A stretch of DNA of 64,000 nt, from positions 14,198,001-14,262,000 of the forward strand of contig NC_047030.1 of assembly GCF_902652985.1 (NCBI RefSeq), written 5' to 3'. The translations under genes were made by a program, and so were the position numbers. This DNA comes from Pecten maximus. Its lineage: Eukaryota. The notes under the pieces are model-generated. The model was not told where the DNA came from, searched no databases, and saw only the letters and a program-made list of their open reading frames with translations. Shown here piece after piece: positions 1 through 64,000 of the stretch (positions are counted from its first letter, which is position 1; the number at the start of each line of letters is the position of its first letter).

Positions 1-2024
1 CTTGGCCAATGTATCGTTTTATTGGATCGGAGGTAGAGTGAATTCCTCAGAAACAGGCGTTACCTGGCTGCAAGGTATTGTAAATATGCTAACTTTAGCA
101 CTAATTTTTACCAGTGTTTTAGCCCTTTCTGTCTTGAAAGCACTCCGCTAAATTATGATTGCGTTATAGTAAGTGGTATGCATCCTTATAACAATGATGA
201 GTTCGACAATCAGAACGATTCAAATGTAACTTACAGAGGTATGGCCTTTTATATTTTATGCCATTGGGCCTTGTGAACACGATAACTTAAATAGATATTA
301 ACACTTAAATATATATTAACAGATTTTCATGAGCAGAGGAGTTTAACAATCGATCATATTCAAAATAGAATAGAGAGCTATGGTCCGTTGTATTTTTCAT
401 TGCCATCGGATCAATATTAACAGATTTACATGGAACTTGGTATGCAGTCATATACATTACCTCAGTCTACTTTCAAGATCACAGGTGTCAAATATGTTAA
501 GTCTTAGTTTAAAAGCCAAATTATTTTTTTAAAGTAAAACAAGTACATATCAACTCCGGCGATCGATAAGGCCAAGGTTATCTCTCAATATATCAAAAAC
601 AGTTCCTACGTTCCCTATACATATAATACAAAGTGTAGAATATTACACTGAGGATCAGTCTAAATATATACAGCTTCCGTACCAACCACACTAACTATTC
701 CGGACATTGATTACACACAGATCCAGGTACTGGGTACTCGGCCTTAAGTGAGGACGAACCTCATGGATCTGGGGAACACGGCTGCCTTGTATTAGACCCA
801 GGGAAAGAAGGATGGGCCACGGACGTGTGTGAGGCGGAACTTGAACTCGTCGGGTACATATGTGAATATCCGAGTAGACGTAAGTGGTGGTATAGTATTA
901 CAACTGAGTTAAGCTAACAGGAAATAGTCTGGCAAAGCATTCGCTAATACATATACACTGTTAATATGTAGCCTGATAGACATTCTCCAGAAGTTCATAC
1001 GGATTTTGATTAAAACATTCTTCAGAAGTTCATATGGATTTTGATTAAAACAAGTATTTAATTTTACTCATTTCATTTATTTACAGCATTACAAGCGTTA
1101 CACTCTGGACGTGAACCCGTTCTAAACCTAGGCGTTCAATCAGGGCTTACTTGTTGTAACAAAGCAGGTGAGATATGCCTCATTGGATCTAGATTATTTT
1201 AAACATAACGTTATGATACCAATTATCCTAGAATAGAAATAAAAATCCCCCATAACCCCCCCTTGTATACACAAAATTTATTTAAATACATATGTTTATC
1301 AAATGGAAAATAGAGAAATATCCTCTGATATCATTTTACTTGACAGAACCCTAACTGGAACTGCCAGTTGGGTGACCACATTTGAAAATCACATATCAAT
1401 CTGTTTCTTTCCCTCTTGTGTGAAGTATTTCTTAAACACAACGAATACCGGTCGTTTCTTTAGAGCCAGAATGGTTGTGGTCATAATCTAGGTAGAAATG
1501 GCAATGGAAGTCTGTAAAGTACATTTATCAACCAACTCGGACTATCTTACCTAACATGAAACAATCCGAAACCTAGCACTTCCTTGATTAGTAGGTCAAT
1601 ATAATTCTGATTTTGATACATCTAAAGGGCAATAACCACGGGTCTGTGTCAAATGTTACACTTTGATTTTATTGGTTATACAGTTTTCATCAATCACTTA
1701 TTATTCTGAACGTTTGAGCTTCTCTCAGTCTATCGTCCTCCGCCGTAGTAAATGTTCTAATATGTATTAATAAGATGTCACACGTTTCTTATTTGGTACG
1801 ATATAATTAGATGACAAATTTCGCTGTTTTGTATCTTATGTTGAAAACCCCTATTTTCTCATCAATAGAAACGACATTATTTCAGTTGTTGTATTAAAAT
1901 CAATGCCACATTATTTATATTTTCATACAATAAGATGCTTATTATGCATTTTTCTTTTTCAGGAATTGTCTTTCTTTGTCTCATTACCTCTATCATTACA
2001 CGCCGCCTTGTCGAAGAATTTTAA
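1..2024 (+). CDS. C-type lectin domain protein, 3' part (exons <1-74, 721-879, 1087-1167, 1963-2024), with a hydrophobic C-terminal tail
   Basis: Manual splicing with GT-AG, phase-1 introns (branch point CTAAC at 691) gives LANVSFYWIGGRVNSSETGVTWLQ/DPGTGYSALSEDEPHGSGEHGCLVLDPGKEGWATDVCEAELELVGYICEYPSR/PLQALHSGREPVLNLGVQSGLTCCNKA/GIVFLCLITSIITRRLVEEF*. It has the CTLD hallmarks WIG, EPx, C..W..D.C and YICE. AATAAA at 2072. Not in the ORF track. Confidence 0.85.
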
Positions 2025-2194
2025 TGGACGCTTCGAGTTTTAACTCATTAGTAGTACGGAAGTGAACTGCAAATAAAACTAACAAAAGAAACAAAGAAGA
2101 CTTCCTCTGATTTAGATAAAAGAAAGCTTGCAGTCTACAATGCCAGAAGGAAAAGAAACAACGTTTTTCTCATCGCAATATACAATGGTCATGT

Positions 2195-2340
2195 TACGAC
2201 GTTGTCATCACGTGAGAGATAATGTGACGACGACGTCATCACGTGATAGATACTGTGACGACGGCGTCATCATGTGATAGATACTGTGACGACGGCGTCA
2301 TCACGTGATAGATACTTTGACGACGACGTCATCACATGAT
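2195..2340. repeat. 31-bp minisatellite, about 4.5 copies (CGACGTCATCACGTGATAGATACTGTGACGA)
   Basis: Units start at 2231, 2262, 2293 and so on; directly visible. Confidence 0.85.
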
Positions 2341-3500
2341 GGGCCCAGACAACTCCGCCAAAGATGTTTTTTTCAAAGTCTTCGGCAGAGGATATATAAG
2401 ACAAGACCAACAGTACCTGCTGTCTATAATCTTGTACAAACTATTTCGTCGTACTCCCAGATTTTAACGACGTAAAACTGTGTTGATGAGAGTACACGCG
2501 TCGGTTGTCGCGATATAACTCAATAACATAAAATAGATGTTAATGTTAATGCTTAACATTTAATCTATTCCCTGCCCCCCAAAAAGGCTTTACTGTTGAA
2601 CTCTTTTCTACGCTGCTCCATCCGCCAATCAAAAGCGACGTTATATACGGCGACGTCATTTTTTTTATGTTATGGACTGAAAACTTAAATTTCTAAGTCA
2701 ATGAAAATGAAAATAATTGTTACAAACAAGATTGAATTATTTTAAAATAACAAAATTTTAAGCATGTATGTATTAAAACCTGTTGTCGAAAATATTGCAA
2801 TATATCGGGTGAAAAGATAACATACACTAGACAATTACATTGTACTTTAATCACCAATAAATCTTCTATTCGTGTTGTCACGTGAAGTGTTGCCTTTGTA
2901 AGTAACCTTCAATAGATGTTTATGTACAAGAAATTGTGCAACACTGGGAACCAAACGGAGGGGTTCTCGATGGTTTTTGCTAAAAAAACCAGTTGTTTGA
3001 ATATTATTTCGCTCAGAAGAACCAGAAATTAATTAAAAATGAACCACACAGCATGTTCGTCCTTCTGTAACATATGAGTGATGCACAGGGTCTAAAGTGT
3101 TGGTACCTAGGTGACAGATAACCATTCCAAGATTTGTTTATATACTTTTCTAATTCACTAAAATAGAGTGCGCAGTTTGTACAATAGCGTCCGTGCGAGA
3201 TATAATTGGTACACAGTTTATTTTTTCCCAACGTTTTGGTGCCAACAGGGGTATTTAAAATAATTTTGTAAGTTGTGTTGGTGTATACAAGGTCAATATT
3301 TTTGTGTGCTTTATTAAGTTTTAAGAAACACTCCTTTGTATGTGAATGTGTTAGCATTTAGATAATAATAATTGAAACAATCGATCCACCACTTTCTCAC
3401 TTTAATACGCTCTATAATATATTAAAGTACATTATACCCGGTGACAAAATAATTAGACATGGGTGCACAATGGTAAACAAAATTAATATAAACAGCAGCT

Positions 3501-3740
3501 GGACCAAGGTGTTCAAAGGGTGATTAGCTTAATCACTTGATTAGTGTAAATCTCATGTTTTCTTTACTTCAAATCCTACGTGTATGTGTTCCTAGAAATA
3601 GGCAGGTAAGAAAAGTCTGAAGAATTGTACATGGTTTCTTTTTTAAAAAATGTGAAATTAGTTTAACCAGAATGATTTTATCAGGAATTTAAAATTGCTG
3701 TTAAACTTGGATTAGCCTAATCACTTTTCTGAACTGGGTC
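3501..3740. mobile_element. MITE, probably PIF/Harbinger-like
   Basis: Left end GGACCAAGGTGTTCAAAGGGTGATTAGCTTAATC; reverse complement of the right end GACCCAGTTCAGAAAAGTGATTAGGCTAATC. Imperfect TIRs, non-coding interior. Confidence 0.5.
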
Positions 3741-4089
3741 AAGGTAATTAATTGTACAATATTGCTTCAACATTAAATACATCAAAGTAATTCGTTTAGC
3801 TACAGCATAATACAAAAGTAACAAGTTTGACCAGGGTATCAAAAGTAATAAAGTCCATAAGTAACAAGTGACAACTGCAGCTATATTTCACTATGAGTAA
3901 ATCACATACATCATAAATGGCTAATTTTACACACGTAGTTGGAGAATATATAAGTATAAGACTTATCACATAATTATATGTACGAGAACATACATGTAAG
4001 TGGAAACTCCCCGATTCATTTCTATCGTTTCTTCTCTACACGACACAATAGTGTTATTACACACAGATCTATGACATTTATGACATTAT

Positions 4090-4303
4090 CGGGTGACAAA
4101 GTGGAACACACATGCCTTTTACCAATAAGAACGGGGTTCCATTCTCCCACCGGACGTGAAAAGGTATGGGGTCACCAATCCAATCACGTGGTTTTCTCCG
4201 GTTTCCTCCCACAGCCGGACCCCTTCCACGCTTCCATCAGGGCGAATGATGATACAAATTGACATAACATGTTATAAACCGCTGTAAACTAATAAAATTT
4301 AAA
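4090..4303 (+). mobile_element. Degenerate tRNA-derived SINE
   Basis: Central GGTTTTCTCCGGTTTCCTCCCACA motif typical of mollusc SINE cores, and an A-rich tail. A more decayed relative lies at about 10460-10560. Confidence 0.5.
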
Positions 4304-4833
4304 CAGCAACTCATATCTATGACATGACTGCATTAAATGGTAGAACAGGACATTTATGTGATAAAACAACATGAGGCTTGGTGCGCAAAAAATCAACTTT
4401 GCGACGAGTTACATAAAAACCGTATATGACAGGAAAACAGACCTATTATTTATTACATAACTCAGTAAACTTACATTTTGACGTCACAAAGAATTCTATC
4501 TGGCACAGCCAATAAAAAATGTTTTTTATAATAGTTACTGACATATGTGAAAATATTTCATTGGATAACAGACCGATTATCTGATAAAACCAATACCAAA
4601 ACAAAAGACATGTATATGAAACGGCCTTTACATTAAGTATTTGGTTGTAGTCTCTTCGTGTGTAAAAAAATCACCATTTCATATAGGATTGAAGGCACAA
4701 ATTGACAAATTAGCGATGTTAAGATATGTAAACAAGTCATATTCAGATGAAGTCATATTTAGAAAAGTCATTATAGCTTATAACTTAATTGTTAAAGAAT
4801 CAGCAGGATAGTGTTAGTTTGTTAGTATGTGAT

Positions 4834-5492
4834 TGTAACAGGAGCGTGTCGGGCCCAGTTTGCGTACGTCAAACTGCACCCGACTCGCCCTTGTGGACCA
4901 TCAACCCAGGTTCGATGGGTAACTTGTATCTGTCGTATAGAGAGAGAACAAACGTCTTGAACTACAATTAACCATTTATTAATGACGATATAAACATGTA
5001 CAACATAAAATTACATATAAACACACACCAGCATAGGCCTAGCTATATCTAACATCCTAACCTAAAACCAACCCCCATACCTGTACGACCTAACTAAACC
5101 CAGACATCCCGACTAATACTACCCACCCAAGACCCGAAATACCCTAACGCTACATTAGTACTGGCGAGGAAGACGTGACAGCACACAGGAAACTAATCCA
5201 TCAGACTGCCCAGTATACGATACACCACCCTGATTTTATCCCACTTTTTAACAATACAAAACTATAAGGACCAATCACGACAGACACTGACGAAAAAGCA
5301 AGCGACTACGAACAATGCACGACAAAAACATCGACCAGAGACAGCACACGTGAACAGAGGACTAGCAAAGGTCAAGGGGACACAGGTACACATAGTACAG
5401 ACACAACATATAGGCATGGCATATAGTTAGCGTTAAGCTTAACCCTGTCAGCTTAACCTATCAGTACATATACGATAACATCCCCCGCTACA
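4834..5492 (-). mobile_element. Solo LTR (Gypsy/Ty3-type), 659 bp
   Basis: TG...CA termini with imperfect short inverted ends (TGTAACAGG / rc TGTAGCGGG). Exact 4-bp TSD TGAT at 4830-4833 and 5493-5496. Minus-strand AATAAA at 4975-4980. No internal ORF. Confidence 0.85.
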
Positions 5493-6444
5493 TGATCATG
5501 TAAACCAGCCATTATTACAACAGTAAATCAAATGATAGTTTCATGCGTTTATCGTCCCATGACCTGTCAGGATGACATTGTAATGAACACAAAGCATATA
5601 TATTATTTAGTATTTAAGAACTCGAACACCAGCAGGAAGTTAAACAAAACGAGACAAATTAAATAAAGTACCTATGATAACAACTTTGTATGTAGTCAAC
5701 AAAGGTCATATTAAAAGATTTCCAATATGTTTATAAACTTTTTATATCGATATATCCTGGCTGAGGTAAAGACAGTTAAAAGAAATAACAAATAAACCAA
5801 CATAATAATGAAACCATTTTAAAATCGATAGAATAAAGGCATAATATAAACAATATCGATTTACGTTGAGACTCCAGTAAAAGTAAAAGGATAATTGAAC
5901 CAGATGTTCTGGGAGGGGAAGGTTATTAAAAATATACCAATATAAAATTATACGAATCGAGACAAAACAAATTAACAAACAAAATTGAATAAATAAATAC
6001 ATAACTACTTTATAGGTAGCTCTCATTCGATGTTACTTTTCTGAAAGTCATTTATCTACTATATCAACTTTTTTTAATGCCAACCGCCTGAGGTCACATC
6101 CACCAAATGTAAGTATGTTATGCAGGTAAAAATATTATTGAACAATATGCTCTATATGGTATACTCATTGTCATGAACAATACAAATTTTCCTGTGAAGG
6201 AAAATTATTTGGCTAGGTTAAATCACTTCCATGCAGTAAAAATATATATGCAGTAAATTGTAGTCATGCATGACGTAATAACACCAGATCAAAGGCTAAT
6301 GGTTATAAGATATATCACTTGGCATCACCGAAAGTCCTTGAAGAACAAAACAGCGGTTTGATGTCCTAAACATCACTGACGTGTCCAAGAAGGACAGAAC
6401 AGCTGTACATTGTACATGTATGATGATATCTGATTCCTTTTGGC

Positions 6445-6560
6445 TCTAATGTCTCTTACTTTAATGTATCTAACTCTACTGTTTCTTACTGTACTGTATC
6501 TAACTCTCTACTGTCTCTTACTTTATTGTATCTTACTCTACTGTATCTTACTCTCATTGT
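6445..6560. repeat. Degenerate ~15-bp tandem repeat (TACTGTATCTTACTC)
   Basis: About 7 imperfect copies visible. Confidence 0.7.
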
Positions 6561-7319
6561 GTATTTTGTAAGTTGATACTACCAAATTGTTCAATCCAAT
6601 ATTATGTAAGCATGCATATTATCACACATTACTGCTGAACATAACTTATATCAACTAACAGGTGTATATATTTTTGACTTTCTATATTCAAGTTATAGGT
6701 TATGTCGGTGTACCCATGTCATCACAGGAAGTAATTGACAATAACTTCCCGACAGGACCAAAATCCACTGAATCATGAGATAAGTAAAAGTAGTATGATT
6801 AAAGCTGAATCCACTTCAAACAGATATTATGTGAAGTTCTATGTAGTATATAAAAGGTCTAAACTCATAAATTATGCACCAATCAAATACACGTATACTC
6901 GGGGTTTTCCAGCAATCTAGAAAACCACGGTGTTTCCCGAGTGGGCTGAAATGTCTTGTGTATTGGTAAGAGTAGTTGATATCCATACTAATAAGTTTAA
7001 ACTTATCCTGTTAAGGTCATCAGTAATAATTTCTTAATTATAAGTTTGTATCGCGTTAGCGTCATGCACCGATACTGACTGTGTTGCTTTGAACAAACGT
7101 CTTCCTTGTATAGTTATACCTATAAATCAATCGCCTAATTTAACACAGATCAACTCAAAATACAGTATATGAGATTATTTTTTGTTACGTATTGCCTGTT
7201 AACATAAATGCAATAAGCCAATTGTTAAATTAAATCATCTCTAACAGCAAATCAACATATCATTTAAGGAGAATCATTATGTGAGATGACCTGTCAATTT
7301 GAAAGTTTAACAATGAAAC

Positions 7320-7670
7320 AAGATAACGTCATCACTCAATACATGAGTACCAATATAGGGGAACTATGTTGGAATGTTTTCATGATTTAAAAGAAAATGA
7401 CGTCATCACTCATTACATAATACTAAAGGGAACTTAAACACAAGTAGAACTAGGTTGGAATGCACGTTTTGCTGATTTGAAAAAAAAGGGGGGGGGGGGG
7501 GGGGGGGGGGGGGGCATCAATCATAACATGATAGCGCAAAAACAGATAAAAGTATGTTGTAATGTTAGTTTTGCTGGATTTAAATTATTTTGACGTCATC
7601 ACTCAGAAGATAGTACATAAGGAAGTTTTATCACAGAGCTATGTTGGAATGTTAGTTTTGTTGATTATAT
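7320..7670. repeat. Four diverged ~70-100 bp repeats with TGACGTCATCACTCA heads and a G27 run
   Basis: Recurring (TG)ACGTCATCACTCA ... TATGTTGGAATG motifs; poly-G at 7488-7514. Confidence 0.6.
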
Positions 7671-8503
7671 GCTAAAATTGTACTAAATGCTAAGTCTAAT
7701 AATAAAAAAAACGAATTATGAGTACCGACGGCCGTCCTTCGTTACCATCTGAAAGTGAACCCTGATTGACTTCCTATATTAAGCTATGAATTCTTTAGAA
7801 AAACAAGAGATAAACTGAGAATGCGATATCGACTTTTGTTTCTTAACATACAGAATTAAAAAATAAAAATAAAAAATAACACTCATACACTAACCTGTGC
7901 TACTGTTGCGATGACCCTGTTTCGGTATGCCAGGTATCTCGGTACAGGATGGACATAATTTGGATACAGTTTTCTTCTTATTTCTTTTATAAACAATCAG
8001 ATTAATTCTAAATGTATGTGATTGCTTTTTTTTCAATGAAAAGTATAAGGTGGAAATGAAATAGTAATTTGATTATTAAGCGATTTAGCTCATACTTGTC
8101 GTATAAAGTAGTAAACAGGCTTCCCTTGATTATTTGTACATTTTACTTATAGGAAACCATTGCTTAGACATGTATTGCGTCATCGATATATCATCCCTGT
8201 ATCCGAGGATTTAAATGCTGAGATAGTTATAACGTGGTTTAAAATAAAACAAAACAACATGGCTTTCGCATAATACATCAATTTGGGAAAAAGTAAAGAA
8301 GAACAGAAGATTATGTGAGTTCTTCTTTCACTATGTAGATAAAGAAAAGAAATACTTTTTCCCCATCTCAGCAACGTCACAACTCATAATGCTACAACTA
8401 TACTAATGCTAAAACTTAATGCAGCATAATCATAATAATATTGTGTATCATCTTTTATCATCGGTATCGTGTTTTCGTTTCATCATTGCCTCTCATAATG
8501 TCA

Positions 8504-11500
8504 TTACCTCGGATGGCTGTTAATGGAGGAATTTTGATTGGCCGCCCCGTAAGTGGGCTGATTGGTTTGTAGCAGTGGTCGACGTCCTTCCCTGGTACAT
8601 CTGTAGTGGCTGATCATCCCGTTTCGCATGGTTCTATCCAGGAACACAAACACAATACAGTTGCAGAAAGCCTGCAATCCGTCACAGAAACTCTGCATGT
8701 ATAGGAGGACCTTATCAACGTCATGGAAGGTGGGAAGTTGTTCGTAATAGGTCTTTTGCTTTACCACACTTATGAAGAATCTGGCAGTTCCCCAGACCTT
8801 TAAAACATACGTCAATAGCCACAGGAAAACAAAATTAGCATCCTCCTCCCTCAGACGATTCTCAGTCCTTCGTGGTAAGTCTGATATAGTGTAACCCTAA
8901 GGAATAAGTGAAGGTACGTAATGTAATGTAGGTAAAGACAAGTAAAGTATACTTCATCTTATACAAGTATTCTGTAATAACTATTAATTCCCACTATGTT
9001 TGCGGATAGAAATCTCGATAAACAAATGTCATGCAATTACAAAGTATCGAGAAATTATAGCTCATTTCACATCAAAATTGACAATTTTACCGAATCCTTA
9101 GATTGTGAATCAGTTCCTTTTGAAAAAAGAAATAAAAATGCAAAGAGCTTAATCAAGAAATACATGAAATTTATATCCCCCTACTTTGAAACCTTTTTGA
9201 GAACCAGACATATTCCATAGAGCAGAATCATAAAGCTTTGTTTTATTTATGGTATTAAAATTTGTCTTGGACCTCACTTCGGCATTCAATACAGTAAATT
9301 CGATAAAGATACTTTAGAATAGTAAACATACAATTTGTGTGAATGCTCTACTAAACCGGTTTCTCCGCTTTTAATAACTTTAACAATTTGCATTGGATAA
9401 AGTGTATTCAATAAAAGGGTTACGCCGCTTGTCTATCAAATATTTGCAAGATATATTCAATAAAAGATGTAACCGTGTATGTTATGTTATCAAATGAAAT
9501 CGATAAACTTATTCTTAATAAACTCTTAACTTACTGGAGTTCAGCAAAGTGTATTTAATAGAGGAGATGTTTGACAGAATGTTATTAGTTAAGGGCTTCT
9601 AAACACCATTTTCCATAATGATCTTCAAAGCATATCGGTTATAGTAAATCGTGTGGTACATATCAAGCAGGCAGGTTTCACCAATGTTCGTAAAATAACT
9701 TCTCTATGTTATAGAAGGAAGCGCACACCGATTTCCTTTTCATTGAAGATTTATTAAACAATTTTAATTTCATATTTATTTTTCAACTTATAGTACATAT
9801 CTTAGTCTCACTACACGTATTACTACTGCACCTAAGTTCGTCTAACGACATTAATAGCCTGTTAGATGTCTTAACATGAGTAAGATTAATAATAGCTGAA
9901 TTATGACTTAAATTTCACGTATTTCCAAAGTAATGAAACTGCTTTAGAATGAAGAAGAAAATTATATCAAATGATAGCCCTAGTCCCTTGACGCATTATA
10001 TTCCACGTGAATTTGAGTAGGCATGATTCTTTTGAAGTGGCCATATACATAAATTTGCTGTATGCAAAAATGAAAGAGCAAAATCACACCAACAGAGAAT
10101 GCAATAATGATAATATTATATAAAAAGTGGTTCAATTTGAATCATATTACATTACTATTTCATCTTGTTAGAAATTCAAGTTTAATTTTGTAAACTCATA
10201 AATCAAAGGGTGTAGCTATCTGTTCAGGTAATTATTATCAAAGGGGTTTCTGTAGGGACAATGTATGTGTTATCACTGAATCGTTATGCACATACTCGGT
10301 AGGAAGATACTTTACTTGGTGACATAATACTAGGTCAAGTTGCCAAGGATGACAGGAGCAAGGTAACAGGTGTGACAATGACAGTAGACATTGTTTATGA
10401 TAAGGATCAACTATAGAATACAACAGTATCCAGTCATATAAATGGTGGAGCAAGAATTATAATGTATGTGCCTGTATTCTCCAATCAGAAGGTTATGGGT
10501 CACCTGCCTGGCCATGTGTGGGGGTTTGGTCTAGTACTCAGGTTTCTCAATTCTTCCGAAATGAATAGAATTTACATGTATCCTACTAGATATATACACC
10601 GGTTGACCTAGATAGCTCTGAGCGACACAGTGTGTATGATCAATTTCCCTTTGACTGGCTGTCGCTGTGTTTGTGTTAGCCTATCAAATGTCATGGCAGG
10701 CTTTCGTTTCCAGTAATTTAATTTTTCCTTGAAATGGGGCTGACATCCCTCTGTTCTGAAGTATTGTAAAAACAAAGCACACGCTTTAACAACTGGATAT
10801 CCAAGAAATCTTCATTTCCAATAACCGATACAAATTCTACGAATCAAAGTTTAGATAAATAATCGAGGTTTAAGAGTTTGCTTTACAGTCCAGACTATTG
10901 ATTGCTTTTCATATTATTAAATGAAAACAACTCCGACAAAATCAACATCCCGTTTATTACATAGTCCACATTAGTGTCACACTTTTTTGTTGATGAATAT
11001 ACTCATTGTTCACAGCGATTCTTCATTGAACATGATAATCTTTCTTTTTGTGCCCACTATACCTCATTGTGATTACTGATTCATCACTGTGCTACTTATT
11101 CATCAATGTTCTTATTAATTCCTTATTTTGCTTACTTATTCCTGATTGTATTAATCAATTCCTCCTTGTTCCTTTTAATTCCTCACTGTTCTTATATGTA
11201 ATAATTTATCTGTTCAAAACATCAGATCCGTTATCTAACAGAAACTACAAAAATGCTATTTTACTACAATATTTAGTTTGAAGGAACTTCAACAAAAATG
11301 TTCAGTATACACCCTCCCACTCTGACTCCTAATTTTCTATGAGCCCAAAAAATCGGATGTTTTGGACATAATGCAATACACAGCCGAGCTTCTCTTCCTG
11401 AAAATATTAGCCTGATCACTGGTTGGCCACAGGAAGACCCAAATTGGCACTCCTCCATTTAATCCTCACAATAGCAGTATAATTGTCAATCAGGAACAAT

Positions 11501-13145
11501 ATGATATAAATGTATGTATTTGGTATCTTTTTACTATTAATTTAACAAATAAACAAAACCCTGAATCGTGACAGACACGTGTATCTAAAACGTTTATCTA
11601 TAAAAATCTTAAGTTAACTATACATGAAATTATATATGAATTAAGTTATAGTTGTAATATATTCTATAACTTTCATTTTAATGGCCACAATCTAATTCCT
11701 TAAATTCCATGTTCAATTCGCAATTTGACACCGTAGAGCTCTCACTTTCTATTTATTTCCATTTATAGAATTGTGTGGCAACTGGGGCAAATGAGAAATA
11801 TCAGTCCTGTGTTTAGAAACGATACAGTATCATCAGTTTACCTAAACTGTCTCTTTAGCATTTTAACATAACTATTGAAGTTAATGATATATTTATATCT
11901 GAAACTTACCCTTCGACGGAGGTAGAATATGAGTAGGACAAAGGTCACCATACTTGTGGTGTAGATGATCATGTCCCATCCTTTCCCTGCGATAGCCATC
12001 CATTTATATGGCAAATCGGCGTCTTCTAAACACACCTTGATCCAACACCAAGGGCCGGTTCCGATACTGAAGTTTTCCCCCAGCATATTTTTCGACAGAG
12101 CAGCCAACGTGATGGCCCCTGAATATACAAGTTATATTGATTCCAAATGTTGTATGTCATGCAGAAACAGAACGGAATATTTGATTGTTTATAATATAAT
12201 TGTAGAGTTAACTTGTACTTAAGACAACTGAAGCAGTATTGGAAATGGCTATAAAACTTATCTGCAATGGTAGAATCAAGCAAACTTTCAAGGTTCAACA
12301 TTAGGCAGTATCAGAATCGAGAAATACTATACTCAAGGTTGAATTGTCGGTACTATTATAATATGCCATATTTTGATTGAAGATTTAACTGAAAGAAATA
12401 CTCAATGTTCAACATATTTACTTTACTGTAAGTAATAAAACAATAGGACTTCGATATGATGCTGAACAAAAAATAACTGAATATAATGTTTTGATCAAGT
12501 GTGAAATGGGGTCAGTGAGTTAACCCCGCTTAAGAACGTTCAATAAACTCTGTAATGCTTTGATTCCCATGGTAACTTTTAAATTAAGGAATTTCCTTAT
12601 GTTAAAGAACGTTAATGAAATCGGGGCCTGGAACATCCATTGAGCCTACCTGGAAGACCCCAACATATGATATGGGCCTTGAGTTCATTCCAAGGTCTTT
12701 CAGGATCTTCAACTGCACAAGTAGGCCGAAGACTAACGATGAGGTGGGCGCCGATTACTAGCGTCCAGAAGAAGGACGCCATTCCCGAGAATGTGGTGAT
12801 CATGCTTTGGGCTACACAGATTTCATCCGGAAATTTACATAAATGTTCGTGTTCGTCGAAAGAGATAGTCCGTGAATGCTGATGAATGAGGGCGTACCTT
12901 ACCGTTCCTATCAGGATACCTGAGGCAGTCATGATGTCGGCGACAGTTAGGTACATCAACAAGCGACGAGTTTGTCTGATCCGAGCGTTACGGACATCAA
13001 CATTGTACGTCAAAAATATAATGGTAGCCCCAATGATGGATAGACAACTACTTACTCCAGATAGGGAAAGAGCCACACTGTCCAGGAGAAGACGTGATGC
13101 AGGTCCTAAGGGCGTTATCGATGTCGTGGTATTGTTAAAATTCAT
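8504..13145 (-). CDS. GPR157: GPR157-like / cAMP-receptor-like 7TM GPCR, 365 aa (exons 13145-12650, 12118-11910, 8896-8504)
   Basis: Three ORF-track fragments join with canonical GT-AG and matching phases (496+209+393=1098 nt). Family motifs: SSCLSIIG (TM1), LLMYLTVAD (TM2), CVAQS...SFFWT (TM3), HIICWGLP (TM4), WCWI, GKGWD (TM5), QSFCDGLQAFCNCIVFVF (TM7). Orthology to vertebrate GPR157 itself is not established. Confidence 0.88.
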
Positions 13146-13258
13146 TTTGAACCAATATGCTGCAGTTGCTCTCCCTCAACTACAGTCGAACATAGATCTG
13201 GTTTGTTGAAATACGAAAAGGATATGAGGCCTTGTTTACACTTGGGATTTACACAGGT

Positions 13259-13411
13259 TATTTATAGAACCGCAAAAGATAACCTTCACAACTTAAAAAG
13301 GAGATAGTATGCCTCTCGTACCGAGACTGTTTACAAAATGAAGTGATATAAGTGGATGACTGTGTATAATCAGCTAAGGGACTTCACCGTAAACAAAACG
13401 AAAGTGAAAGC
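13259..13411 (-). promoter_or_regulatory. Putative GPCR promoter: TATA box plus IRF/ISRE-like site
   Basis: TATAAATA on the minus strand at 13259-13266, about 115 bp upstream of the ATG. AAAACGAAAGTGAAAGC at 13395-13411. Motif match only. Confidence 0.45.
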
Positions 13412-13800
13412 ACATATTCTTAGTAATCAAGAATCATCACACACATACATATATACAACCTATGAGGCATCGTTTATGAGGTTAAGCGGTAGAAAGTATT
13501 AACGGCTGACTAGTTACCTCCAATAAAGAGGAACAAAACATAGACTGATTTAGTTTTAACCATATTTTATTTCAAATTCAAAGTCATACATTTCAGCATA
13601 TTAATAATATAAGGATTCAGAAAAAAAATATTAGAATACTTATATAAATCTGTCTCCTTAGTACAGACAGGCTGGTGACAAACACTTAGACTCATTTCGC
13701 TTCAGATATCACAATAATCCTAGATCACAACATTATAAAGATTCAGTTCGAACGAATTCACACATGAAAATGATCAATGGATGTCAGCTCCGGTGATGAC

Positions 13801-13990
13801 ATAGAGGTTACACAACGAGTGGTTGTTGGATATGGAATTTATTTCACATGAGTAAGTTATTTTTTAAAAGTTGCAAAAGACACGAGCTTTAGCGAGTGTT
13901 TTTTGCAACTTTTAAAAAATAACTTACGAGTGTGAAATAAATTCCATATCCAACAATTTCGAGTCGTGTGACCTATTTCTACCACAATAA
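13801..13990 (+). mobile_element. Long terminal hairpin of a non-autonomous Crypton-like element (fragment)
   Basis: ~80-bp inverted arms (13801-13976) around ACGAGCTTTAGCGAGT, the same loop architecture as the hairpin of the recombinase-encoding element at 20481-20630. Confidence 0.6.
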
Positions 13991-14520
13991 TATCGGCTTG
14001 AATCAAAGGGAAACGTGGCCATGTATAATTTCGCGTATGCAAATAAAGTGTACCGGTGACGTCCGGGACCCGGTGATGTGACGTCATTAGATTATTGATG
14101 ACGTCAATAACAATTGCAGCTTGGGTCAAAGTTCACCGTGTTAGCCAATCGAAATGCGTACAGAGTCCTGATGTCAAGATCGACTTCTTTCAAAATTTCA
14201 AAAGATGTTCCACAAAATATGCATACATGCTGGTATACTTTTGTATATTCCGTTTCACTTTTGGGTTAGATGTTACATTTAGGAACTTAGAAAATATGTT
14301 TTTCATACTGTTTAATATACTTTTTTTTTTTTTAAATTTACACAATTTCCAAAAACCAATTATGTGCCGCTATTTAATTCCTGTCAAACTATCCCCCAAC
14401 GAAGCAAAATAGGACATATTCGAGCGGCAGGTTTTGATGAAACTTTATGTATTGTTCAATCATGAGAGTTGTATCGTTAATCGCACAAAGTAATCAATAA
14501 TGATATCGATTTGTTACAAA

Positions 14521-14594
14521 AGGAAATCGATAATCCTACGATTATGTCACACAAGGAAATCGATAATCCTACGATAATGTCACACAAGGAAATC
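14521..14594. repeat. 33-bp tandem repeat, about 2.3 copies
   Basis: AGGAAATC recurs at 14521, 14554 and 14587. Confidence 0.8.
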
Positions 14595-17529
14595 AAATGT
14601 TTTCAATGAGATCAAAATTGCTGCCATCGTTCACAAATTTGTCTCCCGTTTAACTTGTTTAAAATTTCTCTTTTATCACCCAGAGTATGATAACTCTGTC
14701 AACCCCTAGGGTATGATAACTCTGTCAACCCCTAGGGTGTGATAACTCTGTCAACCCCTAGGGTCTGATAACTCTGTCAACCCCTAGGGTCTGATATCTC
14801 TGTCAACCCCTAGGGTATGATATCTCTGTCAACCCCAAGGGTATGATAACTCTGTCAACCCCTAGGGTGTGATATCTCTGACAACCCCTAGGGTATGATA
14901 ACTCTGTCAACCCCTAGGGTATGATAACCCTGTCAATCCCTACGATATGATATATCTGTCAACCCCTAGGGTATGATAACTCTGTCAACCCCTAGGGTAT
15001 GATATCTCTGTCAACCCCTAGGGTATGATAACTCTGTCAACCCCAAGGGTATGATAACTCTGTCAACCCCTAGGGTATGATAACTCTGTCAACCCCTAGG
15101 GTATGATAACTCTGTCAACCCCAAGGGTATGATAACTCTGTCAACCCCTAGGGTATGATAACTCTGTCAACCCCTAGGGTATGATAACTCTGTCAACCCC
15201 TAGGGTATGATAACTCTGTCAACCCCTAGGGTATGATTTCTCTGTCAACCCCAAGGGTATGATAACTCTGTCAACCCCTAGGGTATGATAACTCTGTCAA
15301 CCCCTAGGGTATGATACCTCTGTCAACCCCAAGGGTATGATAACTCTGTCAACCCCTAGGTTATGATTTCTCTGTCAACCCCTAGGGTGTGATTTCTCTG
15401 TCAACCCCTAGGGTATGATATCTCTGTCAACCCCTAGGGTATGATAACTCTGTCAACCCCTAGGGTATGATACCTCTGTCAACCCCAAGGGTATGATAAC
15501 TCTGTCAACCCCTAGGGTATGATATCTCTGTCAACCCCTAGGGTATGATAACTCTGTCAACCCCAAGGGTATGATAACTCTGTCAACCCCTAGGGTATGA
15601 TAACTCTGTCAACCCCTAGGGTATGATAACTCTGTCAACCCCAAGGGTATGATAACTCTGTCAACCCCTAGGGTATGATAACTCTGTCAACCCCTAGGGT
15701 ATGATAACTCTGTCAACCCCTAGGGTATGATAACTCTGTCAACCCCTAGGGTATGATTTCTCTGTCAACCCCAAGGGTATGATAACTCTGTCAACCCCTA
15801 GGGTATGATAACTCTGTCAACCCCTAGGGTATGATACCTCTGTCAACCCCAAGGGTATGATAACTCTGTCAACCCCTAGGTTATGATTTCTCTGTCAACC
15901 CCTAGGGTGTGATTTCTCTGTCAACCCCTAGGGTATGATATCTCTGTCAACCCCTAGGGTATGATAACTCTGTCAACCCCTAGGGTATGATACCTCTGTC
16001 AACCCCAAGGGTATGATAACTCTGTCAACCCCTAGGGTATGATAACTCTGTCAATCCCTACGATATGATAACTCTGTCAACCCCTAGGGTATGATTTCTC
16101 TGTCAACCCCTAGGGTATGATAACTCTGTCAACCCCTAGGGTATGATTTCTCTGTCAACCCCTAGGGTATGATAACTCTGTCAATCCCTACGATATGATA
16201 ACTCTGTCAACCCCTAGGGTATGATTTCTCTGTCAACCCCTAGGTTATGATTTCTCTGTCAACCCCTAGGGTATGATAACTCTGTCAACCCCTAGGGTAT
16301 GATAACTCTGTCAACCCCTAGGGTCTGATATCTCTGTCAACCCCTAGGGTATGATAACTCTGGCAACCCCTAGGGTATGATAACTCTGTCAATCCCTACG
16401 ATATGATAACTCTGTCAACCCCTAGGGTATGATTTCTCTGTCAACCCCTAGGTTATGATTTCTCTGTCAACCCCTAGGGTATGATAACTCTGTCAACCCC
16501 TAGGGTATGATAACTCTGTCAACCCCTAGGGTATGATAACTCTGTCAACCCCTAGGGTCTGATATCTCTGTCAACCCCTAGGTTATGATTTCTCTGTCAA
16601 CCCCTAGGTTATGATTTCTCTGTCAACCCCTAGGGTATGATATCTCTGTCAACCCCTAGGGTATGATAACTCTGTCAACCCCTAGGGTCTGATATCTCTG
16701 TCAACCCCTAGGTTATGATTTCTCTGTCAACCCCTAGGTTATGATTTCTCTGTCAACCCCTAGGGTATGATATCTCTGTCAACCCCTAGGGTATGATATC
16801 TCTGTCAACCCCTAGGGTGTGATATCTCTGTCAACCCCTAGGGTATGATTTCTCTGTCAACCCCTAGGGTATGATATCTCTGTCAACCCCTAGGGTGTGA
16901 TATCTCTGTCAACCCCTAGGGTATGATATCTCTGTCAATCCCTACGGACTGATATATCTGACAACCCTCTAGGGTGTGATATCTCTGTCAACCCCTAATG
17001 TATGATGTATCTGTCAACCACTAGGGTATGATATCTCTGTCAAACCCTAATGTATGATGTATCTATCAACCCCTAGGGTATGATGTATCTGTTAACCCCT
17101 AGGGTATGATATCTCTGTCACCCCCTAGGATATGATATCTCTGTCAACCCCTGGGGTATGATATCTCTGTCAGCCCCAAGGGTGTGGTGTCTCGATCAAC
17201 CCCTAGGATGTGATATCTCTGTCACCCTCTAGGGTGTGATATATCAGTCAACCCCTGGCGTATGATATATCTGTCAATCCCTACGTAATGATATATCTGT
17301 CAACCCCTAGAGTGTGGTGTCTCTGTCAATCCCTATGGTATGATATCTCTGTCAACCACAAGGGTATGGTATCTCTGTCAGCCCCTAGGGTATGATATCT
17401 CTTTCAGCCCCTAGGGTGTGATATCTCTGTCAATCCCTATGGTATGATATTTCTATCAACCCCTAGGGTATGATATCTCTGTCACCCTCTAGGGTGTGAT
17501 TTCTCTGTCAAGCCCTAGCGTATGATATA

Positions 17530-19278
17530 CGATGGGTGTTTCATAAATAATGTCATCTGTGCTTTATTTCGCGGAAATCGTGCAATTTATGCACAAAACC
17601 ACCTCGTGTCGATTGAGTGATCACTGGCTCGTGACACAGGTAAATATCTCGCCCACACGTTCACTGGCCTCGGTACAGTGTACATCGTTCCATAGCCTAT
17701 TCGTTAGACTAGACACAAAATTACAGGAAAACGAGCTGAAAATGTTCTTGAAATTAGGGCCTATATAAAAGGTAGGTCATTACTCGGCATAAAGGCTGTA
17801 GATATTCACCGCGAGGTGTGTGACATTTATGGGGAGGGCCAAATGTCTCACAGGTCTGTTTGTAGGTGGGTAGGTAAATTTAGTGCTGGGCAGCAGCAAC
17901 TGAAAGATGCTGTTCACCCAGGTCGTCCTGCAACAACTACGACCAAATGTAACATAGAAAAAATCCGAAATATCCTCAAAACTGATGCTCGATTCACCGT
18001 AAGACAATTGGCCCGAATGACAAACTTGTCGTTAGCAAGAGTTCATGCAATTTTGAAGAAACACCTAAAAGCTAGAAAGATAAATGCAAGATGGATACCC
18101 CATTTGTTAACGGATGAGCAAAAGAAGACGCGTGTAACAATGGCAAAAAAAACTTCTCAAAATGTACCCAAAATATAGTAAAAAGGCTTTTGATAATATA
18201 GTCACTGGTGATGAGACCTGGGTGTAATATTTTGAACCAAAACGGAAGGTTGCCAACCGAATATGGGCCACTAAAAATGCCAGACGCCCAAGTATTGCCA
18301 AACGAATACGAACGGTAAAGAAGGTTTTGTATGTTTTTTTTTTCACTAATAAGGGTCCAGCTATTCAAATCCCGGTGCCAAAAGGCAGAACGGTCACAGG
18401 CAAGTTCTATAAAAAAAGGTTGTTCTGAGAAACTTGTCGTTAGCAAGAGTTCATGCAATTTTGAAGAAACACCTAAAAGCTAGAAAGATAAATGCAAGAT
18501 GGATACCCCATTTGTTAACGGATGAGCAAAAGAAGACGCGTGTAACAATGGCAAAAAAACTTCTCAAAATGTACCCAAAATATAGTAAAAAGGCTTTTGA
18601 TAATATAGTCACTGGTGATGAGACCTGGGTGTAATATTTTGAACCAAAACGGAAGGTTGCCAACCGAATATGGGCCACTAAAAATGCCAGACGCCCAAGT
18701 ATTGCCAAACGAATACGAACGGTAAAGAAGGTTTTGTATGGTTTTTTTTTCACTAATAAGGGTCCAGCTATTCAAATCCCGGTGCCAAAAGGCAGAACGG
18801 TCACAGGCAAGTTCTATAAAAAAAGGTTGTTCTGAGAAAGTTGAAGAACTACTACAAAAGTCGCCGCCCCAAAACAGGACTTAAGTATGTCCGACTTTTG
18901 CATGATAATGAACCCGCTCACAAGGCACGTTTTGCGACTGACTTTTTGGAGTCGGAGAAGGTTACCGTCCTTCCGCACCCTCGATATTCGCCAGACTTGG
19001 CCCCCTCTGACTATTTTCTCATTCCAAACCTTAAATATCATTTATCTGGAAGGAGATACAATTCGAGAAATGCCCTTGGATCTGCTGTTTATCAGTGTCT
19101 GATGGTTGTACCCATTGAAGAGTATGAAAAATGCTTCCAAAAATGGATTGACCGGCTAAAAAGGTATGTTCTGGCTGGCGGAGAGTATTTTGAAGGGCAG
19201 AGCAAATTAAAATGAACAAAAGCACTTCCGCTATATGAGCACCGATGCAAGTGACATTATTTTTTGGAACACCCCTCG
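17530..19278 (+). mobile_element. Mariner (DD34D) DNA transposon, full-length but inactive, with an internal ~408-bp tandem duplication
   Basis: TA TSD at 17528-17529 and 19279-19280. TIRs CGATGGGTGTTTCATAAATAATGTCA / rc CGAGGGGTGTTCCAAAAAATAATGTCA. The empty site rebuilds a GATATATCTGTC satellite unit. Length without the duplication is about 1.34 kb. Confidence 0.95.
17720..19215 (+). pseudogene. Mariner transposase pseudogene
   Basis: HTH region, WIPHLL, TGDETW, HDNEP and YSPDLAPSDY motifs. Likely start codon mutated (ATT at 17720). Premature TAA after DETWV in both duplicate copies, plus frameshifts. Confidence 0.93.
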
Positions 19279-20474
19279 TATCTGTCAATCCCTACGGAAT
19301 GATATATCTGTCAACCCCTAGGGTATGATTTCTCTGTCAACACCTAGGAAATTATATCTCTGTCAGCCCTTAGGGTATGATATCTCTGTCAGTCCCTAGG
19401 GTGTGGTGTCTCTGTCAACCCCTATGGTATGATATATCTGTCAACCCCAAGGGTATGATATATCTGTCAGCCCCTAGGGTATGATATATCTGTCAACCCC
19501 TAGGGTATGGTCTCTCTGTCAACCCCTAGTGTATGATATCTCTGTCAACCCCTAGGGTGTGGTCTCTCTGTCCATCCCTATGGTATGCAATCTCTGTCAA
19601 CCCTAGGGTGTGATATATCTGTCAACCCCTATGGCATGGTATCTCTGTCAACCCCTAGGGTATGATTTCTCTGTCAACCCCTAGGGTATGATTTCTCTGT
19701 CAACCCCTAGGGTATGATTTCTCTGTCAACCCCGATGGTATGATATATCTGTCAACCCCTATGGTATGATATATCTGTCAATCCCTAGGGTGTGATATCT
19801 CTGTCAACCCCTAGGGTATGATATTTCTGTCAACCCCTAGGGTATGCTTTCTCTGTCAGCCCCTAGGGTGTGGTGTCTCTGTCAACCCCTATGGTATGAT
19901 ATCTCTGTCAACCCCTATCATATGATATATCTGTCAACCCCTAGGGTGTGATATTTCTGTCAACCCCTAGGGTGTGATATTTCTGTCAACCCCCTAGGGT
20001 ATGATTTCTCTGTCACCCCTAGGGTATGATAACTCTGTCAACCCCTAGGATGTGATAACTCTGTCAACCCCTATATGGTGTGATATCTCTGTCAACCCCT
20101 ATCGTATGATATTTCTGTCAACCCCTAGGATGTGATATCTCTGTCAACCCCTAGGATGTGATATTTCTGTCAACCCCTACCGTATGATATATCTGTCAAC
20201 CCCTATGGTGTGATATCTCTGTCAACCCCTATCGTATGATATTTCTGCCAACCCCTAGGGTGTGATATCTCTGTCAACCCCTAGCGTATGATATATCTGT
20301 CAACCCCTAGGGTATGATGTCTCTGTCAACCCCTAGGATGTGATATCTCTGTCAACCCCTAGCGTATGATATATCTGTCAACCCCTAGGGTATGATATCT
20401 CTGGCAATCCCTAGCGTATGATATATATGTCAACCCCTAGGGTGTGGTGTCTCTGTCAAACCCTAGGGTGTGAT

Positions 20475-22923
20475 TAATAGAATCTATCGCTAGTTAGTGT
20501 GTGGGATAGAGAAATCTCAACCACGAAGGTTTAGTTTTTGTCCAGGACGAGGCTTGCCGAGTCCTGGACTAAAAATCTAAACCTGAGTGGTTGAGATTTC
20601 TCTATCCCACACACTAACTAGCGATTGATTATTTTTCTCACACTTGTGACAGAGTTTATATTGCATAAATTAGTATTTCCTGTAGCAATTAAACCATTTT
20701 AGATGTTGGCGCAGTAATACGTTCAGCACTACTTCCACTTCCTGTCTGTCGGTCAACTTCCTGTTGTCTGTCTGTCAACTTCCTGTTGTCTGTCTTCTGC
20801 TTCAGTTCATCATATTGTATTCTGAAATGGAAAAAAACATTTAAGATTGGTGATTATGTGACTGTTGGTGCAGGTGGTAAGAAAGGAAAAATTGTAAACA
20901 CTGAAAAACCCTTGGGTACATACACCATGTACAAAATACAACTGTTAGATGGTGGAAATATTGTAAGTGCTGCCAGGCATGAACTGGTTAAAGGAATGCC
21001 CATGGATGAATTCGATTTTGGTCAAATATTTGGAGAGGAACTTGCAGACAAGTATGATCACTCTCTACTTCATGATATATTTGATACACCTACTCACACA
21101 GATAATGGTCATGCACAAATACAATCTGAGAATTCTGCGGCTACAGGTTCATCCCTACCCCCAGATCCTTCATTTCCAAATTCTGCCAAAACTGGTCAAG
21201 ATTCCACTTCTAGATTTGTTCCTATTGATGATGGTGATGTGGAGAAATTTTTGAATGAAAATAAAAATAAAAACACAGCAAGAAAAACATTGAGCCATAT
21301 AAAACTGTTGAAAACATTTCTGGAATCCAAAAATGAGGTTAGAGAACCCCAAAACATACCGCCTGAACAGCTTAATGAATATCTGTGTCAATTCATCATC
21401 TCTGTCAGACAAAAAGATGGTAAGGAGTATCAGCCGTCAGTATTGCGAGGAATGATTGGTTCTTTTGACCGCCATTTGAAACGACACAAGTATGAGTGTA
21501 ACATAATTGGAGGGTTTCCTTTTTCTAAGACAAGGGATGCGTTGAAATCTAAGCAAAAGGACCTAAAAAAACAAGGGCTTGGAAATAAACCTAAAGCAGC
21601 TGACCCAATCACTCAAAAAGACATTGAACAATTTTACAGTGCTGGTCAACTTGGAAATGACACACCCTCTAGTTTAATCAATACCCTTTGGCTGAATAAC
21701 ACTTTGCATTTTGGCATGAGAGGTGGTGCTGAAGAGCACAGAGCCATGCGTTGGGGCGACTTGGAGCTTAAATACGATCACAATTTGGGCTTAGAATATT
21801 TAACACATAACGAGAGACAGACAAAAACCAGAACCGGTGCTGACCTTACCAATATTCGTTATTCAAACCCAAAAATGTATGAACTACCCGACAAAAAAGA
21901 CCGCTGTCCAGTCACGACTTACAAAAAATTCTCGGACAAACGACCAGCTGGTTTCAGTCAACCACATCATCCATTTTATTTAGCTGTGGTTACACATGTG
22001 GCCAATCCAACTGATGAGGAGAAATGGTTTTTAAGTGGACCTATTGGTGTAAACAAACTGAGATCTCTGATGTCAACAATGATAAAAAAATCAAACATGA
22101 ATGACGAAGGCAAACGACTTACCAACACTAGCGCCAGAAAACATCTCTGTCAACTTCTGCTGGACAACAACGTGCCCGACACACTGGCTGTGCATTGGAC
22201 CGGCCATAAAAACCCAAACTCGCTGAACAATTACAGAACTGTGTCTTCAGAAACTCAGTTGCATGTCTCGAACATGTTGTGTGGAATTACTCGCCCTTGC
22301 TTACCGAATGAACGGATATCCGGTCTCCAGTCGTCGACGCAGTCAAGCACAACGAAACACACTGTAAACACTAGTACTTCCAGCACGCTGAGATCTGTTT
22401 TTGACGGTGCCACGATTCACGGGGGCACTTTTAACGTTCATATTCATAACCATAGCCAAAAACGCCCAGCAAAACGAAGGAGACCAGCTTTAGTCTTCAG
22501 TGATAGCGATGACGACTTCCAGTGACCTATACATTGGTACATTGTATTTATTCTAACCACAGGGGCCGGTGATTCTAACCTTAACGTTAAGCTAATATTA
22601 GCGTGTTTCGGAGTACACAGACTGACGTTTTCGCTTAAATTAATTTACCGGAAGAATTTCAATGTGTATATTGATGAAAATAAAATTCATTGTATTTATT
22701 CAAAATTTTCTTTTTATGTTATTTGATTCCATGCAATTTATTTAAAATAACAGTTGAAAAAAAAACGAACTATATTTTTTTGAGGAAGAAAAAAATCCTT
22801 CGATTTCAAGAGATTGCTGCGGTTGCATTGTGACGTCATAGCACGAGCTGTCCCACCCTAGGTTGGGACAGGAATATCCCCAACTAGTAAAACTACGGGA
22901 AAACTCTGTCACAAGTGTGAGAA
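20475..22923 (+). mobile_element. Crypton (tyrosine-recombinase DNA transposon), apparently full length, no TSD
   Basis: 5' hairpin 20481-20630 (loop ACGAGGCTTGCCGAGT). Perfect 24-bp inverted repeat at 20634-20657 / 22901-22924. Single YR ORF, AATAAA at 22679, subterminal palindrome at 22848-22871. The flanks rejoin as GGGTGTGAT^ATCTCTGTC, an intact satellite unit. Confidence 0.9.
20786..22525 (+). CDS. Crypton tyrosine recombinase (DUF3504 / ZMYM-KCTD1-QRICH1-related family), intronless
   Basis: 579-aa ORF. Core-binding region NTARKT...LCQFIISVRQKDGKEYQPSVLR. Catalytic motifs FGMRGG (R), ERQTKTRTG (K), RCPV, TNTSARK (HxxR position) and TGHKNPNSLNNY (H, Y). C-terminal basic NLS-like and acidic tail. 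The probable true ATG (20827) is 1 nt out of frame across an A7 run. Confidence 0.92.
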   Translation: MSVFCFSSSYCILKWKKTFKIGDYVTVGAGGKKGKIVNTEKPLGTYTMYKIQLLDGGNIVSAARHELVKGMPMDEFDFGQIFGEELADKYDHSLLHDIFDTPTHTDNGHAQIQSENSAATGSSLPPDPSFPNSAKTGQDSTSRFVPIDDGDVEKFLNENKNKNTARKTLSHIKLLKTFLESKNEVREPQNIPPEQLNEYLCQFIISVRQKDGKEYQPSVLRGMIGSFDRHLKRHKYECNIIGGFPFSKTRDALKSKQKDLKKQGLGNKPKAADPITQKDIEQFYSAGQLGNDTPSSLINTLWLNNTLHFGMRGGAEEHRAMRWGDLELKYDHNLGLEYLTHNERQTKTRTGADLTNIRYSNPKMYELPDKKDRCPVTTYKKFSDKRPAGFSQPHHPFYLAVVTHVANPTDEEKWFLSGPIGVNKLRSLMSTMIKKSNMNDEGKRLTNTSARKHLCQLLLDNNVPDTLAVHWTGHKNPNSLNNYRTVSSETQLHVSNMLCGITRPCLPNERISGLQSSTQSSTTKHTVNTSTSSTLRSVFDGATIHGGTFNVHIHNHSQKRPAKRRRPALVFSDSDDDFQ

Positions 22924-25900
22924 ATCTCTGTCAACCCCTAGGGTGTGGTCTCTCTGTCAATCCCTATGGTATGGTATCTCTGTCAACCCCTAGGGTGTGA
23001 TATATCTTTCAACCCCTATGGTGTGGTCTCTCTGTCAATCCCTATGGTATGATATATCTGTCAACCCCAAGGTTATGATTTCTCTGTCAACCCCTATGGT
23101 ATTATATCTCTGTCAATCCCTATGGCATGATTTCTCTGTCAACACCTAGGGTGTGATATCTATGTCAACCGCTATGGTATGATACCTCTGTCAACCCCTA
23201 GGTTATGATATCTCTGTCAACCCCTATGGTATGATACCTCTGTCAACCCCAAGGGTATGATTAATCTGTCAACCCCTAGGGTGTGATACCTCTGTCAATC
23301 CCTACGGAATGATATCTCTGTCAACCCCTATGGTATGATATCTCTGTCAATCCCTATGGTATGATTTATCTGTCAACCCCTAGCGTATGCTATCTCTGTC
23401 AACCCCTAGGGTATGATATCTCTGTCAACCCCTAGGGTGTGATACCTCTGTCAATCCCTACGGAATGATTTATCTGTCAACCCCTAGCGTATGCTATCTC
23501 TGTCAACCCCTAGGGTATGATATCTCTGTCAACCCCTAGGGTGTGATACCTCTGTCAATCCCTACGGAATGATATCTCTGTCAACCCCTAGGGTATGATT
23601 TATCTGTCAACCCCTAGGGTATGATTTATCTGTCAACCCCTATGGTGTGATATCTCTGTCAATCCCTACGGAATGATATCTCTGTCAACCCCTAGGGTAT
23701 GATTTATCTGTCAACCCCTAGGGTATGATTTATCTGTTAACCCCTAGGGTGTGATACCTCTGTCAATCCCTACGGAATGATATCTCTGTCAACCCCTAGG
23801 GTATGATTTATCTGTCACTTCCTAGGGTGTGGTCTCTCTGTCAATCCCTAGGGTAGGATTTCTCTGTCAACCCCTAGGGTGTGGTCTCTCTGTCAACCCC
23901 TATGGTATGATACCTCTGTCAACCCCTAGGGTGTGGTATCTCTGTCAACCCCTATGGTATGATACCTCTGTCAATCCCTAGGGTGTGATACCTCTGTCAA
24001 CCCCTATGGTATTATACCTCTGTCAACCCCTAGGGTGTGATATATCTGTCAACCCCTAGGGTGTGATACCTCTGTCAACCCCTAGGGTGTGATAACTCTG
24101 TCAATCCCTATGGTATGATATCTCTGTCAATCCCTACGATATGATATATCTGTCAACCCCTAGGGTGTGATATCTCTGTCGACCCCTAGGGTGTGATATC
24201 TCTGTCGACCCCTAGGGTGTGATATCTCTGTCAACCCCTAGGGTGTGATATTTCTGTCAAACCCTAGGGTGTGATATCTCTGTCAACCCCTAGGGTGTGA
24301 TATCTCTGTCGACCCCTAGGGAATGATATTTCTGTTAACCCCTAGGGTATGATTTCTTTGTCAACCCTCTAAGGTGTGATTTCTCTGTCAACCCCTAGGG
24401 TGTGATATATCTGTCAACCTCTAGGTAATGATATCTCTTTCAGCCCCTAGGGTGTGATATCTCTGTCAACCCCTAGGGTATGATATCTCTATCAACCCCT
24501 AGGGTATGATACCTTTGACAACCCCTAGGGTGTGATATTTTTGTCAATCCCTAGGGTATGATATTTCTGTCAACCCCTAGGGTGTGATATCTCTGTCAAC
24601 CCCTAGGGTATGATACCTTTGACAACCCCTAGGGTGTGATATTTCTGTCAACCCCTAGGGTGTGATATATCTGTCAATCCCTACGGAATGATATCTCTGT
24701 CAACCCCTATGGTATGATATCTCTGTCAATCCCTATGGTATGATTTATCTGTCAACCCCTAGCGTATGATATCTCTGTCAACCCCTAGGGTATGATATCT
24801 CTGTCAACCCCTAGGGTGTGGTACCTCTGTCAATCCCTACGGAATGATATCTCTGTCAACCCCTAGGGTGTGATATTTCTGTCAACCCCTAGGGTGTGAT
24901 ATTTCTGTCAACCCCCTAGGGTATGATTTCTCTGTCACCCCTAGGGTATGATAACTCTGTCAACCCCTAGGATGTGATAACTCTGTCAACCCCTATATGG
25001 TGTGATATCTCTGTCAACCCCTAGGGTATGATTTATCTGTCAACCCCTATGGTGTGATATCTCTGTCAATCCCTACGGAATGATATCTCTGTCAACCCCT
25101 AGGGTATGATTTATCTGTCAACCCCTAGGGTATGATTTATCTGTTAACCCCTAGCGTATGATATCTCTGTCAACCCCTATCGTATGATATATCTGTCAAC
25201 CCTTAGGGTGTGATATTTCTGTCAACCCCTAGGGTGTGATATTTCTGTCAACCCCTAGGGTATGATTTCTCTGTCACCCCTAGGGTATGATAACTCTGTC
25301 AACCCCTAGGATGTGATAACTCTGTCAACCCCTATCGTATGATATATCTGTCAACCCCTATGGTGTGATATCTCTGTCAACCCCTATCGTATGATATTTC
25401 TGTTAACCCCTAGGGTGTGATATCTCTGTCAACCCCTAGCGTATGATATATCTGTCAACCCCTAGGGTGTGATATCTCTGTGAATCCCTAGGGTATGATA
25501 TCTCTGGCAACCCCTAGCGTATGATATATCTGTCAACCCCTAGGGTGTGGTCTCTCTGTCAAACCCTAGGGTGTGATATCTCTGTCAACCCCTAGGGTGT
25601 GGTCTCTCTGTCAATCCCTATGGTATGATATATCTGTCAACCCCAAGGTTATGATTTCTCTGTCAACCCCTATGGTATTATATCTCTGTCAATCCCTATG
25701 GTATGATTTCTCTGTCAACCCCTAGGGTGTGATATCTATGTCAACCGCTATGGTATGATACCTCTGTCAACCCCTAGGGTATGATATCTCTGTCAACCCC
25801 TATGGTATGATACCTCTGTCAACCCCAAGGGTATGATTAATCTGTCAACCCCTAGGGTGTGATACCTCTGTCAATCCCTACGGAATGATATCTCTGTCAA

Positions 25901-28900
25901 TCCCTATGGTATGATTTATCTGTCAACCCCTAGCGTATGATATCTCTGTCAACCCCTAGGGTATGATATCTCTGTCAACCCCTAGGGTGTGATATCTCTG
26001 TCACCCCCTAGGGTGTGATACCTCTGTCAATCCCTACGGAATGATATCTCTGTCAACCCCTAGGGTATGATTTATCTGTCAACCCCTAGGGTATGATTTA
26101 TCTGTCAACCCCTAGGGTATGATTTATCTGTCAACCCCTAGGGTGTGATACCTCTGTCAATCCCTACGGAATGATATCTCTGTCAACTCCTAGGGTATGA
26201 TTTATCTGTCACCTCCTAGGGTGTGGTCTCTCTGTCAATTCCTAGGGTATGATTTCTTTGTCAACCCCTAGGGTGTGGTCTCTCTGTCAACCCCTATGGT
26301 ATGATACCTCTGTCAACCCCTAGGGTGTGCTATCTCTGCCAACCCCTAGGGTGTGATACCTCTGTCAACCCCTATGGTATGATACCTCTGTCAACCCGTA
26401 GGGTGTGATATATCTGTCAACCCCTAGGGTGTGATACCTCTGTCAACCCTTAGGGTGTGATAACTCTGTCAATCCCTATGGAATGATATCTGTGTCAATC
26501 CCTACGATATGATATATCTGTCAACCCCTAGGGTGTGATATCTCTGTCGACCCCTAGGGTGTGATATCTCTGTCGACCCCTAGGGTGTGATATCTCTGTC
26601 AACCCCTAGGGTGTGATATCTCTGTCGACCCCTAGGGAATGATATTTCTGTTAACCCCTAGGGTATGATTTCTTTGTCAACCCTCTAAGGTGTGATTTCT
26701 CTGTCAACCCCTAGGGTGTGATATATCTGTCAACCTCTAGGTAATGATATCTCTTTCAGCCCCTAGGGTGTGATATCTCTGTCAACCCCTAGGGTATGAT
26801 ATCTCTGTCAGCCCCTAGGGAATGATATCTCTGTCAACCCCTAGGGTGTGATATCTCTGTCAACCCCTAGGGTGTGATATCTCTGTCAACCCCTAGCGTA
26901 TGATATATCTGTCAACCCCTATGGTGTGATATCTCTGTCAACCCCTATCGTATGATATTTCTGTTAACCCCTAGGGTGTGATATCTCTGTCAACCCCTAG
27001 CGTATGATATCTCTGTCAATCCCTAGGGTATGATATCTCTGGCAACCCCTAGCGTATGATATATCTGTCAACCCCTAGGGTGTGGTGTCTCTGTCAAACC
27101 CTAGGGTGTGATATCTCTGTTAACCCCTAGGGTGTGGTCTCTCTGTCAATCCCTATGGTATGATATTTCTGTCAACCCCTAGGGTGTGATATATCTTTCA
27201 ACCCCTACGGTGTGGTCTCTCTGTCAATCCCTATGGTATGATATATCTGTCAACCCCAAGGTTATAATTTCTCTGTCAACCCCTATGGTATTATATCTCT
27301 GACAATCCCTATGGTATGATTTCTCTGTCAACCCCTAGGGTGTGATATCTATGTCTACCGCTAGGGTATGATACCTCGGTCAACCCCTCGGGTATGATAC
27401 CTCTGTCAACCCCAAGGGTATGATTAATCTGACAACCCCTAGGGTGTGATACCTCTGTCAATCCCTCCGGAATGATATCTCTGTCAACCCCTATGGTATG
27501 ATACCTCTGTCAATCCCTATGGTATGATTTATCTGTCAACCCCTAGCGTATGATATCTCTGTCAACCCCTAGGGTATGATATCTCTGTCAACCCCTAGGG
27601 TGTGATATCTCTGTCACCCCCTAGGGTGTGATACCTCTGTCAATCCCTACGGAATGATATCTCTGTCAACCCCTAGGGTATGATTTATCTGTCAACCCCT
27701 AGGGTATGATTTATCTGTCAACCCCTAGGGTGTGATAACTCTGTCAATCCCTATGGTATGATATCTCTGTCAATCCCTACGATATGATATATCTGTCAAC
27801 CCCTAGGGTGTGATATCTCTGTTCACCCCTAGGGTGTGATATCTCTGTCAACCCCTAGGGTGTGATATTTCTGTCAAACCCTAGGGTGTGATATCTCTGT
27901 CAACCCCTAGGGTGTGATATCTCTGTCCATCCCTAGGGAATGATATTTCTGTTAACCCCTAGGGTATGATTTCTTTGTCAACCCTCTAAGGTTTGATTTC
28001 TCTGTCAACCCCTAGGGTGTGATATATCTGTCAACCTCTAGGTAATGATATCTCTTTCAGCCCCTAGGGTGTGATATCTCTGTCAACCCCTAGGGTATGA
28101 TATCTCTATCAACCCCTAGGGTATGATACCTTTGACAACCCCTAGGGTGTGATATTTTTGTCAACCCCTAGGGTATGATATTTCTGTCAACCCCTAGGGT
28201 GTGATATCTCTGTCAACCCCTAGGGTATGATACCTTTGACAACCCCTAGGGTGTGATATTTCTGTCAACCCCTAGGGTGTGATATATCTGTCAACCCCTA
28301 GGGTATGATATCTCTGTCAGCCCCTAGGGAATGATATCTCTGTCAACCCCTAGGGTATGATATCTCTGTCAACCCCTAGGGTGTGATAACCTGTCAACCC
28401 CTAGGGAATGATATCTCTGTCAGCCCCTTGGGTATGATATCTCTTTCAGCCCCTAGGGTGTGATATCTCGGTCAATCCCTATGGTATGATATCTCTATCA
28501 ACCCGCAGGGTATGATATATCTGTCAACCCCTAGGTTGTGATATCTCTGTCAACCACTAGGTTGTGATATCTCTGTCAGCCCCCAGGGTGTGATATCTCT
28601 GTCAACCCCTAGGGTGTGATATCTCTGTCAATCCCTAGGGTGTGATATCTCTAACAATCCCTATGGTATGATATCTCTGTCAGCCCCTAGGGTGTGTGTC
28701 TCTGTCAATTCCTAAGGAATGATATCTCTGTCAACTACCAGGGTATGACAGGTCGCACGTAAAGTCAGCATTTTATTGCATTTCTTTGGATCATACGTAA
28801 AAATATGATAGGAGAAAAATAGTCACCTCTACCTTCGGGACAAAGAGACAGCTCAAGCCCTCGGGGTTTTAAACGTGATTGTCTAACCCTCAGCAGAGAT

Positions 28901-29203
28901 TCAGGTTAGACAACCAAGAATATCACCCTAGGTTTGAAGATTTCTTGATCACACCCTAAATGATGGAGACGATCGAGGAATATGTCACAGTTTTATGTTT
29001 TATTCCATGTCGATGTAGCGTTACACTGACATTGACATTGACTGAACTATCTTTTTCAATTTTGAACGTATGCATCATGAATCACTAAGTAACTTATCCT
29101 GAACGTATTTATAACAAATGTAACTTATACAAACTTAAAGTTTATTTCTAATATAGTCTATTTGAAAAACTACTGAACATTTTTTCTAATTTAATCTACG
29201 GTA

Positions 29204-29668
29204 TTGTGGCCTATGAGCAGCGTGAAGGAGAATTCGAAGATGGTAAATCAAAATCAAGACAAGTCTTCCGGACACGTCGTAGTGCCAAAGGTTAGCTGCG
29301 AGGAGGTGAAGACCACGGACACAACTACCAATATCATTGGCGATGTACAAAAGACTCTCTATGGGACCGAGTTGGTGAGGGAAAGGGCAGGCGACCTGTA
29401 TCATTGTTTAATTGAATTAGATATAGTTATACATAACGTTACCGCACGCCATTACAAGTTAGAAGAATTTGTAGAATTTATTCCTACGAATGATAAATTT
29501 ATCAAAAGCACTACTCTACACTGCGAGGTTGGGCCAGTACTAAATCGAGATGAGGGGGCACATAGAATGTCGAACATATATGGTCAGTTATTAGGCAAAG
29601 AGTTACAGAATGGAGTCATTTCGGTCCATCTGCAATACTACAGCATAGTTTTGTGCACTGCAACATAG
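29204..29668 (+). CDS. Unassigned 154-aa ORF (possible exon or relic)
   Basis: Long open frame, more GC-rich than its flanks; the frames checked on both strands are interrupted by stops. No recognisable motif. Confidence 0.25.
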   Translation: MWPMSSVKENSKMVNQNQDKSSGHVVVPKVSCEEVKTTDTTTNIIGDVQKTLYGTELVRERAGDLYHCLIELDIVIHNVTARHYKLEEFVEFIPTNDKFIKSTTLHCEVGPVLNRDEGAHRMSNIYGQLLGKELQNGVISVHLQYYSIVLCTAT

Positions 29669-30269
29669 CAGATATCGGTATCGATCTTTGAATTTTGAAG
29701 ACAACTCGTACACGTGTTACACCTTTGTACATGTACACGAAGATGACAGTGTACATACCGTAATAGTATATTTGCTACCAATTTCATGATTGTCAAAATG
29801 ATTTGAATTTTTTTCGTGGAATAATAATAAGAAAAGCATAACACAAGTTATCTGATCAGCAGTACATCCTTTATTATCAAAGGGATATATTAAACATGTA
29901 ACTAGAACATGTAACAAAACATGATAAACGTGCGATACACAAACAGTTATTTTGTATCATTCCATAACAATACTAGCATGACATTGTCGATTAATACACG
30001 GCATTCATTGACTATTTGAGCTATGATTTCTCAAAAGAAAAAAACCGTTTTAGGAATTTAAAACATATTGTTATTTGATTACATTGAAGTAAATCAATTA
30101 AAGATTGTACCTCATTTGCACTGCGTATATGGTCACGGTGGGGAATCACTTGGTCAGAAGATATGAATTCAAAATGGCAGCCACTAATGCAGAAAACATA
30201 AAATGAGGTAAGATATTGAAAATACTCATTACATAGGCTTTTATTTGTAGCGAGCATATGCTATACTAC

Positions 30270-30445
30270 AATCTAGACATATCCATACCTCATGTATGCT
30301 GGAACAGTCCGTAGTTTTCCGTAACATTCTGGCCAAAATTTCGAATCGAAAGGATTTCACTGACGAATTCGATTCATTTTGGTCAGAATGTTACGGAAAA
30401 CTACGGACTGTTCCAGCATACATGAGGTAAGGATAGGTCTAGATT
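30270..30445. mobile_element. Fold-back / MITE-like near-perfect inverted repeat
   Basis: ~70-bp arms (AATCTAGACATATCCATACCTCATGTATGCTGGAACAGTCCGTAGTTTTCCGTAACATTCTGGCCAAAAT and its near-exact reverse complement) with a short loop. Confidence 0.75.
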
Positions 30446-30780
30446 TTGTAGAGACGGCTGCCATCTCTATTATGTTTGAAGCAAATACTTTGTAGAGACG
30501 GCCGAAATGTCTTTTATGTTTGAAGTATATACTTTGTAGAGACGGCCGAAATGTCTTTTATGTTTGAAGCATATACTTTGTAGAGACGGCTGCCATCTCT
30601 TTTGCGTTTGAAGGTTATACTTTGTAGAGGGGACCACCATGTCTTTTATGCTTGAATATATATTTTGTAGAGATGACCACCACCTCTCTTATGTCTGAAG
30701 CATATTCCTTGTAGAAACGTCTGCCATCTCTTTTGTGTTTGAAGCACATACTTTGTAGAGACGGCTACCATCTCTTTTCA
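30446..30780. repeat. 44-bp minisatellite, about 8 copies
   Basis: GAGACGG recurs at 30451, 30495 and 30539. Unit approximately TACTTTGTAGAGACGGCYGMMATSTCTTTTATGTTTGAAGCATA. Confidence 0.85.
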
Positions 30781-33765
30781 CGACTGCCATCACGGAAAAC
30801 TACACTTGAAATTCCGTTCTATTATATGGTACCATTCGGTACAAGTAGCATGGACCAGATATAGGTACACTCATTCTACTTAGTGTCATGCTCCATTATG
30901 TAAATATGTGATTAAAGATAATTAATTGAATCAAAGAACAAAGAATGTTAATTGACAGTTATGACATATCAACCACACGTTTTACAATCGGGACTTACAT
31001 TAAAGCGAATCTTCCAAATTATATTCGGGCCTTTGTTTATCCACAACCTTAAAATCTCCTGGAAAGTCGACACTGTATGATACACACACACATGTATATA
31101 TATAAATAAAATATATTCAACTTGACAAATAATTGCAATTAATAACTATACGCAATGTCTTCATCTCTTTGAATTATATATAAACATATATATTCAATTA
31201 TTTCATATACATGTACTTTATTTATTATACAATATGTAAAGGTGATTGCCCCTGTTTCATCAACGTCCCTTAACTTAAGAAAAGCCAACTTATTTTTTTT
31301 CCATAGGAAAACTTTACTGGATTTAAGGTGGAAATATCTTAGCTAAAGAGCTTTTCTTAAATTCTGTAATACTTTTCTGTGGACAATTTTAAGAGATTGA
31401 AATTCCCTAAGGTAAGGAGTATTGACGCTCACTTTTCCTACTTTTGTACCATGCTTTGATAAATTCACTATTCCATTAAATCCCGTGTTAGAGTACCATG
31501 CTTACAAATGAGTCTTCGGTACTTCTTGCAACGCATCAACGATTTACTGAAATAAACACATTTCACTATCAACAAGGAATCCATACGTCAGTTATTCTTA
31601 AAATGTTTTATAGAACGGCATCATAGAACCCCAATGGCCTATAGGTATATAATATATTACATAAGGTTTGATTATTATCATAGCATGAAAACAAATTTTA
31701 TATAGCACTGACTTATGTTATATTGTTAACGAATATATGTAGCTATGAACTTTGAGTTTGAACATCCAAACACAGGATTGTATTTACATATACATATATG
31801 GCATATCGTACATGAACTGCCATTTACTTGTCACATTTTATGGCTATATATATATCTATGTTGATATTGAAAAAATAAAAAGGCTGGAAAAATAAAGCAT
31901 TATTTTACTATAAACAGCAAGGAGCATGAATTTAATCTGTTAAGTAATTTGATTTAGTGTAAATAATCATGCATAGAGTGTAAACATTTAAAGCCACAAT
32001 TTACGTATCTCTGGGATATTACCATAATGTGCTTATTCAAAATTCTTAAGAAAAGAACAGATAATGTGTAACACCGGGTGAGCTGCACAGGTAACTGAGC
32101 AGTTGTTATATTCTTACTACCTTAATTACATATCCCTATGTGTAAAAACGACTAGGCATGCGCACAACACTGCTTTATACAAACTTTAACCTGTCTACGG
32201 ACGACATCGGGGGTATACAATAGCCCACATGGACTTTTTATGTGTATACTATATAATATCCCATGCTACTGTGAACATTAGATTTTAGTTGGATATTTGT
32301 TTTTACGTTTATTCCGATAGGGGAGAAAATCGCAAGGTTAGTTTTTCAATTGTTAGTTGCATATTCTAACAGAACTGAACAAAATCATAAAATCTTAGCA
32401 ATAGCTTCTGCTTGTACAGAGAGTGTAATGCAATTCAAAAATATAAACCGGTTCTTGTGAAAGGTCCCAATCGGTGTCATCATACGTCATATACATAAAA
32501 CAGTAATGTGATATAAATTCACGATGAATACAAGTTTTTGAAATATCTGGGCAATATTAAGAGACAAAGATAACTTATTTTTACATTCTGATATAAGAAA
32601 TGATTTTTGACGCAAAGAAGAAAAAACAATACAAAATGGAACAATAATATTTCGTGAAATATCTCAAACTGTAATCAACATAAGGAAGACCCAATTTATT
32701 TCATAGACATAGCTTAATGGTGTCATCTACAAAAGGCGAAAACATAACACAATAAGTCATAAAGACGATGTGAAATGAAAGGATAAACTAGTTGAACTTT
32801 TTTTTTGTTATAAAGGTCTTGTATACAGATTGAATAAGACAACAAGGGAAGTCTATGCGAGCTATATCCGTAATATTATGAACAAAAACACACTAATCAA
32901 AATTAAAACAAATAAACATTAAACCCTTTGTATTATGGTATTATTAACAAAAGTAGTACATGTACTACAAACAGTTGCTGTATCGCCACACCGAGAGTTG
33001 CGACAAGAATCAACCTGCTTGTCAAATTCGAATAGAAGAGTTGTCCATTCATACTCTCACTATTTGTGTAGAGTGATAGTTGAGGAACACACCAAAACGT
33101 GTGACAGTTTTATAATCAAATGAGTTTACCTTAAATACATTTAATGAGTACATGTATATATAAAAACTCCATATTGTCAAACAAAAGTGTTAATATCATC
33201 AATTATAATGAAACCATTTAGAACTGATTAAAACAGATCAGACTACAAAGATTAATACGATCTATAGTACTGCATAACATTAACACTGTTGATAATGAAC
33301 TGCCTCAAAATCATGCACGGAACTTGCTTGATAAAATGGGCCACTTTTTATATGTTATTAAGTGTGTAGGTCACTTATTGAATGGAGATGAAAAATAAGT
33401 ATCGATAAGGTGTAGCTAAATGAAAATTTGATACAGTCTTTTATTTGAAAAGTAAGTAAAATCTTTAAATACATATTAATAAAAGAAGAAAATAGTTTAA
33501 TTAATACTTCGCATTAAACCGTCCATTTTCCGATACAGACAAATCATATTTAATCGATTTGAGCGGTTAAATAACACCTTATGTAACAAACAGTTTATCA
33601 GGTTAGAGTACTACCTATACTTTGATTATTCTTCTAATTTTATTTGAATGTAACACTTTCCTGGCGTTTTGTTAAATTACACGCGCGATAAACACAATTA
33701 GTTTGTCGTTTTCATGACGATACGTAGTTGTGTCTTTATAAACAGACATAATGTAGTGCTATCAG

Positions 33766-36700
33766 CTACTTGTCTACTTTGAATGGAATCGCAATGTTAG
33801 TTTCGTTCTTGTTTTGCATGAAACCAAAAACGATTGGTTCGGCTTCTTTCAAGGACTTTCCTTGCAAATATCTAGAAGCTCTTTGCAGTTTTTCTCTCAC
33901 CTTGGGGTTACGTGATGGAAAGAAAAACTCTTCTACAGCGTCATTCTTATCACCAGTGTCATCTCCCGTGCAGTCGTCAGGTGGTAAAACTGCATCAAAA
34001 ACACTTGGTAGATTCTCGATGTTTTCCTGATTTAGAATGTTCAATTCCTCAGCAAAGGACTGGCTGGAAGATTCATTGCATATATCTATAACAGTTTTGT
34101 CTTTGTCATCACTACAATAAGGATCCGCCCCAAAGATCATCAGAATGGTCAAACGGCACAGGCGTTCCACGGTCTGCATTTTAGTGAATCCATTTACAAA
34201 TTCGAGACAGTTGTGAAGTGGTGTTTTGCCCAATATGTCGACCGTTTCGACTGCATAGCGTTGTTTCAGCAACATATTAAATGTCTGAATTCGAGATTTT
34301 GTTGCATGACATGCCGCTTGATTTAATACTGTCCTTCCTCTTGTTGTCTTTAATATCCACTTTCGGTTTAGTTTCGAAAAGTATTGAAAGTATGTCGCAC
34401 ACTTCGTCATCGAACATCTCGCTTTCTACGCAATAATGAAGCGCTGTTTTGCCAAATCGATCCCTCATATTTGGGCTTGCTCCGCTAGCGAGAAGGTGTT
34501 TCAATGTGTTCTGCTTTCTTTTCCTGACGCTTTCTATTACTGCAGTACGATGTATTTCGTTCATTTGGTCAATAGGCGGTTTCTCTTCCGTTAAGATAGC
34601 CTCTATACATAACTTTGTATCTTCGTCTGATCGATCTGACATGACGATCAAAGGTAAGTATGGCTCTTTATTGTTCATGCTGCTGAATTTCGCCAATTCT
34701 GCCAGGAGAGTGGCTTTGCAACGCGATTTGCATGCAGATAGTAAAACTGTGTCCCCGGAATTTGTTCTACTATCTAGATCAAACCCTAGCTTTCTAAGAG
34801 GTCCGACAATATTCGCTTCAACCTCTTCAGAGAATTCCTCTTTGATATAAAAAGGCGTCATCTTTTCCTTGCATTCATCCTCTATTGCAATCTCGTTACA
34901 CAACAACGAAGTAAGCAAGTCAGATGTCAGTTTATTTTTTTCTTTTATTATTTCTAAAAGGCCATCGGTCATTACCATAGAGGATGCTTTGAGAAGAGTA
35001 CATATTGTTTTCACTCGATTACATCGAGATGATGCAGCCAGTGTAAGAGGTGTATTTCTGTTTTGATAGTCCTCCTCTGTTACAGATGCCCCGCGTTCTA
35101 TCAATATCTGACAAAGAGAGCTTGTGCTTTCATCAGACATCGATGATTCAACACAGGCATGAAGCAAACAGCGACCAAATACGTTTTCGTGTTGTCGGTA
35201 GGCATGTCTACTATCCTCAGATATATCTTCATTATTCTCTAAACATATTTCATCAAATTTCCGAAGGCACTTTTTGGCTACTGCTAATACAGTGTCATCT
35301 TCCAAAGTAGAATGCACTAATAAATGCAACACCGTTTTCCCATCGGAATCTGTTCTACCAACATCAAAGTATATGTCCACTAGCTTCATCAAAAGGTCTG
35401 GATGTTTCTTATTCATGATCGCAAGCATCAATGGAGTGTGTTTAGCTGGTGTTTCTTTCAATTCATCATCGGTCAGCAATAGGTCCACCATGTCTACAGC
35501 GACATTGCTTTCCATGTCTGCCAAACAACAGTAATGTAGTGGAAGCAGTCCTTCTGTATCTGTCATATTTTTGTCTGCGCCATTCTTCAAAAGAAGGTCA
35601 ACAAGACCTAGATTATCTTTAGCTTCTTTTATTGCTAACATTATTGGTGTCGCTCCCTCGTCATTCTGTTGGTTAACATCAGCCCCTTCTTTGATCAACA
35701 CCTCTATAACATGTTCTTTGTCTGTGTTGTTTAAATCTAGCGTGATACAATAATGCAGCATAAAGTCTGTGGCATGACTGTCTGAGGCATGCTTGCATTT
35801 GGCGAGAATCCCGAGAGTTTTGATACGACTCTTTCCTTTAGATATCACTGCTTGGATAGATGATCTGCCATCTTTTACCACTTCGTTAGGATTTACCCCA
35901 TGTCGAATCATTTCGGATACTCGTTGTGATACAATATTGTCTTCAATTTCAGATTGCACACAGTGATAAAGGGCTTCCGTCCGGGTTTCCTTGGTACACT
36001 TTTCTGAAAGTTTGGCGATACATTTAATGCCACATTTGACTTGAAGGACTGCCATTCCTAACGGTGTTTGTTCTTCCATGTTTTTACAAGACAGAAGAGC
36101 AGGCTCGTTTGTTAGGGCCGAAATTGTTTCAGACATTGTATCCGAAGGAGTCGAGGAAGACAAAGCAAAGTGTAGGTAATTGTTTTCATTTTCATCTTTT
36201 TCTAGAATTGGAAAGTGTTGTCGTTGCATTGCTTTCAGCAGTTTTTGGCTCAATCCAATAGTTTTGATGCAACAGGAAATCATGCTTTTCTTGTTTTCGT
36301 CTGAGTCATCCTCGAGCATCTTGACGCCTATTCCTAATTGAACAAGATTCCCGTCAATCTCATGTCCATCTTTTTCAACATAATTGGAACATTGCATTTT
36401 TACAAATGAGCTCGTACACATCATCGTCTCCTCTTCCTGTGCTGCTGCGGCTAGAAGACTCCAAAATCCCCATCTAGAATGTGGATCCTGAGCACCTGCT
36501 TTAAGTAGTATATGTAAGCATTCCTCATCGTTTGTGTTGAGGACCCATCGGAGTGGAAATGAATGATCACGTGTGTCGCTGTCTTCAGAGCATGTGCAGT
36601 AGCTACAGCGAGCGCCCGCCGAAACAAAAAACTGCAGAATATCTGCCGCTTTAAATTCTTTCTCTACTACATGAAACGTACTGTTTATGGTTTCGCATGT

Positions 36701-38388
36701 TCGCAACAGATAGCTTGTCATGGTGGCAATCCTACGTTCATCCTCGTAGCCCCGAAGAAATCGTTCGATTGCTTCACATAGTGGCAGACAACGGTAACGA
36801 ACTGACCATTCTAGCAGCCTCTTGATACATGCATCGAGTAGGTCAGGTTCCTTGTTACAGTGGGTTTTGCATAAGACCATGATACGCTCAATGAAATAAG
36901 GATCCACCCAGGCATCACTTCTATGCAGTGCTGCTGTGTGATCATTTATCATGTCTTCAAAAAACCTACTGGCGAGAATGTCTTTGTGGGGTTCGTGTAG
37001 CAAAGGGCAATTCATCCCTTGTTGTCCTGTACATTTGAACACGGCTGTATCACACAGTGTTTCCTGGTTTAGATTCCAGATGGAAAGCTTAAGAAACCTC
37101 TCAACGGCAAAAGAAATGACCGCTTTTTTGACAGTCGTGTTCTTCAATGTAAATTTTTTCTTTACACTGGTAACCAGTTCCTCAGTTTCTAAGTATTCAG
37201 CGGCGTCTTGCAACTGCTCCATATGCTTTTCCTTGCAAAGAGATTGACCATACTCGTATCCAGATAAGCGCTGCTTAATTTTCAGTATCTGTTCCTCAGT
37301 AAATGAAATTGGCTTTTCCTCAAACAACAGGGCCAAAAGTATGATGGTATTAGCGTTACGCTCAGAGCATCTTTTAATCTCCTCTCGGTAGTATACGACT
37401 GGTGATCTAAAAAAGTCTGCACCAAACTTTCTAAAACGTTCGTTCTTTGCAAACAGAAATGCTGCTAGGGGAAACGGAATTGGATTTTTAGATACTCTTG
37501 CAATATTCTCTAGAGTCATTTCATTTACTGATTTGTCGTGCTTTTCAGAAAAACGTTCAAGTTGTTTTTGTACAAGAGAAAGTTTTTCTTGATAACCAAG
37601 GCACAGTGAATCATCTTCAGGGTCTGCTAGATCTACTTGATTAGTCAGATTAGCAATTTTTGTTACATTTTCTAACCCTGATGTCATGATAATATACAAA
37701 CCAGTTTGCTGATCTGAATCAATGAATTCTCTAATAACCTTTTTTAAACTTGCTGGATCGGATTCAGGTCTTATTTCAGAGATTTCCACTAATGTTATAA
37801 CAAAACCCCTAGGATCAATATTATTCAAAAACTCAGATATTGAATGTATATTGTACACTTTACATTTTTCACTAAACTTGAGCAACCTAAACATCAAATG
37901 ATATGATAATGCCGTTTTACCACAGCCTTTTCCGCCTGTTATCAGTATGTGGTGATGTTTTTGTAGAAGCTCCCAAGCTTTCTTTGATAATTTCGTCTCC
38001 ACATAGAAGCGTTCTTCAACTTCATGGTTTTCAATGAGCATCTTAGTCTGAGCTGTGAAGTTGAAATATCATTTATCAGTACAAATAATAGCACATTTAT
38101 TACATATTTAGTTGTATTTCATTTTCTTAAATTAGTTGGTTCTTATATCCTTGGTCACATACTATCGTGAAATTTAAATTGAAATCAAACTGCTAGGTAA
38201 GATTTGAAACTAAATTGATTTTAACACAAACAATGATCAGAGGAAGGAACATAACCATCACAACAAGCATAAACGTTTCTAGCTGTTTCAAATATTTCAC
38301 TTCCTCAATGTGTCTAAATCGTTTTAGCTCTTATTACCTTCTTGTCCTCCAAGGTTGTTGTTTAGTTTCTCAAACTCTGTGATAATTT
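33766..38388 (-). CDS. STAND-class P-loop NTPase (nSTAND3-like) plus long ankyrin-repeat region (exons 38388-38338 and 38052-33766; +1 frameshift near 34341)
   Basis: FYVETK...ILITGGKGCGKTALSYHLM (Walker A at 37913-37936), post-NTPase PFPLAAFLF...FFRSP motif, then many ankyrin repeats (GATPIMLAI, GKTVLHLLV, GKTALHYCV, GKTPLHNCL). Removing one A joins the 1254-aa and 214-aa ORFs as DIKDNRGRTVLNQAA. The 51-nt exon is phase 1-1. Confidence 0.9.
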
Positions 38389-38692
38389 CTGAAAGTAAAA
38401 CACGATAATAAGCATTTCATGTATCGAAGTTTACTAAAGTTTTCAAGTGTTATTTAACTGATTTATTTTTAAGATAGACTAAATATGTTGACTTTTGATA
38501 CTGAAATACTACGGTGTGTCATAATATTATTAACGGTTATCAGATATTTCACACATCTTAGTGAGACTGTTTGTGATTTGATTATACGAAAATGTTAAGT
38601 CATTGGTTATGTAGAAATAAGAATTCCTAGAAATATCAGAGAACTGTAATACATAATATCGTTATAAGACTGGTTGCCGTTTTGTAATTGGT

Positions 38693-39192
38693 NNNNNNNN
38701 NNNNNNNNNNNNNNNNNNNNNNNNNNNNNNNNNNNNNNNNNNNNNNNNNNNNNNNNNNNNNNNNNNNNNNNNNNNNNNNNNNNNNNNNNNNNNNNNNNNN
38801 NNNNNNNNNNNNNNNNNNNNNNNNNNNNNNNNNNNNNNNNNNNNNNNNNNNNNNNNNNNNNNNNNNNNNNNNNNNNNNNNNNNNNNNNNNNNNNNNNNNN
38901 NNNNNNNNNNNNNNNNNNNNNNNNNNNNNNNNNNNNNNNNNNNNNNNNNNNNNNNNNNNNNNNNNNNNNNNNNNNNNNNNNNNNNNNNNNNNNNNNNNNN
39001 NNNNNNNNNNNNNNNNNNNNNNNNNNNNNNNNNNNNNNNNNNNNNNNNNNNNNNNNNNNNNNNNNNNNNNNNNNNNNNNNNNNNNNNNNNNNNNNNNNNN
39101 NNNNNNNNNNNNNNNNNNNNNNNNNNNNNNNNNNNNNNNNNNNNNNNNNNNNNNNNNNNNNNNNNNNNNNNNNNNNNNNNNNNNNNNNNNNN
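38693..39192. other. Assembly gap (500 N)
   Basis: Round-number N run; the true size is unknown. Confidence 0.99.
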
Positions 39193-39869
39193 AGCAAATA
39201 TATATATTTTCAGAAACTGGGCAAACTGGTGTACACTGCTACCTCATAAAAGGCTGAAAAAAGTTATTTGAAAATAAAAACGTGATTTATTATGCATGGT
39301 TAAGCTTCCTTCACATGAACTATTGTTCAAATTCACATAAAACATTTTAAAACATTGCTCATTACCTAATTTTCATCAGTGATAGAAAAAGGGAGATAAC
39401 TCGCTCACCTGTTCTTGATATTAAATTACCTGGGTAATTATAATGTACTAGTCATATATATATATTAATGCTTTTATTTTCCTAAAGTTCTATTCATGAT
39501 CGATCAATTATCGATATGATGATGATCGATCATGAACTTATTAGTTTCCAAAACTACTGAAGAAGTTGCAAAATTTTCAAGTAAACAAAAAAGACAATTT
39601 CCCAATTTGCTCGACATGAACCACTGACAAAGACACTGATACTGACTTTGAACTATGGGGAAAGTCTCAAAATATCAATTTAATGAAATGGCTATGTCAA
39701 ACACACAAACAATTTTCCTTCTCTCATTTGTATCATTATGCTCGACTGGGGAATTCATACAAAAAAGGGATTTTCCTTGCGCAAGTGTGATTAATTAACA
39801 ATTTTCTCCAAGATTGATATCGGGGCGATTCGATTCCCATCAAATCTTGGATATTCCTATCTGAAAGAG

Positions 39870-40632
39870 TTTATCCTATTTTTTCGAGGATATTTGTCCA
39901 AATGTAGATATTGTCGAATTGCTATGAAATTCGGTATGTGGGTAGACTACATCATGGGACACCAGTTACTTGTAACCTCACTTTAAACATTTTTTAAAGA
40001 AAATGACAGCCATTTGAAATGGTTTCCCAGCCTCTGATTGGTCTAAATTAAGATATTGTCTGATTTAAATGAAATTTGATATGTAGGTACATCATGGGAC
40101 ACTGTCCCTCTGGTCACCTCATTTTCAAGTTTTACCAAAATAGTCATCATTTCCTGGCCTCTGAATGGTCCAAATTTAGATATTGTTTGAATTCAATGAA
40201 ATAGGGGTATTATGGGACAGCAAATTCAGCTGTATGGGATTCATTTCCTTAGCAACAAGACAGTTTCACTTATTTTTGTTTAACGTCCTATTAAAAGCCA
40301 GGGTCATTTAAGGACCTGCCTGGTTTTGGTGGTGGTGGAAAAGCTGGAGTACCCGGAGAAAAACCACAGACCTACGGTCAGTACCAGGTAACTGCCCCAC
40401 GTCACGTGGGTTTCGAACTCCCAACCCTGAGTTGGACAGCTAGGCTACCCTTGTGATAAAATGTTGGGACACCTTAACCACCCGGCCCTCGCGACCTAAC
40501 AATTAACACATAGTCCTATTATTGGTTGAAATAGATATTGAGCGATTTTGATGAAAAGTGCCGAACAGAGTTAACGCCCCTCACTACGCTTCATTCTTTC
40601 TGTGACATCCTTCAGGTGTCGCCCAACTAGTA
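39870..40632. mobile_element. Helentron/HINE-like non-autonomous repeat with ~130-bp internal units, interrupted by a SINE
   Basis: Recurring GGTCCAAATTTAGATATTGT...ATGAAATT.GGTATGT.GGT...CATCATGGGACAC units. Family assignment is by resemblance only. Confidence 0.4.
40272..40496 (-). mobile_element. tRNA-derived SINE, near full length
   Basis: On the minus strand: A-box-like GGCCGGGTGGTTAAGG, B-box GAGTTCGAAACCC, core GGTTTTTCTCCGGGTACTCCAGCTTT, tail GGACGTTAAACAAAAA. Confidence 0.8.
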
Positions 40633-42669
40633 TGAAGACACGGAAAATATTTCGATGGAAACTATGGATACAATACTGTAACAGTTGTAAAGTTGTTCTT
40701 GCTGCATATCCCAATGGAAAGACTCATGTAGGAATTTACGCATATTTACTCTGTTTATAATTTCATTAGGTGCATGTTTTGTTGAGGCCCAAATATTTTG
40801 TATTGTCAATACTTTCTTTTCTTTCTTTTATTGTAAAATAAAATATATGTGTATATATAAATTTACCTCTTCAAATTCAATATTCAAGTTCCGCAATTGC
40901 GTACAATGTGAACAAAAACTCATTGGTGTGTGTATTGAGAACGTATACTATGTATAATTGAGAGATGTGTCGCTATGCGTATGTATCGATAGACTGATAC
41001 TTGTCTCAATGAATGCACGCGCTTCTATAGCGGTTCGTATCCACGCATAACAAAAAAGGGAAAATGTCTGCCCGTCCTTAGATACGACACTATCATAACT
41101 GGGGATTGTCTCGGATACGATTTTTGGAAATCTGTACATGTATTTTTTTTTTTTAAATCTTAATTGGATGCTTTTTAACTTGCACTGTCAGCTTTAACTC
41201 TACTGGCTATATATCTTTCTGTGACTCATCCGTCAATCATTACAATATCGTGAATTTTATTGACCATTTCTGGGGTTGCAACATTGACAGGCCTTCCTTG
41301 ACGGGGGATCCTCCTCAAGTCTCTGTTTGCGGCGCTTAAATTCCGCCATCCACCTTTTAACTGTAGCATATAAAGGGGCATCTTTCCCTTGTGTTGCTAC
41401 CATATCATTTTGGATATCAATATAAGTGTTAAACCTTTTTTATGCAAATATTGGATCACTGCTCTTTCACTGATTTTGACCATTTTACAAATGCCGCGCG
41501 TCTTGTTTACGTTAGAGTGCTAACCAAATGTGACTAGTCCGTGGGTTCATGACCTTATAAAGTCAGGGAGTAGTATGGCATAAAAAGGACATCTTTGAGT
41601 AACTCTTTCAAAACAAAGCTCACAACTTGTCAATCATCATTCGTATCTTATTGCACTGATCTTTGCGACCATAGGATTTTGGCAACAGGCATAGCCTCTT
41701 AAAGTCCTCTCCATATAAGGATAACATTACATGCACATCATTACACCAATATGTATCTATACTATTTCACATTAGTTAATACTATGTTAAATTGGGGAAC
41801 TATTATAATAACATTAGATTAAACAAAATAAACCATCGTATATCAATCCTTTAATTTATATCAATTTATAAATATTAACTTTGACAAGCTATTGTTTACC
41901 ATTCTCTAGACTTTGAACTCACATCCTATTTATTTACAAGTATACTGTACACAAACTCACACATTTGTCAATAAAATGTAGTAAAAGATATTGTCAAAGT
42001 GTGTGGGAAGATGTCCGGACAAGATTTAAAAACTCAAATAAGATAGAGCTTATCAAGATTTTTGCAAAGAGTGTTGATTAAAATGCCGATCCAAATAATA
42101 CAGCTTTATATGATTATAAAGTCCTTTAAGATCATCAAATGTTAGTAGATCTCCGAACAGAAATCAAATATTAAAATAAAGCATAATAATATAGTTTAAT
42201 CAAGATAAGCTAAATATCTTGTTTCTAACGCTATCATGTAAAATGTGTCAAAGACAATCACTTGAATATGTAGAAGATAATAATTTAATTAAATCAGTGA
42301 AGTGAATTAAAGTACTCTTTTTTTAATTATAACTTTCAATTGTAGATTAAGAAGACACAGCTACAGTATATATTTGTTTTTATAAAAAAAACTACTGGGC
42401 CTCAATGAGATCGGTTGAAACACGGCGAAGATCTTCGGTCAAGGTTCAGGTAGTGAAATGAACAATAGACAACTAATTTGGCAAAACAAATATAGTAGAA
42501 TCAAAATGCTGATCAGCAATTTTATATCAAGAGTAACCGGTAAGCGGAGGCAAACCCAGGACAAACAAAATGTATGCCGGATGGCTCGTTTAGACTAAAA
42601 ATGCAGAAACATAAACGCTATTTAAGTACATGTATTAGTATTCTGGTATGGAAAGGAAAATATAAATAC

Positions 42670-44283
42670 CTGCTTCCAAAAGTTCTTTTTCCAGTTTTTC
42701 AACATCTGTTGGTTTACATGCATACATGATACGGTCTACTTTCCTGCCATACGTCGGCTGTAGTCCAATGCACTTTTCCACAGCTTCGAAAACTTGTTTG
42801 ATATCCCTGCATTTCTGTTGAAACTCATCATCAGCTGGCACATGCGATAGTTCAATGTGCGAAATGTGATTACGAAACTGTCGAAGTTTGTCAACACATG
42901 CCTGAAGGCTGAAATCTGATTTCAGAGGTTTTGTGTTCCATATGCTTGGTTGAATTAAAATTTCATCAGTAAGAAAATTTCTTGCAATTACATACATCAA
43001 GGTCACGTCTAAATGTTCGTAAGAAATATCACTTTTGTATAAGCAGTCTTTATGCATATTATACAGTTGTTTGCATTCACTTTCAAATTTAGTTTTTCGA
43101 TCTTCTAATCTTAAAAGTTTTCTCAAGTGTTCATCGGATTTTCCAAAAGGATTCCTATTTTTCAATATTTCGCGCATCATTTCCTGGCATGTGTATGTTG
43201 AGAGATACCACACTCTCATGCCATTGAAAGATTTGCCATTAAATATGGTTGATGTGGATTTGTCTTCTGTTTGTTCACTTTGACATTCAGGGATGGACAT
43301 TTCACTGATCTTTTCTTCATCTTCCACCCCCTCAGCATGTCCTTGGTCACTTCAAGATATAACAATACATATGACTTTCAACATTGCTGCTGTCTCTTAA
43401 ACTCTTTCTTGCGTGGTTTGCTAGACATAAGTATTTGATAAATTCAGATGTAGTAACATAGAATCTGACGGTGCTGGTGAAAAAGATCCAGCATTTAATA
43501 TGTTATAACTCTCAATAAAAGCATACAGAAGACCACGGTAGGGTGCGATAAAACTTATTTTGCATTCTAACATAAATATATCAAAACATTGTTATTCAGA
43601 TATATAATCAAGATAGTAACGTAAGTTATAATTATATGAAATATCCTTAAGATTTATCAATTGTACTAATTAATACTTTTTTCTTAAAATATACTAATAG
43701 AAAGTCATTGTTCATTTAGCATGTATAATGTACATATAATTATTCTTTGCAAAAGGAGGTGTTTCTTGATCCAATATATTCGTAAAAATCGTATAGTTCA
43801 TTTAATAAACAATATCAGAATCAGTTTGATGATGCCATAATCTTCTTACATGACAGTTCTTGGCTAGAGCAAATGTGTTGATGCTATATTTCTTGTTTGT
43901 ATGACTAATGTTAGGATATAGGTTTAAATAGCAAAGACGCTTATACAGGTATTAGCATGTTTTGTCTTGTCATAAATTGAAATTTTTTTGCAATACATTT
44001 TTTTCTAGAAATCGAATTTAGATAAAACCTAATCTCATCTTGTTTCTATTTTTTATTTTAATGTATCTATCTGTACTGTAATATTAACAGTAACATATGA
44101 TGAAATGTGTATTGCTAGTACTTACAGATCCACAACTTCCTGGTAAAGCCAAGATTTTTTATTTTCATCTGCATTATCGTTTTGGTCCTCTGCGGTATGC
44201 TCTTCTTCTGCAGACTGTTGTTGGGTAACCCCTTCCGTCTCTGACGACGTGGGTTGATATGACCGATCCACTCCGTTCCACAT
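42670..44283 (-). CDS. N-terminal exons (44283-44126, 43349-42670) encoding an acidic linker and a DZIP3-like HEPN domain; likely the same gene as the STAND-ankyrin exons
   Basis: MWNGVDRSYQPTSSETEG...EVVD joins by a phase-2 GT-AG intron to LDQGHAEGVEDEEK.... The domain shows LDVTLMYVIARNF, PSIWNTKP and DKLRQFRNHISH (Rx4H at 42857-42874). The phase-1 donor at 42670 fits the exon at 38388. Total 5175 nt, about 1724 aa, if no exon is hidden in the gap. Confidence 0.82.
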
Positions 44284-47200
44284 GTCTAAACCTTGAGTGA
44301 GATAACATGGAGCTAACTAATTTGGCTCAATAGTTTGATCATTTCACAGGCCCAAGGCTTACAAACATGAGCTCAGTGTTATATAATGATATATATATAT
44401 ACATGCCTGTGTATCTAAATCAGTCAGGATATGGTCAAGTGTTCTAACCTATATGTTGACAATTCCGACTAATATATCACTCTTTCATCTGAATACCACC
44501 ACACTATTGCACTGTCAAAATGTTTGGTTCTCAAGGGAACACACCGTTCAATGATTAATCTGTCATTGCTGCAAAGCATGGCTCAGAGAGGTGTTCGAGG
44601 ATCGAAAATAAGCACGGCATTTATTAGTGTACGTGGGGATCGGATTTTTGTCTCCACTTTCGGTTTGCGTGTGTTTAATGTTGTTATAGTCCGTTTCATT
44701 GTTCAGTTTGTATGTAAGATAGTGTTTGTATTTTACGGGTTTCTTGTAGGGAATTGGTATATATTAAAGCTTTTTGATTCTCCCGAGACCCATGTTATGA
44801 TACAATGCTGTTGATAGAAATTTGGAATTACGACATCCATGTACCGTCTTTACACATCATATTGTTCTACAATGATTAAAATGTTAACATTATAAAATCA
44901 GGAATGGGTTACAAATAAAACGCTCTTAAATCTAATTCTAAATCTTTTTTCCCTCTAAAATGTGAAAGTAACATAACTTAACATCATCCTAAATGAATGA
45001 TAGGAAATAATTAAGCCAGTCAAAGAAGTGTTATGTTTTCTAAATGGAAAATATATGTAGACAAACATTGCCCTACCGCATTATGTAGGTACTATTGAAT
45101 ACACAAAATGAAAGAGTCGAAAAGCTTTAATTGCAGAATGCTTAGCTGTAGGAAAGTGCCTAAATTGCGATGCGATTGTAAACCTTTTTCCAATGGCTTT
45201 TATATCACCGTGACTTCACAATATATCAAAAAAGCTATGATCTTTGTTTTGACACTGATATGAATATATAAAACATGTCTTAAAGTAAAGTACGACCTTG
45301 CTTTATTTTAAATACAATCATCATCTTCGTGCTAGTGATCATGTTAACAACTACCGTACTGTTATACCTGTCTGTTGACTAATAACTGTTAAAAACGATA
45401 TTATGAAGATACAATGTAAGTGCTTACATTTGTCATTATTTATTACTCAATATTATGGATATGTTCTCCCTGTGATATATCTTTTAAAGTATGCAAATGG
45501 TACGTATACAGTTCACATGAAGCAGGTAATACCAAGAAATTCTATTTTTAACGTTTGTATTCACGGTAAAATGTTTTACCATTGCCAACTTAATTTGTTA
45601 GCTTTTAAACGATGTACAGTATACAATATATATTAAAACTTGTTTTCATGGTTCGTCTTATAAATATTTTATCTTCGCCTGTACGTGAGTAACTACTCCA
45701 TGCTACATTTGGACAATATCTATCGCATGGTATCTACATGTAGTACATCCGGCGATACTGTTGAAATCTTGTCCTTTGGAATGCGGATGTTATTTAGTTA
45801 CATTATTTGGCCTTTGTGCATGGTTCAATTATAAGTAAAATTTGCTGTTAAAGAGATTTTAATGTGTCGATATAATCACAGCCATCATACATTACAACCA
45901 GATATATGGAGCAATCGAATATGATCGATCACATGATAATTGATTTATATTAAAACAATATCATATGGCTATTGGCTAGGTGTCCAAAATGGCGATATTA
46001 CTCGGTAGATTCTAAGGTAAATAACACGTTCAATTTTATTTGAATACACAAAATACTTACTTGTTTTACATTTTGATCACATTTATCGCTCCTTTATATC
46101 AATGGGCTCGGCTTTTTTCATAATCCTACGAAACAAACCAAAATAATATCCTGAATGATCCACCAGAGAACACTGAAATGCCACGTGACTGTCAGGGTCC
46201 AAGCCAATTAAAACATACCCACTGATGTCATCAGAAGTACAGAGACACGACAGTTAGTCGCAATAAGTAGTGTTGATAGCTATTCGGATGGTTCAGGTTT
46301 GTTACGTAAAGTACATATCACTATTAATAGAATATATTTTTTTGCTAGTGGAGGGGACTTTGCATACATTTAATCATTTAAATAATTTAGACATTTAATA
46401 CTATTCCTCACACAAACAAAGGGGTATTGTGTAGCTCAGTACCGTGACACACTTTCAGGTAACACAAATCATTTTTCTCTATAGTAATGTTTCCATGCAC
46501 TCTTCAGGTGTGCACGTAATGACATGATATGCAACTAACGTACTGTAATCAGTAGAATACAATGATTTCTCCATCATAGAAAGTATATTTCCTCGGCTGA
46601 GGATAATCTACTTTGAAGGGTTAATAAATCATCATATCCTTCAGAAAATAGGCTGATTTATTTCATAACATTTTCCTAACGCTTTCATGTTATAGTATAA
46701 TCACTATCTGTTATTTGATTTGATATAAGGGAAAACGTTTCATTCATATCTACCGTTGTACCCTACATGTGGACGATGAAAGTATAAAGATATTACGAAC
46801 AGTATCAATAGTACATTATCCAATACAAATACACCGCAAGATTCGGAGAGAATAACGTTTCCTCATTGACAGTTCGCTAAAGTAGGTGGGGGTTCAAGGA
46901 CGCCGTATTGCTGGGCACGTGTGTCCGACTGTGTACAGGGGGTTCCTCACGTAAGGAGAAGTCGAACTTGGTTGATCAGTTACTAGGAAGCTTCTTTCAG
47001 GTTAGAGTAGTGACAGTTCTACTTGTAATCTGAATTCGTTCGGCCAAACGACAAATAGGATATGCTGTCGATATTATGGTTCCTCTGGATATTCCGAATA
47101 CCTATTTCTGTGTTGTTGATGAATGTGGACATGTGTATGTTTATTTCCCGCCTACTCAGTGTAAGCCAATCAACGCCCGCGTAAGGTGAGTAAGATGCGG

Positions 47201-48499
47201 ATTACTGGCTGTGTCAGTACATTCAATGTAATCAACACTCGTTAAGGTAGTGAAGTATTTTTGTCTTCCACAGATGGGGTTCAACGGCAGTAACTGACAT
47301 GAAAAATGAGAAAGTTTAATCATAATTACAATAGAATTAATGCACAATTTAACTACTTATATTCAAATCATTAAAAACATGGTTTAAAAAGGAAATATAT
47401 TTTGAGAAATGTCCAAGGCGAGGGATGATATTAACAGTAATGGCCCTCTGTGGAAAGAGCTCGATACAAAGAGCCAGAATTATTTTATTATACCGAACGA
47501 ACTAAACAAATGTAAATTTGCTCGATTATCTAATCAACATATTGAAACATAAAAAATCAACATTTTTAAAACAATTTTCATATATCACACCGGGGATGTC
47601 GTCCTTATACTGCATAAAAATGTATGACGTCATAATGGGGCCCGCGAAAGGTTATCGTCCCGGGGTTATCGACCCGGGGTTGTCGGCCTCGTACTGCTGT
47701 TTCGGGGAAATGTATCAGTTATAGCATGCCACATGGTAACGTTCAGTCCATTGATATCAGTGTAAATAAAAGCGAGATATAATAATATTGCTTGTCTAAC
47801 AGGAGGCTCTGCGGAGGATTGGACAAGAATATCACCTAGAGATTCGCTTGCTGGTTTTCTGCCACATCCTCAATGCAGCGGACTATTACTGTTTTCCTAT
47901 CATTTACTTATTTATTTATTCAGGTCCAGGTGTTCAAATAATGATCAGTTCAATGACCGCGCCAATAGTCATACTATTCATTTTATGAATATGAATATCA
48001 AACTTAATGTTAAAGATTACGTGTACCAGTAGTAATTAGTGTGACATAATCTGACCCCGATCGTTGAGTTCCCCCAGTCATCCGAGTGGATGAATGAACA
48101 TTTTGCTCTTACCCAGGTTCTCTTATGTCTCTTACATTAATGTTGCATCAATGCAACACAATGCTTTAACGTTATTGAATTGTCGAAATGACGCCATTAT
48201 ATTGTTGCCGTGACGTCATTGTATTGTTGCTGTGAGGTTAGTGTATTGTTGCCTGATTGTAATTCCTGTCAAACCTACCATACCCTAGATGAAGGAGCAA
48301 TGGTTTTGGATTAATATAATGTTTGTGCCTTGAAAAATGCTGGAATCGGCCAATCGGTGGGGAAACACAGTCATGCAATAAAACACAAAACCGTGCGTTA
48401 TCATTTCGTTAAGAAATATTGTCAAAATGAAGTCGAAAAATCCAGCTTTAACTAACATATATTTGCAAGCAGTTCTGGAAGATCAATATATAGTGAGAC

Positions 48500-49300
48500 C
48501 ATTGATATACCTTACCACATAAAGATAATACTTAAAAACAAAAAAGGGAAGCCAAGAAATGTATAAAACATTACATAAAACAAATTTAGCTATGCATCAA
48601 GATAGGTGTGGATGTGCTCTGTTTGTATAAAGATTAAAAACATAACAGAATCAAGATTGAAAGTGAAAAATGTCATTTATTAAATCTTCTAAATGACGAA
48701 TAAATTTCATCTTTACTTTTTTGTACAAACTTGTACAAAGTGATCTGTTACATAAAATGGGACTTATATTTAGAACCCCTTTATACAAAGATGGGGAACC
48801 AATTACGCCACCATATAGTCAAACGGTTGGATATACATCCAAATGGTTGGCTATATACCCCCATCCAAAACAAATATCTCAAGTAACGCAACAGAGATAA
48901 AATGGAAAGAAAAAACAACAACACCATACACACCATAAGCTTGGAAAAAGCATTGATAAACAGTTCCATTCACCACAAAAAAAGAAATACTTTTACATTG
49001 ATTTCAGTTCAGGCCACAGGATAGAATAAAAACTACTGTTTAGAATTAATAAACAAAACTCCAGATGACAATTAAAATCTTTGTAACTATCAGAAAGAAA
49101 CTTAAGAACACATACCTTGGAACTGCGAGAAAGTTATAAGAATCTGGAGGAACATTGAACTTTGGGTATTAGAAATAACACAAATAAATCTAACCCAAAA
49201 TATCAAGAACATTATATTTGGTATTTAAACAACTGATCAAAAACAAAAAATTCCAAGCAATTTCATAATACTGTTAACTATTTATCATTTATTGACCTGA
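48500..49300 (+). mobile_element. Decayed 3' fragment of an L1/Tx1-like LINE
   Basis: 49079-49166 reads LCNYQKET*EHIPWNCEKVIRIWRNIELW, resembling the C-terminal CCHC (zf-RVT) motif. Boundaries are approximate. Confidence 0.45.
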
Positions 49301-51659
49301 TGAGAGGATGAGTGTAAGTTGTTTGTGTTATTGTTATGTGGTAATGTTTATGTTAGAGAGTATGAGATGTGTAACATTTGCCAGTTGTGTGGGCCCGTGT
49401 GGGGACATTGTTTATATTTTGAAGGCTGACCCCAAGGCCCAAACCTTGGCAGCTTTCCAATGTATTCATGTTCTGGGGTATTTACATGTTTGTGTATATG
49501 AAAAAAAACCATTTCATTTATTTGTCATTATTCATGCTGATGATGTTTTATGTCTGTGTGTTTGTAAATAAAGAAATATCTATTGTAATAATGTGAAAGA
49601 AATCTCCATTACAATTGAATATGATAAAAATCATCTATTTTGGTGATCTTCTTTTATACCATAAAATGAACTACCGAATTATCCTAATCTTTTCTGAACT
49701 TTTAGAAAAAAACATACTGAAGTGTTATTTTTACAAAAGTACTGAATGAAAATAATCCAAATGAGAAAACTACTCTGTGATTTAATCCATTAGGTGGTAG
49801 AGGTATCGAGTCTTTTCATTCCTATGAATCGTATACATGTGCGGTGTACGTGTATATGCATCATACACGTTTTGAATAGAAAAGAGAATAAGATAGAATA
49901 CGGTATACAACATAAAATTGTGATTAAATGCAATGAGGTAACAAATATTGGAAAGCTACAGTTCAATTTGTGAAATTGAAAAAAGTTAGTTGAATATTTT
50001 TAACTAACATAAGTTATTTTTTAAATAATTGATATGATTTTATCGAGATACGTACGGGTGAGAGAAAGCGGAAGCTTTAAATGCTCATTCAATGAGTATA
50101 TGGATACTCATAATTTATGACTAATCATCTTTAACTTAACATGGTATCATCTTGACAAACAATGGAAGAGCTGACATGCATGTTCGAGGGGAGGTGTTTG
50201 CTAAACCAAAGATAGGTATGTGTCTAATACTATGGATATGTAACTGGAGTGGAGTACTAACGTGTGCACCTGTTCTGCGTACATATGCTTAATACTTCCC
50301 GGCGTTATCGGACCAATCCAAGTTCGGATTTAGTTGTTGTTTATACTATCGGCCTGAGGAATTTATGACTTAAGACATATAAATAGTTAACATAGATTTA
50401 TTAACAATAACAAGAAATGACAGTGCCTAAAAAAAATATTCCAGACACCTACAAAAGTGCAATGATGATAATACTGAGGCTCTGGGTGGCTAGCTCCAAA
50501 AATTGTACTAAAAACTTGTTATTTATATGTAAAGATAATTATGTAAATCGAAGAGAGTTTTATGTTATCTTTACGTGTGTGGTGTTAGAATGAGGACATT
50601 ATATGCATTCGTATGTTTATAGTAAATTCCTGATATACATTTGATATCTGAAAGTGTGTGTTTATGATATTCTAATTATGTGAGTGTGGGAAAGGTGTTT
50701 GGTAAATCCGAATAATGCAGGTGTAAGTGTTTTCCAATGTGTATGTGCTAATGACTTGTTATATACATGTACGTGTGTATGCGAGCATGTTGCTAGAATG
50801 GGCAGTGCTAATAATAAAGGTGTTTGTGAAGTCCCTATTATGTATTATAAATGAGAATTAAATATGAGCAAAACCAACAATTACATGTAAGAGCCATTTT
50901 TTAGCACAAAATACATAAATTTGTATGTATATTATATAAAGGGGCTATAATGAAACTTTAAAAAAAAATTCACAATCCGACAGAAACGTAGTTAGGTATG
51001 ATAATACATCTAATGGGACTCGTAATCAATTTCGTTTTCAAACTAATTTTCTTAAACAGTTTGGAAATACTAAATTTTTGATACAACTGCCTCCCTCAGA
51101 AATATGTAATTCATTACTACCATCGTTGCTTGTAATAAGTTCACCTGTTTAAATTTTCAATGAATAAATTTTGAAAACCGCTGAAGAGATCTTGATGTAA
51201 TTTGTTTTATTTACTAAGTATGAATTATTTCCCTTGCTACAGTATGTAATCAAATGCTGAAGATGTATGCTTCTTTTCATTATTGATGCATGAATAGCAA
51301 AAAGCATACTCATATTTAGACATCATTATCCGTATTGCGTCAAGTCCGTATATAGTTTAGATTAATTTTCAAGAAAAAATTAAAATTACAATTTTTTGCT
51401 TAATTTGATTGGCCCCAAGTATTTACTTAGTTATCAACTTGTTGAATGTATAATGTATGTGATATCATATTTTGCTGCAACTAAAGTATTATAGTTCTAG
51501 AATGATGCGAACATAAGCGGGTCCTAGTATCACTAAGCTTTCTATACCAGTATTAGGGGTGAAACTGTCAGAGGTCTGAGTGTTCCGAACACATATGTAC
51601 ACTTGCCATAAGACATTTAGCTTTTGACAATGGTTAATATTGCTTATAAATATTCTGGA

Positions 51660-52200
51660 ACACTTGGACACATCAACAATAATAGTAATAACTTCTCATA
51701 CGACAGAGGTCTAGATATTGCTGTCACTTTATCTTTTTGTAGAGTACAAAAGTAGTGGTTTAATAGCTATATAACTAATAGAAAACAATGAGTTATAACA
51801 TAATGGCATTTTTCTTCATTCAAAAATGTCGATGCTGGGGTCCCCCAAGGGTCTGAACTGGGGCCTTTTCTTGTTCTTCTATACATTAATGACCTACCAC
51901 AAATCAAGTAAAACTTTTCGCTGATGATACATCCTTATATGCAGTAGTTGATGATAACCAAGCAGCGATAGCTGGTACCCTGAACACAGATCTAGAAAAA
52001 TATCTTTGAGAAATACTACAAACGATTGAACATTCTAAAAAGTTTGAAAAATAAAATAAATAGAAAAAACATTTATAACTATGTACGTAACATTTATAAG
52101 ACCAATACTAGAATATTCACCTGTAGTTTGGGATAATTGCAATAATACATGTAAACACTTGATAGAATCAATACAGCTAGAAGCTACACGTATTATCCCA
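51660..52200 (+). mobile_element. CR1/L2-type LINE reverse transcriptase relic, left part
   Basis: [21 protein letters not shown] (from 51837), KLFADDTSLY (FADD at 51917-51928), MYVTFIRPILEYSPVVWDNC...IESIQLEATRII; internally deleted. Confidence 0.85.
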
Positions 52201-52467
52201 GGACTCGTATGCATAAAAGTTCTAAGTATTTTCCTAAGTTTATACTTAAGTAAATTTTCAATCTGCTTTATTAAGCAAGTTGCTTTAATTCCGTTGCATA
52301 AAAATTCTAAGCACCATACTTAGTTGTTTTTTGTAAAGCATATTGCAATCTTCTTAAATGGCTCGTTGCCAAAGGCGTGACATCCCGATTCCCGTACTTT
52401 ATGTTTACAAACATCTGCACGTGGAAAAAAAACACGTGCCTGTCGTCTGCTTGTCAAGTTATTGAAA

Positions 52468-64000: not shown

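What the first reader, a model, noticed from the sequence alone, without database searches (positions are those of the whole stretch)
14665..28985. About 10 kb of satellite appears to be the amplified subterminal palindrome (putative recombinase site) of a Crypton
Seen: the reverse complement of the last unit and its flank (28721-28755), CGACCTGTCATACCCTGGTAGTTGACAGAGATATC, aligns without gaps to the subterminal motif of the recombinase-encoding element (22844-22878), CGAGCTGTCCCACCCTAGGTTGGGACAGGAATATC. In the autonomous element a second half-copy starts exactly 26 bp after the first (22848 vs 22874), which equals the satellite period. The array is bracketed by a decayed Crypton-type hairpin (28879-28913) and an inverted terminal repeat pair (28806-28817 / 14665-14678). 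Established: tyrosine recombinases bind inverted arms around a 6-8 bp spacer (loxP, FRT); the motif has 8-bp arms and an 8-bp spacer. Inference: a 1.5-copy motif in a small non-autonomous Crypton expanded to about 380 copies, giving a dense array of candidate recombinase-binding sites.
Basis: partly seen in the sequence, partly recalled or inferred. Interest (0 to 1): 0.88.

Follow-up and report, generated by a model that had tools for sequence, protein, structure and literature searches.

The report
Satellite born from a Crypton transposon
A 10-kb tandem repeat in this scallop-like genome is the runaway expansion of a 26-base piece that normally sits once or twice near one end of a small non-coding relative of tyrosine-recombinase (Crypton) jumping genes, a route to satellite DNA I found described in no paper for this transposon class.

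Summary
The 26-bp satellite (378 units, 9.86 kb) lies inside one copy of a short non-autonomous element spanning about 14616-28980. Profiles built only from other copies of that family match the left flank (E 8e-21), the array's last unit plus closing palindrome (E 5e-12) and the right flank with its decayed hairpin (E 4e-39), in the expected order. Short copies carry 1-2 units, one carries 8, and other arrays carry from about 8 to over 200 units, several with the same ends.

The family shares end architecture and homologous ends with autonomous Cryptons. Its closest relative is a different lineage on another chromosome (57% protein identity to the window's recombinase), not the Crypton inside the array. 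That Crypton (20475-22923) and a mariner-like element are later insertions.

The palindrome behind the unit keeps its position near the non-hairpin end and shows compensatory arm changes across lineages, so it probably acts in cis. It lies 53 nt from the element junction, so it is not the integration crossover point. Recombinase binding is untested. Earlier follow-ups of this scan had already reported hairpin-ended scallop Cryptons on other windows. The link to a satellite was not in any note I could see.

The parts
14616..14669 (+). Left terminus of the array-bearing non-autonomous element. It is homologous to the reverse complement of a Crypton 3' (non-hairpin) end and is decayed at its outer 14 nt.
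   Evidence: A family left profile built from 13 other loci hits 14609-14711 at E 8e-21. The 25-mer terminus motif sits at window 14630-14654.
14670..17529 (+). Satellite block A. The first unit is degenerate and is followed by about 109 units of 26 bp. The block includes the TA at 17528-17529 that the mariner-like insertion duplicated.
17530..19278 (+). Later insertion of a mariner-like DDE element. It has inverted ends of about 27 nt, a TA duplication (17528-29 / 19279-80) and an internal 407-bp tandem duplication. Its reading frame is broken.
   Evidence: Sequence. TRF finds a 407-bp repeat x2. Pfam gives weak Mos1-type HTH_48 and DDE_3 hits, both below Pfam's own cut-offs.
19279..20474 (+). 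Satellite block B (about 46 units).
20475..22924 (+). Later insertion of an autonomous Crypton ('window-type'). Its parts are a hairpin at 20475-20633, an inverted repeat at 20634-20657 / 22901-22924, a recombinase frame at 20786-22525 and a palindrome at 22848-22871. There is no target duplication. It entered at unit phase 22. Base 22924 may belong to the target.
   Evidence: Pfam DUF3504 at E 1.9e-20. Five to six copies at 97-100% identity share the same ends. Inverted repeats. Insertion phase.
22925..28726 (+). Satellite block C (about 223 units).
28727..28760 (+). Closing palindromic unit (28727-28750) plus the GCACGT box. It holds the only TGACAG arm in the whole array and stands exactly where short family members have it.
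   Evidence: The family left profile hits 28700-28771 at E 5e-12, collinear with the left flank. TGACAG occurs only here within the satellite blocks (its one other occurrence in the span, at 20647, is in the inserted Crypton's inverted repeat).
28761..28825 (+). Short internal region and the internal inverted copy of the terminus (28805-28825).
28826..28980 (+). Decayed hairpin of about 145 nt and the hairpin-side terminus of the non-autonomous element.
   Evidence: The family right profile hits 28786-28973 at E 3.6e-39 and also matches on the opposite strand, as expected for a palindrome. Folding.

Best explanation
Shown: the satellite is an internal part of one copy of a short, non-coding, mobile element family.

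Read on the + strand, a typical copy has these parts in order:
- a 53-nt terminus;
- one 26-bp unit;
- a closing 24-bp palindrome of the type CTGTCA..CCCTAGGG..TGACAG;
- a GCACGTG box;
- a variable interior;
- a short inverted copy of the terminus;
- a hairpin of about 145 nt;
- an end whose reverse complement reads TAATAGAATC.

The same layout and homologous ends occur in autonomous tyrosine-recombinase (Crypton) elements of this genome, so the family is a non-autonomous Crypton relative.

Shown: the autonomous lineages carry the palindrome once. The short family carries one extra 26-bp copy. Individual copies carry 8, tens or hundreds of copies, and this copy carries 378.

Inferred: the first tandem duplication made the stretch prone to replication slippage and unequal exchange, and these grew the array. 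Array-bearing copies or their arrays then spread or arose at other places.

Shown: a mariner-like element and a 2.45-kb Crypton inserted after the array had formed, because each splits a unit cleanly.

Inferred: the palindrome is a cis-acting site for the recombinase, an accessory or binding site rather than the crossover point. If so, each satellite unit keeps one arm (CTGTCA) plus the CCCTAGGG core, and the array is a dense row of half-sites.

The confidence given is for the origin of the satellite. I put the binding-site inference at about 0.45.
For: - Family profiles built without the window hit both flanks and the array's last unit in the right order and strand: E 8e-21, 5e-12 and 3.6e-39.
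- Of 19 loci retrieved with the right flank, 11 hold both ends. Unit cores per copy are 1, 2 (ten loci) and 8.
- The 8-core expansion in L043 uses a different unit variant and is unique to that locus. C6:25819153 has at least 3 cores of a third variant, so expansions were independent.
- Other arrays of the same 26-mer carry the same left terminus (ten places) and the same closing palindrome plus GCACGT (C5, C10, C11). The C11 array has both ends about 31 units apart.
- Homology to Crypton ends: the right profile against the window Crypton's hairpin end gives E 4.8e-12, anchored at the element's first base. The left profile against its 3' end gives 11 bits, E 2e-4, anchored at the last base.
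- The L057-type Crypton scores 64 bits (E 1e-18) and 145 bits (E 1.5e-43) with an ORF between the two hits.
- No target duplication appears in six Crypton copies or in the short copies.
- The palindrome arms change in step between lineages at position 6 and its mirror: C:G, T:A, A:T.
- The palindrome's distance from the non-hairpin end stays at 53-78 nt even though the ORF's orientation relative to the ends is opposite in the two autonomous lineages.
- The recombinase motifs are conserved across lineages.
Against: - The similarity of the window Crypton's 3' end to the family is weak on its own (11 bits).
- I could fetch no further genomic loci, so the ends of other arrays are known only from match coordinates and query ranges. 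'All arrays' could not be tested.
- The direction of evolution (one copy to many) rests on parsimony across lineages, not on a rooted tree.
- The palindrome lies 53 nt inside the element, so it is not the strand-exchange site for integration.
- No binding or cleavage data exist.
- The expansion mechanism is not distinguishable from sequence.
- The satellite is rare: about 2000 units genome-wide by scaling.
Confidence: 0.85

Rival explanations
1. The direction is reversed. The 26-bp satellite existed first, and an ancestor of the short element family captured one or two units of it.
For: Mobile elements can pick up flanking repeats. The array units are internally more uniform (84-90% matches) than the family copies are to each other (about 70-80%). 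That shows only that the array is younger or homogenised.
Against: - Three autonomous Crypton lineages, about 57% identical in protein, carry a single palindrome of the same type at the homologous place next to the non-hairpin end, with compensatory arm changes.
- Two further expansions use different unit variants that match their own host copy.
Confidence: 0.05
2. The likeness between the inserted Crypton and the satellite reflects target choice. On this reading the Crypton integrates where the target mimics its own 3' end, and each satellite unit offers such a site (GTGTGAT against the element's terminal GTGTGAGAA). This would sit alongside the origin story rather than replace it.
For: - The insertion lies right after GGGTGTGAT with no duplication.
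- Left flanks of four of the six copies of the window-type Crypton end in AT (three of them in GAT), and several resemble the element's 3' end.
- L036 holds another hairpin element inserted right after the closing palindrome of a family member.
- The junction CCTAGGGTGAGAT|TAATAGAATC recurs at 35 places, with 0 in the control.
- Chlamydomonas CryptonF-1 ends in CACCG and targets CAYCG (PMC9977147).
Against: - Five of the six copies of this Crypton lie in unrelated AT-rich DNA.
- With the satellite's own GTGTGAT spelling, only the window's junction and one diverged hit were found in the whole genome.
- The 35 junctions may be copies of one composite element rather than independent insertions.
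- The shared target core is only 3-7 nt.
Confidence: 0.25
3. The array grew through the recombinase itself, by unequal site-specific exchange between directly repeated half-sites or by re-integration of excised unit circles, rather than by slippage or unequal homologous exchange.
For: - The same 26-bp stretch expanded independently at least three times.
- Unit length is kept very strictly: 360 of 375 spacings are exactly 26 bp.
- The unit holds the candidate site.
Against: - No higher-order pattern or junction signature specific to recombinase action was seen.
- Strict unit length is normal for short satellites.
- The family also carries an unrelated 22-bp internal minisatellite, so it may simply be repeat-prone.
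Confidence: 0.12
4. The resemblance between satellite and Crypton motif is chance, and the array is an ordinary satellite unrelated to any mobile element.
Against: The profile E-values for both flanks, the shared ends at other arrays and the simulation controls all argue against chance.
Confidence: 0.01

Closest known systems
Cg_HINE: non-autonomous Helentrons of the Pacific oyster that carry satellite-like central repeats (PMC7492417)
   Same: Tandem repeats sit inside a short non-autonomous DNA element between conserved flanks. Copy number varies between copies. Arrays are scattered over all chromosomes and are linked to classical satellites.
   Different: The carrier here is a tyrosine-recombinase (Crypton-type) element with a hairpin end and no target duplication, not a rolling-circle Helentron. 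The repeat unit is derived from a palindrome with recombinase-site geometry.
DTC84 / pearl tandem-repeat-containing MITEs of clams and oysters (PMC3879986)
   Same: A flanking 'cassette' encloses a variable number of core repeats. A palindrome near the unit junction is proposed there as a hotspot for length change.
   Different: DTC84 has up to five repeats and a putative AA target duplication. Here there is no duplication, the expansion reaches 378 units, and the ends are homologous to an autonomous recombinase element.
Cryptons (Goodwin et al. 2003 model; Kojima and Jurka 2011, PMC3212892; CryptonA with DUF3504, PMC13465315)
   Same: The element encodes a lone tyrosine recombinase with a DUF3504 match. 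There is no reverse transcriptase and no target duplication, and integration occurs next to a short sequence resembling one terminus.
   Different: The papers I could search describe Cryptons as lacking terminal inverted repeats and mention neither hairpins nor palindromes. These elements have a 145-160-nt hairpin at one end, an inverted copy of the other end beside it, a subterminal palindrome, and abundant non-autonomous derivatives.
loxP / FRT / dif-type core sites of tyrosine recombinases
   Same: Two inverted arms flank a 6-8-bp spacer. Here the arms are 8 bp and the spacer 8 bp, and arm symmetry is kept by compensatory changes.
   Different: The arms are shorter than the usual 11-13 bp. 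The site lies 53 nt from the element junction, so it is not the integration crossover. Binding and cleavage are untested.
CgiSat40 of Crassostrea gigas, listed as similar to DNA/Crypton (PMC8268682, Table 2)
   Same: It is a satellite with an annotated likeness to a Crypton in a bivalve.
   Different: It is only a table entry with a 673-bp monomer. No analysis is given of which part of a Crypton it matches, of its ends, or of short parent elements.

Membership tests
Crypton (autonomous element 20475-22924) | Encodes a tyrosine recombinase and no reverse transcriptase or DDE transposase | tested here: met
   Pfam gives DUF3504 at E 1.9e-20 (74 bits, cut-off 29.7), with QRICH1 and Phage_integrase hits below their cut-offs. 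The R / K / R / H / Y motif positions are conserved in ten related frames. It is the only long frame in the element.
Crypton (autonomous element 20475-22924) | No target-site duplication, and a short similarity between one terminus and the target | tested here: met
   Six copies share the same ends and have no duplicated flank. The satellite phase continues exactly across the insertion. Left flanks resemble the 3' end.
Crypton (autonomous element 20475-22924) | No terminal inverted repeats (as stated in PMC3212892) | tested here: not met
   A perfect 24-bp inverted repeat (20634-20657 / 22901-22924) and a 159-nt hairpin are present in all copies. This is a departure in end structure, not in the enzyme.
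Crypton (autonomous element 20475-22924) | Moves through an excised circular intermediate | not testable with these tools
Non-autonomous derivative of a Crypton (element about 14616-28980) | Both ends homologous to those of an autonomous element, in the same order and orientation, with no recombinase gene of its own | tested here: met
   The L057-type Crypton matches the family profiles at E 1e-18 (left) and 1.5e-43 (right) with its ORF between them. The window flanks match the same profiles. No ORF of the host element appears.
Non-autonomous derivative of a Crypton (element about 14616-28980) | Many dispersed copies with unrelated flanks | tested here: met
   The terminus 25-mer has 252 hits against 0 in the control. 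The closing 24-mer has 373 hits against 0. Flanks differ in all loci read. Both counts include the L057-type lineage.
Satellite DNA | Long head-to-tail array of a fixed monomer, present at several loci | tested here: met
   The window holds 378 units, with 360 of 375 spacings at exactly 26 bp. Genome-wide there are 1200 unit-junction matches on most chromosomes. Abundance is low, about 2000 units by scaling.
Transposon-borne satellite (Cg_HINE / DTC84 kind) | The array lies between the conserved flanks of a mobile element, and copy number varies among copies | tested here: met
Tyrosine-recombinase core site (loxP/FRT kind) | Inverted arms around a 6-8-bp spacer | tested here: met
   The geometry is 8+8+8 at 22848-22871. 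Arm symmetry is kept by compensatory changes in three lineages.
Tyrosine-recombinase core site (loxP/FRT kind) | Strand exchange takes place within the site | tested here: not met
   Element-chromosome junctions lie at 20475 and 22923/4, which is 53 nt from the palindrome.
Tyrosine-recombinase core site (loxP/FRT kind) | Bound and cleaved by the cognate recombinase | not testable with these tools
   This needs a gel shift, footprint or ChIP experiment.

The most novel reading that the evidence does not exclude
The subterminal palindrome is a true recombinase-binding site. Its amplified half-sites would then make these arrays act on living Cryptons in one of two ways. They could be sinks that titrate the recombinase, a built-in brake. 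Or they could be preferred landing pads, because each unit also mimics the element's 3' end; that would explain the Crypton sitting in this array and the Crypton-in-satellite cases noted elsewhere in this genome.
Probability: 0.2. Interest if true: 0.8.

Novelty: new variant of a known kind. Interest (0 to 1): 0.6.

Why it matters
How Cryptons recognise their own DNA is unknown, and the papers I could search describe them as having almost no recognisable ends. This locus and its relatives give a graded series: one palindrome in the autonomous elements, two copies in a short derivative, then 8, about 30 and 378 copies. That series ties a defined cis-element of a tyrosine-recombinase transposon to the birth of a satellite.

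It adds Cryptons to the transposon classes known to seed satellites in bivalves. It also supplies short candidate sequences that can go straight into binding and integration assays: the terminus, the hairpin, the 24-bp palindrome and the 26-bp unit.

Tried and rejected
- I first took the 159-nt hairpin at 20475-20633 for a separate MITE inserted beside a TIR-bounded element. I rejected this because all six copies carry it at the same place.
- I tested whether the window-type Crypton is satellite-specific. It is not: five of six copies lie in unrelated DNA.
- I tested for repeated insertions at the same phase of this satellite. Only the window's own junction and one diverged hit carry the GTGTGAT spelling. 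The other 33 hits share a different spelling and may be one composite family.
- I looked for a higher-order repeat structure in the array. Autocorrelation only decays with distance, and no clear higher-order period appears.
- At whole-window scale the family left profile did not report the window Crypton's 3' end. It appears only in an element-only search without filters (11 bits), so I treat that match as weak.
I did not try to read flanks by other means and used only match coordinates.
- Searches of the scan's notes by sequence and by longer word sets gave nothing.
Full report
**What is in the window**

Tandem Repeats Finder reports a 26-bp repeat in three blocks: 14685-17527, 19281-20474 and 22924-28748. 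Anchoring on the CTGTCAA start of the unit gives 378 units. Of the 375 spacings, 360 are exactly 26 bp, and the consensus is the same in all three blocks. The satellite totals 9,863 bp.

Two foreign pieces interrupt it:
- The first, 17530-19278, is a mariner-like element. It has inverted ends of about 27 nt, a TA duplication and an internal 407-bp tandem duplication. Its Pfam HTH_48 and DDE_3 matches are weak and lie below Pfam's own cut-offs.
- The second, 20475-22923/4, encodes a 579-codon open frame that matches DUF3504 at E 1.9e-20, with a weak Phage_integrase match.

DUF3504 is the domain that Kojima and Jurka traced to Crypton tyrosine recombinases (PMC3212892). In ten related frames from this genome the expected catalytic positions are conserved: R in FG(M/L)R, K in TKTR, R in SARK, H in (T/S)GH and Y in NY.

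**The inserted Crypton**

A whole-genome search finds five or six near-full copies at 97-100% identity. All begin with the same 159-nt hairpin and end with the same 24 bases, which are a perfect inverted copy of the 24 bases that follow the hairpin. None has a target duplication.

Only the window copy lies in the satellite; the others are in unrelated AT-rich DNA. The satellite phase runs on exactly across the insertion, which entered after position 22 of a unit. The Crypton therefore arrived after the array existed. It cannot be the array's parent merely by sitting in it.

They agree at 24 of 35 positions without gaps, and this is the best placement of that 35-mer anywhere in the element. None of 300 first-order Markov simulations reached 23, and unrelated window DNA reached at most 20. 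The resemblance is real but modest. The stronger evidence comes from the flanks.

**The flanks belong to a dispersed family of short elements**

Searching the genome with the right flank gave over 50 matches to a stretch of about 170 nt. In 11 of the 19 loci fetched, the left-flank sequence lies 150-900 bp away in the same order and orientation as in the window.

Read side by side, these copies share one plan:
- a terminus of about 53 nt;
- one 26-bp unit;
- a closing 24-bp palindrome of the CTGTCA..CCCTAGGG..TGACAG type;
- a GCACGTG box;
- a variable interior, often with a 22-bp GACGTCA-containing minisatellite;
- a short inverted copy of the terminus;
- a hairpin of about 145 nt;
- an end whose reverse complement reads TAATAGAATC.

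That last decamer is identical to the first ten bases of the autonomous Crypton.

I built two profiles from these other loci only. In the window with the array masked:
- The left profile hits 14609-14711 (E 8e-21) and 28700-28771 (E 5e-12). Both hits are on the + strand and collinear.
- The right profile hits 28786-28973 (E 3.6e-39).

The array therefore occupies exactly the place of the unit in a family copy that spans about 14616-28980. The TGACAG arm that closes the palindrome occurs only once in the satellite, at its last unit. The hairpin of this copy is decayed: its DNA folding energy is -17.3 kcal/mol (z -1.8), against -69.7 (z -21) for the Crypton hairpin.

**Unit numbers**

| Copy or place | Cores or units |
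|---|---|
| L040 | 1 core |
| Ten short loci | 2 cores |
| L043 | 8 cores |
| C6:25819153 | at least 3 cores |
| C13, C19 | at least 8 units |
| C5 | at least 11 units |
| C4, C11 | about 31 units |
| C2, C14 | at least about 50 units |
| C10 (4.4 kb), C12 (6.3 kb) | about 170 to 240 units |
| This window | 378 units |

The 8-core run in L043 uses a different unit variant (7 of 26 positions differ from the window unit) and is unique to that locus. The C6 run uses a third variant. The same stretch has therefore expanded independently several times.

The unit-junction 35-mer has 1200 matches genome-wide against 0 in the control. Of these, 228 are in this window, which scales to roughly 2000 units in the genome.

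Ten arrays abut the same left terminus. At least three end in the closing palindrome plus GCACGT. The C11 array shows both ends. These statements therefore rest on coordinates and query ranges, and 'all arrays' remains untested.

**Relation to Cryptons**

The right profile also hits the window Crypton's hairpin end at E 4.8e-12, anchored on the element's first base. The left profile hits its last 78 bases, anchored on the last base, but with only 11 bits (E 2e-4 in an element-only search).

A second autonomous lineage, L057-type (C2:15694767-15697257), is 57% identical in protein to the window recombinase. It matches both profiles far better: 64 bits (E 1e-18) and 145 bits (E 1.5e-43), with its ORF between the two hits. 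It has three or four full copies at 95-96% identity and dozens of internally deleted copies at 97-99%. The satellite-bearing family is thus a non-autonomous relative of that lineage, and the Crypton in the array is a cousin.

**The palindrome**

The autonomous lineages carry it once. In the window-type it starts 53 nt from the non-hairpin end. In the L057-type it is preceded by a 23-nt stretch that starts with a lone CTGTC. In the short family it is preceded by a full extra 26-bp unit.

Across lineages the arms change in step at position 6 and its mirror: C:G in the window-type, T:A in L016 and A:T in the L057-type.

The ORF points away from the hairpin in the window-type and towards it in the L057-type, yet the palindrome stays beside the non-hairpin end. 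This fits a cis-acting role in transposition better than a promoter role.

The arm motif also recurs in the terminal inverted repeat. This is read directly from the sequence.

The palindrome is not the integration crossover, because the element-chromosome junctions lie 53 nt away. Recombinase binding is an inference.

**Mechanism**

Shown:
- the place of the array within a family copy;
- the graded copy numbers;
- the independent expansions;
- the later insertions.

Inferred:
- A first 26-bp duplication made the stretch unstable, and slippage or unequal exchange did the rest.
- A recombinase-driven route cannot be excluded, but nothing specific supports it.
- The array is a row of half-sites, each with one arm plus the CCCTAGGG core.

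A complementary idea is that units mimic the Crypton's 3' end and attract insertions. Some observations favour it:
- The window insertion lies after GGGTGTGAT.
- L036 has a nested insertion right after a closing palindrome.
- A junction with a CCCTAGGG-type motif next to a hairpin start recurs at 35 places.

Against it, five of the six copies of this Crypton are elsewhere, and the 35 places may be one composite family.

**Literature and earlier notes**

Satellites carried by non-autonomous elements are well known in bivalves, for example Helentron Cg_HINE (PMC7492417) and DTC84/pearl (PMC3879986). A Crassostrea satellite is listed as Crypton-like in a table without analysis (PMC8268682).

The Crypton papers I could search mention no hairpins, no palindromes and no satellite derivatives. 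In Chlamydomonas, active Cryptons target a pentamer matching their terminus (PMC9977147).

Earlier follow-ups of this scan, on other windows of the same genome, already reported hairpin-ended Cryptons and an internal complement of the circle junction. I saw the same design in this copy. None of the notes shown to me linked a satellite to the subterminal palindrome. Those notes call the organism the king scallop. The assembly size and contig number agree with my memory of that assembly, but I did not test this.

**Verdict**

This is a new variant of a known kind: a transposon-borne satellite whose carrier is a Crypton.

Noticed in passing
window 17530-19278: A mariner-like element lies inside the satellite. 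It has a TA duplication, inverted ends of about 27 nt and an internal 407-bp tandem duplication (18018-18843) that breaks the transposase frame.
   Followed up: partly
window 47776-48293 (minus strand): A second, truncated member of the same short Crypton-like family. The right profile hits it at E 3e-20, and it carries the 22-bp GACGTCA minisatellite at 48179-48253. It lacks the left terminus and half of the hairpin.
   Followed up: partly
L057 (C2:15694767-15697257) compared with window 20475-22924: The recombinase ORF has opposite orientation relative to the hairpin and non-hairpin ends in two Crypton lineages, while the palindrome stays beside the non-hairpin end.
   Followed up: partly
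35 genomic places, e.g. C7:25673881 (L072:142-164): The junction CCTAGGGTGAGAT followed by TAATAGAATC recurs 35 times, with 0 in the control. In L072 a 2.84-kb Crypton (155-2996) sits in a palindromic target whose two flanks can pair as a 9-bp stem around GAAA. These may be independent insertions beside a palindrome or one amplified composite.
   Followed up: partly
L036 (C13:24426954-24430129), minus strand: A short family member carries a nested insertion of about 0.7 kb of another hairpin-started element. The insertion lies right after its closing palindrome.
   Followed up: no
window 20621-20657 and 22901-22924 + 20475-20490: The right arm of the hairpin plus the following 24 bases is the reverse complement of the junction that a circularised element would have. 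A circle would therefore carry a palindrome of about 208 bp.
   Followed up: partly
window 20786-20930: The long recombinase frame has no in-frame ATG before codon 48. An ATG at 20828 lies in another frame beside a run of A. The N-terminal part is conserved in other lineages.
   Followed up: no
window 22144-22155: A 12-nt exact match to the satellite consensus (ATCTCTGTCAAC) lies inside the recombinase ORF. The profile E-value is 0.19, so it may be chance.
   Followed up: no
L030:1150-1420 and other family copies: Many family copies carry a second internal tandem repeat of 22 bp containing TGACGTCA-like motifs, with up to about 12 copies. The window Crypton has a single GACGTCA beside its palindrome at 22832-22838.
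   Followed up: no
C2:11097928-11099228: An array of the same satellite has at least one unit-junction match on the opposite strand inside it, which suggests an internal inversion.
   Followed up: no

What the first reader, a model, noticed from the sequence alone, without database searches (positions are those of the whole stretch)
20461..22945. Near-intact Crypton inserted cleanly, with no TSD, into an array resembling its own ends; empty sites are in the same window
Seen: junctions AAACCCTAGGGTGTGAT|TAATAG... and ...GTGTGAGAA|ATCTCTGTC. The same higher-order context occurs uninterrupted at 25561-25590 and 27096-27120, which fixes the breakpoint at GAT^ATC with nothing duplicated or lost. 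It also suggests the insertion postdates the block duplications. The target GTGTGAT mimics the element's right end GTGTGAG. Inference: the satellite may act as a landing pad for sequence-selective integration, a self-made safe harbour for this recombinase family.
Basis: partly seen in the sequence, partly recalled or inferred. Interest (0 to 1): 0.82.

Follow-up and report, generated by a model that had tools for sequence, protein, structure and literature searches.

The report
Scallop Crypton inserted in Crypton-derived satellite
A young tyrosine-recombinase (Crypton) jumping gene of the king scallop sits cleanly, with nothing duplicated, inside a 26-base satellite that is itself built from the end-sequence these elements prefer as a target. 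This shows sequence-selective integration, but not that the satellite is a regular landing pad.

Summary
Window 20475-22923 is a 2,449-bp CryptonA-type element inserted at GAT^ATC in a 26-bp satellite. The joined flanks match two uninterrupted paralogous blocks without a gap, so there is no target duplication and no loss.

The element has one open frame for a Cre-like tyrosine recombinase. It starts with a 159-bp palindrome followed by a 24-bp inverted copy of its own right end.

Seven other family copies lie outside the satellite. Their left flanks still mimic the element's right end (GTGAGA[A/T]; 52/96 matches in register, P<5e-6). This is the published Crypton model of circle plus pseudo-site recombination.

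New points:
- The satellite monomer is homologous, in register at the crossover, to a subterminal site of a sibling non-autonomous family (CCCTAGGGTGAGAT^).
- That site is occupied by clean Crypton insertions in about 72 of 605 copies.
- A 53-bp satellite has monomer borders at the same crossover points.

So sequence-selective integration is supported. "Landing pad / self-made safe harbour" is not. This is the only such insertion in about 3,260 monomers genome-wide, an occupancy roughly 400 times lower than at the authentic site.

The scan had already noted hairpin-ended Cryptons elsewhere in this genome.

The parts
20475..22923 (+). Whole Crypton-type element (2,449 bp), from TAATAGAATC... 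to ...GTGTGAGAA
   Evidence: Four other full-length copies at 97-99% identity begin and end at these same bases. A fifth copy (L008+L006) is split by an insertion, and L007 is cut off by a contig end. Flanks diverge immediately outside.
20475..20633 (.). 159-bp terminal palindrome (hairpin-forming left end)
   Evidence: 72-nt arms, 89% complementary. As single-stranded DNA it folds at -69.7 kcal/mol (+ strand) and -68.4 kcal/mol (- strand), z about -20. It is present at the start of every full-length copy.
20634..20657 (+). Inner 24-bp inverted repeat, the reverse complement of the element's right terminus
   Evidence: pair I2: 100% complementary to 22901-22924.
22901..22923 (+). Right-terminal copy of the inverted repeat (...CTCTGTCACAAGTGTGAGAA). 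This is the arm that target sites mimic.
20743..20795 (+). 22-bp tandem repeat (x2.4) containing the CTGTCAAC core shared with the satellite
   Evidence: 9-nt identical core, P about 0.016.
20693..22525 (+). Open frame of 610 codons encoding the recombinase. The ATG at 20827 is followed by A-run 20831-20837, which puts it out of frame in this assembly copy. Stop codon at 22523-22525.
21263..22234 (+). Recombinase domains and active-site codons. QRICH1-like N-domain 21263-21547; DUF3504 21626-22084. Codons: R 21719-21721, K 21824-21826, T (in place of His) 22127-22129, R 22136-22138, H 22205-22207, Y 22232-22234.
   Evidence: Pfam; PDB QRICH1; alignment of 11 paralogues; AF2 model and Foldseek hits to Cre, XerA, Tn1549 Int and lambda Int.
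22848..22871 (.). Small subterminal palindrome CTGTCCCACCCTAGG/TTGGGACAG that resembles the satellite monomer
   Evidence: I3; 16/21 matches, P about 0.01.
19281..20474 (+). 26-bp satellite, left flank of the insertion
22924..28748 (+). 26-bp satellite, right flank. It contains the two paralogous empty sites (25577|25578 and 27112|27113). Its last monomer ends ...GGGTATGAC, in register with the crossover position.
14685..17527 (+). First block of the same satellite, separated from the next block by a mariner insertion
28810..28975 (.). Degenerate Crypton-type palindrome (GGAGAAAAATAGTCA...) about 65 bp beyond the array's right edge
   Evidence: Read. By eye it resembles the inner palindrome junction of family B shown. 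One search detects only its core arms, 28864-28928.

Best explanation
Window 20475-22923 is a young copy of a low-copy CryptonA-type DNA transposon of the king scallop. Its single gene encodes a two-domain, Cre-like tyrosine recombinase.

Inferred mechanism. The element's joined ends (...GTGTGAGAA/TAATAGAATC...), presumably on an excised circle, recombine conservatively with a chromosomal pseudo-site. The left half of that pseudo-site resembles the element's right end (GTGAGA[A/T]). Nothing is duplicated or lost.

In this copy the pseudo-site is one monomer of a 26-bp satellite. The satellite is homologous to Crypton right-end sequence, most closely to the subterminal site CCCTAGGGTGAGAT^ of a sibling non-autonomous family. 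That site is the preferred integration point of this element group. The resemblance between target and element end is therefore by descent, and the insertion follows the family's ordinary target rule.

The satellite is an occasional pseudo-site, not a habitual harbour.

Shown: anatomy, clean insertion, copy ends, flank bias, hot-spot occupancy, fold.
Inferred: circle intermediate, which recombinase acts, direction of satellite origin.
For: - Element ends and clean insertion.
- Recombinase: DUF3504 1.9e-20 and a weaker QRICH1-domain hit at 4.4e-5, below Pfam's cut-off. PDB QRICH1 at 2.7e-4. Foldseek finds Cre at 5e-7 with TM about 0.5 over about 345 columns, plus XerA, Tn1549 Int, IntI and lambda Int.
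- Active site: R164, K199, R303 and Y335 are invariant or nearly so, and H326 is nearly invariant, among 11 in-genome paralogues.
- Flank bias: left flanks of 8 independent family copies match the last 12 nt of the element at 52/96 positions. Without the window copy it is 44/84. Both give P<5e-6. The window target scores 8/12.
- Wider group: 100 flanks of sibling left ends, sampled without regard to their sequence, show GA[T/C/A] before TAATAG in about 78% (tallied by eye).
- Satellite homology: the satellite monomer matches sibling right-end sequence, in register at the crossover, at 14-18 of 26 positions (P 1e-3 to 1e-5).
- Hot spot: the subterminal site is unoccupied 533 times and occupied about 72 times. 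In four cases both junctions were read and the rejoined flanks restore the empty site exactly.
- Recent activity: copies are 97-99% alike. Another animal's contigs show flanks absent from the assembly.
- Published model: Crypton ends resemble their targets and excision is clean (PMC9977147, PMC3212892).
Against: - No circle or head-to-tail junction of this family was found in the assembly or in contigs of four runs. That is a weak test, because contigs drop rare forms.
- The His of the canonical R-H-R-Y tetrad is Thr in this family.
- No copy has a proven intact start-to-stop frame in the assembly.
- Three of the eight flanks match the right end poorly (3-4 of 12).
- The right half of the satellite target does not resemble the element's left end.
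Confidence: 0.8

Rival explanations
1. Landing pad / self-made safe harbour. The satellite is a preferred and possibly selected integration target that these Cryptons generate and then reuse.
For: - The satellite makes up only about 9e-5 of the assembly (2,171 monomers within 2 mismatches, 246 of them in this window). Yet it holds 1 of 8 family copies (P about 7e-4, post hoc).
- The insertion is in the one register and orientation, out of 52, that is homologous to the sibling crossover.
- The homologous site in sibling elements is a true hot spot.
- Arrays with monomer borders at crossover points exist (53-bp array).
- An earlier scan note reports another Crypton copy in a satellite (s1-789125, not tested here).
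Against: - There is only one such insertion in about 3,260 monomers genome-wide, in either orientation.
- About 7 kb of other arrays carry none.
- None of about 556 sibling left ends lies in the satellite. Taken over the whole group, one hit is barely above chance (expected about 0.05).
- Occupancy is about 0.03%, against about 12% at the authentic site.
- Seven of eight family copies lie in ordinary AT-rich DNA.
- The case was noticed because it lies in a satellite (ascertainment).
Confidence: 0.12
2. Pure chance. The element lands anywhere, the satellite is a neutral target, and the GTGTGA resemblance is coincidence.
For: Cryptons tolerate many sites. Three of the eight flanks match the right end poorly. 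The family's own right end matches the monomer only 12/26 (P 0.014).
Against: Flank bias without the window copy has P<5e-6. About 78% of sibling flanks read GA[T/C/A]. Register and orientation within the monomer are correct (1 in 52). The hot spot is at the homologous site.
Confidence: 0.06
3. Artefact. The element was placed in the satellite by mis-assembly of repeats.
For: The assembly is PacBio CLR-based (PMC7191990). Contigs of two other animals (X1, X5) show no bridge across these junctions.
Against: X2 short-read contigs bridge both junctions (20445-20504 with no differences; 20833-22953). The junctions are base-exact relative to two paralogous blocks. The window copy also has its own private substitutions.
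Confidence: 0.03

Closest known systems
CryptonA elements of animals (Kojima & Jurka 2011, PMC3212892)
   Same: A single gene for a DUF3504-type tyrosine recombinase, no reverse transcriptase, no target-site duplication, no terminal inverted or long direct repeats at the two tips, and multicopy with non-autonomous derivatives.
   Different: That paper found no terminal repeats of any kind in animal Cryptons. Here the left end is a 159-bp palindrome followed by a perfect 24-bp inverted copy of the right end, and a defined target rule is visible. The tetrad His is Thr.
CryptonF-1_cRei of Chlamydomonas (PMC9977147) and the Goodwin 2003 model
   Same: One terminus (there CACCG) nearly matches the target (CAYCG), and insertion and excision are clean. 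Here the right end ...GTGAGAA matches targets ...GTGAGA[A/T].
   Different: It belongs to a different Crypton group, with a different motif and no hairpin end reported. Activity is observed directly there and only inferred here.
Tn916/Tn1549-type tyrosine-recombinase transposons (established knowledge; Tn1549 Int structures are among the fold hits)
   Same: A circular intermediate, tolerance of heterology at the crossover, and loose targets that resemble the joined ends.
   Different: These are bacterial conjugative elements with an accessory Xis and coupling sequences carried over between sites. No carried-over bases are seen here.
DIRS-type elements with an internal complementary region (established knowledge)
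   Same: An internal stretch is complementary to the joined termini.
   Different: DIRS elements are retrotransposons with RT/RNase H. This element has only the recombinase.
Transposon-derived satellites (general phenomenon; bivalve examples recalled from memory, not tested)
   Same: Tandem arrays are built from a transposon's terminal or subterminal sequence, and arrays are scattered on many chromosomes.
   Different: Here the monomer borders coincide with the recombinase crossover positions (26-bp and 53-bp arrays), which hints that the recombination sites themselves take part in array formation.

Membership tests
Crypton (tyrosine-recombinase DNA transposon) | Encodes a tyrosine recombinase and no reverse transcriptase or DDE transposase | tested here: met
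   There is one long frame only. Pfam finds DUF3504, QRICH1 and a weak Phage_integrase hit. The fold matches Cre, Xer and lambda Int.
Crypton (tyrosine-recombinase DNA transposon) | Complete catalytic tetrad R-H-R-Y | tested here: inconclusive
   R164, R303 and Y335 are present and conserved, as are K199 and H326. The tetrad His position is Thr here and in two close paralogues, His in four and Gln in four. Positions were assigned by motif, not by a residue-level structural superposition.
Crypton (tyrosine-recombinase DNA transposon) | No target-site duplication; conservative insertion | tested here: met
   Two paralogous empty sites in the window. In four nested insertions of sibling elements the rejoined flanks restore the empty site.
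Crypton (tyrosine-recombinase DNA transposon) | Target resembles one terminus (microhomology model) | tested here: met
   52/96 matches in register, P<5e-6.
Crypton (tyrosine-recombinase DNA transposon) | Extrachromosomal circular intermediate | tested here: inconclusive
   No joined-end sequence of this family was found in the assembly or in contigs of four runs. Contigs cannot show rare molecules.
CryptonA group | Recombinase of the DUF3504 type without a C-terminal GCR1_C domain; animal host | tested here: met
   DUF3504 at 1.9e-20 and no other domain. The host is identified as Pecten maximus by exact assembly statistics. No phylogeny was made.
Domesticated DUF3504 host gene (QRICH1/ZMYM/KCTD1-like) | Single-copy conserved gene lacking the catalytic Tyr and second Arg | tested here: not met
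   It is multicopy with identical ends and the other copies carry frameshifts. Tyr and both Arg are retained.
TIR/DDE cut-and-paste transposon | Inverted repeats at both tips plus a target-site duplication | tested here: not met
   The tips TAATAG... and ...GAGAA are not inverted repeats of each other, and there is no duplication. The mariner in the same array shows both features.

The most novel reading that the evidence does not exclude
The recombination sites of this Crypton group both make and reuse tandem arrays. Recombination between two att-like sites in direct order near the right end would amplify the stretch between them. The stretch would be 53 bp between the subterminal site GAGAT^ and the terminus GAGAA^, and about 26 bp in the progenitor of this satellite. 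The resulting arrays have every monomer border at a half-site where sibling elements can integrate. This would be a recombinase-driven origin of satellite DNA in an animal, with the arrays as secondary integration targets.
Probability: 0.25. Interest if true: 0.8.

Novelty: new variant of a known kind. Interest (0 to 1): 0.55.

Why it matters
Animal Cryptons are poorly understood. The reference survey found no recognisable ends, and nothing was known about their target choice.

This locus gives base-exact ends together with empty sites in the same window. With its relatives it also gives:
- a target rule (GTGAGA[A/T]^);
- an authentic hot spot inside sibling elements, occupied in about one copy in eight;
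- satellites whose monomer borders fall on the crossover points.

That makes three things directly testable:
- how an animal Crypton recombinase recognises DNA;
- whether it is a usable sequence-selective integrase;
- whether site-specific recombination can seed satellite DNA.

The specific claim of a self-made safe harbour does not hold on present numbers.

Tried and rejected
Small fetches were used instead.
- A consensus built with a fixed 26-bp step failed because the register drifts. Real monomers next to the empty sites were used instead.
- Head-to-tail junctions of this family: none within 2 mismatches in the assembly. No 'go back' joint 22923->20475 in contigs of X1, X2, X5 or X10.
- Other Crypton insertions in the satellite, in either orientation: only the window copy. 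The near-miss loci L074-L082, L086 and L087 are not in the satellite. Arrays L051-L053 and L083-L085 are uninterrupted.
- Palindrome as a separate foldback element that landed at the same spot: rejected. Every full-length copy starts with it and the flanks diverge just before it.
- The many 70%-identical 173-bp hits as short hairpin-only elements: they are the ends of a larger sibling family, B.
- Two autonomous relatives (L088, L089) lack the TAATAGAATC end in the span fetched. They carry a palindrome of about 160 bp 3' of the gene. The shared end motif is therefore not universal.
- NCBIfam gave nothing.
- Strand asymmetry of the hairpin: none in folding energy.
- The big protein search was not used, because the family scans settled the family.
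Full report
**Where this is**

The window is C16:14198001-14262000 of a 918,306,378-bp assembly in 3,983 scaffolds. These figures, and the scaffold lengths 60,076,705, 44,824,366 and 32,483,354, are exactly those published for the king scallop Pecten maximus (PMC7191990). That assembly is PacBio CLR-based and lacks about a fifth of the estimated genome. Both points matter below, for homopolymer errors and for under-represented satellites.

**The observation**

The sequence reads ...GGGTGTGAT|TAATAGAATC... at 20474|20475 and ...GTGTGAGAA|ATCTCTGTC... at 22923|22924. The insert is 2,449 bp, and taking it out restores the 26-bp period of the surrounding satellite.

I joined 130 bp from each side and slid the 260-mer along the arrays without gaps.
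- It fits at 26983-27242 with 8 mismatches.
- It fits at 25448-25707 with 21 mismatches.
- Every other register gives 30-36 mismatches.

Both places read GTGTGAT^ATCTCTG. The bases on either side of each junction differ between element and flank, so the breakpoint cannot be moved. Nothing was duplicated or lost.

Short-read contigs of run X2 bridge both junctions.

**What the insert is**

Four other full-length copies (97-99% identical) start and stop at the same bases. There is also a copy split by another insertion, a truncated copy and a short derivative.

Parts of the element:
- a 159-bp palindrome at the left tip (20475-20633), which folds as DNA at about -69 kcal/mol on either strand;
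- directly after it, a 24-bp stretch (20634-20657) that is the perfect reverse complement of the right terminus (22901-22923);
- a 22-bp tandem repeat (20743-20795);
- one long open frame (20693-22525);
- a small subterminal palindrome (22848-22871).

If the ends were joined, the right terminus, the palindrome and the inner repeat would form one palindrome of about 207 bp, with the junction at one foot.

**The protein**

- Pfam: DUF3504 at 1.9e-20, the QRICH1 N-domain at 4.4e-5 (below Pfam's cut-off), and a weak phage-integrase hit.
- Solved structures: QRICH1 at 2.7e-4.
- An AlphaFold model built on 11 in-genome paralogues has mean pLDDT 74. It is matched by QRICH1 (1.5e-8) and by Cre over both domains (5e-7, TM about 0.5), then by XerA, Tn1549 integrase, IntI and lambda Int.
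- In the alignment of paralogues (38-58% identity), Arg164, Lys199, Arg303 and Tyr335 are invariant or nearly so, and His326 is nearly invariant.
- The His of the classical HxxR motif is Thr in this family, His in four paralogues and Gln in four.
- The genome holds at least 122 recombinase matches, many with open frames of 480-583 codons.

This is a CryptonA-type element. It is not a domesticated DUF3504 gene, because it is multicopy, has defined ends, and its other copies are frameshifted.

**Near-intact**

The window copy has the only frame open from end to end. Its ATG (20827) is out of frame because the following A-run has 7 A. Copies L002 and L005 have 6 A, in frame; L003 and L004 have 8.

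All contigs laid there show 6 A. One of them, from X2, also carries the window-private C at 20614. The extra A may therefore be an assembly error, but contigs cannot prove linkage.

**Signs of recent activity**

- The copies are very similar to one another.
- Contigs of another animal (X1) carry flanks that are absent from the assembly (...CACAAGAA|TAATAG and GAGAA|TCATTTG).
- A low-depth RNA-library contig set comes from a copy 1.2% different from this one.

**Target choice of the family**

Only the window copy is in the satellite. The 12 bases left of eight independent copies nevertheless match the last 12 bases of the element (CAAGTGTGAGAA) at 52 of 96 positions. Without the window copy the figure is 44 of 84. 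No set out of 200,000 random draws reached either value. G at -3 and A at -2 are almost fixed. The satellite target scores 8/12, like the others.

Three right flanks begin AATA(T/G), like the element's left end shifted by one base.

This is the published Crypton model. The terminus resembles the target, and insertion and excision are clean (PMC9977147). Short end/target similarity is taken as the recombination substrate (PMC3212892).

**The wider element group**

The left-end motif TAATAGAATC plus a palindrome also heads other families.
- Family B, 20 loci: flanks are GAT or GAC in 17 of 20.
- A short non-autonomous family, D.
- One hundred flanks sampled without regard to their sequence show GA[T/C/A] in about 78% (tallied by eye).

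Family D has its true right end at ...CAGGGTAAGAGAA^. Fifty-three bp upstream of that end it has a small hairpin site, CCCTAGGGTGAGAT^AAGAAAATCTCACC.
- That subterminal site occurs unoccupied 533 times.
- About 72 times a Crypton left end is inserted exactly at ^.
- For four cases I read both junctions. The inserts are about 400-540 bp (two candidate right junctions were listed at two of the loci), and the rejoined flanks rebuild the empty site with nothing added or lost.
- For three further loci, the coordinates place both junctions 250-500 bp apart.

Sequence-selective, duplication-free integration by this element group is thus well shown. Its favourite target is a piece of a sibling element.

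**The satellite**

The monomer to the left of the insertion (GTCTCTGTCAAACCCTAGGGTGTGAT) matches the 26 bases before ^ in family-D-type copies at 14-18 positions, ungapped and in register (P 1e-3 to 1e-5). The last 14 positions match at 13. The match to family A's own right end is weaker (12/26, P 0.014).

Links between the satellite, similar arrays and Crypton sequence at other loci:
- the satellite abuts a 52-bp tandem repeat of a Crypton palindrome arm;
- one array starts 45 bp from a Crypton-type palindrome;
- other arrays replace or adjoin Crypton ends (L057, L061, L081).

In the window, the array's last monomer ends at the crossover register, and a decayed palindrome lies 65 bp beyond it.

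A separate 53-bp satellite consists of exactly the stretch between the subterminal site and the terminus of family D. Its monomer borders read GAGA[A/T]^AAGAAAATC.

The resemblance between the array and the element's ends is therefore real and due to common descent. The crossover positions coincide with monomer borders. I infer, but have not shown, that recombination between nearby att-like sites helps to build such arrays.

**Is the satellite a landing pad?**

For:
- The satellite is about 3,260 monomers, or 85 kb, or 9e-5 of the assembly. This comes from 2,171 monomers within 2 mismatches genome-wide, 246 of the window's 369 monomers meeting the same criterion.
- One of eight family copies in it gives P about 7e-4.
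- The insertion uses the one register and orientation, out of 52, that corresponds to the sibling crossover.

Against:
- The case was picked because it is in a satellite.
- It is the only Crypton end in this satellite in the whole assembly, in either orientation.
- About 7 kb of other arrays are uninterrupted.
- None of about 556 sibling ends lies in it.
- Occupancy is about 0.03% per monomer, against about 12% at the authentic site.

The monomer differs from that site by one base in the left arm (T for A) and lacks its right arm. I conclude that a monomer is a usable pseudo-site, which explains this insertion. The array is not a habitual or selected harbour on present evidence.

The assembly under-represents satellites, so absolute numbers are soft.

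**Timing**

The insertion is absent from two paralogous blocks, the closer of them 97% identical over 260 bp. That fits insertion after the block duplications. Clean excision is known for Cryptons, so secondary loss cannot be ruled out.

**Relation to earlier notes of this scan**

After my own analysis I looked up earlier notes. Hairpin-ended Cryptons, the internal complement of the joined ends, and nested pairs had already been noted on other DNA of this genome. My results agree with them.

A note on this window reads the satellite as an amplified subterminal palindrome of a Crypton. I find the best match to the subterminal site of the sibling family D.

One note reports another defective Crypton in a satellite. 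I did not test it.

Noticed in passing
window 17529-19279: A mariner-type element with about 28-bp inverted ends (TACGATGGGTGTTTCATAAATAATGTCA...) and a TA duplication sits in the same satellite. Inside it a 407-bp stretch is duplicated (18018-18843).
   Followed up: partly
window 20831-20837: The A-run reads 7 A in the assembly but 6 A on every short-read contig laid there. One of those, from X2, carries the window-private C at 20614. This may be a homopolymer error that hides an intact start codon.
   Followed up: partly
G000 C10:18182851-18183034, C19:3554372-3555711, C16:35427447-35428690, C2:53899844-53900239: Arrays with a 53-bp period made of the right-terminal stretch of the short Crypton family D. 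The monomer borders lie at the two att-like crossover positions.
   Followed up: partly
L093, L094, L095, L056+L092: Nested, duplication-free insertions of short Crypton-type elements (about 400-540 bp) lie exactly at CCCTAGGGTGAGAT^AAGAAAATC of sibling elements. About 72 of 605 such sites are occupied.
   Followed up: yes
L053 (C1:27795000-27798500), minus strand 1640-1200: The 26-bp satellite passes directly into a tandem repeat of about 52 bp built from a Crypton palindrome arm (GAGATTTCTCTATCACACCCTCAAGGTAGG...).
   Followed up: partly
L081 (C1:17505470-17505730) and L061 (C2:13659700-13660520): Other Crypton left ends abut different satellites of 25-27 bp whose last monomer ends in GTGTGAT or GGGTAAGAT. 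These are further cases of arrays at Crypton ends.
   Followed up: no
L086 (C2:39748700-39749330): In a family-B-like copy the centre of the palindrome has been tandemly amplified about four times (unit about 37 bp).
   Followed up: no
Read laying, runs X1 and X10 on window 20300-23100: Flanks not present in the assembly (...CACAAGAA|TAATAG; GAGAA|TCATTTGTC; GAGAA..|ACGTATGTG) point to insertion polymorphism among animals. An RNA-library contig reads out of the element's right end.
   Followed up: no
alignment A1, column of residue 300 (window 22127-22129): The His of the HxxR motif is Thr, His or Gln in different scallop Crypton families, all of which have long open frames. The classical tetrad may not be strict in this group.
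   Followed up: partly
window 30270-30778: A 176-bp palindrome (70-nt arms, 96% complementary) is followed directly by a 44-bp tandem repeat (x7.6). This is another palindrome-plus-array unit, of unknown family.
   Followed up: no
window 13805-13974: A 170-bp near-perfect palindrome (84-nt arms) lies upstream of the satellite. It has no Crypton end motif.
   Followed up: no
L088 (C18:24628900-24632700) and L089 (C13:15669300-15673200): Two autonomous relatives with open frames of 495 and 583 codons carry their palindrome of about 160 bp 3' of the gene. This is the circular permutation of the layout seen in the window copy.
   Followed up: partly

Follow-up and report, generated by a model that had tools for sequence, protein, structure and literature searches.

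A very probable single gene across the HEPN, STAND and ankyrin exons

Within the 64,000-nt stretch of Pecten maximus DNA analysed here (the window), the minus strand carries exons for a HEPN domain, a STAND NTPase and a long ankyrin array, and the question raised by this locus is whether they form a single gene and, if so, what kind of protein it encodes. The exons fall within LOC117344596, a minus-strand gene at 44283-33769 that is already annotated in RefSeq, without prior study, as encoding a protein of 1575 aa. In what follows, P0001 is this RefSeq model, P0002 and P0003 are its scallop orthologues, and P0004-P0006 are scallop paralogues; all supporting gene models are predictions. The parts of the gene from exon 1 to the stop codon are as follows.

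44126-44283, minus strand: coding exon 1, residues 1-53, acidic and of low complexity (tblastn of P0001, 100% identity); ATG at 44283-44281, donor GTAAGT at 44125, ending in phase 2
42670-43349, minus strand: coding exon 2, carrying the HEPN_DZIP3 domain and its Rx4H motif RNHISH (Pfam PF18738, sequence); acceptor AG at 43351-43350, donor GT at 42669-42668, ending in phase 1
38693-39192, no strand: run of 500 Ns within the intron that separates the HEPN exon from the mini-exon
38338-38388, minus strand: 51-nt coding mini-exon for 17 residues of helical linker (sequence, tblastn); flanked by acceptor AG at 38390-38389 and donor GT at 38337-38336, in phase 1 at both ends
34280-38052, minus strand: large coding exon with the end of the linker, the nSTAND3 NTPase, a helical and winged-helix region and the ankyrin array (Pfam, acceptor read from sequence)
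34279-34277, minus strand: in-frame stop closing the large exon

The visible exons are 100% identical to P0001, and an in-frame stop lies 36 nt 5' of the exon 1 ATG. In RefSeq the model consists of five coding exons (44283-44126, 43349-42670, one of 63 nt outside the visible sequence, 38388-38338 and 38052-34280), and the arithmetic agrees, as 1575 aa need 4725 nt and the visible exons total 4662 nt, leaving a shortfall of 63 nt. The original prediction, which had assembled four phase-compatible exons into about 1724 aa, had thus overlooked the 63-nt exon; its last exon junction is moreover a +1 frame break at 34334-34353 rather than an intron.

We are highly confident that the locus is one king scallop gene, coding for a protein that starts with an acidic segment and continues with a HEPN_DZIP3 domain, a short linker of helical character, an nSTAND3 NTPase with a helical/winged-helix module, and at least ~750 aa of ankyrin repeats. 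For the best explanation as a whole, comprising the gene, its architecture and, by analogy, its mode of action, we estimate a probability of about 0.7.

A very likely join between the HEPN and STAND exons at the N run

The N run presumably hides one 63-nt coding exon, phase 1 at both ends, that encodes RefSeq residues about 281-301. No 5-mer of these residues was matched in any frame of the visible window, an equivalent linker segment is present in the orthologues, and the splice phases flanking the N run agree (1/1). The mini-exon, with an identity by tblastn of 90% to P0001 and 60% to each of the two orthologues, has no Met, and coding sequence must therefore extend upstream of it.

The same arrangement is found in full elsewhere. 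P0001 carries PF18738, PF20720 and Ank; the entire HEPN-nSTAND3-ankyrin architecture lies on a single chain in the Mizuhopecten (1746 aa) and Argopecten (1816 aa) orthologues, and the three paralogues P0004-P0006 likewise have it on one chain. Of the 21 nSTAND3 exons scored in the genome studied here, 7 are preceded on the same strand, at a distance of 1.5-17 kb, by a HEPN_DZIP3 exon. Because Pfam, the RefSeq model, two orthologues and recurrence in the genome all support the architecture, it is very likely that the HEPN and STAND exons are joined across the N run, and the HEPN-STAND-ankyrin order first proposed from the letters alone is upheld by the same four lines of evidence.

It is very improbable that the N run instead conceals a gene boundary, with the HEPN exons and the STAND-ankyrin exon belonging to two neighbouring genes. 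An ATG at 38041, where the NTPase begins, could serve as the start of a separate second gene, but such a gene would leave unexplained the conserved mini-exon with its splice sites and its 60% identity to the orthologue linkers, as well as a HEPN exon that runs without a stop to a donor in matching phase. The fusion is, moreover, seen in six scallop proteins, and the same-strand arrangement is repeated at seven further loci of the genome.

The STAND NTPase and the ankyrin array

With the exons taken as one gene, the central part of the protein was identified by profile and by predicted structure. The nSTAND3 profile (PF20720) matched at 56.5 bits against a gathering cut-off of 27.2 (E 3.4e-15, profile positions 1-145 of 155), and the predicted Walker A motif was located within this match, in exon 38052-34280, as GGKGCGKT; Walker B reads VITLVE. 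The Walker A residues G43, G45 and K46 are the same in all 22 sequences compared, and the E or D of Walker B is kept in the orthologues, P0004 and P0005 and is absent from P0006. A helical and winged-helix region of about 500 aa is followed by the ankyrin array, whose length had also been anticipated correctly (Ank_2, E 1.7e-32 by Pfam, in the same exon).

An AF2 model of the NOD (first 520 aa of the large exon) reached a pLDDT of 82.5 and, in Foldseek, matched SAMD9, Avs5, NLRP14, the wheat and NRC2 resistosome proteins, MalT, Apaf-1/Dark, NOD2 and Avs4 with a probability of 1.00. TM-scores to solved STAND proteins were 0.2-0.36, as expected for multi-domain chains, and highest to Avs5.

The NLR-like label given to the gene by the original prediction holds for the layout and fails for the parts: at E <= 0.1 Pfam listed 17 families without NACHT (PF05729), the NTPase being matched best by nSTAND3, and no LRR was matched in Pfam, the C-terminal 750 residues matching ankyrin families only. 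Nor was there a Pfam match to Pkinase or KEN (Ribonuc_2-5A), and the HEPN domain is N-terminal.

A frame break near the 3' end

Close to the end of the ankyrin array, the frame that matches the orthologues changes.

34334-34353, minus strand: +1 frame break, the orthologue-matching frame shifting within 20 bases (tblastn of P0003 and P0002)
33769-34353, minus strand: out-of-frame C-terminal tail of ~195 aa, with two more ankyrin repeats and a conserved C-terminal region (tblastn, alignment)

Both P0003 and P0002 change frame here in tblastn with overlapping residue numbers, while the RefSeq model keeps the old frame past this point and ends at stop 34277. The tail frame is open to a stop at 33768-33766, gives tblastn E values of 2e-43 and 3e-41 with the orthologues P0003 and P0002, and shows weak Ank matches in Pfam. 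It aligns with the C-termini of P0003, P0002, P0004 and P0005, and for the first two of these the alignment extends to the final residues.

We rejected a short intron at this position: the two frames overlap and the orthologue residues continue unbroken, which leaves an intron no space, and the sole GT...AG pair would span ~32 nt. The position is a one-base frame break, either in the assembly or in the animal, and in the reference sequence it would cost the protein its last ~190 residues.

Were the break real, the gene would be a truncated or decaying allele in the sequenced animal, having lost its two final ankyrin repeats together with the conserved tail that follows them. We regard this as unlikely. 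The break does stand in the assembly, RefSeq accepted the early stop, and the assembly holds a single copy, without an intact second one; against decay, the +1 frame is uninterrupted over ~195 codons and aligns to the orthologue ends through the last residue, as would fit a change of very recent date or an error of one base in the assembly, and there are no stops in the remainder of the gene.

A conserved member of a large bivalve family

The gene, so read, is a member of a large bivalve family in which DZIP3-type HEPN domains are fused to STAND NTPases and repeat arrays, and which has been described computationally since 2013. This family and its predicted RNase role were published by Anantharaman (2013, PMC3710099) and Takeuchi (2022, PMC9646362). 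The original prediction had proposed a combination of NLR and RNase L logic; this combination is not new, as the same prediction is found in PMC3710099 (Table 1, section 16) and in PMC9646362. A HEPN-STAND-repeat protein is therefore ordinary in kind, its architecture, bivalve expansion and RNase-effector logic all being in print.

The proposed paralogue count returned at least 64 HEPN_DZIP3 exons in the Pecten maximus genome, and LOC117344596 itself proved to be single-copy and outside the clusters. Orthology is 1:1:1 across three scallop genera, with 55-61% identity spread evenly over the HEPN, NOD and ankyrin parts; such even conservation is unlike that of a fast-evolving sensor. For a dN/dS comparison, protein identities this low would mean saturated synonymous sites. 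When the whole STAND exon, or the first 500 residues of it, served as the query in word-based protein searches, only six scallop relatives and generic ankyrin proteins were retrieved.

The DZIP3/hRUL138-like HEPN fusions of bivalves and other invertebrates in these two papers share with the scallop protein the N-terminal PF18738 domain with an Rx4-6H motif and N after R, the central STAND NTPase, the C-terminal repeats and the expanded bivalve lineage. They differ in having NACHT or another STAND domain and LRR, TPR or WD40 repeats, whereas LOC117344596 has nSTAND3 and ankyrin. The tandem clusters of this same genome are dominated by RNEAYGH (Rx5H), in contrast to the Rx4H of LOC117344596, which scores 44 bits and forms a single-copy, divergent orthogroup.

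In the literature that could be searched, no bench test of an animal HEPN-STAND protein is reported. Single-copy, conserved across scallop genera and intact in its motifs, LOC117344596 is a cleaner candidate for a first assay of RNase activity and oligomerisation than hundreds of fast-changing tandem copies; beyond this value it brings nothing new in kind.

The HEPN domain as a candidate RNase

HEPN_DZIP3 (PF18738) matched at 44.0 bits against a gathering cut-off of 27 (E 2.5e-11, profile positions 14-120 of 144), so that in the proposed Pfam check both this domain and nSTAND3 exceeded their curated cut-offs (44 vs 27 and 56.5 vs 27.2 bits). In the genome scan the same copy scored 44.8 bits and was one of the weakest among the 64 matches, beside scores of 80-105. 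The Rx4H motif (RNHISH; R159, N160, H164) is intact, as had been predicted, and lies in exon 43349-42670 within the Pfam match. Across 21 paralogous exons its N and H are invariant and its R nearly so, and FRNxxSH or FRNxxAH is retained in 6/6 scallop family proteins.

Structure prediction gave an all-helical AF2 model (pLDDT 79.8) for which Foldseek found no match at E <= 0.001. VIA-align placed it near Csm6 (4rgp, Z 7.3; 5yjc, Z 5.4), AbiF (8vz6, Z 5.8) and a HEPN protein (2hsb, Z 5.8), amid unrelated helical bundles of equal Z; comparison of the HEPN profile with the sequences of solved structures yielded chance-level matches only, and a predicted complex of two HEPN copies (residues 36-226 of the exon) scored 0.02, a value that speaks neither for nor against pairing.

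Rather than a nuclease, the domain could be an RNA-binding or protein-interaction module within a signalling or housekeeping scaffold of unchanged architecture, a minority reading to which we give roughly the same low weight as to allele decay. It would suit the low Pfam score beside the expanded paralogues, the position outside the clusters, and the even conservation over domains with stable 1:1:1 orthology; inactive HEPN families are listed in PMC3710099, and the literature searched held no biochemical test of any DZIP3-type HEPN and no report of RNA cleavage by one. The motif nevertheless behaves as expected of an active site, its R, N and H being invariant in the six scallop family proteins and nearly so in the 21 paralogous exons, and PMC3710099 rates the DZIP3 family 'mostly conserved' for Rx4-6H.

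Known systems and a proposed mode of action

Several characterised proteins resemble the scallop protein in part. SAMD9 and SAMD9L are animal STAND-type NTPases with helical repeats that control an RNA-cutting effector in antiviral defence. For the NOD model, Foldseek ranked human SAMD9/SAMD9L (PDB 9zjs and related) first (E 3e-6, probability 1.00); the effector of SAMD9/SAMD9L, however, is not HEPN, SAM and other N-terminal domains are present, and at a TM-score of 0.26 and 13% identity close kinship is unsupported.

Bacterial Avs5 (AVAST type 5, SIR2-nSTAND3-repeats; PDB 9jap, 9nc9), whose NTPase is Pfam nSTAND3 (bioRxiv 10.1101/2025.07.08.663546), shares both the NTPase family and the layout of effector, NTPase and helical repeats, and gave the best TM-score among the Foldseek matches (0.36). 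Its effector, in contrast, is a SIR2 NADase, its repeats are TPR/Sel1/PPR, it is bacterial, and its identity to the scallop protein is only about 10-12%.

RNase L (ankyrin - pseudokinase - KEN/HEPN) carries, like the scallop protein, ankyrin repeats and a HEPN-superfamily RNase on one chain, and its activation, in which ligand-driven self-association pairs the nuclease domains, follows the logic proposed here. The domain order is reversed, however, and the scallop protein has no kinase-like domain and no Pfam match to KEN, its switch being a P-loop STAND NTPase. Canonical animal NLRs (NACHT-LRR) share the tripartite effector-NOD-repeats layout, with Foldseek matches to NLRP14, NOD2, NLRP3 and NLRP9, but their effector is a death-fold adaptor, whereas that of the scallop protein is predicted to be enzymatic; Pfam gave the scallop protein neither a NACHT profile match nor an LRR.

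By analogy with these systems, STAND oligomerisation may pair the HEPN domains into an RNase, a proposal for which we see about even odds. The ankyrin array and an ADP-bound NTPase would hold the protein in a closed state; a ligand on the ankyrin repeats would trigger nucleotide exchange and STAND oligomerisation, as in Avs5, Apaf-1 and NLRs; the oligomer would bring the N-terminal HEPN domains side by side, and the paired Rx4H motifs could then make up an RNase site that needs no metal, as RNase L, Csm6 and Cas13 do. Cutting of cellular or viral RNA would arrest translation or kill the cell. All of these steps, from ligand sensing through oligomerisation and HEPN pairing to RNase activity, are inferred by analogy, as is an immune role, and the description of the protein as a ligand-triggered RNase immune receptor is pure inference.

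A possible membrane-tethered 5' extension

Upstream of the gene, FN3-like and transmembrane exons at 63413-61684 (minus strand) might splice into exon 1 and yield a membrane-tethered FN3-TM-HEPN-STAND-ankyrin receptor. If true, this would be a single-pass receptor whose extracellular domain connects to a HEPN-STAND-ankyrin module inside the cell; among NLR-like proteins outside this bivalve family no such layout is known. We consider such an extension doubtful, somewhat more so than a decaying allele or a non-nuclease HEPN domain. The RefSeq model and both orthologue models begin without a hydrophobic segment, the fn3 match is below threshold (E 0.0055), and the FN3-like exons, when searched in the genome, had no copy beside other HEPN exons. 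The distance to exon 1 is a 17 kb gap, yet only transposon-like open frames were recognised between 61684 and that exon. The transmembrane exon is closed in phase 1 by a good donor (GTAGGT at 61684), and an AG after a pyrimidine-rich stretch, 10 nt 5' of the exon 1 ATG, offers a matching phase, an agreement that has a one-in-three chance of arising by itself.

Gene model and domain content

The LOC117344596 locus is a real gene with confirmed domains, lying on the minus strand of the king scallop chromosome-scale contig C16 (C16:14198001-14262000), its visible exons 100% identical to the 1575-aa RefSeq protein P0001 ("uncharacterized protein LOC117344596 [Pecten maximus]"). Alignment of P0001 to the window (tblastn), together with splice sites read directly, gave the following exon map.

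Coding exons of LOC117344596
44283-44126, minus: exon 1, donor GTAAGT
43349-42670, minus: exon 2, HEPN, phase-1 end at a GT donor
not in the visible sequence, minus: exon 3, inferred length 63 nt
38388-38338, minus: exon 4, 51-nt mini-exon, phase 1 in and out
38052-34280, minus: exon 5, phase 1 in, followed by a stop

Pfam was run on each exon singly, and the alternative 3'-end frames were searched separately. HEPN_DZIP3 (PF18738) was found in the open frame 43327-42638 (E 2.5e-11, 44 bits, cut-off 27), and nSTAND3 (PF20720) in the first 159 residues of a 1254-aa open frame at 38041-34280 (E 3.4e-15, 56.5 bits, cut-off 27.2), downstream of which several ankyrin families matched (Ank_2, E 1.7e-32). 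Both families named for checking in the original prediction thus exceeded their cut-offs, and the long ankyrin array, the RNHISH motif (in the HEPN exon) and the Walker A motif (GGKGCGKT, in the NTPase) that it described were all recovered. Its "NLR-like" label holds for layout only, since the NACHT and LRR domains of canonical NLRs were both absent from the exons in Pfam.

Probable continuity across the N run

A run of 500 N (38693-39192) lies within the intron separating the HEPN exon from the mini-exon. The visible exons total 4662 nt, against 4725 nt for 1575 codons; the 63-nt shortfall corresponds to RefSeq residues ~281-301, and no frame of the visible sequence contains a 5-mer from them. 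The run is preceded by a phase-1 donor and followed by a phase-1 acceptor; the annotated model calls for exactly one extra phase-1/phase-1 exon of 63 nt, and both scallop orthologues carry a matching helical linker at this position. Because the phases match, 63 nt are missing and the orthologue linkers agree, the preferred reading joins both sides in one gene, in frame, with a small exon concealed by the run. Since the mini-exon lacks a methionine and matches the orthologue linkers at 60% identity, the coding sequence cannot begin at the NTPase.

The same architecture recurs elsewhere. HEPN_DZIP3, nSTAND3 and ankyrin matches share a single chain in the orthologue from Mizuhopecten yessoensis (P0003, 1746 aa, 56% identical). 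The precomputed Pfam list for the Argopecten irradians orthologue (P0002, 1816 aa, 58% identical) has nSTAND3 and ankyrin without PF18738; in alignment, the N-terminal region of this protein is nevertheless 54% identical to the HEPN exon, and FRNxxSH is retained there. All three Pfam families stand on a single chain in three remoter scallop paralogues, and among the 21 nSTAND3 exons scored in the P. maximus genome, 7 are preceded on their own strand by a HEPN_DZIP3 exon at a distance of 1.5-17 kb. Judged from gene models and comparison, the HEPN-to-STAND link drawn across the gap in the original prediction is very likely, although the hidden exon had been missed.

Frame break at the 3' end

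The predicted four phase-compatible exons of ~1724 aa were reproduced only by omitting the hidden exon and leaving the large exon's frame for the +1 frame near 34340, where the last junction proved to be a one-base frame break within 34334-34353 (minus), late in the ankyrin array. An intron at this point was rejected: the open frames overlap at 34410-34277, orthologue residues run continuously over the break (tblastn with P0003 reaches residue 1557 in one frame and resumes from 1551 in the other), and the sole GT...AG pair spans ~32 nt. The RefSeq model continues in the original frame, and its protein terminates at 34280. Beyond the shift, the +1 frame (34353-33769) stays open for ~195 codons and aligns to the C-termini of the orthologues and two paralogues, reaching the last residues with both orthologues; for this reason the break is either a mistake in the assembly or a truncating lesion or allele of very recent origin. 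The assembly contains only one copy of the stretch.

HEPN and NTPase modules

In an alignment of the HEPN exon with 20 paralogous HEPN_DZIP3 exons of the P. maximus genome, the motif N and H were invariant and the R nearly so, with RNEAYGH (Rx5H) in most expanded paralogues versus Rx4H in the orthogroup of LOC117344596. An AlphaFold2 model built from the paralogue alignment was all-helical (pLDDT 79.8). Foldseek returned no match for it, and an exhaustive aligner gave Csm6 (Z 7.3 and 5.4), AbiF (5.8) and an archaeal HEPN protein (5.8), with unrelated helical bundles scoring equally and the aligner itself warning that Z below ~13 is common for such folds. With HEPN folds and unrelated bundles scoring alike, HEPN membership is assigned from the Pfam profile together with the motif.

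The orthologues and paralogues P0004 and P0005 keep both Walker A and Walker B; the two motifs are degenerate in P0006, the most distant paralogue, where Walker A reads GKE for GKT and Walker B lacks its acidic residue. The first 520 residues of the NTPase exon were modelled with AlphaFold2 at pLDDT 82.5, and the resulting NOD (STAND NTPase plus helical/winged-helix module) matched solved STAND and related AAA+ proteins with probability 1.00, including human SAMD9 (E 3e-6), Enterococcus Avs5 (4.5e-5, best TM 0.36), NLRP14, plant resistosome proteins, MalT, Apaf-1/Dark, NOD2 and Avs4. The Avs5 NTPase is itself Pfam nSTAND3 (preprint, bioRxiv 10.1101/2025.07.08.663546), which, with the structural match, makes Avs5 the closest experimentally studied relative of the scallop module.

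Family context and proposed mechanism

The DZIP3/hRUL138 HEPN family is "mostly conserved" for Rx4-6H, is fused to ankyrin, CARD, NACHT, Death and LRR domains in animals, and shows lineage-specific expansions in Nematostella, oyster and Capsaspora; with RNase L as the analogy, its NACHT/Death modules were proposed to couple HEPN activity to defence or apoptosis (Anantharaman et al. 2013, PMC3710099). N-terminal DZIP3-HEPN/NACHT proteins are over-represented in bivalves, with more than 50 in the pearl oyster and Rx4-6H logos given (Takeuchi et al. 2022, PMC9646362). This fusion also occurs in corals and Aplysia. LOC117344596 therefore adds one member to a known HEPN-STAND kind, the family being already published; we found neither this gene nor its orthologues named in the literature, nor, in the literature searched, a bench test of any DZIP3-type HEPN family member.

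HEPN_DZIP3 exons number at least 64 in the P. maximus genome, and nSTAND3 candidates up to ~190. The former are clustered, with 15/64 on C16 and 14/64 on C5 (clusters at C16:35.5-36.8 Mb, C5:8.7-27.3 Mb, C19:27.6-28.0 Mb, C9:18.0-18.15 Mb and C3006), and most read RNEAYGH at 80-105 bits; the divergent Rx4H outliers are the window copy and two on C5 at 25.95-25.99 Mb (region of paralogue LOC117327671).

At the level of sequence, the locus has the domains, intact catalytic-type and nucleotide-binding motifs, motif conservation and single-chain architecture. By analogy with Avs5, Apaf-1 and NLRs, and with RNase L, Csm6 and Cas13, the ankyrin array would hold the NTPase closed until a ligand opened it, and the opened NTPase would oligomerise, allowing the N-terminal HEPN domains to pair and cut RNA. 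An immune reading is tempered because the gene is single-copy, lies outside the tandem HEPN clusters, and has HEPN, NOD and ankyrin parts equally conserved between scallop genera (55-61%), an evenness that does not resemble the pattern of a fast-evolving sensor.

Possible upstream exons and surroundings

Seventeen kb upstream, on the same strand, lie further candidate exons.

Candidate upstream exons
63413-63171 and 62989-62741, minus: FN3-like open frames, fn3 E 0.0055, below threshold
61775-61684, minus: transmembrane exon, acceptor AG 61777-61776, donor GTAGGT after 61684, phase 1

These may form a separate gene or a 5' extension of the HEPN gene. Splicing into exon 1 is unlikely: the phase-1 donor at 61684 would fit a possible acceptor AG 10 nt upstream of the exon 1 ATG (44283), but the RefSeq model and both orthologue models contain no hydrophobic segment. 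The FN3-like exons are unique, with no further copies in the P. maximus genome.

Other open frames and repeats in the window
56936-56175 and 55096-54758, minus: Harbinger/PIF-type transposase frames between the transmembrane exon and the HEPN gene, DDE_Tnp_4 E 4e-22 and 6.5e-10, HTH_Tnp_4
41260-41403, minus: short open frame in the large intron, weak Mos1/mariner HTH_48 match (E 0.0056), probably a decayed mariner fragment
30445-30778: tandem repeat, period 44 (or 131), 7.6 copies, 80% matches
20786-22525, plus: 579-aa open frame, DUF3504 (E 1.9e-20) and a weak phage-integrase match, Crypton-like recombinase
12612-13145, minus: 177-aa open frame, Frizzled (E 1.1e-6) and 7tm_2 (E 8.7e-5), probably an exon of a GPCR gene
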